From IMG/VR virus record IMGVR_UViG_2547132421_000005: DNA of 34,077 nucleotides. One strand, 5' to 3'. The notes below the pieces were generated by a model. The model did not search any database. It was not told the DNA's origin and worked only from the letters and a program-made list of their open reading frames with translations. The position numbers and the translations under genes are program-made. This document shows positions 1 to 34,077 of the stretch, piece after piece; the stretch's first letter is position 1; every line of letters begins with the position of its first letter. Source of the DNA: a virus (taxonomy: Duplodnaviria; Heunggongvirae; Uroviricota; Caudoviricetes).

Positions 1-1284
1 TTACTTCTTCGCCTCTGCAACCACTTTACTACCCACGCCGCGGTTATTGTATTCCCACATGCGGTTGTAGTTAGTGTCATTCAGATTGCGCTGTATTTCG
101 TCGTTATCATCTACGCTGCCGGTATTACCCGCAAACGGACGATTAGAGATCACCGCATCGGCCCACGGTTTAGCCATGTTAAAACCTTCGTTGATGGCGC
201 TATCACGGATCACCACCTGACCGTTGGTATTGGCATCAACATCCAGCGAGCGGCCCAGTTGCGCCACACCATCACCGAAAGCATTGAAACGGCTGTTTAC
301 GGCGAGGAAACCGTAGTAAATGTTGGACAGCGTAGCCGGTGCAAACACATACGCTTCTTGCTGAGTACGTGAGTTCACCACGCGGAATTCGGTGTTATCG
401 AACACCACTGCGCCGCGACCAGAAACGATATCCACATCCCCTTCAATGTAGCTGTTGGTCACCAGCGTACGCGGCTGACGATTCGTTTCCAGACGGTTCT
501 GCACACCGCTGTTGGTGACAAAGAAGGTGTTCTGACGACCGAGAATGTTAACGTTGTTAATCTGTACCTGGTCACCATCAGTACGCAGTGCCACCGCCGG
601 ATGGTTACCTGCATCTACGCTATCGCCCAGCGTGTTTTCGATGGTCAGATTTTGCAGTTGCAGGCCATTGTTTTGTGACCAGAAGACCGCAGAGCAGAGA
701 ACACCGATACTGTCGCTGCGTTTGCTCTGGCAGCTATCGTACATATACCACGCTGGTTTACCTGGCATATATTTGCCGCGCGGGTTGACGTCGTGACGCC
801 AGTCGGCAGGGCTCATGCCACCATCAAGGGAAAGCCCAATCTTCACATCAATCGGTTTTTCACCTGTACCGTACAGAGTAATTCCACCCGGAGCGGCAGG
901 GACATATACCGTTCCCTGATACTCACCAGGCATCACGGCAATATACTGGCGCTTGTTGGTACGCTTGATAATTGCCGCATCTACCGCCGCCTGAATCGTG
1001 GTATGCGTTACACCTTGAGTGCCCGCCGGGCCGACAACAAAGTCAGGTTGCGCAGGCAGGGTAATCGGGGAAGGATTCCACGCTGCAGCACCTGGTGTCA
1101 GGGATGCAAAATAGTGTTGAGCATCGAAATTCTGCGCTTCTTTTGCCGACAGAATCGGGCGAGAAGAGGTACCAGGCGCGGTTTGATCAGAAGGACGTTG
1201 ATCGGGCGGGGTTGAGCTACAGGCGGTCAGCGTCACGCCAAAAGCCAATGCCAGCGCCAGACGGGAAACTGAAAATGTGTTCAC
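1..1284 (-). CDS. ybhC: Host lipoprotein YbhC (pectinesterase-family acyl-CoA thioesterase), complete 427 aa
   Basis: Track ORF 1..1284; N-terminus MNTFSVSRLALALAFGVTLTAC has a lipobox; recognised as E. coli YbhC, the gene next to lambda attB. GTG start. Confidence 0.85.
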   Translation of the reverse strand: MNTFSVSRLALALAFGVTLTACSSTPPDQRPSDQTAPGTSSRPILSAKEAQNFDAQHYFASLTPGAAAWNPSPITLPAQPDFVVGPAGTQGVTHTTIQAAVDAAIIKRTNKRQYIAVMPGEYQGTVYVPAAPGGITLYGTGEKPIDVKIGLSLDGGMSPADWRHDVNPRGKYMPGKPAWYMYDSCQSKRSDSIGVLCSAVFWSQNNGLQLQNLTIENTLGDSVDAGNHPAVALRTDGDQVQINNVNILGRQNTFFVTNSGVQNRLETNRQPRTLVTNSYIEGDVDIVSGRGAVVFDNTEFRVVNSRTQQEAYVFAPATLSNIYYGFLAVNSRFNAFGDGVAQLGRSLDVDANTNGQVVIRDSAINEGFNMAKPWADAVISNRPFAGNTGSVDDNDEIQRNLNDTNYNRMWEYNNRGVGSKVVAEAKK

Positions 1285-1330
1285 AGGTTGCTCCGGGCTA
1301 TGAAATAGAAAAATGAATCCGTTGAAGCCT

Positions 1331-1345
1331 GCTTTTTTATACTAA
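1331..1345. other. Prophage attL: lambda att core flanked by host B arm (left) and phage P' arm (right, to about 1420)
   Basis: Sequence gcttttttatactaa at 1331-1345 followed by gttggcattataaaaaagcattgcttatcaatttgttgcaacgaacaggtcactatcagtcaaaataaaatcatt, which I recognise as the lambda attP P' arm; int lies immediately to the right. Confidence 0.85.
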
Positions 1346-1418
1346 GTTGGCATTATAAAAAAGCATTGCTTATCAATTTGTTGCAACGAACAGGTCACTA
1401 TCAGTCAAAATAAAATCA

Positions 1419-2489
1419 TTATTTGATTTCAATTTTGTCCCACTCCCTGCCTCTGTCATCACGATACTGTGATGCCATGGTGTCCGACTTATGCCCGAGA
1501 AGATGTTGAGCAAACTTATCGCTTATCTGCTTCTCATAGAGTCTTGCAGACAAACTGCGCAACTCGTGAAAGGTAGGCGGATCCCCTTCGAAGGAAAGAC
1601 CTGATGCTTTTCGTGCGCGCATAAAATACCTTGATACTGTGCCGGATGAAAGCGGTTCGCGACGAGTAGATGCAATTATGGTTTCTCCGCCAAGAATCTC
1701 TTTGCATTTATCAAGTGTTTCCTTCATTGATATTCCGAGAGCATCAACATGCAATACTGTTGGGATGGCAATTTTTACGCCTGTTTTGCTTTGCTCGACA
1801 TAAAGATATCCATCTACGATATCAGACCACTTCATTTCGCATAAATCACCAACTCGTTGCCCGGTAACAACAGCCAGTTCCATTGCAAGTCTGAGCCAAC
1901 ATGGTGATGATTCTGCTGCTTGATAAATTTTCAGGTATTCGTCAGCCGTAAGTCTTGATCTCCTTACCTCTGATTTTGCTGCGCGAGTGGCAGCGACAGG
2001 GTTTGTTGTTATATGGCCTTCAGCTATTGCCTCTCGGAATGCATCGCTCAGTGTTGATCTGATTAACTTGGCTGACGCCGCCTTGCCCTCGTCTATGTAT
2101 CCATTGAGCATTGCCGCAATTTCTTTTGTGGTGATGTCTTCAAGTGGAGCATCAGGCAGACCCCTCCTTATTGCTTTAATTTTGCTCATGTAATTTATGA
2201 GTGTCTTCTGCTTGATTCCTCTGCTGGCCAGGATTTTTTCGTAGCGATCAAGCCATGAATGTAACGTAACGGAATTATCACTGTTGATTCTCGCTGTCAG
2301 AGGCTTGTGTTTGTGTCCTGAAAATAACTCAATGTTGGCCTGTATAGCTTCAGTGATTGCGATTCGCCTGTCTCTGCCTAATCCAAACTCTTTACCCGTC
2401 CTTGGGTCCCTGTAGCAGTAATATCCATTGTTTCTTATATAAAGGTTAGGGGGTAAATCCCGGCGCTCATGACTTCGCCTTCTTCCCAT
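1419..2489 (-). CDS. int: Lambda-type integrase (tyrosine recombinase), 356 aa
   Basis: Track ORF; MGRRRSHERRDLPPNLYIRNNGYYCYRDPRTGKEF matches lambda Int; length 356 aa as in lambda; 3' end overlaps the P' arm. Confidence 0.95.
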   Translation of the reverse strand: MGRRRSHERRDLPPNLYIRNNGYYCYRDPRTGKEFGLGRDRRIAITEAIQANIELFSGHKHKPLTARINSDNSVTLHSWLDRYEKILASRGIKQKTLINYMSKIKAIRRGLPDAPLEDITTKEIAAMLNGYIDEGKAASAKLIRSTLSDAFREAIAEGHITTNPVAATRAAKSEVRRSRLTADEYLKIYQAAESSPCWLRLAMELAVVTGQRVGDLCEMKWSDIVDGYLYVEQSKTGVKIAIPTVLHVDALGISMKETLDKCKEILGGETIIASTRREPLSSGTVSRYFMRARKASGLSFEGDPPTFHELRSLSARLYEKQISDKFAQHLLGHKSDTMASQYRDDRGREWDKIEIK

Positions 2490-2685
2490 TTCTGATCCTC
2501 TTCAAAAGGCTACCTGTTACTGGTCGATTTAAGTCAACCTTTACCGCTGATTCGTGGAACAGATACTCTCTTCCATCCTTAACCGGAGGAGGGAATATCC
2601 TGCACTCGCGTACCCATCGACGAACTGTTTCAAGGCTTCTTGGGCGTCGCTGGCGTGCGTTCCACTCCTGAAGTGTCAAGTACAT
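2467..2685 (-). CDS. xis: Excisionase Xis, 72 aa
   Basis: Track ORF; MYLTLQEWNARQRRPRSLETVRRWVRECRIFPPPVKDGREYLF matches lambda Xis; overlaps int start as in lambda. Confidence 0.95.
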   Translation of the reverse strand: MYLTLQEWNARQRRPRSLETVRRWVRECRIFPPPVKDGREYLFHESAVKVDLNRPVTGSLLKRIRNGKKAKS

Positions 2686-2712
2686 CGCAAAGTCTCCGCA
2701 ATTACACGCAAG

Positions 2713-2733
2713 AAAAAACCGCCATCAGGCGGC
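2713..2733 (-). terminator. Candidate intrinsic terminator (minus strand) just after a small ORF
   Basis: Forward aaaaaaccgccatcaggcgg: 5-bp GC stem ccgcc/ggcgg with 4-nt loop, followed on the minus strand by a run of six T. Read by eye. Confidence 0.35.
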
Positions 2734-2892
2734 TTGGTGTTCTTTCAGTTCTTCAATTCGAATATTGGTTACGTCTGCATGTGCTATCTGCGCCCATATC
2801 ATCCAGTGGTTATAACAGTCGTTGATGTTCTCTGCTTCGATAACCCTGTTGAATGGCTCTCCATTCCATTCACCTGTGACTCGGAAGTGCAT
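2725..2892 (-). CDS. Small hypothetical protein, 55 aa (not in ORF track, below size cutoff)
   Basis: My own translation of the minus strand: MHFRVTGEWNGEPFNRVIEAENINDCYNHWMIWAQIAHADVTNIRIEELKEHQAA; GGAG about 7 nt upstream of the ATG; ends in the terminator stem. Hand-read, unverified. Confidence 0.35.
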   Translation of the reverse strand: MHFRVTGEWNGEPFNRVIEAENINDCYNHWMIWAQIAHADVTNIRIEELKEHQAA

Positions 2893-2979
2893 TTATCATC
2901 TCCATAAAACAAAACTCGCCGTAGCGAGTTCAGATATAATTTCCACCAAAGGCAGTAGTTGCTTGATGCTAAGAATTAT

Positions 2980-3411
2980 TCAATATCTATTCCTGTAATA
3001 TCTTTTATCTTTTATCTTTTTCCTTGCAAAGCCTTTTGCTAGTGATTTTGAAACACTCATAAGTGTACTAATTCCCTCATCCTTAAAGTTTGTTTTTATA
3101 GCTTGCCAGACATCCTTTTGACGTAAGTCAGCAATAAAATCATGCCCTCTTGCTGTCAACCTCAGTGGTACTTCGATCCAACTATATCCAACACCTTCCC
3201 CTAACGCTTTGGACAATATATGACCGAACCCAGGTTTTCCATCAACCCTGACTATTAATTCGTAGTCACATAATAATCGCATATGGAAAATAAAATCTTG
3301 GTCATATCTATTAAAGCCATTATCCTCTAGTTCACTAAGCATCGTGTCAGGGCCACGAGTTTTTTCGAATGCGATAAGTAGATCTTTTAGATATTGCTGG
3401 TCTAATTTCAT
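2980..3411 (-). CDS. Hypothetical phage accessory protein, 143 aa (possibly a DUF2513-like family; uncertain)
   Basis: Track ORF; AT-rich coding sequence; no recognisable catalytic motif; lysine/arginine-rich C-terminus. Confidence 0.55.
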   Translation of the reverse strand: MKLDQQYLKDLLIAFEKTRGPDTMLSELEDNGFNRYDQDFIFHMRLLCDYELIVRVDGKPGFGHILSKALGEGVGYSWIEVPLRLTARGHDFIADLRQKDVWQAIKTNFKDEGISTLMSVSKSLAKGFARKKIKDKRYYRNRY

Positions 3412-3439
3412 TGCCGCCTCCGTGACATGTCACAGAGAT

Positions 3440-3778
3440 TTATATCATTAATTTTGTTTCGTGCCAGCCTTTGGTCACCCAGCATTGTGAGTCACCATTA
3501 CACGGGCATGAATTAACAGGAACTCTCTCGCCGCACTTACCGCACCGTTTTCTGCTGATCGATTTTATACGCCAGCGCACACGTGCATCATCCTGGCGGC
3601 TCAGTAACGCGATGTACTCACCAAACTCGCAAGGCGCACGCCTGAAGCGACGCGTGGCACAGTTACGCTCCAGCATTTCAATTTCCTGAGCATCAAGTAC
3701 AAGCTCCAGCTTACGCATACCGGATGATGCTTGCTTGGCTCTCTGATCGGCTTTGTGCTCTGTTGCTGATTTAGCCAT
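3440..3778 (-). CDS. Cys-rich small protein with C-terminal zinc-ribbon-like motif (possibly Ea8.5-like), 112 aa
   Basis: Track ORF; C-terminal RCGKCGERVPVNSCPCNGDSQC cysteine cluster; AGGA about 11 nt upstream of the ATG; position equivalent to the lambda ea region. Confidence 0.55.
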   Translation of the reverse strand: MAKSATEHKADQRAKQASSGMRKLELVLDAQEIEMLERNCATRRFRRAPCEFGEYIALLSRQDDARVRWRIKSISRKRCGKCGERVPVNSCPCNGDSQCWVTKGWHETKLMI

Positions 3779-3963
3779 TCTGCTTTTCCTGCATCAGGAG
3801 AAAGACAATCATGGCGGCGCGGATACTTCCGGTATCTTTTTACGCGATATTCCCCTTCAATGGCACATACAAGAAGAGAGCCATCAACAGGAGTGATTGA
3901 GGAATCGACAACCAGCAACGCTTAATTATCTATAGTGTCGTATTTGCTTCATAAAATATGGCG

Positions 3964-4007
3964 AATAACACAAAGCCCGCAGCAGCTCATTGTGCGGGCT
4001 TTTCTTA
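3964..4007. terminator. Hairpin terminator downstream of the secreted-protein gene
   Basis: aagcccgcagcagctcattgtgcgggctt: 7-bp stem gcccgca/tgcgggc; T-rich on the plus side (tttctta) and an A-run on the other side, so possibly bidirectional. Read by eye. Confidence 0.4.
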
Positions 4008-4071
4008 TACCTACTTCCTAGAGATAATTCTATGGAGGCATTAAATCAATACTGTCATTGGTAATATCATA

Positions 4072-4686
4072 TTATCTAAAAGTCTTTCCACTTTTAACAT
4101 CTAGGTATATTCTGTTCGACAACGTCATTCCTCCGCAATATGTGAAATAGATGTTTTCACCCTTATTGCTTGATGCCATCCACCCTCCGATTTCCTTAAA
4201 ATCGCTTTCCGTGCAGACCCCTTCATTTATTAACTTCCTAGCTGCCGAAGAAAACTCTTTTTTGTATATACGGTAGTCATCAGATCCTTTGATTAAAGTA
4301 TCATCTCCGCTCGCATTTTCAGCAGGATCTGATGGCCTTTCACTGCTAAGATCACTAAGTTTAACCCATTCTGAAAACTTGCCATTAACGATTCCATTTT
4401 TTCTTGTGCAGGATTTATTACCTTCTTTAATATATTCGCTTTCCCCTCCAACACATGAGGCTGAATATGGCTCAGTTATACGAACCCATTCACCTTTTTT
4501 TTCTAGAAAATCTACGCCTTCCCTGAAAAATAGTTTCCCAGCCACTCCACATTTACTTGAAGGGCAGGTATGTCTTTCCGTTCGATCAACAACAACCCAT
4601 AGTTTTGATTCATTTTTTGCCATTGCCGATGGTATTTGAGATGAGACAATTAACGTAAGCCCTAAAATTAGTATTGATTTTTTCAT
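4072..4686 (-). CDS. Secreted/periplasmic Cys-rich protein of unknown function, 204 aa
   Basis: Track ORF; N-terminal signal peptide MKKSILILGLTLIVSSQIPSAMA then mature region with about 10 Cys; AT-rich; own terminator downstream. Confidence 0.65.
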   Translation of the reverse strand: MKKSILILGLTLIVSSQIPSAMAKNESKLWVVVDRTERHTCPSSKCGVAGKLFFREGVDFLEKKGEWVRITEPYSASCVGGESEYIKEGNKSCTRKNGIVNGKFSEWVKLSDLSSERPSDPAENASGDDTLIKGSDDYRIYKKEFSSAARKLINEGVCTESDFKEIGGWMASSNKGENIYFTYCGGMTLSNRIYLDVKSGKTFR

Positions 4687-4984
4687 TGTAATTTCCTTTT
4701 ACTTTTTACAAAGCGTTTAATCATGGCTGATTATCTCTAAGTGTAGTAACAGCCTTGTGCGAAACATGTTACCAAATCGCCATTTCAGTGTATCCGCAGT
4801 TAGGCTGCCACTTCAAGGATTCCTAATTACATGGTACGTAAGCGTAAAATCCCGTTGGTTGGCGGGTAATAACTCTGATCAAATCTCCCTTGTCTTTTGC
4901 TCTTACGTATGCAGCTCTTGTGTATTCAACCCAGGCCTCCAGTTCAGCAATACGCTTACTTCCATCCGAGATAACACCTTCTAC

Positions 4985-5236
4985 TCACGCTGCTCGTTGA
5001 GTTTTGATTTTTGCTGTCTCCAGCTCAACACGCAGTTTCCCCACCGTTAGCGCAATATCCTCGTTCTCCTGGTCGCGGCGTTTGATGTATTGCTGGTTTC
5101 TTTCCCGTTCATCCAGCAGTGTCAGCACAATCGATGGTGTTACCAGCTCATGGAAAAGGTCCGCGTCAAATCCCCAGTTGTCAGGCATTGCCTGCTCTGC
5201 CGCTTCACGCAGTGCCTGAGAGTGAATTACGCTCAC
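4985..5236 (-). CDS. Hypothetical early-left protein, 83 aa, C-terminal coiled coil
   Basis: Track ORF; overlaps the start of the next gene by 4 nt. Confidence 0.5.
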   Translation of the reverse strand: MSVIHSQALREAAEQAMPDNWGFDADLFHELVTPSIVLTLLDERERNQQYIKRRDQENEDIALTVGKLRVELETAKIKTQRAA

Positions 5237-5454
5237 TTCGAACCTCTCTGTTTACTGATAAGCTCCAGATCTTCCTGGCAACTTGCACAAGTCCGACAAC
5301 CCTGAACGGCCAGGCGTCTTAGCTCATCTATGGGATCGCCACACTCACAACAATGAGTGGCAGATACAGCCTGGTGGTTCAGGCGGCGCATTTTTATTGC
5401 TGTGTTGCGCTGTAATTCTTCAATTTCTGATGCTGAATCAATGATGTCTGCCAT
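5233..5454 (-). CDS. TraR/DksA-family C4 zinc-finger protein (lambda orf73-like), 73 aa
   Basis: Track ORF; CCECGDPIDELRR...CRTCASCQ is the typical TraR/DksA C4 zinc-finger pattern. Confidence 0.8.
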   Translation of the reverse strand: MADIIDSASEIEELQRNTAIKMRRLNHQAVSATHCCECGDPIDELRRLAVQGCRTCASCQEDLELISKQRGSK

Positions 5455-5552
5455 CTTCCATTAATCCCTGAATTGTTGGTTAATACGCTTGGGGGTAAAT
5501 GCGAGCAATAAAAAAGGAGCCTGTAGCTCCCTGATAATTTTGCTTTTCATGT

Positions 5553-5768
5553 TCATCGTTCCTTAAAGACGCCGTTTAACATGCCGATTGCCAGGCTTAA
5601 ATGAGTCGGTGTGAATCCCATCAGCGTTACCGTTTCGCGGTGCTTCTTCAGTACGCTACGGCAAATGTCATCGACGTTTTTATCCGGAAACTGCTGTCTG
5701 GCTTTTTTGATTTCAGAATTAGCCTGACGGGCAATGCTGCGAAGGGCGTTTTCTTGCTGAGGTGTCAT
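5553..5768 (-). CDS. Hypothetical small protein (lambda orf61-position), 71 aa
   Basis: Within track ORF 5553..5834; I place the start at the internal Met (MTPQQENALRS...) because the upstream 22 codons overlap the neighbouring gene. Start uncertain. Confidence 0.45.
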   Translation of the reverse strand: MTPQQENALRSIARQANSEIKKARQQFPDKNVDDICRSVLKKHRETVTLMGFTPTHLSLAIGMLNGVFKER

Positions 5769-5844
5769 TGAACAAGCCCCATGTCGGCAAGCATAAGCAC
5801 ACAGAATATGAAGCCCGCTGCCAGAAAAATGCATTCAGTGGTTG

Positions 5845-6036
5845 TCATACCTGGTCTCTCTCATCTGCTTCTGCTTTCGCCACCATCATTTCCAGCTTTT
5901 GTGAAAGGGATGCGGCTAACGTATGAAATTCTTCGTCTGTTTCTACTGGTATTGGCACAAACCTGACTCCAATTTGAGCGAGGCTATGTGCCATCTCGAT
6001 ACACGTTCTTAACTCAACAGGAGATGCTTTGTGCAT
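5845..6036 (-). CDS. Hypothetical small protein (lambda orf63-position), 63 aa
   Basis: Track ORF; tightly packed with neighbours in the pL operon. Confidence 0.5.
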   Translation of the reverse strand: MHKASPVELRTCIEMAHSLAQIGVRFVPIPVETDEEFHTLAASLSQKLEMMVAKAEADERDQV

Positions 6037-6197
6037 ACAGCCCCCCGTTTATTATTTATCTCCTCAGCCAGCCGCTGTGCTTTCAGGGGATTTCTGATAA
6101 CAGAAAGGCCGGGAAATACCCAGCCTCGCTTTGTAACGGAGTAGACGAAAGTGATCGCACCTACCCGGATATTATCGTGAGGATGCTTCATCGCCAT
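6009..6197 (-). CDS. Hypothetical small protein (lambda orf60a-position), 62 aa
   Basis: Track ORF; start overlaps the exo stop, as orf60a does in lambda. Confidence 0.5.
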
Positions 6198-6868
6198 TGC
6201 TCCCCAAATACAAAACCAATTTCAGCCAGTGCCTCGTCCATTTTTTCGATGAACTCCGGCACCATCTCGTCAAAACTCGCCATGTACTTTTCATCCCGCT
6301 CAACCACGACATAATGCAGGCCTTCACGCTTCATACGCGGGTCATAGTTGGCAAAGTACCAGGCATCTTTTCGCGTCACCCACATGCTGTACTGCACCTG
6401 GGCCATGTAAGCCGACTTTATGGCCTCGAAACCACCGAGCCGGAACTTCATGAAATCCCGGGAGGTAAACGGGCATTTCAGCTCAAGGCCATTGCCGTCA
6501 CTGCATAAACCATCGGGAGAGCAGGCGGTACGCATACTTTCGTCGCGATAGATGATCGGGGATTCAGTAACATTCACGCCGGAAGTGAATTCAAACAGAG
6601 TTCTGGCGTCGTTCTCGTACTGTTTTCCCCATGCCAGCGCCTTAGCATTAACTTCCGGAGCCACACCGGTGCAAACCTCAGCCAGCAGGGTGTGGAAGTA
6701 GGACATTTTCATGTCAGGCCACTTTTTTCCGGAGCGGGGTTTTGCTATCACATTGTGAACTTCTGAAGCGGTGATGACGCCGAGCCGTAATTTGTGCCAC
6801 GCATCATCCCCCTGTTCGACAGCTCTCACGTCGATTCCGGTACGCTGCAGGATAATGTCCGGTGTCAT
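6188..6868 (-). CDS. exo: Lambda exonuclease (Red alpha), 226 aa
   Basis: Track ORF; [43 protein letters not shown] recognised as lambda Exo; same length. Confidence 0.95.
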
Positions 6869-7650
6869 GCAGCCACCTTCTGCTCAGTGGCTTTCTGTTT
6901 CAGGAATCCAAGAGCTTTCACTGCTTCGGCCTGTGTCAGTTCTGACGATGCGCGAATGTCGCGGCGAAATATCTGGGAACAGAGCGGCAATAAGTCGTCA
7001 TCCCATGTTTTATCCAGGGCAATCAGCAGAGTGTTAATCTCCTGCATGGTTTCATCGTTAACCGGAGTGATGTCGCGTTCCGGCTGACGTTCTGCAGTGT
7101 ATGCGGTATTTTCGACAATGCGCTCGGCTTCATCCTTGTCATAGATACCAGCAAATCCGAAGGCGAGACGGGCACACTGAATCATGGCTTTATGCCGTAA
7201 CATCCGTTTGGGATGCGACTGCCACGGCCCCGTGATTTCTCTGCCTTCGCGGGTTTTGAATGGTTCGCGGCGGCATTCATCCATCCACTCGGTAACGCAG
7301 ATCGGATGATTGCGGTCTTTGCGGTAAATCCGGCATGTGCAGGATTCATTGTCCTGCTCAAAGTCCATGCCATCAAACTGCTGGTTTTCATTGATGATAC
7401 GGGACCAGCCATCAACGCCCACCACCGGAACGATGCCGTTCTGCTTGTCAGGGAAGGCGTAAATTTCTTTCGTCCACGGATTAAGGCCGTACTGGTTGGC
7501 GACGATCAGCAATGCGATGAACTGCGCATCGCTGGCATCACCTTTAAATGCCGTCTGGCGAAGAGTGGTGATCAGTTCCTGTGGGTCGACAGAATCCATG
7601 CCGACGCGTTCAGCCAGCTTCCCAGCCAGCGTTGCGAGTGCTGTACTCAT
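6865..7650 (-). CDS. bet: Red beta single-strand annealing protein, 261 aa
   Basis: Track ORF; [48 protein letters not shown] recognised as lambda Bet. Confidence 0.95.
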
Positions 7651-7655
7651 CCGTT

Positions 7656-8072
7656 TTATACCTCTGAATCAATATCAACCTGGTGGTGAGCAATGGTTTC
7701 AACCATGTACCGGATGTGTTCTGCCATGCGCTCCTGAAACTCAACATCGTCATCAAACGCACGGGTAATGGCTTTTTTGCTGGCCCCGTGGCGTTGTAAA
7801 TGATCGATGCAGAGTGATTCAAACAGGTGCTGGGGCAGACCTTTTTCCATGTCGTCTGCCAGTTCTGCCTCTTTCTCTTCACGGGCGATCTGCTGGTAGT
7901 GACGCGTCCAGCTCTGAGCCTCAAGACGATCCTGAATGTAATAAGCGTTCATGGCTGAACTCCTGAAATAGCTGTGAAAATATCGCCCGCGAAATGCCGG
8001 GCTGATTAGGAAAACAGGAAAGGAGGTTAGTGAATGCTTTTGCTTGATCTCAGTTTCAGTATTAATATCCAT
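7656..8072 (-). CDS. gam: Gam (RecBCD inhibitor), 138 aa
   Basis: Track ORF; [16 protein letters not shown]...[10 protein letters not shown] recognised as lambda Gam. Confidence 0.95.
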
Positions 8073-8170
8073 TTTTTATAAGCGTCGACGGCCTCACGAA
8101 ACATCTTTTCATCGCCAATAAAAGTGGCGATAGTGAATTTAGTCTGGATAGCCATAAGTGTTTGATCCAT
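8027..8170 (-). CDS. kil: Kil (host cell-division inhibitor), 47 aa
   Basis: Internal Met of track ORF 8027..8296: [47 protein letters not shown] matches lambda Kil; overlaps gam and cIII as in lambda. Confidence 0.85.
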
Positions 8171-8303
8171 TTTTTGGGACTCCTGGCTGATTAAGTATGT
8201 CGATAAGGCGTTTCCATCCGTCACGTAATTTACGGGTGATTCGTTCAAGTAAAGATTCGGAAGGGCAGCCAGCAACAGGCCACCCTGCAATGGCATATTG
8301 CAT
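8139..8303 (-). CDS. cIII: CIII (FtsH inhibitor, stabilises CII), 54 aa
   Basis: My own translation of the minus strand from the ATG at 8303: MQYAIAGWPVAGCPSESLLERITRKLRDG..., matching lambda CIII; not in track (below cutoff). Confidence 0.75.
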   Translation of the reverse strand: MQYAIAGWPVAGCPSESLLERITRKLRDGWKRLIDILNQPGVPKNGSNTYGYPD

Positions 8304-8375
8304 GGTGTGCTCCTTATTTATACATAACGAAAAACGCCTCGAGTGAAGCGTTATTGGTATGCGGTAACGCCGCGC

Positions 8376-8744
8376 TCAGGCGGCTTTGATAGTCATATCA
8401 TCTGAATCAAATATTCCTGATGTATCGATATCGGTAATTCTTATTCCTTCGCTACCATCCATTGGAGGCCATCCTTCCTGACCATTTCCATCATTCCAGT
8501 CGAACTCACACACAACACCATATGCATTTAAGTCGCTTGAAATTGCTATAAGCAGAGCATGTTGCGCCAGCATGATTAATACAGCATTTAATACAGAGCC
8601 GTGTTTATTGAGTCGGTATTCAGAGTCTGACCAGAAATTATTAATCTGGTGAAGTTTTTCCTCTGTCATTACGTCATGGTCGATTTCAATTTCTATTGAT
8701 GCTTTCCAGTCGTAATCAATGATGTATTTTTTGATGTTTGACAT
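8376..8744 (-). CDS. ea10: Ea10-type single-strand binding protein, 122 aa
   Basis: Track ORF; same length and position as lambda ea10. Confidence 0.8.
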   Translation of the reverse strand: MSNIKKYIIDYDWKASIEIEIDHDVMTEEKLHQINNFWSDSEYRLNKHGSVLNAVLIMLAQHALLIAISSDLNAYGVVCEFDWNDGNGQEGWPPMDGSEGIRITDIDTSGIFDSDDMTIKAA

Positions 8745-8764
8745 CTATTCATATCCTCACAGAT

Positions 8765-8792
8765 AAAAAATCGCCCTCACATTGGAGGGCAA
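8765..8792 (-). terminator. Candidate tL2-like intrinsic terminator upstream of ea10 in the pL operon
   Basis: Forward tcgccctcacattggagggc: 6-bp stem gccctc/gagggc, followed on the minus strand by a run of six T. Read by eye. Confidence 0.4.
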
Positions 8793-9004
8793 AGAAGATT
8801 TCCAATAATCAGAACAAGTCGGCTCCTGTTTAGTTACGAGCGACATTGCTCAGTGTATTCACTCGTTGGAATGAATACACAGTGCAGTGTTTATTAGTAT
8901 GCCTGTCTTTTAACCACATCAGGCTCGGTGGTTCTCGTGTACCCCTACAGCGAGAAATCGGATAAACTCTATTCACCCCTACAGAGAGCAAAAGAGAAAC
9001 GCCG

Positions 9005-9586
9005 ATGAACAACTCATGGTGGCAGGAACTAATGCATTTTTTCCTGCAAGGAATGACACTTAAACAGTTGATTCATATGCTAATCATCCTAATCATATTG
9101 ATTATTGTTATGCCTGTAAGCGTAAAAGAATGGATAAACCTGCATAATCCAGAAATCCTTCCTCATTACTGGATGTATTACATCCTGTTGTTTTGCGTTA
9201 GCTATGTGCTTAACGGCGTTGTTAATTCCGCTTATCACGCTGTGACTGAAAGAATTGAGATATTCGCTGCTCAGAAGCGCAAATCTAAAGAAGAGAAATA
9301 CGTGCAAGATTTGTTTGATTCGTTAACTCTTGGAGAAAGAGCGTATTTGGCATTCGCTGTAGCCGCTAATAACCAGCTAAAGACAGAAAAGGGAAGCCCT
9401 GAAGCAATCTCATTGCTCGAAAAAGGGCTTCTTATTCGGGTACCTTCTGCTACTGGATATCCTGAAATCGACCGTTTTGTTATCCCGGAACGCTATAGAA
9501 ATGAGTGCTACATTAGGTTTGCTGGGAAGAAAGACAGTCTTATGGATGAACTTATCGCTCAGGATAAGCATGGCAAAAACAAGTAA
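9005..9586 (+). CDS. sieB: Superinfection exclusion protein B, 193 aa, membrane protein
   Basis: Track ORF; hydrophobic N-terminal segment LIHMLIILIILIIVMPVSV; recognised as lambda/P22-type SieB; plus strand within the leftward operon, as in lambda. Confidence 0.8.
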   Translation: MNNSWWQELMHFFLQGMTLKQLIHMLIILIILIIVMPVSVKEWINLHNPEILPHYWMYYILLFCVSYVLNGVVNSAYHAVTERIEIFAAQKRKSKEEKYVQDLFDSLTLGERAYLAFAVAANNQLKTEKGSPEAISLLEKGLLIRVPSATGYPEIDRFVIPERYRNECYIRFAGKKDSLMDELIAQDKHGKNK

Positions 9587-9602
9587 TTAGCAAATTAATT
9601 TA

Positions 9603-9875
9603 TCATCTCGCCGTCAGTTGTTTTGATTTCCGGTAGCCTGCCGCGTAAATGGCTACGTTTGGCAGGCAAATACTTCCACTGCATTCATCTGCCTTCTTGC
9701 AGCGAAGGCTTCCGAGTGATGCTGCTTTGTCTGCTCTGACGCAACCAGAGAGCTTTAGCGCAATTTTTCGCGCCAGTCGCTGTTCTTGCATTGCCTGCTC
9801 ACGTTGAGCCTGTCTGCGTGCTCTGCGGCGATTTCTGGCGTTATCGTCAGCCAGATATGTAATGACTACTGCCAT
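9603..9875 (-). CDS. N-like transcription antitermination protein (P22 gene 24 / phage 21 N type), 90 aa
   Basis: Track ORF; N-terminal arginine-rich motif NARNRRRARRQAQREQ; first gene downstream of pL/nutL. Confidence 0.75.
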   Translation of the reverse strand: MAVVITYLADDNARNRRRARRQAQREQAMQEQRLARKIALKLSGCVRADKAASLGSLRCKKADECSGSICLPNVAIYAAGYRKSKQLTAR

Positions 9876-9981
9876 GTTGACCTCCGATGATTGACTTTGG
9901 CGGTGACGCGCCGGGTGCTTATCTTCCGGTTGCCGTCGTGCAGCTGCACTTCACGTCACCCCAAAGCCAACTACTCTTTGG

Positions 9982-10023
9982 TTCCCGCATTTCGGCGGGA
10001 CAATCCCATCAATGTTAAAGAGC
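9982..10023 (-). promoter_or_regulatory. nutL (boxA GCTCTTTAACA plus boxB hairpin) on the pL transcript
   Basis: Minus-strand reading gctctttaaca followed about 14 nt later by the hairpin tcccgc-cgaaat-gcggga; the same boxA/boxB pair recurs at nutR. Read by eye. Confidence 0.55.
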
Positions 10024-10070
10024 CTGCCAATCTGTTCCGTTTGGCTACCAGCGTCCTGCCGATGACTTAA

Positions 10071-10098
10071 ATTTAAGATTTCTTTAACTATTGGTCAA
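10071..10098 (-). promoter_or_regulatory. Candidate pL promoter (TTGACC, 16 bp spacer, TTAAAT on the minus strand) within an operator-like TTAAG-rich region
   Basis: Reverse complement of 10071-10098 gives TTGACC aatagttaaagaaatc TTAAAT; oriented toward the N-like gene. Confidence 0.45.
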
Positions 10099-10159
10099 GA
10101 GTGTTTTTGAAGAAAACTTAAATTTTGTTGCGAAGCTTAAGTTTTGCTTTGATTTTTAA

Positions 10160-10188
10160 AGGAAAGAAAAAAAGGGGCGAATGCCCCT
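10160..10188 (-). terminator. Intrinsic terminator immediately after the repressor gene
   Basis: Minus-strand reading aggggc-attc-gcccct followed by seven T; lies at the repressor stop codon. Confidence 0.5.
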
Positions 10189-10838
10189 TATGGAAGGTTT
10201 GCTATTTTTGCATCGACAACTACACCGATGATTTTGCAGTTCCCGTTGATCTCAATCATCGGATATTGTGGGTTAAGTGGTTTTAGAAACCTTCTGCCAG
10301 CATCAATAACTAACTTCTTGAAAGTTGCCTCGTTTTCTCCTTCGAGCTTTGCCACTACCAGCTTCCCATTACGAGGTTCTACTTCAGGATCGACTAGTAT
10401 TATCATCCCTTCCGGGATGCTAAGACCGGCTGGAGCCGTCATCGAATCACCCTTTACGTCCAGCCAAAACGAATCTTCTGAACAATCTACGGTTGTATCG
10501 TACCAGTTATCTATTGCACGCTTATGATATGGCTCTACAGCTTCCATCCAACATCCTGCGCTTACCCAACTAATTAGAGGATACGAACCTCTTGGATCAT
10601 GCCTGCTGTGATAGGCAATGTTTGAAAGACTATCTTCTCCTTTCAACAAGTAATCAGGGGAGCACTGTAAAGCCTTGGCTAAAGCCAATAGGTTTTCGCC
10701 ATTGGGCTCAGTTTCAGAACGCTCCCATTGGGAAATAGCAACATTAGACACGCCAACCATCTTGCCAAGGGCAGCTTGCCTAATCTTAAGTTCTTTTCTG
10801 CGAGCGCGAATACGCTCACCCATCAGTTGTGTATTCAT
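10188..10838 (-). CDS. c2: P22 c2-type (phage 21 cI-type) repressor, 216 aa; HTH plus LexA-like S24 autocleavage domain
   Basis: Track ORF; MNTQLMGERIRARRKELKIRQAALGKMVGVSNVAISQWERSETEPNGENLLALAKAL recognised as P22 c2-like; C-terminal domain with GDSM serine motif. Confidence 0.9.
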   Translation of the reverse strand: MNTQLMGERIRARRKELKIRQAALGKMVGVSNVAISQWERSETEPNGENLLALAKALQCSPDYLLKGEDSLSNIAYHSRHDPRGSYPLISWVSAGCWMEAVEPYHKRAIDNWYDTTVDCSEDSFWLDVKGDSMTAPAGLSIPEGMIILVDPEVEPRNGKLVVAKLEGENEATFKKLVIDAGRRFLKPLNPQYPMIEINGNCKIIGVVVDAKIANLP

Positions 10839-10840
10839 AG

Positions 10841-10906
10841 TTAAGACATCTTAAATAAACTTGACTTAAGATTCCTTTGATAGATAATTTAAGTGTTCTT
10901 TAATTT
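10841..10906. promoter_or_regulatory. Divergent OR/PR/PRM region: three TTAAG...CTTAA-type operators and PR (TTGACT, 16 bp, GATAAT)
   Basis: ttaagacatcttaaat (10841-10856), acttaagattcctttgat and atttaagtgttctttaatt palindrome-like sites; PR -35 ttgact at 10861-10866 and -10 gataat at 10883-10888, upstream of the cro ATG at 10919. Confidence 0.6.
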
Positions 10907-10918
10907 CGGAGCGAGTCT

Positions 10919-11104
10919 ATGTACAAGAAAGATGTTATCGACCACTTCGGAACCCAGCGTGCGGTAGCTAAAGCGTTAGGCATTAGCGATGCAGCAGTCT
11001 CTCAGTGGAAGGAAGTCATCCCAGAGAAAGACGCCTATCGACTGGAAGTCGTTACAGCTGGCGCCCTGAAGTATCAAGAAAGTGCTTATCGCAAAGCGGC
11101 ATAA
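10919..11104 (+). CDS. cro: Cro, 61 aa (P22-type)
   Basis: Track ORF; MYKKDVIDHFGTQRAVAKALGISDAAVSQWKEVIPEKDAYRLEVVTAGALKYQE recognised as P22 Cro. Confidence 0.9.
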   Translation: MYKKDVIDHFGTQRAVAKALGISDAAVSQWKEVIPEKDAYRLEVVTAGALKYQESAYRKAA

Positions 11105-11110
11105 GCAAAT

Positions 11111-11156
11111 TGCTCTTTAACAGTCATGGTCCTTATTCCCGCCGAAATGCGGGAAT
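11111..11156 (+). promoter_or_regulatory. nutR (boxA TGCTCTTTAACA plus boxB hairpin)
   Basis: tgctctttaaca at 11111-11122, then attcccgccgaaatgcgggaat hairpin at 11135-11156; same elements as nutL. Confidence 0.6.
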
Positions 11157-11212
11157 ACAACGCGCATCAGTTGGTGCGTATAACTTCTTATTTGTTAAGG
11201 AAATACTTACAT

Positions 11213-11491
11213 ATGCAACTTACAAGTACTCGCAAGAAAGCGAATGCAATCACAAGCAACATCCTGAATCGAATTGCTGTACGTGGTCAGCGAAAGGTTG
11301 CTGATGCATTAGGGATTAATGAATCGCAAATTTCGCGATGGAAAGACAGCTTTATCCCAAAGATGGCCATGCTTCTGGCTGTGCTGGAGTGGGGTGTTGA
11401 AGACGAGGAATTAGCAAAGCTAGCAAAGAAAGTAGCCATGGTGCTGACAAAAGAAAAGCCTCAAGACTGCTGCAACAGTTTTGAGGCCTGA
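11213..11491 (+). CDS. c1: c1 (CII-like) transcriptional activator, 92 aa
   Basis: Internal ATG of track ORF 11126..11491 (MQLTSTRKKANAITSNILNRIAVRGQRKVADALGINESQISRW...), HTH; the upstream part of the track ORF spans nutR and is not coding. Confidence 0.8.
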   Translation: MQLTSTRKKANAITSNILNRIAVRGQRKVADALGINESQISRWKDSFIPKMAMLLAVLEWGVEDEELAKLAKKVAMVLTKEKPQDCCNSFEA

Positions 11492-11525
11492 TGTAGAAAG
11501 ACTGGATCAATCCACAGGAGTCATT

Positions 11526-12425
11526 ATGACAAATACAGCAAAAATACTCAACTTCGGCAGAGGTAACTTTACCGGACAGGAGCGTAATGTGGCAGATCTC
11601 GATGATGGTTACGCCAGACTATCAAATATGCTGCTTGAGGCTTATTCAGGCGCAGATCTGACCAAGCGACAGTTTAAAGTGCTGCTTGCCATTCTGCGTA
11701 AAACCTATGGGTGGAATAAACCAATGGACAGAATCACCGATTCTCAACTTAGCGAGATTACAAAGTTACCTGTCAAACGGTGCAATGAAGCCAAGTTAGA
11801 ACTCGTCAGAATGAATATTATCAAGCAGCAAGGCGGCATGTTTGGACCAAATAAAAACATCTCAGAATGGTGTATCCCTCAAAACGAGGGAAAATCCCCT
11901 AAAACGAGGGATAAAACATCCCTCAAATTGGGGGATTGCTATCCCTCAAAACAGGGGGACACAAAAGACACTATTACAAAAGAAAAAAGAAAAGATTATT
12001 CGTCCGAGAATTCTGGCGAATCCTCTGACCAGCCAGAAAACGATCTTTCTGTGGTTAAACCGGATGCTGCAATTCAGAGCGGCAGTAAGTGGGGAACAGC
12101 AGAAGACCTGACCGCCGCAGAGTGGATGTTTGACATGGTGAAGACCATCGCGCCATCAGCCAGAAAACCGAATTTTGCTGGGTGGGCTAACGATATCCGC
12201 CTGATGCGTGAACGTGACGGACGTAACCACCGCGATATGTGTGTGCTTTTCCGCTGGGCCTGCCAGGACAACTTCTGGTCCGGTAACGTGCTGAGTCCGG
12301 CCAAACTCCGCGACAAGTGGACCCAGCTCGAAATCAACCGTAACAAGCAACAGGCTGGCGTGACAGCCGGAAAACCAAAACTCGACCTGACAAACACTGA
12401 CTGGATTTACGGGGTGGATCTATGA
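11526..12425 (+). CDS. O: Lambda-type replication initiator O, 299 aa
   Basis: Internal ATG of track ORF 11481..12425 (MTNTAKILNFGRGNFTGQERNVADLDDGYARLSNMLLEAYSG...) recognised as lambda O; contains the ori iterons. Confidence 0.95.
   Translation: MTNTAKILNFGRGNFTGQERNVADLDDGYARLSNMLLEAYSGADLTKRQFKVLLAILRKTYGWNKPMDRITDSQLSEITKLPVKRCNEAKLELVRMNIIKQQGGMFGPNKNISEWCIPQNEGKSPKTRDKTSLKLGDCYPSKQGDTKDTITKEKRKDYSSENSGESSDQPENDLSVVKPDAAIQSGSKWGTAEDLTAAEWMFDMVKTIAPSARKPNFAGWANDIRLMRERDGRNHRDMCVLFRWACQDNFWSGNVLSPAKLRDKWTQLEINRNKQQAGVTAGKPKLDLTNTDWIYGVDL
11873..11960. repeat. ori-lambda iterons: four roughly 18-bp repeats (tccctcaaaacgaggga-like), followed by an AT-rich stretch to about 12000
   Basis: tccctcaaaacgaggga / tcccctaaaacgaggga / atccctcaaattggggga / atccctcaaaacaggggga seen directly; then caaaagacactattacaaaagaaaaaagaaaag. 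Confidence 0.8.
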
Positions 12426-13123
12426 AAAACATCGCCGCACAGATGGTTAACTTTGACCGTGAGCAGATGCGTCGGATCGCCAACAACATGCCGGAACAGT
12501 ACGACGAAAAGCCACAGGTACAGCAGGTAGCGCAGATCATCAACGGTGTGTTCAGCCAGTTACTGGCAACTTTCCCGGCGAGTCTGGCTAACCGTGACCA
12601 GAACGAACTGAACGAAATCCGCCGCCAGTGGGTTCTGGCTTTCCGGGAAAACGGGATCACCACAATGGAACAGGTTAACGCAGGAATGCGCGTAGCCCGT
12701 CGGCAGAATCGACCATTTCTGCCATCACCCGGGCAGTTTGTTGCATGGTGCCGGGAAGAAGCATCCGTTATCGCCGGACTGCCAAACGTCAGCGAGCTGG
12801 TTGATATGGTTTACGAGTATTGCCGGAAGCGAGGCCTGTATCCGGATGCGGAGTCTTATCCGTGGAAATCAAACGCGCACTACTGGCTGGTTACCAACCT
12901 GTATCAGAACATGCGGGCCAATGCGCTTACTGATGCGGAATTACGGCGCAAGGCTGCCGATGAACTGACCTGTATGACAGCGCGAATTAACCGTGGTGAG
13001 ACGATACCTGAACCAGTAAAACAACTTCCTGTTATGGGCGGTAGACCTCTAAATCGTGCACAGGCTCTGGCGAAGATCGCAGAAATTAAAGCTAAGTTCG
13101 GACTGAAAGGAGCAAGTGTATGA
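12422..13123 (+). CDS. P: Replication protein P (DnaB loader), 233 aa
   Basis: Track ORF; MKNIAAQMVNFDREQMRRIANNMPEQYDEKPQVQQVAQIINGVFSQLLATF recognised as lambda P. Confidence 0.95.
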   Translation: MKNIAAQMVNFDREQMRRIANNMPEQYDEKPQVQQVAQIINGVFSQLLATFPASLANRDQNELNEIRRQWVLAFRENGITTMEQVNAGMRVARRQNRPFLPSPGQFVAWCREEASVIAGLPNVSELVDMVYEYCRKRGLYPDAESYPWKSNAHYWLVTNLYQNMRANALTDAELRRKAADELTCMTARINRGETIPEPVKQLPVMGGRPLNRAQALAKIAEIKAKFGLKGASV

Positions 13124-13410
13124 CGGGCAAAGAGGCAATTATTCATTACCTGGGGACGCATAATAGCTTCTGTGCGCCGGACGTTGCCGCGCTAACAGGC
13201 GCAACAGTAACCAGCATAAATCAGGCCGCGGCTAAAATGGCACGGGCAGGTCTTCTGGTTATCGAAGGTAAGGTCTGGCGAACGGTGTATTACCGGTTTG
13301 CTACCAGGGAAGAACGGGAAGGAAAGATGAGCACGAACCTGATTTTTAAGGAGTGTCGCCAGAGTGCCGCGATGAAACGGGTATTGGCGGTATATGGAGT
13401 TAAAAGATGA
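13120..13410 (+). CDS. ren: Ren, 96 aa
   Basis: Track ORF; MTGKEAIIHYLGTHNSFCAPDVAALTGATVTSINQAAAKMARAGLLVIEGK recognised as lambda Ren. Confidence 0.9.
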   Translation: MTGKEAIIHYLGTHNSFCAPDVAALTGATVTSINQAAAKMARAGLLVIEGKVWRTVYYRFATREEREGKMSTNLIFKECRQSAAMKRVLAVYGVKR

Positions 13411-13435
13411 CCATCTACATTACTGAGCTAATAAC

Positions 13436-13467
13436 AGGCCTGCTGGTAATCGCAGGCCTTTTTATTT
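13436..13467 (+). terminator. tR2-like intrinsic terminator between ren and ninB
   Basis: aggcctgc-tggtaatc-gcaggcct: 8-bp perfect stem followed by tttttattt. Confidence 0.55.
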
Positions 13468-13483
13468 GGGGGAGAGGGAAGTC

Positions 13484-13924
13484 ATGAAAAAACTAACCTT
13501 TGAAATTCGATCTCCAGCACATCAGCAAAACGCTATTCACGCAGTACAGCAAATCCTTCCAGACCCAACCAAACCAATCGTAGTAACCATTCAGGAACGC
13601 AACCGCAGCTTAGACCAAAACAGGAAGCTATGGGCCTGCTTAGGTGACGTCTCTCGTCAGGTTGAATGGCATGGTCGCTGGCTGGATGCAGAAAGCTGGA
13701 AGTGTGTGTTTACCGCAGCATTAAAGCAGCAGGATGTTGTTCCTAACCTTGCCGGGAATGGCTTTGTGGTAATAGGCCAGTCAACCAGCAGGATGCGTGT
13801 AGGCGAATTTGCGGAGCTATTAGAGCTTATACAGGCATTCGGTACAGAGCGTGGCGTTAAGTGGTCAGACGAAGCGAGACTGGCTCTGGAGTGGAAAGCG
13901 AGATGGGGAGATCGGGCTGCATGA
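13484..13924 (+). CDS. ninB: NinB (Orf-family recombination mediator), 146 aa
   Basis: Internal ATG of track ORF 13466..13924 (MKKLTFEIRSPAHQQNAIHAVQQILPDPTKPIVVTIQERNRSLDQNRKLWA...). Confidence 0.9.
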   Translation: MKKLTFEIRSPAHQQNAIHAVQQILPDPTKPIVVTIQERNRSLDQNRKLWACLGDVSRQVEWHGRWLDAESWKCVFTAALKQQDVVPNLAGNGFVVIGQSTSRMRVGEFAELLELIQAFGTERGVKWSDEARLALEWKARWGDRAA

Positions 13925-14452
13925 CTATCAAATCAAATACGCCAGCACACGACAAGGACTGCTGGCAAACGAACGCCGCTTTGGCTTTTTGATGCACTGG
14001 ATATTGAGTTTGGATTCTGGCTGGATTCGGCAGCGAGCGACAAAAATGCTCTGTGTGCTCACTGGCTAACTGAGGCCGACGACGCGCTCAATTCTGAGTG
14101 GGTAAGCCACGGTGCAATCTGGAATAACCCACCGTACAGCAATATCAGGCCGTGGGTGGAAAAAGCTGCTGAGCAGTGCATACAACAGCAACAGACGGTA
14201 GTTATGCTTGTGCCAGAGGATATGTCAGTCGGATGGTTCAGCAAGGCTCTGGAGAGTGTCGACGAAGTTCGCATTATCACTGATGGACGGATTAATTTTA
14301 TCGAACCATCGACAGGGCTGGAGAAGAAGGGAAACAGCAAAGGCTCCATGCTGCTGATTTGGCGACCGTTCATCAGTCCTCGACGGATGTTTACTACCGT
14401 ATCCAAAGCGGCATTGATGGCGATCGGGCAGGGCGTCAGGAGGGCGGCATGA
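13921..14452 (+). pseudogene. Phage Dam-like DNA N6-adenine methyltransferase, disrupted by a +1 frameshift (apparent 4-bp tandem duplication aacg-aacg at 13968-13975)
   Basis: ATG at 13921 overlaps the ninB stop; frame 1 reads MTIKSNTPAHDKDCWQTNAALAF then stop; frame 2 continues PLWLFDALDIEFGF...AIWNNPPYSNIRPWVEKAAEQ... with the NPPY catalytic motif, to 14452. Removing one aacg copy gives a continuous ...DCWQTPLWLFDALD... reading. Confidence 0.7.
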
Positions 14453-14625
14453 GGCGACAGCGACGAAGTTTCACCGACATCATCTGCGAAAACTGCAAAT
14501 ACCTTCCAACGAAACGCTCCAGAAATAAACGCAAGCCAATCCCAAAAGAATCTGACGTAAAAACCTTCAATTACACAGCTCACCTGTGGGATATCCGGTG
14601 GCTAAGATATCGTGCGAGGAAATGA
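14449..14625 (+). CDS. ninE: NinE, 58 aa
   Basis: Internal ATG of track ORF 14359..14625: [52 protein letters not shown]; start overlaps the Dam-like stop (ATGA). Confidence 0.8.
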
Positions 14626-14969
14626 CAATGGATTATTCACAGTTAAGTGATTTTGAAATTAACAGAATGGTAGGAGACATAATTTTTAAAGGCCTTTGGG
14701 CAAGTAAACCGGAAACATCAGGGAATAACACCAACAAATGGTATTACGGAAATGCTGATACAACTTTTGAGCCATTAAATCATTTGCCTGACTACTGCAA
14801 TGATCCGAGCGCTTCCTGGCCGATTATTGAGAAATACAGGATTTCTATCTTAGACCAGTTAACTGAATGGTGTGTGGATGCAAAAGGCGTAAGCCCAATA
14901 TTTGATACCAGACCTCTCCGCGCCGCCATGATTGTCTTTCTCCTGATGCAGGAGGCCAATAATGCTTAG
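14622..14969 (+). CDS. Hypothetical nin-region protein (NinX/DUF2591-like), about 115 aa
   Basis: Within track ORF 14586..14969; ATG at 14622 overlaps the ninE stop. Start uncertain (14622 or 14628). Confidence 0.5.
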
Positions 14970-15156
14970 CCCATCTCAATCCCTTCAATACCTGAAAGGA
15001 AGCATAGAGCGGGCTTCAATGTGCACAGAGTGGATTCTATCTAGGTTTAGCGCATACAGAAGATTGCCGGTAAAGGGCATGCCAAGCAAGTCGATGCTGC
15101 ATATGCAAAAGAATGCGCGCTGGAAGGTATGGCGAGAACACAGGTTATCTGGCTGA
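14962..15156 (+). CDS. Hypothetical small protein in NinF position, 64 aa
   Basis: Track ORF; the first 18 residues [18 protein letters not shown] resemble lambda NinF but the rest diverges. Confidence 0.35.
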
Positions 15157-15175
15157 AAGAGGGGGTTATTAAGGC

Positions 15176-15537
15176 GTGAATACCTACAGCATCACATTAC
15201 CCTGGCCTCCGAGCAATAATCGCTATTACCGCCATAATCGCGGGCGCACGCACGTCAGCGCAGAGGGGCAGGCATACCGCGATAACGTCGCCCGAATCAT
15301 TAAAAACGCAATGCTGGATATCGGCCTGGCTATGCCTGTGAAAATCCGCATTGAGTGCCACATGCCGGATCGCCGTCGCCGTGACCTGGATAATCTGCAA
15401 AAAGCCGCTTTTGACGCACTCACTAAAGCAGGTTTCTAGCTGGATGATGCTCAGGTCGTTGATTACCGCGTTGTGAAGATGCCTGTTACCAAAGGTGGGA
15501 GGCTGGAACTGACCATCACCGAAATGGGGAATGAATG
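15176..15537 (+). pseudogene. rusA: RusA Holliday-junction resolvase interrupted by an in-frame amber codon (TAG at 15437-15439, codon 88)
   Basis: Track ORF 15176..15439 stops after ...DALTKAGF; the same frame continues [32 protein letters not shown] to a TGA at 15535-15537, which I recognise as the RusA C-terminus. Confidence 0.75.
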
Positions 15538-15675
15538 ATGTTTGAGTTTAATATGGCAGAACTTCTTCGCCACCGCTGGGGGCGTCTGCGCTTATATCGT
15601 TTCCCCGGTTCTGTTTTGACCGATTACCGAATACTGAAGAATTACGCCAAAACACTGACAGGAGCAGGAGTATGA
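15538..15675 (+). CDS. ylcG: YlcG-like small protein, 45 aa (not in track)
   Basis: My own translation: MFEFNMAELLRHRWGRLRLYRFPGSVLTDYRILKNYAKTLTGAGV; ATG overlaps the rusA stop. Hand-read. Confidence 0.55.
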   Translation: MFEFNMAELLRHRWGRLRLYRFPGSVLTDYRILKNYAKTLTGAGV

Positions 15676-15760
15676 AGTCAGAGATAACAATCAACTAATA
15701 CTGTTTTGTTGATTTTTGCTTGTAATTGGCGTTCTGGTCTGAGTTTTGTGGAGTAAGTTG

Positions 15761-16138
15761 ATGCGTGATATTCAGATGGTTCTTGAGCGTTGGGGAGCGT
15801 GGGCGGCTAATAATCATGAAGATGTGACCTGGTCGTCCATTGCCGCCGGTTTTAAGGGATTAATTCCTTCAAAAGTAAAATCTCGCCCACAATGTTGTGA
15901 CGATGACGCGATGATCATTTGCGGGTGCATGGCCCGTCTGAAAAAGAACAACAGCGATTTGCATGATTTATTGGTGGACTATTATGTCGGCGGCATGACT
16001 TTTATGGCGCTTGCACGTAAGCATGGGCGATCTGATTGTTGGGTTGGCAGGATGCTTCAGAAAGCTGAGGGCGTAGTGGAGGGTATGCTGATGGTGTTGG
16101 ATCTCCGATTGGAGATGGATGCTGATTGTTCGAAATAA
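15761..16138 (+). CDS. Late-gene antiterminator Q (phage 82 / DLP12 QuuD type), 125 aa
   Basis: Internal ATG of track ORF 15746..16138: [60 protein letters not shown]; Cys cluster typical of Q82-type proteins. Confidence 0.85.
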
Positions 16139-16150
16139 TTAAAGGAAAAG

Positions 16151-16180
16151 TTGCTGTCTGATTGTCATTAGTCTAACATT
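16151..16180 (+). promoter_or_regulatory. Candidate late promoter pR' / qut region (TTGCTG, 17 bp, TAACAT)
   Basis: Position immediately downstream of Q and about 60 nt upstream of the tR'-like terminator; hexamers read by eye, weak match. Confidence 0.25.
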
Positions 16181-16237
16181 TTAAATGTTGGAATCGCAAC
16201 GTAGTTATTATCATATAACAGCTTGTTTCCTGATTTA

Positions 16238-16266
16238 GCCAGCCTCCCCAAAGGCTGGTCTTTTTC
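16238..16266 (+). terminator. tR'-like intrinsic terminator downstream of Q
   Basis: gccagcc-tccccaaa-ggctggt hairpin followed by ctttttct. Confidence 0.55.
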
Positions 16267-16293
16267 TAATAAGTATTATTTCGGGTAGGGATT

Positions 16294-16818
16294 TTATTGT
16301 TTAACCCATAATAATTCATTGACATTGAATCCCAACTTTTGAGCGGTTCGCACATAGTCTGCTTTTACTTTATCTGGAATAGTTGGGGTCCTTGCCAGAA
16401 TCCATAGGTATTCTCTGTTCGGACCACTGACAAGAGCATACTTATACTCATCATCCAGTTTGATTACATTATAGCCACCATAGAAGGGGCCAAAAAACGA
16501 AACCTTCAATGCTGCAGTTTTAGTATCTCCAGTAAAGTATGCTTTACCTTCGCTCTCGCTCCATTTATTTTTCGTTGGATCGTATCCACGGTTAAGTACA
16601 CGAATCCCTCCGTCGTTCCGTTTTCCATAAGTAGCGCTGACCTGTTCCAGACCACGTTCGAACCGGTTCTCGAGGCGAGCTATTTCATACCATTTTCCGA
16701 GGTAGCGGTTGGCGTCAAAATTTGTAATCGGCTGCACACCTTTAGGTGGTGTCGGGGCCTTACATGCTATAAGAGTGAAAGAGAGTGCAATGCCAGTCAA
16801 CACAGGCCATAACTTCAT
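16294..16818 (-). CDS. blc: Blc-like outer-membrane lipocalin lipoprotein, 174 aa
   Basis: Track ORF; signal peptide plus lipobox LIAC; YLGKWYEIARLENRFERGLEQVSATY is the lipocalin signature of Blc. Confidence 0.85.
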   Translation of the reverse strand: MKLWPVLTGIALSFTLIACKAPTPPKGVQPITNFDANRYLGKWYEIARLENRFERGLEQVSATYGKRNDGGIRVLNRGYDPTKNKWSESEGKAYFTGDTKTAALKVSFFGPFYGGYNVIKLDDEYKYALVSGPNREYLWILARTPTIPDKVKADYVRTAQKLGFNVNELLWVKQ

Positions 16819-17010
16819 AATAAATCCTGTACTTTTGATAGTTGAGAGTAAGTATGAAAGATAGATGATTACGACCGATCACTTAAAGAACTTTCATACT
16901 ATATTAGGAATAGTCCATAACAGAAAAATTGTCAGTGATGACGCCAGAAAGGCAATTTATTCCGTGCACTACACAGTTTATGTGTTAATGAATTAGTCAA
17001 GGGGGAGAAT

Positions 17011-17970
17011 ATGATAAAAAAACCTGTGATTGGAATCAGCGGTTGTTTGGCCGGTTCTGCTGTTCGTTTTGATGGTGGTCACAAAAGAGCTGACTTTTTA
17101 ATGGACAAATTAGTGGAATGGGTAACATTCAGACCAGTATGTCCGGAAATGGCTATAGGGCTGCCAGTTCCGCGTCCTGCTCTACGTCTTGTGCGCTCGA
17201 TGCAAGGAAATATACGGATGTGTTTCAGCCACGACCAGAATGAGGATGTGACAGAGAGAATGACAGAGTTTAGTCGTTCTTATATGGACAAATTAAAGGA
17301 TGTATCGGGGTTTGTGGTTTGTGCTAAATCTCCCAGCTGTGGCATGGAGCGCGTGCGTGTCTATGATGAAAATGGTAATCGAGGTCGTAAAGATGGAGTG
17401 GGACTATTTACGAGCACTTTGATGGAAAAGTTTTCCTGGCTACCGGTTGAAGAGGATGGGCGATTACATGATCCAGTGCTTCGTGAGAATTTTGTTGAAA
17501 GAGTTTTTGCTTTGCATGAGCTCAATCACCTTTACAAGGAGAAATTATCAAGAAGAGAGTTATTAGCTTTTCATAGTCGTTATAAGCTTCAGTTGTTGGC
17601 GCATAGTCAGGCAGGCTATAAAGATATGGGACCATTTGTGGCTGCAATACACGAGTGGGCGGACCTTGAATCATACTTTGAGGTGTATCGTGATAAGCTG
17701 ATGGCGATTCTCAGAAAACCTGCATCACGTAAAAATCACACGAATGTGCTGATGCATATACAGGGGTATTTTAGTAACTACTTAAGTACACGCCAGCGTA
17801 AAGAGTTGAGCGAGGTTATACTTAACTATCGTTCTGGCACATTACCTCTTCTTGCGCCGTTGACTCTGCTGAAGCATTATCTGGGTGAGTATCCTAATGA
17901 TTACTTGCTTACACAGAATTACTTCGATCCCTATCCGGACGAACTGGCTCTAAGACTGATGGTAAATTAA
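17011..17970 (+). CDS. DUF523-DUF1722 fusion protein (TudS/RudS-like thiouracil/4-thiouridine desulfidase family), 319 aa
   Basis: Track ORF; N-terminal Cys-rich DUF523-like region (GISGCLAG...CPE...SPSCG) and YbgA-like C-terminal half; family assignment from memory. Confidence 0.7.
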   Translation: MIKKPVIGISGCLAGSAVRFDGGHKRADFLMDKLVEWVTFRPVCPEMAIGLPVPRPALRLVRSMQGNIRMCFSHDQNEDVTERMTEFSRSYMDKLKDVSGFVVCAKSPSCGMERVRVYDENGNRGRKDGVGLFTSTLMEKFSWLPVEEDGRLHDPVLRENFVERVFALHELNHLYKEKLSRRELLAFHSRYKLQLLAHSQAGYKDMGPFVAAIHEWADLESYFEVYRDKLMAILRKPASRKNHTNVLMHIQGYFSNYLSTRQRKELSEVILNYRSGTLPLLAPLTLLKHYLGEYPNDYLLTQNYFDPYPDELALRLMVN

Positions 17971-18312
17971 TTGTATGCGATATCATCCAAAAGGATGAGT
18001 TCCTGCATGCAGGATATTTACAATCGTAAAAACTACACTATGATACCCAGAGTGTCAGTTTGTATAAAAACTCTGTTTACGCTGAAGAAACAATTGAGAT
18101 GCAACTTAAAGTTGGTAAACATGCCAGTCAAAATATATAATATTATGATTCCACGCAGCTATATATAATATAACAGATTGGTTTAATAATTTGTCTTTGT
18201 GAGTTAAATACATAATTTTATACTTGTGATGCAATGAAATTTTCCTTATTGTTGAACTGGCGAATATTGATTTTCCACCTATACTTACCTGGTGTAACCC
18301 CAATGATATCAG

Positions 18313-19053
18313 GTGGATAATATGCCATACATATGTTCTATCATTTTGGTGTTGAACTCGTTTGATGTCCGAATCGGTAAAGAAGATATTTTGTTTAAAA
18401 AAGGAAGTGCTGTTCTCATTGATTACAATTTAAAAGATTTTTTTTCATCAAATATAGATCATGTAATGATCGTAGATGTTGAAGAGAAAACAGTTAATGA
18501 TTTCTTTAAAAGCAACACACTCTCACCTTTTTCTGTAAGAAGGTTTTATCCGGCATACTTGATGGTGGAATGTGAAGATTTTTCATTGTTAAAGAACTTG
18601 ATTGCATGCTTGAATTGTGATGGCAGAACTGTGGATTTTGTTAGAAATCAAATATCACTTGCATGTCTTGCTATCTTATCTTCAGAGAAAATAGTGCAAA
18701 GTTTTTTATTTGGATGTCTTAATAGTTTAGGAAGTAAAGTTAAGGCTATTATTCACACGGATATATCTGCAGCATGGAGACTTTGTGATATATCTTCAAG
18801 ACTGTATCTGAGTGAAAGTCTGTTAAAAAGAAAATTAAAGCACGAAGGCTTATCATTTAGTAAGTTAATTCTTGAAGAGCGAATGGTGATGGCGGAAAGG
18901 TTATTAAGCTACAATTTATATTCTGTTGGAAAAGTTGCTGAGATATGCGGTTATGAAAACACGTCATATTTTGTAAGTGTTTTCAGAAGGTATTTTGGTG
19001 TTCCTCCCCATCAATATTCATCAAGATTTTTTTTAGAAAAAGACATGATGTAA
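18313..19053 (+). CDS. AraC-family transcriptional regulator (AppY/EnvY-like), 246 aa
   Basis: Track ORF; C-terminal AraC HTH (LSESLLKRKLKHEGLSFSKLILEERMVMAERLL...VGKVAEICGYENTSYFVSVFRRYFGVPPHQY); strongly AT-rich. Confidence 0.8.
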   Translation: MDNMPYICSIILVLNSFDVRIGKEDILFKKGSAVLIDYNLKDFFSSNIDHVMIVDVEEKTVNDFFKSNTLSPFSVRRFYPAYLMVECEDFSLLKNLIACLNCDGRTVDFVRNQISLACLAILSSEKIVQSFLFGCLNSLGSKVKAIIHTDISAAWRLCDISSRLYLSESLLKRKLKHEGLSFSKLILEERMVMAERLLSYNLYSVGKVAEICGYENTSYFVSVFRRYFGVPPHQYSSRFFLEKDMM

Positions 19054-19114
19054 CGTGATGCGTTTTAATGATTTTGTAATTTTCGTATTTGATAATTGTA
19101 TGATGCTTTCAGCT

Positions 19115-19146
19115 ACGCCAGAATAATCGCGGCGTTTTTCTTTTTG
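19115..19146 (+). terminator. Candidate terminator after the AraC-family gene
   Basis: acgcc-agaataatcgc-ggcgt hairpin (5-bp stem) followed by ttttctttttg; weak stem. Confidence 0.3.
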
Positions 19147-19240
19147 AATAGATGTTCAAGCCTTACGCTAATGTAACTTCTATACCTTTCCTCTTCGTTC
19201 CGAACCGTGTACACCATCCGTTATTTGCGGAGGTGAGGCT

Positions 19241-19296
19241 ATGAAATCCATGGATAAGTTAACAACGGGTGTCGCCTATGGCACCTCAGCAGGTAG
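19241..19296 (+). pseudogene. 5' fragment (18 codons) of a class II holin S (S21/EssD-like), truncated by IS3
   Basis: GGAGGTGAGG RBS, then MKSMDKLTTGVAYGTSAG with the dual-start MKSM motif, directly followed by the IS3 left inverted repeat at 19297. Hand-read. Confidence 0.6.
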
Positions 19297-19361
19297 TGAT
19301 CTTACCCAGCAATAGTGGACACGCGGCTAAGTGAGTAAACTCTCAGTCAGAGGTGACTCAC

Positions 19362-19661
19362 ATGACAAAAACAGTATCAACCAGTAAAAAACCCCGTAAA
19401 CAGCATTCGCCTGAATTTCGCAGTGAAGCCCTGAAGCTTGCTGAACGCATCGGTGTTACTGCCGCAGCCCGTGAACTCAGCCTGTATGAATCACAGCTCT
19501 ACAACTGGCGCAGTAAACAGCAAAATCAGCAGACGTCTTCTGAACGTGAACTGGAGATGTCTACCGAGATTGCACGTCTCAAACGCCAGCTGGCAGAACG
19601 GGATGAAGAGCTGGCTATCCTCCAAAAGGCCGCGACATACTTCGCGAAGCGCCTGAAATGA
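19362..19661 (+). CDS. insE: IS3 transposase OrfA (InsE), 99 aa
   Basis: Track ORF 19353..19661; [54 protein letters not shown]. Confidence 0.9.
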
Positions 19662-20524
19662 AGTATGTCTTTATTGAAAAACATCAGGCTGAGTTCAGCA
19701 TCAAAGCAATGTGCCGCGTGCTCCGGGTGGCCCGCAGCGGCTGGTATACGTGGTGTCAGCGGCGGACAAGGATAAGCACGCGTCAGCAGTTCCGCCAACA
19801 CTGCGACAGCGTTGTCCTCGCGGCTTTTACCCGGTCAAAACAGCGTTACGGTGCCCCACGCCTGACGGATGAACTGCGTGCTCAGGGTTACCCCTTTAAC
19901 GTAAAAACCGTGGCGGCAAGCCTGCGCCGTCAGGGACTGAGGGCAAAGGCCTCCCGGAAGTTCAGCCCGGTCAGCTACCGCGCACACGGCCTGCCTGTGT
20001 CAGAAAATCTGTTGGAGCAGGATTTTTACGCCAGTGGCCCGAACCAGAAGTGGGCAGGAGACATCACGTACTTACGTACAGATGAAGGCTGGCTGTATCT
20101 GGCAGTGGTCATTGACCTGTGGTCACGTGCCGTTATTGGCTGGTCAATGTCGCCACGCATGACGGCGCAACTGGCCTGCGATGCCCTGCAGATGGCGCTG
20201 TGGCGGCGTAAGAGGCCCCGGAACGTTATCGTTCACACGGACCGTGGAGGCCAGTACTGTTCAGCAGATTATCAGGCGCAACTGAAGCGGCATAATCTGC
20301 GTGGAAGTATGAGCGCAAAAGGTTGCTGCTACGATAATGCCTGCGTGGAAAGCTTCTTTCATTCGCTGAAAGTGGAATGTATCCATGGAGAACACTTTAT
20401 CAGCCGGGAAATAATGCGGGCAACGGTATTTAATTATATCGAATGTGATTACAATCGGTGGCGGCGGCACAGTTGGTGTGGCGGCCTCAGTCCGGAACAA
20501 TTTGAAAACCAGAACCTCGCTTAG
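19658..20524 (+). CDS. insF: IS3 transposase OrfB (InsF; normally made as an OrfAB frameshift fusion), 288 aa
   Basis: Track ORF; DDE integrase-core region ([31 protein letters not shown]...HTDRGGQY...). Confidence 0.9.
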
Positions 20525-20554
20525 GCCTGTGTCCATATTACGTGGGTAGGATCA

Positions 20555-20683
20555 AATGCAGCCTCCCCCCGACTGGCAGACACCGCTGAACGGGATTATT
20601 TCACCCTCCGGGAACGACTGGTAATGATGCAGGCCCAACTTGAAGGTGCTCAGCAATACATAACCGAGCAGTGTTTAAAGTAA
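20555..20683 (+). pseudogene. 3' remnant of the spanin genes Rz/Rz1 (5' part, endolysin and most of holin absent)
   Basis: Immediately after IS3: one frame gives MQPPPDWQTPLNGIISPSGNDW-stop (Rz1-like C-terminus), another gives ...RERLVMMQAQLEGAQQYITEQCLK-stop (Rz-like C-terminus). Hand-read. Confidence 0.6.
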
Positions 20684-20820
20684 AATCTTAACTACAATAT
20701 GATTCATTTTGATGATTGTTTCATAAGGAACAGTGAAGTAAGATCTAAGAGGAGTTAAATTTTATACAGTATAATCATAATATTGCAGCAAGGTGGTTAT
20801 AATTGAAAGAATATTTAGAT

Positions 20821-22278
20821 ATGAATACATCTCATGTAAGAGTTGTTACTCATATGTGTGGGTTCCTGGTTTGGCTCTATAGTCTTTCAATGTTGCCACC
20901 AATGGTTGTAGCATTGTTTTATAAAGAAAAAAGCCTGTTCGTTTTCTTTATAACTTTCGTTATATTTTTTTGCATTGGTGGCGGAGCGTGGTATACAACT
21001 AAGAAATCTGGCATTCAATTACGTACCCGTGATGGGTTTATTATAATTGTAATGTTTTGGATTTTGTTTTCTGTTATTAGTGCATTCCCTTTATGGATTG
21101 ACTCAGAACTTAATTTAACGTTCATTGATGCTCTGTTTGAAGGGGTTTCTGGAATAACAACAACAGGAGCAACTGTAATTGATGATGTTAGTTCATTACC
21201 TCGGGCATATTTGTACTATCGGTCACAGTTAAATTTTATAGGTGGTTTAGGAGTTATTGTTCTGGCGGTTGCTGTATTGCCATTATTGGGTATTGGTGGT
21301 ACAAAGCTTTATCAGTCAGAAATGCCGGGGCCATTTAAGGATGACAAACTCACTCCCCGCCTGGCCGATACGTCACGGACACTGTGGATAACTTATTCTT
21401 TATTAGGTATTGCTTGTATTGTCTGTTATAGACTTGCAGGAATGCCTTTGTTTGATGCTATTTGTCACGGGATTTCCACAGTTTCGCTTGGTGGTTTCTC
21501 AACTCATAGCGAGAGTATCGGATATTTTAATAACTATTTGGTTGAGCTGGTGGCTGGTTCTTTTTCCCTGCTATCGGCTTTCAACTTCACTCTTTGGTAT
21601 ATTGTTATTAGCAGGAAAACGATAAAACCTTTAATCAGAGATATTGAACTTCGTTTCTTTCTGTTAATAGCCTTAGGGGTGATCATTGTTACCTCTTTCC
21701 AGGTCTGGCATATAGGTATGTATGACTTGCATGGAAGTTTTATTCATTCGTTTTTTCTTGCCAGCTCCATGCTCACTGATAATGGTTTAGCTACGCAGGA
21801 TTATGCAAACTGGCCCACGCACACGATAGTGTTTTTGCTGTCGTCAAGTTTCTTTGGGGGATGTATAGGTTCAACTTGTGGTGGAATTAAGTCACTTCGA
21901 TTTCTTATACTTTTCAAACAAAGCAAACACGAGATAAATCAGCTTTCTCATCCCAGAGCGTTGTTGAGTGTAAATGTAGGAGGGAAGATAGTTACAGATC
22001 GTGTAATGAGGTCTGTATGGAGTTTCTTTTTTCTTTATACTCTCTTCACGGTGTTTTTTATACTGGTGTTAAATGGTATGGGATATGATTTTCTTACATC
22101 ATTTGCAACAGTGGCTGCATGTATTAATAATATGGGATTAGGTTTTGGGGCTACTGCATCGTCATTCGGAGTGCTTAATGACATTGCAAAATATTTAATG
22201 TGCATAGCTATGATTCTTGGTCGCCTTGAAATTTATCCTGTTATTATATTGTTTTCAGGTTTTTTTTGGCGCTCCTAA
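20821..22278 (+). CDS. trkG: TrkG/TrkH-family K+ uptake membrane protein, 485 aa
   Basis: Internal ATG of track ORF 20803..22278 (MNTSHVRVVTHMCGFLVWLYSLSMLPPMVVALFYK...), recognised as the Rac-prophage trkG type; polytopic membrane protein; AT-rich. Confidence 0.9.
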   Translation: MNTSHVRVVTHMCGFLVWLYSLSMLPPMVVALFYKEKSLFVFFITFVIFFCIGGGAWYTTKKSGIQLRTRDGFIIIVMFWILFSVISAFPLWIDSELNLTFIDALFEGVSGITTTGATVIDDVSSLPRAYLYYRSQLNFIGGLGVIVLAVAVLPLLGIGGTKLYQSEMPGPFKDDKLTPRLADTSRTLWITYSLLGIACIVCYRLAGMPLFDAICHGISTVSLGGFSTHSESIGYFNNYLVELVAGSFSLLSAFNFTLWYIVISRKTIKPLIRDIELRFFLLIALGVIIVTSFQVWHIGMYDLHGSFIHSFFLASSMLTDNGLATQDYANWPTHTIVFLLSSSFFGGCIGSTCGGIKSLRFLILFKQSKHEINQLSHPRALLSVNVGGKIVTDRVMRSVWSFFFLYTLFTVFFILVLNGMGYDFLTSFATVAACINNMGLGFGATASSFGVLNDIAKYLMCIAMILGRLEIYPVIILFSGFFWRS

Positions 22279-22415
22279 TATATGGCTGATTTATAATTGT
22301 GAGTTTAATATTATATTGACTCACTCATTGATCCAATACCTAACTTTACCAGCAACACCTCCGCCCCCAGTAGCACTGGCTGCTGGGGTGCGTTTTATTC
22401 ATAAAGCAAGGCTGT

Positions 22416-23204
22416 ATGAGCGAGAAATTAAAGATAGTCTATCGCCCATTACAAGAATTGTCACCGTATGCGCACAACGCCAGGACGCACAGTACTGAGC
22501 AGGTGGCACAACTGGTAGAAAGTATTAAGCAATTCGGCTGGACTAATCCGGTGCTGATTGACGAAAAGGGCGAAATTATTGCGGGTCACGGTCGTGTTAT
22601 GGCGTCTGAAATGCTCAAAATGGATTCTGTTCCGGTCATTGTTCTGTCTGGCCTGACGGATGAGCAGAAAAAGGCGTACCGCCTGGCAGATAATCGCCTA
22701 CCGATGAATGCTGGCTGGGATGAAGATCTGTTGCGGATGGAGCTGTCGGACCTAATCAATGCTGATTTTGATGTCTCCCTGACAGGCTTCGGCCCGACAG
22801 AAATTGATGAACTGTTGACGGATGTTTTGCCCGGTACAGGAAATAAGGAGGAGCCGTATACGACGAAAATTGATACGCCTGTTTATGAGCCGTCGGGCGG
22901 TAAACCGGATATCAGTGAACTGTACGACGATACGAAAACTCAGGAGCTGATCAGCCGGATACGTTCGGCGTCCCTTGAGCCTGATATTGAGAAATTCCTC
23001 CTGTGTGCGGCAGAACGTCACACGGTGTTTAATTTCAGCAGAATTGCGGACTATTACGCTCATGCCCCCGCTGAAATTCAGTGCCTTTTCGAGGAGTCGG
23101 CGCTGGTGATCATTGATTATCAGCAGGCTATTGAAAATGGATTTGTCCGAATGACGCAGCGCATGGTGGCGATCATGCATAGCGGGGAGGAGGAATATGC
23201 GTGA
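22416..23204 (+). CDS. ParB-like nuclease (ParB N-terminal/sulfiredoxin-fold) domain protein, 262 aa
   Basis: Track ORF; NPVLIDEKGEIIAGHGRVMA contains the ParB-N GxGR-type motif. Confidence 0.7.
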   Translation: MSEKLKIVYRPLQELSPYAHNARTHSTEQVAQLVESIKQFGWTNPVLIDEKGEIIAGHGRVMASEMLKMDSVPVIVLSGLTDEQKKAYRLADNRLPMNAGWDEDLLRMELSDLINADFDVSLTGFGPTEIDELLTDVLPGTGNKEEPYTTKIDTPVYEPSGGKPDISELYDDTKTQELISRIRSASLEPDIEKFLLCAAERHTVFNFSRIADYYAHAPAEIQCLFEESALVIIDYQQAIENGFVRMTQRMVAIMHSGEEEYA

Positions 23205-24060
23205 TGATTTTTGCGCCTTTATTCTGACTCACGGGCGACCGGACAAAGTTCTGACTTACCGGACGTTGCGTCGTGCTGGCTATACCGGGAAAATTTTTAT
23301 CGTTGTTGATGATGAAGATAAGACACGGCATCAGTACATGGCTGAATTTGGTGAACAGGTGCTGGTATTTTCCAAAGCAGATATTGCCAGTCGTTTTGAC
23401 GAAGCCGATAATTTTGGTGACCGCCGCTCAATTTTTTACGCCCGTAATGCCTGTTTCGACCTGGCAAAACTGGTCGGGTGTAAATACTTCATTCAGCTCG
23501 ATGATGATTATCACGAGTTCCAGTTTCGGGTGGATCGCAACTATGACCAGGCCTATTTCCCGATAAGGAAACTGGATGCGATCCTTTCTGAAATGCTGGC
23601 GTATTACGAATCAATACCCGCGCTTTCCATCGCTATGTCGCAGGGCGGGGATTTTCTTGGTGACAATGGCGGCCATGCTTCGTGGGTGAAACGCAAGGCA
23701 ATGAACAGCTTTATCTGTTCGGTTGATCGACCGTTCTCATTCATGGGGCGCATTAACGAGGATGTGAATACGTACACGAATCTCGGTCGCCGTGGTGAAT
23801 TGTTTATGACGATCGGTGCTGTCCAGTTAGGGCAGAAACAGACGCAGAAAAACAGCGGCGGAATGACCGAGCTGTATCTGGATTCCGGGACCTACGTTAA
23901 AAGTTTTTATTCCGTCATTTATGCGCCGTCGTGCGTAAAAATCTCACTGATGGGCGCCAGCCATAAACGCATTCACCATCAGGTCACCTGGAACAACGCT
24001 GCAGTAAAAATCCTTCACGAAAAATACAGGAAGAAGACACCCTGCATATTAATGGGGTGA
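23197..24060 (+). CDS. Hypothetical protein, possibly a GT-A-fold nucleotide-sugar transferase, 287 aa
   Basis: Track ORF; N-terminal FILTHGRPDKVLTYRTL...IFIVVDDEDK and later IQLDDDYHEF resemble the GT-A signature with a DxD motif. Tentative. Confidence 0.45.
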   Translation: MRDDFCAFILTHGRPDKVLTYRTLRRAGYTGKIFIVVDDEDKTRHQYMAEFGEQVLVFSKADIASRFDEADNFGDRRSIFYARNACFDLAKLVGCKYFIQLDDDYHEFQFRVDRNYDQAYFPIRKLDAILSEMLAYYESIPALSIAMSQGGDFLGDNGGHASWVKRKAMNSFICSVDRPFSFMGRINEDVNTYTNLGRRGELFMTIGAVQLGQKQTQKNSGGMTELYLDSGTYVKSFYSVIYAPSCVKISLMGASHKRIHHQVTWNNAAVKILHEKYRKKTPCILMG

Positions 24061-24063
24061 CAA

Positions 24064-24315
24064 ATGATTCCGTATTCGAAAGTCGAGTCTCTGGCAGCGT
24101 GCCGGATGACTGCACAACAAATCGCTGACGTACTGGATGTTGATCTGAACCGACTGAAAGAAAATCGGGAAGCAATGACAAATTTTTACGCGTCCATCCG
24201 TAAGGGCAGAGCGAAAGGTGAAGCCGAGCTACGGGCGGCATTGTTTAAGCTTGCCAGAAAAGGGGATGCCTTTGCCCTGCGCGAACTACTCAGGGTGGAT
24301 AAAAATCAGGACTAA
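24064..24315 (+). CDS. Hypothetical small protein upstream of the terminase, 83 aa
   Basis: Track ORF; helix-rich, basic; tightly coupled to the following gene. Confidence 0.45.
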   Translation: MIPYSKVESLAACRMTAQQIADVLDVDLNRLKENREAMTNFYASIRKGRAKGEAELRAALFKLARKGDAFALRELLRVDKNQD

Positions 24316-24318
24316 CTG

Positions 24319-25413
24319 ATGAGCAGACCGGACTGGGGGGCGTTGCAGCAGGAGTATATTGCTGAATACACCCGCTCCGGTATATCTCCGGTGGCATGGT
24401 GTGAAGCAAGGGGACTGAATTACGCAACAGCCCGTCGTTACATCAAAAAACCTCCGAAAAATGCGCAGACAGAAATGCGCAAAACTGCGCAAAAAAGTGC
24501 GCAGAAAAAATCTGCGCAGACTGCACAAAAGCGGAACGGAAAATCTCAGGAAAAAAAGCCAGTATCCGATGCGTACCTGAATGAGGGCGATGCGGAAGAA
24601 ATTTCGTTCTGTCCCGATGAATTCGGCGTTTCTGACCAGCAGGCGAAATTCGCAATGCTGGTTGCCCAGGGGAAAAAACTCGTTGAGGCATATCGCCTGG
24701 CAGGATACGAGTCAGAGGGGAATGCGGCCTACGTAACCGCCAGCCAGCTCCTAAGAAATCCTAAGGTTTTTCGTGCTATCAGCTACTTCCGCAATCAGTA
24801 CCAGAAACGCTATACCGCAGACCTGGATTTACTGGTGAGTCAGTTGATGGCCATTGTCCAAGCCGACCCCAATCAGTTGGCACAATTTCGCCGTGTTAAC
24901 TGCCGTTATTGCTGGGGCGAGAATCATCACTACCAGTGGCGCGATATAGCAGAATTCGATAAGGCAGCGGCGCAGGCCTCCAGAGATGGCAAACCCGAGC
25001 CGGAATATGGTGGCCTTGGCTTTGTTGATAACGCCATACCCAATCCGGACTGCCCGAAGTGCTGCGGTGAGGGAACGGGGCAGCTTTATATGGCTGATAC
25101 CACTCTGCTTGATGGGGATGCGCGGCAATTATATGCAGGGGCAAAGCTCGGAAAATTTGGTGTTGAGATCCTGCTGGAGGATAAGGCTGCCGCCCGGCGT
25201 GAATTGTTGCGTTTGCTTGCTGCTGGCGGGGCTTTATGTGCAGATAAGCGGCTACAGGAACTGGAAATTGAACGGCGCAGAATGGAAAACCAGAAGCTGC
25301 GCAAAGAGATCGAAACGGTGGAGGATAATGAACATCCCCAACCTGTTGCGATCAATATTAATGTGGTTGATGCCAGAGTAAGGAGTGATGAAGATGATCT
25401 CTCCGACGCTTAA
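24319..25413 (+). CDS. Terminase small subunit (candidate), 364 aa
   Basis: Track ORF; N-terminal HTH-like region (ARGLNYATARRYIKK) typical of TerS; immediately upstream of the terminase large subunit. Confidence 0.6.
   Translation: MSRPDWGALQQEYIAEYTRSGISPVAWCEARGLNYATARRYIKKPPKNAQTEMRKTAQKSAQKKSAQTAQKRNGKSQEKKPVSDAYLNEGDAEEISFCPDEFGVSDQQAKFAMLVAQGKKLVEAYRLAGYESEGNAAYVTASQLLRNPKVFRAISYFRNQYQKRYTADLDLLVSQLMAIVQADPNQLAQFRRVNCRYCWGENHHYQWRDIAEFDKAAAQASRDGKPEPEYGGLGFVDNAIPNPDCPKCCGEGTGQLYMADTTLLDGDARQLYAGAKLGKFGVEILLEDKAAARRELLRLLAAGGALCADKRLQELEIERRRMENQKLRKEIETVEDNEHPQPVAININVVDARVRSDEDDLSDA
24461..24531 (+). repeat. Five to six tandemly spaced TGCGCA(G/A)A units inside the 5' part of the terS gene
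   Basis: atgcgcagac...atgcgcaaaa...tgcgcaaaaaa...tgcgcagaaaaaa...tgcgcagact...tgcacaaaag seen directly; encodes the low-complexity stretch TEMRKTAQKSAQKKSAQTAQK. Confidence 0.6.
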
Positions 25414-26695
25414 TGTGCCTCAGGCGCGATTTCTTTCAATGCCCCACAAATTTAAAGCCTATGTCGCTGGTTTTGGCTCGGGTAAAACATGGATTGGGTG
25501 TGGTGGCATATGCAAGGGGATTTGGGAACATCCTGGTATAAATCAGGGATATTTTGCGCCAACGTATCCCCAAATTCGCGATATTTTTTACCCTACAGTG
25601 GAAGAAGTTGCTGCTGACTGGGGATTGAATGTAAAAATTAATGAGGGAAATAAAGAGGTTCATTTTTATTACGGACGTCAGTATCGGGGAACCACTATCT
25701 GCAGAACGATGGAGAAGCCGCAAACGATCGTCGGTTTCAAAATTGGTAATGCGCTGGTGGATGAACTGGACATTTTGCCGAAGGAAAAAGCCAGAACAGC
25801 GTGGCGCAAGATAATTGCGCGTATGCGTTATAAGGTTGATGGACTTCGCAACGGTATTGACGTTACAACCACGCCGGAAGGATTCAAATTTGTCTACGAG
25901 CAGTTTGTTAAAGCCGTGCGTGAAAAAACAGAGCTGGCCTCACTGTATGGTCTGGTGCAGGCATCTACTTTCGATAATGAAAAGAACCTGCCAGCAGATT
26001 ACATTCCTTCGCTTCTTGAGTCATACCCTCCAGAGCTGATTAAAGCCTATCTTCGAGGACAGTTTACTAACCTGACAAGTGGTACTGTTTACCATCAGTT
26101 TGACCGGAAACTGAATAATTGCGAAGAAGTGGAGCAGCCAGGGGAGCCGATTTATATTGGGATGGATTTTAACGTTGGAAAGATGGCGGGGGGCGTCCAT
26201 GTACTGCGTTTGGGGCTTCCATGTGCGGTAACTGAAATCATCAATGCCTACGATACACCGGATATGATCCGCATCATTAAAGAACGCTTCTGGCTGTATG
26301 ACGGGAATGATTACCGGAAAGTGAGGGAGATTTATATTTATCCAGATGCTTCCGGAGATTCCAGAAAATCAAGTAACGCAAGTACGACGGATATAGCCCA
26401 GCTTAAGCAGGCTGGTTTTAACGTTGTGGTGAACAGCTCGAACCCGCCAGTAAAAGATCGCGTTAACTCAATGAATGCAATGTTCTGCAATGCCAATGGC
26501 GAACGTCGCTATAAAGTTAATGTGAAGCGTTGTCCGGTATATGCCGAATCTCTGGAGCAACAGGTCTGGGATGATAAGGGGGAGCCTGATAAAAAATCAG
26601 GCAACGATCACCCGAATGATGCCGGAGGCTATTTCATCGTTAAGCAATTCCCTATTATCAAACCGACCGGAAGAGTCACATCACTTCGGATTTAA
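25385..26695 (+). CDS. Terminase large subunit, 436 aa
   Basis: Track ORF; Walker A-like AGFGSGKTW near the N-terminus; conserved position upstream of portal. Start codon uncertain. Confidence 0.8.
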   Translation: MMKMISPTLNVPQARFLSMPHKFKAYVAGFGSGKTWIGCGGICKGIWEHPGINQGYFAPTYPQIRDIFYPTVEEVAADWGLNVKINEGNKEVHFYYGRQYRGTTICRTMEKPQTIVGFKIGNALVDELDILPKEKARTAWRKIIARMRYKVDGLRNGIDVTTTPEGFKFVYEQFVKAVREKTELASLYGLVQASTFDNEKNLPADYIPSLLESYPPELIKAYLRGQFTNLTSGTVYHQFDRKLNNCEEVEQPGEPIYIGMDFNVGKMAGGVHVLRLGLPCAVTEIINAYDTPDMIRIIKERFWLYDGNDYRKVREIYIYPDASGDSRKSSNASTTDIAQLKQAGFNVVVNSSNPPVKDRVNSMNAMFCNANGERRYKVNVKRCPVYAESLEQQVWDDKGEPDKKSGNDHPNDAGGYFIVKQFPIIKPTGRVTSLRI

Positions 26696-26697
26696 TT

Positions 26698-28104
26698 ATG
26701 GCTGATATATCAACACCCAACCTCGACTATAACGATATGCTGGAGGCGTGGGATATTAACGACGCACTGATGGGCGGTACGCTTGAAATGCGCAGGCAGG
26801 GGGAAAATTATCTCCCAAAATGGCCTAACGAAGATGAAGACGCTTATAAAAAACGCCTGTCTGTGGCTACGCTACTTCCTGTGTATGAAGAAAGCATTAA
26901 GCAAAATATTGGACGCATATTTGCAGAGCCGACAGTATTGAGTGAGGAAACGCCGGAAAAAATCAGGGAATATGCAGAAAATATCGACATGGAGGGGAGC
27001 CGACTGGATGTGTGGGCGCAGCAATTTTTCAGCCTCGCATTTCAGTATGGTGTGGCACATGCGCTGGTGGACTATCCACGAACGGATATGAAGGAGATCC
27101 GGACAAAAGCCGATGAAAATGCGGCTGGTGGTCGCCCATACGTTACGATGCTGAATCCACGCCAGGTTATTGGATGGAAATCGAAAGTTGAAAAAGGGAA
27201 AGTTGTTCTTACTGATTTGCGTATAAAAGAAGTCATCATTGTTGATGGTGATGATTTCGGGCAGAAGAAGGTGGAGCAGATCCGCCATATTATGCCCCGT
27301 TGCGTTGAAATTTATCGACGCAGCGAAGGTACTAATGGCGAATCTGTCTGGACGCTTCACGAGTCATGGAATACCAGCCGTGATGATATTCCTCTGGTAA
27401 CACTGTATACGAAGAAAACAGGGTTTATGCGTGGTACACCGCCATTGCTTAATCTTGGCTTGCTGAATATCAAGCACTGGCAAAGCCAGAGCGAGCAGGA
27501 CAATATTCTTCATGTTGCCCGCGTCCCATTGCTGGTGGCCTACGGGCTGGACAGGAATGAAGAACTGACGGTTGGTGCATCCACCGCTACGATTTTTGAG
27601 GACAGAACAAAAAATGGCCTCGAATATGTTGAACATAGTGGGGCAGCGATAGAATCTGGCGAAACATCACTGGAGAAGCTGGAAAATCAGATGCGTCATG
27701 CCGGCGCTAAACTTCTGCGGGCTGAAAATACATCCACCAAATCTGTTGATCAGACTAATGAAGAGCGGATGCAGGAAAACTCGCCGCTTTATACAATGGC
27801 GAACTCCCTCGAAGATGCCCTCGATAATATTCTCCAGATAATGGCGGAATGGATCGGAGAGAGTTGCGGCGGCAATGTGAATGTGCGCACTGAACTGGAT
27901 GTATCTGCCCAGGTGTTTGACTCATCCTCCGCGCTGGCTGTTCAGTCATTGCGTCAGGGCGGTGATATACGTCAGATTGATGCGGTTCGGGTGTTGCAGG
28001 CGTTGAAATTTATCGATCAGGATTCCCGTCCAGAGGAAGTGATCGATGAATTAAAAAATCAGAGTGTAATGCTGATGGAAATCAATGATGCAAACCGTGA
28101 ATGA
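26698..28104 (+). CDS. Portal protein, 468 aa
   Basis: Track ORF; size and position between terminase large subunit and head morphogenesis gene. Confidence 0.7.
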   Translation: MADISTPNLDYNDMLEAWDINDALMGGTLEMRRQGENYLPKWPNEDEDAYKKRLSVATLLPVYEESIKQNIGRIFAEPTVLSEETPEKIREYAENIDMEGSRLDVWAQQFFSLAFQYGVAHALVDYPRTDMKEIRTKADENAAGGRPYVTMLNPRQVIGWKSKVEKGKVVLTDLRIKEVIIVDGDDFGQKKVEQIRHIMPRCVEIYRRSEGTNGESVWTLHESWNTSRDDIPLVTLYTKKTGFMRGTPPLLNLGLLNIKHWQSQSEQDNILHVARVPLLVAYGLDRNEELTVGASTATIFEDRTKNGLEYVEHSGAAIESGETSLEKLENQMRHAGAKLLRAENTSTKSVDQTNEERMQENSPLYTMANSLEDALDNILQIMAEWIGESCGGNVNVRTELDVSAQVFDSSSALAVQSLRQGGDIRQIDAVRVLQALKFIDQDSRPEEVIDELKNQSVMLMEINDANRE

Positions 28105-29200
28105 ACGGCTGCGTGATGAATCAATTGCTCATGCAGTCTGGATATCTCGCTATAGCACTGGTGTGGCTGCCAGAATGGTGAAAACACTGAATGACAGCGA
28201 TGCGGAGCTTACAGCTCGCCTGCTGGTGGCACTGGACAGCCTCGATCCAGGTAGTTTCACCGTTACGCGCCTGGAGTCACTTCTGGCGAGTGTCAGAGAG
28301 GTTAACCGCGCTGCTATTAACAGCATGTTTACCAGGCTCTCCGGAGAGCTGAACGAGCTGGCAGTTTATGAGGCTGGTTATCAGTTAAGTCTGTTTGATT
28401 CTCTGCTACCTGATTTTGTTGCTGATGTTCACCCTCTGGTTGGTATCTCACCTGATGCACTTTATGCCGCGGCAATGGCGCGACCATTCCAGGGACGACT
28501 GCTCAGTGAGTGGGCCTCAGATCTTGAGGCGGATCGGCTCAGACGCATAACAAATACGGTGCGTCAGGGTTTTTTGTTGGGGGATACCAATGAGCAGATC
28601 GCAAGAAAAATTCGGGGACATGTCAGTAAGGGATTTCAGGATGGTGCATTGCAGATGAGCCGGGCTAATGCGGCCAGCATTGCAAAAACAGCGGTTGGAC
28701 ATCTTGCTGCTACTGCCCGTGAGAGTTTTGCCAGCGCGAATAATGATTTGATTAAGGGTAAGCAATGGTTATCAACGCTTGATAATCGTACTACGCCACA
28801 ATGTCGAATCAGGGATCGCCTCAAATATACGCTGAATAATAAACCTGTAGGTCACAGCGTGCCTTATTTGCAGGGGCCGGGAAAAATTCATTTCTGCTGC
28901 CGCTCAACGGAAACGTTCATTCTGAAATCAGCGAAGGAACTGGGTATTGATGTTCGTGATATTTCCCCGGCTGAGCGGGCCAGCATGGATGGCGTGGTGG
29001 CCGGAGATACAACCTACAGGGAATGGTTTTTGCGTCAGCCTTACACCAGACAAAAACAGATTGTGGGGGAAACCCGGGCAAAGCTGATTCGGGATGGCGG
29101 TATGTCGCCAGATGAATTTTACACCGATAAAGGCGAATGGCTGACGCTGAAGCAACTCCGTGAGCGTGATGCACAGGTATTCAGAAAAGCAGGGATTTAA
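28085..29200 (+). CDS. Head morphogenesis / minor head protein (SPP1 gp7 / Mu F-like), 371 aa
   Basis: Track ORF; position after portal. Confidence 0.65.
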   Translation: MMQTVNERLRDESIAHAVWISRYSTGVAARMVKTLNDSDAELTARLLVALDSLDPGSFTVTRLESLLASVREVNRAAINSMFTRLSGELNELAVYEAGYQLSLFDSLLPDFVADVHPLVGISPDALYAAAMARPFQGRLLSEWASDLEADRLRRITNTVRQGFLLGDTNEQIARKIRGHVSKGFQDGALQMSRANAASIAKTAVGHLAATARESFASANNDLIKGKQWLSTLDNRTTPQCRIRDRLKYTLNNKPVGHSVPYLQGPGKIHFCCRSTETFILKSAKELGIDVRDISPAERASMDGVVAGDTTYREWFLRQPYTRQKQIVGETRAKLIRDGGMSPDEFYTDKGEWLTLKQLRERDAQVFRKAGI

Positions 29201-29219
29201 ATAAATCATTTATTACAAC

Positions 29220-29246
29220 AGGCTACCTTCGGGTGGCCTTTTTTAT
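29220..29246 (+). terminator. Intrinsic terminator after the head morphogenesis gene
   Basis: ggctacc-ttcg-ggtggcc hairpin (one wobble pair) followed by ttttttatt. Confidence 0.5.
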
Positions 29247-29304
29247 TGCTGCGATCCGGATGGTGAGCAGCGTAACTGTCGGAAGACTTAAACCAGGTAC
29301 TAAT

Positions 29305-30069
29305 ATGAAACTGAAAACGGTCGAGATTAACGGAAAACAATACGCAGAAATTGATACTGCTGGCCTGCCAGTTTATGTGCACGACGATGGTAAAGAAATC
29401 GGCTTCGATGCACCGCTGGCGATAAAAAAAATTACAGAGCTTAATGGCGAGGCAAAAAATCATCGCCTGGCTAAAGAAGCTGCAGAGGAAAAACTGGCTA
29501 AGTTTGCCGCTATCGAAGACCCGAAGAAGGCGATCGAGGCACTGGAAATGCTGTCAAAAATCGACCAGAAAAAGCTGATCGATGCGGGACAGGTTGACCA
29601 GGTTAAGGCAGAAATTACGAAAAATTTTCAGCAGCAATTAGATGAAGAAAAGCAACGCTCTCAGATGCTGGAGACGCAGCTTTACGATTCTATGATTGGC
29701 GGTAGTTTTGCGGGGTCAAAATATATTGCCGATAAAATTGCGATCCCGGCAGATTTATTACAAGCCCGCTTCGGGCAGGCATTCAAAGTGGAAGAAGGGA
29801 AGATCGTTGCTTATGACGCTTCCGGCAACAAAATTTATTCCCGCGCGAAGCCTGGCGAACTGGCGCAGTTTGATGAGGCGCTGGAGTTCCTCGTCGAAAA
29901 TTACCCTCAGAAAGACTACATCCTGAAAGCCAGTGGCAACAATGGCGGCGGCTCCCGTCCGACACAGCATGATATTGGTCAGAAAACGATGAAACGCTCT
30001 GCTTTTGATGCACTGGATGTTGCAGGTAAGCAAAACGCATTGAAAGACGGTATCACAATCGTTGATTAA
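29305..30069 (+). CDS. Scaffolding protein (candidate), 254 aa
   Basis: Internal ATG of track ORF 29233..30069 (MKLKTVEINGKQYAEIDTAG...); acidic, helix-rich; lies directly upstream of the capsid gene. Confidence 0.55.
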   Translation: MKLKTVEINGKQYAEIDTAGLPVYVHDDGKEIGFDAPLAIKKITELNGEAKNHRLAKEAAEEKLAKFAAIEDPKKAIEALEMLSKIDQKKLIDAGQVDQVKAEITKNFQQQLDEEKQRSQMLETQLYDSMIGGSFAGSKYIADKIAIPADLLQARFGQAFKVEEGKIVAYDASGNKIYSRAKPGELAQFDEALEFLVENYPQKDYILKASGNNGGGSRPTQHDIGQKTMKRSAFDALDVAGKQNALKDGITIVD

Positions 30070-30167
30070 CACATTTGTCAGCTTCCGGATGGGAGCTGGT
30101 GTCAGGGCTGGATAGCTCATTACTCCATCTATTCACAATTACGCAAATTTTTAAGGAATATTTAATT

Positions 30168-31307
30168 ATGGCTGGAAATACCCTGACCGGGTTGATCCCG
30201 ACTATTTATACCGCCCTGGATGTTGTATCCCGTGAGCAGGTAGGTTTTATCCCTGCGGTAGCAAAAAACGCAAAAGCTGACGCCGCAGCAAAAGATCAGA
30301 CGGTAACCGCGCCAGTTGCGCCTGAGGCGAAAACCGAAGATATCGTACCAGGGCCGTCAGCTCCGAATACCGGTGATCAAAATATTGGCACTGTTGATGT
30401 AAAAATTACTAAATCCAAAATGGCACCGGTTAAATGGAATGGTGAAGAACAACTGGCTCTTGGCCCTTCAGGGACTTACAACACCATTCTGGCTGATCAG
30501 TTCAAGCAGGCTTTTCGCGCCCTTGCAAACGAGGTTGAGGCTGATCTTGGTGCGTTGTATTTCGGTGCTTCCCGCGCCGTGGGAACCGCAGGGACAACGC
30601 CGTTTGGTGTTAAAGATGATCTTTCTGATGCTGCTCTGGCTCGTCAGGTTCTGGAGGATAACGGCGCACCGACAACCGATCTGCAGATGGTGCTTGGCTC
30701 CACTGCCATTGCTAATTTGCGCGGAAAACAGTCTGTATTGTTTAAAGTGAATGAATCCGGCACTGAACAGCTACTGCGTGAGGGCGTGTTGGGGCGTCTG
30801 GAGGGATTCAATATTCACAGTTCGGCAGGTGTGAAACGAGCGCCAAAGGTTGCTGCAACTGGTTATCTCGTGAATGGAGAGAAAAAAGAAGGCGATGTTC
30901 TTATTTCCATTGATACTGGTTCGGGGAGTATTTCTGCAGGTCAGATTGTTACGTTCGCTGGTGATCCGAATCAGTATGTTGTGGCAGCAGCGACCAGCAA
31001 TCTGATTACTCTTGCAGCGCCCGGACTGCGTCAGGATCTGGCCGATGATACTGCCATCACAGTTGTTGGGGCCTTTACTGCAAATATGGCGTTTGATCGC
31101 AACGCGTTTCTGCTGGCATCCCGTACTCCGGCAATGCCGGAAGGTGGCGATAATGCTGATGATGTAATGAATGTTACGGACCCGATTTCAGGGATTACGT
31201 TCCAGATTGCACTGTATCGTCAGTATCGCCAGGTGCGCTATGAAGTTGGACTGGCATGGGGTGTTTCATCAGTGAAGCCGGCACATGGTTGTCTGATTCT
31301 TGGTTAA
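30168..31307 (+). CDS. Major capsid protein (candidate), 379 aa
   Basis: Internal ATG of track ORF 30075..31307 (MAGNTLTGLIPTIYTALDVVSREQVGFIPAVAKN...); AGGA RBS; followed by a strong terminator. Confidence 0.65.
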   Translation: MAGNTLTGLIPTIYTALDVVSREQVGFIPAVAKNAKADAAAKDQTVTAPVAPEAKTEDIVPGPSAPNTGDQNIGTVDVKITKSKMAPVKWNGEEQLALGPSGTYNTILADQFKQAFRALANEVEADLGALYFGASRAVGTAGTTPFGVKDDLSDAALARQVLEDNGAPTTDLQMVLGSTAIANLRGKQSVLFKVNESGTEQLLREGVLGRLEGFNIHSSAGVKRAPKVAATGYLVNGEKKEGDVLISIDTGSGSISAGQIVTFAGDPNQYVVAAATSNLITLAAPGLRQDLADDTAITVVGAFTANMAFDRNAFLLASRTPAMPEGGDNADDVMNVTDPISGITFQIALYRQYRQVRYEVGLAWGVSSVKPAHGCLILG

Positions 31308-31316
31308 ACATTCAAA

Positions 31317-31337
31317 CGGGGCTTCGGCCCCATTTTT
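31317..31337 (+). terminator. Intrinsic terminator after the capsid gene
   Basis: ggggc-ttcg-gcccc hairpin followed by attttta. Confidence 0.55.
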
Positions 31338-31349
31338 AATGGGGGGCAT

Positions 31350-31526
31350 ATGGCCGGATTAACTAAAGAGCAAAGAGCACAGCGTGAAGCCGCACAAAAA
31401 ACGCAAATTGAGTTAGTGGTTATGGTGACCGATTATCAGATGTTTCCCGGCGCACCAACTATCGCTAATGTTCATCCTGATGAAGTTGACAACTGGAAGG
31501 CTATGGGCTGGAAAACTCAGGAGTAA
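31350..31526 (+). CDS. Small hypothetical head-region protein, 58 aa (not in track)
   Basis: My own translation: MAGLTKEQRAQREAAQKTQIELVVMVTDYQMFPGAPTIANVHPDEVDNWKAMGWKTQE; ends 3 nt before the next gene. Hand-read. Confidence 0.4.
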   Translation: MAGLTKEQRAQREAAQKTQIELVVMVTDYQMFPGAPTIANVHPDEVDNWKAMGWKTQE

Positions 31527-31529
31527 CAC

Positions 31530-31925
31530 ATGATCACTTACGTGACCTGTGATGACGTTGATAATGCGTTTGGGAACGCCTGGACGAGTGAGAACGCTAA
31601 AAATAAAGCTGTTTTAATGGCTAATGCCTGGCTTAATGGTTTCAACCTGAAAATTAACCCATCCCGTATTCCGGAAGAGGTAAAACTTGCGGGAGCGTAT
31701 GCAGCCAGAATTGCCTCATTCGGTAAGTTGTTTCAGCAGAAAAATGATTCTGGCGTTGTTATCAGTAAAGCCGTGTCGGCTGACGGGGTCAGTGTATCGA
31801 AATCATTTTCTGAGTTGCCAGCAAACAGCACTGCATTGCTTGAACCCGATTTACAGCTTGCGATAGCACTGCTGAAACCGTACGGACTTAGTCGCTCACA
31901 AGTCAGGGTTGTGAGGGGGGGATAA
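31530..31925 (+). CDS. Head-tail connector / DNA-packaging (gp6-like) protein, 131 aa
   Basis: Track ORF; position after capsid; translationally coupled to the next gene. Confidence 0.45.
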   Translation: MITYVTCDDVDNAFGNAWTSENAKNKAVLMANAWLNGFNLKINPSRIPEEVKLAGAYAARIASFGKLFQQKNDSGVVISKAVSADGVSVSKSFSELPANSTALLEPDLQLAIALLKPYGLSRSQVRVVRGG

Positions 31926-32308
31926 TGGGGCTTCGTGAAGAGATTCAGTCAGAGGTTGCCGCTGCTTTTGATGAGGATTTAGCGGACGCCGTGAGTGATA
32001 TTTCTGGTTCTTACGTTACGCACCGGCACTGGGATCCTGTGACGGAAACTGGCGGCGAATCCACCGCAATCTATACCGGGCGAGGCGTGTTGACACGTTA
32101 TAAGCTGGGCAGAATTGATGGGATTAATATTTTGCATGGTGACCTTAAATTAACCGCTCTGGTATGCGAGGTTACGGATAAACCAGCTGTCGACCATATT
32201 ATTGAGATTTATGATCCTGTATCAAGGCAGTTACAACGATACGAGGTAATTACAGCAAGTGTAGATCCTTCCGCATCAGTTTACTCTATCCAGTTAAGGA
32301 GAGCGTAA
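31925..32308 (+). CDS. Head-tail adaptor / head closure protein (candidate), 127 aa
   Basis: Track ORF; position. Confidence 0.45.
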   Translation: MGLREEIQSEVAAAFDEDLADAVSDISGSYVTHRHWDPVTETGGESTAIYTGRGVLTRYKLGRIDGINILHGDLKLTALVCEVTDKPAVDHIIEIYDPVSRQLQRYEVITASVDPSASVYSIQLRRA

Positions 32309-32659
32309 ATGGCAAAGGCATGGGATATAGAACCGTCAATATTTGCCGGGATGATTGAGGAAGATGTAGGGCTGAAGATTCGCTACATCGCTATTCAGAT
32401 TCTTACTGCTATTGATATTGCTGCTCCGGTTGATACCGGACGTTTCAGAAATAACAACCTGGTGTCGTTACAGCATCCCGATTTTGGTATATCTGATAAC
32501 GTGGATCCGAACGGTACGATTGCTGTTCAGCGTGGGATCGGGGTTATTTCGAAAGCTGCAAATTACGGGGTTATTTATATCCAAAATAACCTTCCTTATG
32601 CAGAGGCTCTTGAAAACGGTCATTCACAACAAGCGCCAACTGGCGTGTATGCCAACGCT
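32309..32659 (+). pseudogene. Tail-component gene (HK97 gp10-like family, tentative) truncated at its 3' end by IS1
   Basis: Track ORF 32309..32686 runs into IS1; its last residues (GDAANLLI) are encoded by the IS1 terminal repeat, so the native C-terminus is missing. Confidence 0.5.
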
Positions 32660-32714
32660 GGTGATGCTGCCAACTTACTGATTTAGTGTATGATGGTGTT
32701 TTTGAGGTGCTCCA

Positions 32715-32990
32715 GTGGCTTCTGTTTCTATCAGCTGTCCCTCCTGTTCAGCTACTGACGGGGTGGTGCGTAACGGCAAAAGCACCGCCGGACATCAGCG
32801 CTATCTCTGCTCTCACTGCCGTAAAACATGGCAACTGCAGTTCACTTACACCGCTTCTCAACCCGGTACGCACCAGAAAATCATTGATATGGCCATGAAT
32901 GGCGTTGGATGCCGGGCAACAGCCCGCATTATGGGCGTTGGCCTCAACACGATTTTACGTCACTTAAAAAACTCAGGCCGCAGTCGGTAA
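32715..32990 (+). CDS. insA: IS1 InsA, 91 aa
   Basis: Track ORF; [43 protein letters not shown]. Confidence 0.9.
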
Positions 32991-33412
32991 CCTCGCGCAT
33001 ACAGCCGGGCAGTGACGTCATCGTCTGCGCGGAAATGGACGAACAGTGGGGCTATGTCGGGGCTAAATCGCGCCAGCGCTGGCTGTTTTACGCGTATGAC
33101 AGGCTCCGGAAGACGGTTGTTGCGCACGTATTCGGTGAACGCACTATGGCGACGCTGGGGCGTCTTCTGAGCCTGCTGTCGGCCTTTGACGTGGTGATAT
33201 GGATGACGGATGGCTGGCCGCTGTATGAATCCCGCCTGAAGGGAAAGCTGCACGTAATCAGCAAGCGATATACGCAGCGAATTGAGCGGCATAACCTGAA
33301 TCTGAGGCAGCACCTGGCACGGCTGGGACGGAAGTCGCTGTCGTTCTCAAAATCGGTGGAGCTGCATGACAAAGTCATCGGGCATTATCTGAACATAAAA
33401 CACTATCAATAA
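32909..33412 (+). CDS. insB: IS1 InsB reading frame (normally expressed as an InsAB' frameshift fusion)
   Basis: Track ORF; overlaps the 3' end of insA in the -1 frame, as in IS1. Confidence 0.85.
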
Positions 33413-33427
33413 GTTGGAGTCATTACC

Positions 33428-34077
33428 CCCGCGTTATACCACGTCCCATTAATGCAATACTGAATTGGCCTTGCCTGAGTTGTATCAATTAATTCATCAC
33501 GGTTTCCGTTAACTGAACCCGTAACGACATAACCTGACCTGTCAGACCAGCCGGGGCCTTTCCATGTCTGAACAGATGACAGACCGCCAAGGCGAATACC
33601 TGTAATAAACCTTGAGTTACATTCTGCCTGCGTATATGCACCAACATCCCCCGCAGAGGGTTTGCGTGTTGTGGTGTAAAACTCTGACCAGTTAGCTTCA
33701 AAGCCATAACCATCACGCGCTGAACGATAAAAAATACCGCCGTTCCTGTAATTCACGCGGAACTGTACAGCAGGGCAACTCCCCGCATTCATATTGAAGT
33801 GGAGGATTAATGTCGATGCACCACTGATATCTGCATCATAAACACCGCTATTCCAGTTCCAGCCAACAGCTTTATCATTTGCGACCCTGCGTCCTGTTTG
33901 CCCTAAAGCAAATGCAGGCTGCTGGTTTTTCGTGTTGTAGTCTCGTCGCCAGCCAGGAGCGTAAGCATCACCATGATTAATATAAGTGAATTGAGCGTTA
34001 GTAATTCCGCCACCGCTGGACGTGCTCGGCGTAGTAACGCGTATGGTCATTGCGCCGCGAGTGCCAATAACTTCCAC
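33428..34077 (-). pseudogene. Tail-fibre-like gene fragment on the minus strand, 3' end truncated by IS1; 5' end beyond the window
   Basis: Track ORF 33406..34077 (no real start, runs to the window edge); Gly/Ser/Thr/Asn-rich beta-type sequence typical of tail-fibre distal domains; last 6 codons and stop come from the IS1 end. Confidence 0.45.

Follow-up and report, generated by a model that had tools for sequence, protein, structure and literature searches.

The closest known system to the locus reported here is the pac site of phage P1 with its PacA/PacB pacase (Sternberg and Coulby, 1987; Skorupski et al., 1994); our description of it follows the summary in PMC10028697 and the annotation of NC_005856. 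In the P1 pacA gene, TGATCA/G hexamers are found at +193..+232 and +323..+379 and occupy two reading frames; according to the summary and the annotation, they form two blocks (4 + 3) flanking IHF and cut sites, and they contain GATC, cleavage being regulated by Dam methylation. Synonymous recoding of these hexamers lowered the P1 titre about 9-fold (PMC10028697). More generally, the way in which small terminases (TerS) recognise their own DNA is still described as unclear and controversial, and for P22, Sf6, SPP1 and SF6 it has proved difficult to demonstrate sequence-specific binding (PMC9611059). In the pac region of SPP1 and SF6 (pacL-pacC-pacR), N-terminal HTH domains on an oligomeric ring make multiple contacts flanking the cut (PMC9611059), and in lambda, 21 and N15 Nu1/TerS uses its winged-helix N-terminus to bind the R-sites of cosB (PMC4669245).

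We have analysed a Rac-like prophage of E. coli that carries an array of TGCGCA hexamers inside its terS gene; "the window" below means the whole 34,077-nt stretch of DNA that was examined. On the basis of sequence comparison, positions 24457-24531 probably (roughly 0.7) act at the DNA level as the place recognised by the TerS of the phage itself, and would be the pac site of headful packaging or the portion of it to which TerS binds. In the literature searched on pac sites and on these phages, we found neither TGCGCA repeats described as a pac site nor, for any phage of this group, mapped packaging ends, TerS binding or cleavage.

Like the P1 hexamers, those of the prophage lie inside the small-subunit gene, shortly past an N-terminal domain that ends in ..ATARRYIK (..NTARRYLR in P1), and they are copies of a palindromic TGNNCA hexamer (TGCGCA here, TGATCA in P1) repeated in more than one frame at about helical-turn spacing. 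Unlike P1, where the available descriptions give two blocks with GATC-containing hexamers, the prophage has one block of 5–6 copies, no IHF consensus within 900 bp of the array (none with at most one mismatch from 23494 to 25482) and no GATC in 24455-24535. The N-terminal ~41 residues of TerS are weakly similar to PacA (hhalign E 5.5e-5, probability 66%); BLASTP of the full TerS against PacA aligned just the ..TARRY.. helix (E 0.099), and beyond the first ~41 residues the two showed no similarity. BLASTP of the large subunit (TerL) against P1 PacB gave a best E of 0.8, no similarity by this measure. Membership of the P1 terminase family was rejected, because the alignment is weak and confined to the N-terminus, and cores and large subunits did not align.

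The locus resembles lambda cosB in having several short copies, here candidate TerS-binding sites, by the terminase genes, and in the co-variation of recognition-helix residues with the site; in the lambda family such residues set packaging specificity (PMC4669245). It differs in that cosB adjoins cosN, upstream of the TerS gene, and works with fixed ends and an IHF-induced bend, whereas the present sites lie within coding sequence, and in that TerL here is of the Terminase_6N/6C type, not the GpA type, no IHF consensus is nearby and the locus is not known to have a cohesive-end site. With SPP1/SF6 G1P the TerS core shares a Pfam family, Terminase_2, but the TerS binding of those phages is reported to be weak and largely sequence-independent in vitro (PMC9611059), whereas the hexamer here is sharp and conserved. 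With P22, a headful lambdoid enterobacterial phage, the candidate site shares its place inside terS (gene 3 in P22; PMC9611059). P22 pac is unlike the hexamer array in being a single asymmetric 22-bp site, and its TerS belongs to another family.

The terS gene, its domains and terL

The following features of the terminase genes are referred to below, with the evidence for each in brackets.

24319..25413, plus strand: terS, terminase small subunit, 364 aa (ORF, Pfam, PHROG, RefSeq)
24319..24450, plus strand: N-terminal 44-residue three-helix HTH-like domain, MSRPDWGALQQEYIAEYTRSGISPVAWCEARGLNYATARRYIKK (conservation, AlphaFold2)
24421..24447, plus strand: predicted recognition helix, aa 35-43, YATARRYIK (third helix of the AlphaFold2 model)
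24433-24435, plus strand: codon 39, Arg, CGT (within the predicted recognition helix)
24451..24600, plus strand: Lys/Ala/Gln-rich linker from the N-terminal domain to the Terminase_2 core (AlphaFold2, comparison)
25385..26695, plus strand: terL, terminase large subunit, presumed nuclease/motor (Pfam; RefSeq start equivalent to 25394)

TerS matches Pfam Terminase_2 (PF03592) over aa 123-321 (E 1.9e-9; 38.7 bits against a gathering cut-off of 26.1) and PHROG 51, 'terminase small subunit', over its full length (E 8.7e-75), and in E. coli genomes that are nearly identical RefSeq gives it the label 'terminase small subunit'. The terS type is common: of the 5,426 complete genomes of E. coli, 906 carry it. 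A sequence search for solved TerS structures detected none for this TerS.

The N-terminal domain is the best-conserved part of terS among E. coli relatives and is kept in all 160 loci recovered with it. AlphaFold2 places helices at residues 6-20, 24-31 and 35-38, with pLDDT 83-88 for aa 11-40; the alignment supplied to it drew on near-identical E. coli proteins for the full query and on truncated fragments of 44-81 aa for the domain profile, and is no census of the family. Foldseek matches of the domain were non-significant (E at least 0.6), the best ones being mostly HTH DNA-binding proteins, and Pfam HTH_29 and HTH_23 matched below threshold. We call the domain HTH-like, on the strength of a moderate-confidence model and weak fold matches. 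The linker that follows has low AlphaFold2 confidence (pLDDT 48-59 for aa 41-80) and is predicted to be disordered; its peptide varies among relatives, while the hexamers within it are retained, and it appears to be a low-constraint protein segment hosting an embedded DNA signal.

TerL matches Terminase_6N (E 4e-32) and Terminase_6C (E 3e-11) in Pfam and is 40-51% identical to the TerL proteins of Kagunavirus, Jerseyvirus and Dhillonvirus. Jerseyvirus K47 was found to be headful by PhageTerm and PFGE, and a published tree places Jerseyvirus TerL with P1 (PMC10783031), so that a distant kinship of the present TerL with PacB is conceivable. Judged by pairwise identity, the TerL of the prophage would group with those of headful packagers.

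The hexamer array in the prophage DNA

The array and its copies, none of which is assigned to a strand, are as follows.

24457..24531, no strand: hexamer array with A-rich spacers, candidate pac recognition site (clustering statistics, position weight matrix)
24462..24467, no strand: hexamer 1, TGCGCA (frame xxT GCG CAG, N-A-Q)
24476..24481, no strand: hexamer 2, TGCGCA (other frame, ATG CGC AAA = M-R-K)
24486..24491, no strand: hexamer 3, TGCGCA (T-A-Q)
24498..24503, no strand: hexamer 4, TGCGCA (S-A-Q)
24513..24518, no strand: hexamer 5, TGCGCA (S-A-Q)
24522..24527, no strand: hexamer 6, degenerate, TGCACA (T-A-Q)
25298..25303, no strand: lone TGCGCA close to the terS 3' end, uncertain part of the site (position weight matrix, 16.6 bits)

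The array occupies +143..+208 of terS (66 bp). The original prediction, which had noticed repeats in the 5' part of terS, proved right about the array itself (five TGCGCA at 24462-24518 and TGCACA at 24522, clustered beyond simulations), about the number of copies and about the motif, since all five exact hexamers match the 8-mer TGCGCA(G/A)A. Its spacing of 11-15 bp was slightly narrow: the start-to-start distances of hexamers 1-6 are 14, 10, 12, 15 and 9 bp, a range of 9-15 bp. The peptide that it gave for the region, NAQTEMRKTAQKSAQKKSAQTAQK, is also correct, and to this we add that copy 2 is read in another frame; hexamers 1, 3, 4 and 5 lie in the frame xxT GCG CAR and encode x-A-Q, and hexamer 2 does not.

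The whole window holds 13 TGCGCA hexamers against 14.4 expected by chance, so that their clustering, not their total, is unusual. As many as five fall within 70 bp in the array, as compared with maxima of 1-3 in 300 first-order Markov simulations, and, when peptide 45-72 was held fixed and its synonymous codons were drawn from late genes of the same phage, at least five hexamers arose in 2 of 40,000 trials (P ~5e-5). A position weight matrix trained solely on relatives other than the E. coli type gave its five top scores in the window (15.8-20.6 bits) to sites of the array, with hexamer 3 highest at 20.6 bits. The same scan found no second hexamer block in the window, just the isolated site 785 bp downstream, which is unclustered and has a counterpart at the corresponding place in L001 and L004. 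A P1-like bipartite layout in the window was rejected on account of this single block and of the missing IHF consensus. Klebsiella-type relatives do have a second hexamer block, located ~150-200 bp downstream.

Among 47 unique E. coli-type sequences, hexamer 1 shows no variation, hexamer 3 has no substitution and is absent from one sequence with a deletion, and hexamer 5 has one substitution and one deletion. Hexamer 2 reads TGTGCA in 11 of the 47 and for this reason is probably a dispensable or weaker copy; the final base of hexamer 4 is G in 11, and hexamer 6 is an exact TGCGCA in 27. We have counted this polymorphism of copies 2, 4 and 6 in E. coli against the pac reading.

DNA-level constraint and obligatory association with the N-terminal domain

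A comparison of relatives, DNA repeats against peptide, as had been proposed with the original prediction, favours a DNA-level element. In 89 non-redundant loci sharing the 44-residue N-terminal domain, the density of TGCG[AC]A, counted together with its complement, is 67 per kb between +120 and +180 of the gene (from the ATG) and ~0.7 per kb in the flanks, an enrichment of about 100-fold. The hexamers of these loci are distributed over frame 2 (380), frame 1 (93) and frame 0 (28); at least two reading frames are used in 81 of the 89 loci and all three in 15, and the same hexamer consequently encodes different peptides (A-Q, L/M/V-R-x, C-A). It is retained where TerS identity is only ~36-42%, and it fixes synonymous sites: within the array, 93% of Ala codons are GCG, as compared with 26% in the rest of these genes, and the third base of the preceding codon is T in 94% and 30%, respectively. 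Hexamers are still present in frameshifted copies of the gene (e.g., L066).

The domain and the array behave as a unit that is attached to three unrelated classes of TerS core, the motif tracking the domain and not the core. In pPE4, for instance, the core is 78% identical to the TerS of the window, the N-terminus is different, and other repeats, GTTTCCAC/GTGGAAAC, stand at the same place. When the search was reversed, 77 of 120 IMG/VR stretches with three close TGCGCA hexamers had these directly downstream of the N-terminal domain, and several of the remaining clusters follow other HTH-type TerS N-termini with an Arg-rich third helix. In the single case of Rac-SA53, the N-terminal domain is deleted and 3 of the 5 remaining hexamers are mutated. 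The domain-adjacent array was found in Escherichia, Klebsiella, Providencia, Proteus, Yersinia, Pantoea, Xenorhabdus, Aeromonas, Pasteurella and Vibrio, among which neighbouring genes and TerS cores differ; its copy number differs between relatives, and related N-terminal domains occur in Stx-type phages.

Because the array always comes directly after the same small domain, it is most likely the site at which the phage DNA is recognised by its own packaging enzyme. The proposal of the original prediction that the repeats are a pac site gains support from the DNA-level conservation, the constant HTH-like domain, the kinship of TerL with headful-type enzymes and the precedent of P1. Under this reading, N-terminal domains of an oligomeric TerS would each bind one TGCGCA, the copies being about one helical turn apart (9-15 bp); binding at the array would mark concatemeric phage DNA and recruit TerL, which would make the first cut nearby and start a series of headful packaging events. 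The reader (TerS), the role of its binding as the start of packaging, the position of the cut and the headful mode are all parts that we infer. Counting against this reading, published work on other pac phages has had difficulty in demonstrating that TerS binds specific sequences in vitro (PMC9611059).

Residue 39, the motif type and the weighing of alternatives

The motif type co-varies with one residue of the predicted recognition helix: TGCGCA loci have Arg39 (77 loci) and TGCGAA loci have Lys39 (12 loci), and residue 39 is the sole column of the domain that separates the two types. Arg39 loci hold 421 TGCGCA against 6 TGCGAA/TTCGCA, and Lys39 loci hold 72 TGCGAA/TTCGCA against 2 TGCGCA. 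As the loci are not phylogenetically independent, Fisher P values make this association look stronger than it is. The first hexamer starts 27 bp past codon 39, helix 3 and the array are ~20 bp apart, and recombination, breaking near codon 35, has exchanged the two together as a block. Such proximity and block exchange mean that linkage could produce the association of residue 39 with the motif without direct readout, and we have accordingly downgraded this association as independent proof of readout. Moreover, the ARRY helix motif is shared by P1 PacA, whose hexamer is TGATCA, so that residue 39 alone cannot set specificity. With respect to the N-terminal type, the second block of Klebsiella-type relatives is mixed: it changes to TGCGAA in L159 and L162 and retains TGCGCA in L010 and L144. 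In the Arg39 loci L098 and L106, V-A-N-E is already found at the first position.

A wider reading, to which we give slightly less than an even chance, is that helix 3 and the array form a portable packaging-specificity cassette that is swapped between unrelated terminase cores, with the pairs Arg39/TGCGCA, Lys39/TGCGAA(T) and variants/GATCAT, and with P1 PacA/pac as a distant, Dam-regulated branch. As part of the same tentative reading, the block would move across Enterobacterales, Aeromonas, Pasteurella and Stx-type phages.

TerS might also bind the array through its N-terminal domain for another end, as an operator for its own or late genes or as a cosB-like anchor in a phage with fixed ends, and the DNA-level evidence fits any function that needs TerS bound at the array; lambda-like phages indeed have repeated TerS-binding R sites beside the cutting site and show co-variation of recognition helix and site (PMC4669245). 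We consider this unlikely, since TerL is of the Terminase_6 type and has headful packagers, and not the cos terminases of lambda-like phages, as its nearest kin, no promoter-like site was found at or near the array, and P1, the only characterised system of the same layout, uses it for pac cleavage. It is rather less probable still that the hexamers are read by another factor (a host protein, another phage protein such as the product of the 83-aa ORF immediately upstream, or TerL) and that the domain is linked to them just physically. The joint movement of helix 3 and array by recombination means that co-variation alone cannot identify the reader, and a common external reader is conceivable because TGCGCA arrays also follow more distant HTH-type TerS N-termini; these N-termini, however, are likewise Arg-rich in the third helix, the array adjoins the same domain in ten genera with differing neighbours and TerS cores, the two motif types are homogeneous and each goes with one helix variant, and the 83-aa ORF is unannotated in the other phage relatives examined.

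Explanations that dispense with a DNA-binding reader fare worse. The region encodes a low-complexity, predicted-disordered peptide and its copy number varies between relatives, as would be expected if the repeats were a by-product of a Lys/Ala/Gln linker expanded by replication slippage, the likeness of the copies reflecting recent duplication; but copies lie in different frames and encode different residues, their spacing is irregular (9-15 bp), synonymous sites are fixed among relatives at ~40% protein identity, codon resampling rarely reproduces the array, and the motif persists in frameshifted genes. Reading frames, synonymous sites and resampling have largely refuted this peptide-only explanation, which we regard as very improbable. 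We hold it equally improbable that single-strand structure is the function, either through pairing of hexamers in the mRNA or through antisense hairpins with T-runs acting as terminators. The RNA fold of 24445-24545 is strong (-32.3 kcal/mol, z = -5.3) and four terminator-like hairpins were predicted inside the array on the minus strand, both of which follow from the repetition of a palindromic hexamer. Against a structural role, the array is kept though pairing partners differ between loci, no Rfam match was obtained, and no compensatory changes preserving pairing were seen; TGCGAA-type arrays, which have few or no usable inverted copies and are still kept, fold no better than shuffles (z of +0.6 for Pmp11, -0.7 for L005, -0.5 for L159 and -0.2 for L140), and the absence of the fold from these arrays led us to reject RNA or ssDNA structure and antisense terminators. 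Since TGCGCA is the recognition site of FspI and includes GCGC, the array could also be read in terms of methylation or restriction; this was set aside because the Lys39 motif TGCGAAT is neither palindromic nor GCGC-containing.

This phage family offers, against the difficulty of showing specific binding elsewhere, an unusually clean case for the study of DNA recognition by small terminases, having a sharp hexamer, many natural variants and two motif types, each paired with its own residue in the predicted recognition helix. Knowledge of a pac site and its orientation helps to predict which chromosomal regions, and which genes for virulence or defence, lateral and generalised transduction will carry (PMC12829572), and a pac site is useful in the design of packageable phagemids, as has been done with P1 pac (PMC10028697). 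If the cassette reading is true, the packaging specificity of many of the pac prophages of enterobacteria, a large share of them, could be predicted from sequence and re-programmed with one residue and synonymous changes. Culturable members of the group exist, namely the Yersinia vB_YenM phages, Klebsiella RothC and Providencia PSTCR3. The vB_EcoS records are prophages reported from the genomes of clinical isolates.

Hexamer array in terS and its conservation at the DNA level

The window is a Rac-like lambdoid prophage of E. coli, in which trkG lies upstream and a ParB-like gene, a glycosyltransferase-like gene, a small ORF, terS, terL and portal follow in this order. The features of terS discussed here are listed below by window position.

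24319..25413: terS, terminase small subunit, 364 aa; Pfam Terminase_2 at aa 123-321, PHROG 51 over the full length
24319..24450: predicted N-terminal domain of TerS (first 44 residues)
24462, 24476, 24486, 24498 and 24513: five exact TGCGCA copies, 5' part of terS
24522: sixth copy, TGCACA, 5' part of terS

The original prediction, that spaced repeats are present in the 5' part of terS, was confirmed with these five exact hexamers and one TGCACA (start spacings of 14, 10, 12, 15 and 9 bp), whose clustering is beyond the expectation of both a Markov model and codon resampling. The window as a whole carries a chance number of TGCGCA (13 vs 14.4 expected), but five per 70 bp were obtained in 0 of 300 Markov simulations, the simulated maximum being 3, and at least five arose in only 2 of 40,000 trials of synonymous-codon resampling for the same peptide. 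The second copy is read in a frame (M-R-K) different from that of the others (x-A-Q). An isolated TGCGCA is found at 25298-25303, near the 3' end of terS and 785 bp past the array, in a good flanking context (AAGCTGCGCAAAGA, PWM 16.6 bits), and L001 and L004, both E. coli-type relatives, have it at the same place.

Of 5,426 complete E. coli genomes, 906 carry a window-type terS, usually 90-95% identical, and a few phage records have it too. More distant TerS relatives found by tblastn belong to Klebsiella prophages, Yersinia vB_YenM phages, E. coli PHB10 and Providencia PSTCR3; all have in common the first ~44 residues (consensus MAKPDWGxLQxxFLxxHAxxGISPKDWCEAQGLNYxTA[R/K]RYIK), and in every one of them a hexamer array directly follows this domain. 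The Klebsiella terS has six TGCGCA in three reading frames (T-A-Q, L-R-T, K-C-A-E), and the Yersinia and Providencia genes have TGCGAAT repeats with inverted copies. We collected 160 domain-bearing loci from IMG/VR and from one genome per species, and these, together with phage loci fetched earlier, were reduced to 89 non-redundant loci. Across these 89 loci, the stretch +120..+180, counted from the start codon, holds TGCG[AC]A and its complement at a density of 67 per kb, vs ~0.7 per kb in the 1.5 kb flanks; the hexamers are distributed over frame 2 (380), frame 1 (93) and frame 0 (28), and 81 of the 89 loci use at least two frames. Inside arrays, 93% of Ala codons are GCG, compared with 26% in the remainder of these genes; the codon before such an Ala has T as its third base in 94% vs 30%, and frameshifted gene copies still keep the motif. 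When 47 unique E. coli-type sequences are compared, the gene varies least in the N-terminal domain and the array. Copy 1 never changes; copies 3 and 5 are almost as constant, with one deletion and, in copy 5, a substitution as well; polymorphism is seen in copies 2 and 4, and 27 of the 47 have an exact TGCGCA as the sixth copy. Because of this density, the mixed frames, the fixed synonymous sites, the persistence in frameshifted copies and the low variation, the constraint on the array acts at the DNA level and not at the peptide level; the proposed comparison of nucleotide with peptide conservation thus favours a DNA function.

Frameshifts within the array were observed at several loci (L066, L083, L110, L120, L126 and L160). 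A profile search with the N-terminal domain gave 174 proteins, and the 120 listed (P0121-P0240) were all 44-81 aa, approximately the length at which the array region begins. The A6-A8 runs that separate the hexamers could be hotspots of frameshifting, either real or due to sequencing error.

Both the clustering statistics and the comparative results at the DNA level bear on the explanation that the repeats form a low-complexity linker generated by slippage, which is excluded by a hexamer number exceeding chance and codon resampling and by the mixed frames and fixed synonymous sites among relatives. A function of the array as a single-strand structure, including antisense termination, has in its favour a sense RNA fold of z = -5.3 and four terminator-like sites with a hairpin plus T-run on the minus strand (24462-24529). 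Such sites are what a palindromic hexamer with A-rich spacers produces, nothing in Rfam matches, and non-palindromic arrays with few or no usable inverted copies fold no better than shuffles and yet keep their hexamers; we judge the fold and the hairpins to be most likely a by-product of repeating a palindrome.

Coupling of the array to the N-terminal domain

The array is tied to the N-terminal domain and not to the rest of TerS, and this coupling is obligatory. The TerS proteins of RothC, Pmp11 and phiARM81mr resemble the relatives above in the N-terminal domain only, which is attached to a quite different body, and their arrays consist of TGCGAAT, nine TGCGAA in two frames, and seven TGCGCA, respectively. 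When 81 full-length TerS proteins were grouped into three main core classes, both motif types were found in each class. Actinobacillus phage pPE4 (L003) has the TerS core of the window (78% aa identity) with a different N-terminus, and at the equivalent place (L003 2853-2899) carries GTTTCCAC twice and then inverted GTGGAAA(C/G) twice, seemingly a distinct reader/site pair occupying that position.

A deletion in Rac-SA53 (L002 2990-3070) has fused another gene to terS with loss of the N-terminal domain, and the product is annotated 'gpOterS; fusion of two genes by deletion'. Of its five remaining hexamers, three are mutated (TTCGCA, TGCGCT, TGCCCA), which, as a single case, is consistent with relaxed constraint after loss of the reader.

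AlphaFold2 predicted three helices over residues 6-38 (pLDDT 83-88); the tail after them is disordered in the model and corresponds to the linker that the array encodes. Fold matches of the domain were without significance, though most of the best were helix-turn-helix DNA binders, and Pfam HTH models matched below threshold. The two motif types are each paired with one variant of the third helix: 77 loci with Arg39 have 421 TGCGCA vs 6 of the other type, 12 loci with Lys39 have 72 TGCGAA/TTCGCA vs 2, and residue 39 is the sole domain column that splits the types. In the pairs L109/L092, L010/L147 and L126/L104, the DNA is identical or nearly so to about codon 35 and then diverges abruptly, showing that helix 3 and the array, ~20 bp apart, were exchanged as one block. 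The residue-39 association fits a co-adapted reader and site, but physical linkage among non-independent loci could yield the same pattern. Linkage cannot account for the fact that each array is homogeneous for its own hexamer variant across frames, and a sequence-specific trans-acting reader is therefore required, for which the adjacent N-terminal domain is the obvious candidate. Co-variation of recognition helix and site that sets packaging specificity has a precedent in lambda-family cosB (PMC4669245).

Proposed packaging role and comparison with phage P1

The array is most likely a packaging (pac) site read by TerS, and this interpretation, put forward in the original prediction, is supported by the comparison of relatives through DNA-level constraint and domain coupling. 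Several N-terminal domains of oligomeric TerS would each bind one hexamer of an array embedded in the coding sequence for the protein's own flexible linker, and this binding would single out phage concatemers for TerL, whose first cut opens a headful series. Which protein reads the array, its role in packaging, where the cut falls and the headful mode are all inferred; less probably, the hexamers may have a reader other than the TerS N-terminal domain, or the TerS-bound site may serve a role other than packaging. Headful packaging is suggested by homology of TerL, a Terminase_6N/6C protein, to that of Jerseyviruses, which package by headfuls (PhageTerm and PFGE; PMC10783031): the window TerL shares 40-51% identity with those of Kagunavirus, Jerseyvirus and Dhillonvirus, and 85% with the TerL of a Klebsiella prophage whose terS is of this kind. 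In the literature searched, we found no description of this hexamer array or of the specificity of the family.

The closest known system is phage P1 pac, a 161-bp site inside pacA with seven hexamers containing Dam sites, whose synonymous recoding lowered the titre ~9-fold (PMC10028697). The annotated P1 genome has pac cleavage sites and an IHF site inside pacA, and the gene carries TGATCA/G hexamers in two reading frames, one group at +193, +200, +212 and +227 and the other at +323, +335, +346 and +374. P1 and the window share the hexamer form TGNNCA, and the PacA N-terminus (W3...NLNPNTARRYLR) aligns colinearly, though weakly, with the window domain (hhalign E 5.5e-5, probability 66%). Unlike P1, the window has a single block, instead of two, and is without GATC; no IHF consensus was found within ~900 bp of its array, and the TerS core showed no detectable similarity to PacA, nor TerL to PacB. 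Because of these differences we place the window's terminase outside the P1 terminase family, while its array probably works like P1 pac. We would rate the array as a P1-like hexamer-repeat pac, but single-block, probably not Dam-regulated and on what may be a portable cassette.

Some Klebsiella-type relatives have a second block of two or three TGCGCA, 150-200 bp downstream of the first array and encoded in conserved core residues (V-A-Q-A-I-A-Q...V-R-T).

L006 1859-1903: second block, at +359, +371 and +397 of terS
L007, L071, L101, L113, L114 and L136: likewise

This bipartite layout is reminiscent of P1 HEX4/HEX3 and nearer to P1 than that of the window. Its co-variation with the N-terminal type is mixed: the positions read TGCGAA (V-A-N-E-I-A-N) in the Lys39 loci L159 and L162, there is no switch in L010 and L144, and V-A-N-E is already found in two Arg39 loci, L098 and L106.

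Spread of the layout and neighbouring genes

We scanned IMG/VR for three TGCGCA with 3-10 bases between them and obtained at least 120 stretches; 77 of the 120 listed lie at most 330 bp downstream of the N-terminal domain, and part of the remainder are GC-rich tandem repeats. In several further stretches the TGCGCA array comes just after an HTH-type TerS N-terminus that is more distant and has an Arg-rich third helix (example N-terminus of these small-terminase-like ORFs, ..DWESVERDYSAGLLSLREIAAKYDTKESSIRYKANQNDW..).

L182: 2121-2147
L252: 657-689
L269: 6757-6789
L298: 276-308
L297: 2307-2331

The layout of an HTH followed by a hexamer array may therefore be wider than the family with the N-terminal domain of the window. 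A related domain occurs also in Stx-type and Sepvirinae phages. In GER2 (L174) and PhiR12_3 (L179), at 1501-1860, it is ~53% identical, with the helix TARRYIK, and is accompanied by 5-7 TGCGCA in three reading frames; the copies of PhiR12_3, whose large terminase is annotated 'T4-like headful', are split into a left and a right group. In Japanese Stx2a-converting phages (L175 and L178, 1501-1680), the related domain has TARTRIK as its third helix, and the repeats after it are GATCAT, with Dam sites like those of the P1 hexamers. Their terS ORF ends after 59 codons, at a putative insertion-sequence end.

Two further features were noted upstream of terS.

22416..23204: ORF for a ParB N-terminal-domain protein, upstream of the packaging genes
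24064-24315: 83-aa ORF with its stop 4 bp before terS; PHROG 309 match

The match of the 83-aa ORF to PHROG 309 'terminase small subunit' (E 2.5e-22) covers positions 145-218 of 319, in the C-terminal part of the profile. L001 and L004 have this ORF annotated, and no equivalent is annotated in the remaining phage relatives examined. The ParB-like and glycosyltransferase-like ORFs, directly 5' of the packaging genes (22416-24060), may constitute a DNA-modification or anti-defence module. The latter matches the TET-associated glycosyltransferase family (PF20691, E 5e-36) and PHROG 842 'beta-glucosyl-HMC-alpha-glucosyltransferase', is labelled 'GREB1-related' by RefSeq in some genomes, and is annotated there as 'frameshifted; internal stop' in the near-identical WP8-S18 prophage.

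Follow-up and report, generated by a model that had tools for sequence, protein, structure and literature searches.

Near the right end of the window, by which we mean the whole 34,077-nt stretch of viral DNA that was analysed, a plus-strand tail-component gene and a minus-strand tail-fibre gene converge on a single IS1 element. The question raised by this locus is which rearrangement brought the two genes to the element. The original prediction was an IS1-mediated deletion and/or inversion that had removed most of the tail genes from a prophage that also has a deletion in its lysis region.

The element occupies 32660–33427 on the plus strand and was identified as a complete, IS1A-like IS1 from its sequence and Pfam domains. 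Its 768 bp and its imperfect terminal inverted repeats of ~23 bp are those of the IS1 family; read directly from the sequence, the left repeat, IRL (32660–32682), is ggtgatgctgccaacttactgat, and the right repeat, IRR (33405–33427), ends in atcaataagttggagtcattacc. The element carries insA (32715–32990), the insB' frame (to 33412), and a slippery A6C motif for −1 frameshifting at 32966–32972. Its ORFs match Zn_ribbon_InsA (1.3e-21) and HTH_Tnp_IS1 (4.7e-31), corresponding to the N- and C-terminal parts of InsA, as well as DDE_Tnp_IS1 (6.4e-77), and the element is intact. At the identical locus of strain PSJ-14, the annotation is an IS1A-family transposase with programmed frameshift. A search of the window revealed no second IS1 copy.

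Comparison with an IS-free relative placed the boundaries between native and IS1 DNA at 32659|32660 and 33427|33428, with a 1-bp ambiguity at the right. The left 9-bp flank, gccaacgct (32651–32659), has no matching copy at the right, and the right flank, cccgcgtta (33428–33436), has none at the left. The two agree at 2/9 positions, which is chance level, and no direct repeat appeared at any shift of the IS1 boundaries. The differing flanks reported in the original prediction thus hold with the boundaries fixed against the relative, and the 8–9-bp direct duplication of a simple insertion is absent. Simple IS1 insertions in related prophages do carry such duplications (GAATCCAC in PF9285, GACGGTCG in ET734, and GTATAACTG in PSJ-14), and IS1 copies that mark other deletions in prophages of this type (WP8-S18-CRE-02, 74-2, and 13C1065T) lack them.

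The gene to the left encodes a tail-completion or Neck1 (HK97 gp10-like) protein, of which codons 1–117 of 126 are native (32309–32659, plus strand) and 100% identical to strain ETEC6 (L010:565–915). The chimeric ORF (32309–32686) matches PHROG 169, 'tail completion or Neck1 protein' (E = 1.9e-52), and gave no Pfam match at E < 0.01. Its position agrees with a Neck1 assignment: the two ORFs upstream match the head-tail adaptor Ad1 and head closure Hc1 PHROGs, and the tail terminator comes next in relatives. The intact protein ends in YANAFHGVLQAYK and a stop. Here, its last 9 residues (9/126 codons) are replaced by GDAANLLI, eight codons that, with the following stop, are derived from IS1 (32660–32686), as had been proposed from the sequence.

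The right flank (33428–34077, minus strand) corresponds to the 3' 650 nt of a silent S'v tail-fibre cassette of the kind found in the invertible G segment of phage Mu, collinear with and 99.8% identical to ETEC6 L010:18121–18770. The minus-strand ORF (33406–34077) encodes the C-terminal part of a tail fibre, with matches to Pfam gp37_C and to PHROG tail-fibre families (down to 6e-62), and shares 96% amino acid identity over 319 aa with the variable part of Mu S' by tblastn. The right-hand ORF is accordingly a tail gene, and IS1 does supply its end: six codons and a stop (VMTPTY; 33406–33427, minus strand). Of the native end, NGTWYNAGSI and a stop in both ETEC6 and Mu, only the last two codons (SI) and the stop are missing here. 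Describing the two genes as truncated was therefore correct insofar as both ORFs are cut and overstated in degree, the losses being 9 of 126 codons on one side and 2 codons on the other. For annotation, it matters that the chimeric ORFs 32309–32686 and 33406–34077 are junction artefacts and not genes.

The reading frame of the S'v cassette runs past the end of the window to a gix site. The minus-strand tail-fibre ORF without a 5' part is a normally silent, promoterless S'v cassette in its native place, beside the gix site and the gin remnant. Its lack of a 5' part reflects how the invertible system is built and is no sign of damage. A promoterless, reversed 3' fragment of a tail-fibre gene beside an invertase belongs to the normal make-up of a G/C-type switch and should not be taken as evidence of rearrangement.

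To identify what once lay between the two flanks, we compared the window with complete E. coli genomes, 737 of which contain the left flank. Two of these, strains YJ6 and ETEC6, in which a complete set of tail genes follows the same head-connector module, served as intact references. Strain C2 was considered as a further intact relative and rejected; its similarity is limited to the tail-fibre/invertible end, and its head-tail module is of a different, lambda type. By BLAST, window 31745–32659 equals ETEC6 L010:1–915 (100%), and window 33427–34077 equals L010:18120–18770 (99.8%) on the same strand; the 3 kb downstream in PSJ-14 remains collinear with ETEC6 to L010:21092. The missing interval is thus L010:916–18119, or 17,204 bp, which becomes 16,139 bp after subtraction of a 1,065-bp IS specific to ETEC6. 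It holds 14 complete tail genes: those for the tail terminator and tail tube, ydaY, a small ORF, the tape measure gene, M-, L-, K-, and I-like genes, J, lom, stf, and two tfa genes. After the two tfa genes, the intact relatives continue with the reverse tail-fibre fragment, a recombinase remnant, a diguanylate cyclase gene, and ybhB.

The locus consequently records a single deletion of ~16.1 kb with IS1 exactly at the junction and with no inversion relative to relatives in the same cassette orientation, which we call orientation B. One IS stands at the junction of flanks that are collinear, co-oriented, and 17.2 kb apart in ETEC6, as an IS-mediated deletion requires. Since the flanks lie on the same strand in ETEC6, one deletion accounts for the arrangement and no IS1 inversion is needed. 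The predicted loss of most tail genes is borne out, and the suggestion of an inversion is not, given this collinearity, the silent nature of the S'v cassette, and the single IS1.

The reversed orientation of the tail-fibre fragment has its own origin. In C2, 13C1065T, and YJ6, the 650-bp right flank forms the 3' end of a full-length forward stf, and in ETEC6 and the lineage of the window it is reversed and adjoins the recombinase remnant. The orientation switches within a 43-bp stretch present as inverted copies, which holds a 26-bp gix site and is not an IS end. Intact relatives have two such gix-type sites in inverted arrangement, TTCCTGTAAACCGAGGTTTTAGATAA on the recombinase side and TTATCGAATACCTCGGTTTACAGGAA inside stf, with 1 and 2 mismatches of 26 relative to the Mu gix sites. 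The 3.5-kb segment is 88–94% identical at the DNA level to the invertible segments of Mu, D108, P88, and P7 and is collinear with the S-U-U'-S'-gin layout of Mu. Annotations of ETEC6, YJ6, and C2 likewise reveal alternative C-terminal tail-fibre cassettes in opposite orientation, each with its assembly gene.

No gix-like site was found within the window; the gin-proximal site, located just right of it (L001:14462–14487), is the only one surviving in this lineage. The gene annotated as a recombinase, also just beyond the window (L001:14544–14738, plus strand), is a 195-bp gin remnant that encodes the first 64 residues of Gin, 61/64 identical to those of Mu, and then a stop. The same 64-aa N-terminal piece followed by a tfa fragment was present in every relative inspected, including C2, 13C1065T, 74-2, and EC529. 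With only the first 64 Gin codons left, the segment has no functional adjacent serine invertase, and its inversion would need an invertase supplied in trans. Both orientations nevertheless occur in nature: in queries spanning the junctions, 135 complete E. coli genomes had the cassette beside gin (orientation B, the one required by the window), and 126 had it joined to the constant part of stf (orientation A). A ratio of ~1:1 despite the gin stump suggests either inversion in trans by other resident invertases or an old polymorphism spread by recombination. Because the gix site inside stf was lost in the deletion, the remaining cassette is frozen and no longer invertible, and because it is in the orientation-B state, the deletion occurred in that state.

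A related cassette was also found outside lambdoid prophages. The P1-like phage-plasmid pGF31-A (NZ_CP172153.1; L011 7996–10124) has a 97%-identical S'v cassette together with a full-length Cin-type recombinase, a likeness that shows a probable exchange of this host-range cassette among Mu-like, P1-like, and lambdoid elements.

Of the 5,426 complete E. coli genomes, only two contain the 2.2-kb stretch that includes both junctions: PSJ-14, from a human in Ecuador, and EC529, from chicken meat in Viet Nam. In both, it belongs to a lambda-like prophage that occupies the lambda attachment site, flanked by ybhC (left) and ybhB-bioA (right). The order begins with int-xis, exo-bet-gam, cI/cro/cII, O/P, the nin genes, Q, an IS3, and Rz/Rz1 remnants, and continues with trkG, a ynaK fragment, the terminase, portal, and P22-type capsid genes, three connector genes, and IS1. 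To the right, beyond the point where the window ends, the S'v frame of the minus-strand tail-fibre fragment reaches gix and is followed by the 195-bp plus-strand recombinase remnant, a tail-fibre-assembly fragment, the diguanylate cyclase gene, and ybhB. This last gene, a sensor diguanylate cyclase between the tail-fibre end and ybhB, is apparent cargo.

The IS1 of the window differs from the copy in PSJ-14 and EC529 at three bases (33167, 33181, and 33182), all within 16 bp, and the flanks are identical. The cluster looks like a short gene-conversion patch acquired from another IS1 copy. On account of these differences, the window represents a third assembly, and the absence of the extra ISEc22 and second IS1 of PSJ-14 likewise marks it as a third assembly of the same lineage. 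Judging from the sequences, the junction is common to the three by descent, inherited and not recurrent. In the early region of PSJ-14, an IS1 variant of only 92% identity, flanked by the 9-bp duplication GTATAACTG, and an ISEc22 were observed, both absent at the window positions 4473–4482 and 8557–8564. The PSJ-14 integrase gene is interrupted by ISKox3. These extra insertions indicate that IS accumulation is continuing within the lineage.

How the deletion arose can be proposed from these comparisons. The ancestor would have been a lambda-like, Rac-related prophage with a full siphovirus tail module followed by the Mu G-type segment in orientation B, in the order Sc-Sv(+), U(+), U'(−), S'v(−), gix, gin remnant. 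IS1 would first have inserted at one of the two junctions and then transposed, intramolecularly and replicatively, into the other site, a classical IS1 'adjacent deletion'. The interval between them would have been excised as a circle with a second IS1 and one copy of the target duplication, and then lost. Such a course would leave a single intact IS1 between unrelated flanks, with the lost span running from codon 118 of the tail-completion gene through the last two codons and stop of the silent S'v cassette. The placement of the tail fibre on the minus strand comes from a Gin-type site-specific inversion predating the deletion, not from IS1. We consider an insertion at one junction followed by an adjacent deletion into the other to be the probable course, though by no means an assured one. 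In its favour, IS1 is seen to undergo intramolecular replicative transposition in prophages of this type, the example being ET734 (described below).

An insertion preceding the deletion would have left characteristic junctions, which we reconstructed as queries: the right end of IS1 followed by gccaacgct and native downstream sequence, and the native cassette end followed by cccgcgtta and the left end of IS1. Among the matches listed for the 5,426 complete E. coli genomes (the best 40 pieces in ~370 IS1-rich records), no place covered at least 80% of either query, and no ancestral genome with an IS at one of the junctions was seen. Nor did any record in these genomes have only one of the two junctions of the window. 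The missing intermediate weighs little, because only two genomes carry the junction at all. Three candidates for one-junction records were rejected. In PF9285 and ET734, IS1 lies elsewhere, in the head-closure gene and 63 bp further upstream, and in pGF31-A the 97%-similar cassette is part of a P1-type C segment and the neighbouring IS1 is unrelated.

Missing target duplications commonly result from adjacent deletions or from recombination between IS copies (PMC11708052), and the latter provides a possible, less probable route here. IS1 could have inserted twice, independently and in the same direction, into the tail-completion gene and at the 3' end of S'v, duplicating its target each time, and RecA-dependent homologous recombination between the two copies could then have deleted the 16 kb. 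The one IS1 left behind would have its left flank from the insertion in the tail-completion gene and its right flank from that in S'v, a product indistinguishable from that of an adjacent deletion. The strains are rich in IS1, with a median of 11 places per genome, and relatives of the prophage carry two or three copies at once. Against this, two insertions and a recombination are needed in place of one insertion and one transposition, and IS1 was found at neither site among the matches listed for the 5,426 genomes. Since both routes yield an identical product and no intermediate has been retained, they are inseparable at this locus.

A one-step event, in which a new IS1 arrived together with the deletion, with no pre-existing copy and no duplication, is very unlikely. 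Rarer events of this kind have been proposed for some IS5 and IS481 cases (PMC11708052), and they would agree with the lack of an intermediate with a pre-existing IS1 among the matches listed; with the junction in only 2 of ~5,400 genomes, that lack is a weak argument. In the long-term evolution experiment, moreover, 14/14 IS-associated deletions were traced to a pre-existing IS (PMC11708052).

Still less probable is that the tail-fibre region was turned round by IS1 itself, whether or not a deletion took place as well, a reading prompted by two ORFs that converge on an IS1 lacking a duplication. Inversion by IS1 is seen in ET734 (NZ_CP100922.1; L002 8698–14217), where a prophage of this type has three IS1 copies in its tail region. 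The outer two are mutually inverted and bracket inverted tape-measure fragments, the two copies of the 8-bp target are inverted relative to each other (AATCTCTC / GAGAGATT), and the middle copy has a normal 8-bp duplication; this pattern is clearly the inversion outcome of intramolecular replicative transposition by IS1. An inversion of this type leaves two inverted IS1 copies with inverted target copies, and the window has one IS1. The right flank, furthermore, is collinear and uninverted with respect to IS1-free orientation-B prophages such as ETEC6, an arrangement shared by 135 genomes, and the orientation switches at the 26-bp gix site and not at an IS end. Least credible of all is an assembly artefact, in which a collapsed IS1 repeat, a classic cause of misjoins in view of its multiple copies, falsely joined distant regions, because the identical junction with the same bio-side context in the independently finished genomes of PSJ-14 (Ecuador) and EC529 (Viet Nam) cannot be an assembly accident of the window, whose own IS1, three bases off theirs, marks a third assembly. 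IS1-mediated inversion and assembly artefact are both effectively excluded, which leaves the adjacent deletion as the preferred explanation ahead of recombination between two copies.

The tail module is not the only loss. An IS3 (~18183–20554; ORF 19658–20524) takes the place of the lysis cassette and is followed by 3' remnants of Rz/Rz1 (20555–20700) and then trkG. The window is collinear with WP8-S18-CRE-02 up to 18182 and again from 20555, and the comparison identified the lost genes as essD, rrrD, and most of rzpD, so that the holin and the endolysin are gone along with most of the Rz spanin. PSJ-14 and EC529 share the IS3 and the lysis loss; in 74-2, an IS3 is located elsewhere and the lysis cassette is intact. 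With both the tail module and the lysis cassette lost, the prophage is defective, as originally proposed, and, being able neither to build tails nor to draw on a lysis cassette, it should be scored as cryptic.

Strain 74-2 (NZ_CP050044.1; L006 8002–8769) also has an IS1 one nucleotide different from that of PSJ-14, in the same orientation and with no duplication. This copy has the end of trkG on one side and the middle of the same S'v cassette on the other, at junctions equivalent to window positions 22290 and 33831, so that its deletion (window-equivalent 22291–33830) wholly encloses that of the window. The larger deletion may have grown from the same IS1 as a nested extension, or it may have arisen independently; successive adjacent deletions from both ends of the IS may fit the pair. 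The segment with its truncated gin may, in turn, be flipped in trans by unrelated resident invertases, which would explain the ~1:1 orientations. Taken together, the two ideas, stepwise erosion of this family of attachment-site prophages by one founder IS1 and flipping of its Mu-type segment in trans, are rather doubtful.

Every component of the locus is already known, from deletion formation by IS1 to the Mu/P1 invertible segment and Rac-like cryptic prophages, and what we describe is ordinary prophage decay. At the population level, it provides a further example of IS1 driving prophage decay in E. coli. Reif and Saedler reportedly described IS1-promoted adjacent deletions in the E. coli gal region in 1975. 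The present case resembles IS1 adjacent deletions and duplication-less IS deletions (PMC11708052) in its single intact IS at the junction, its lack of a duplication, and its flanks collinear with an undeleted relative; no mechanistic difference from known IS1 adjacent deletions is visible, and no pre-deletion insertion was found among the matches listed.

With the G segment of Mu and the C segment of P1 and P7, the segment shares the Sc-Sv-U / U'-S'v layout and the 26-bp gix-type sites. Unlike those segments, it sits in a lambda-like siphovirus, where it is fused to a lambda Stf-type N-terminal domain (Pfam phage_tail_N), and its invertase is a 64-aa remnant. In the genome of the window, moreover, one gix site and three of the four cassettes have been deleted, and the switch is dead.

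The closest comparison for the prophage as a whole is Rac, whose map in K-12 reads rzpR-trkG-ynaK-ydaY-tmpR-lomR-stfR-tfaR-pinR. The trkG, ynaK, and ydaY genes were observed in Rac order (window 20803–22278 and neighbours, together with the annotations of L003, L009, and L010), alongside a complete P22-type capsid and terminase module. This prophage type has trkG, ynaK, ydaY, the tape measure gene, lom, stf, tfa, and an invertase in the same order as Rac, and it looks like a much fuller relative of the phage that gave rise to Rac. Both are defective through internal deletions and IS insertions. Unlike Rac, the prophage described here is integrated at the lambda attachment site and not at the Rac site, and it has kept a complete packaging and head module and lost its tail module instead.
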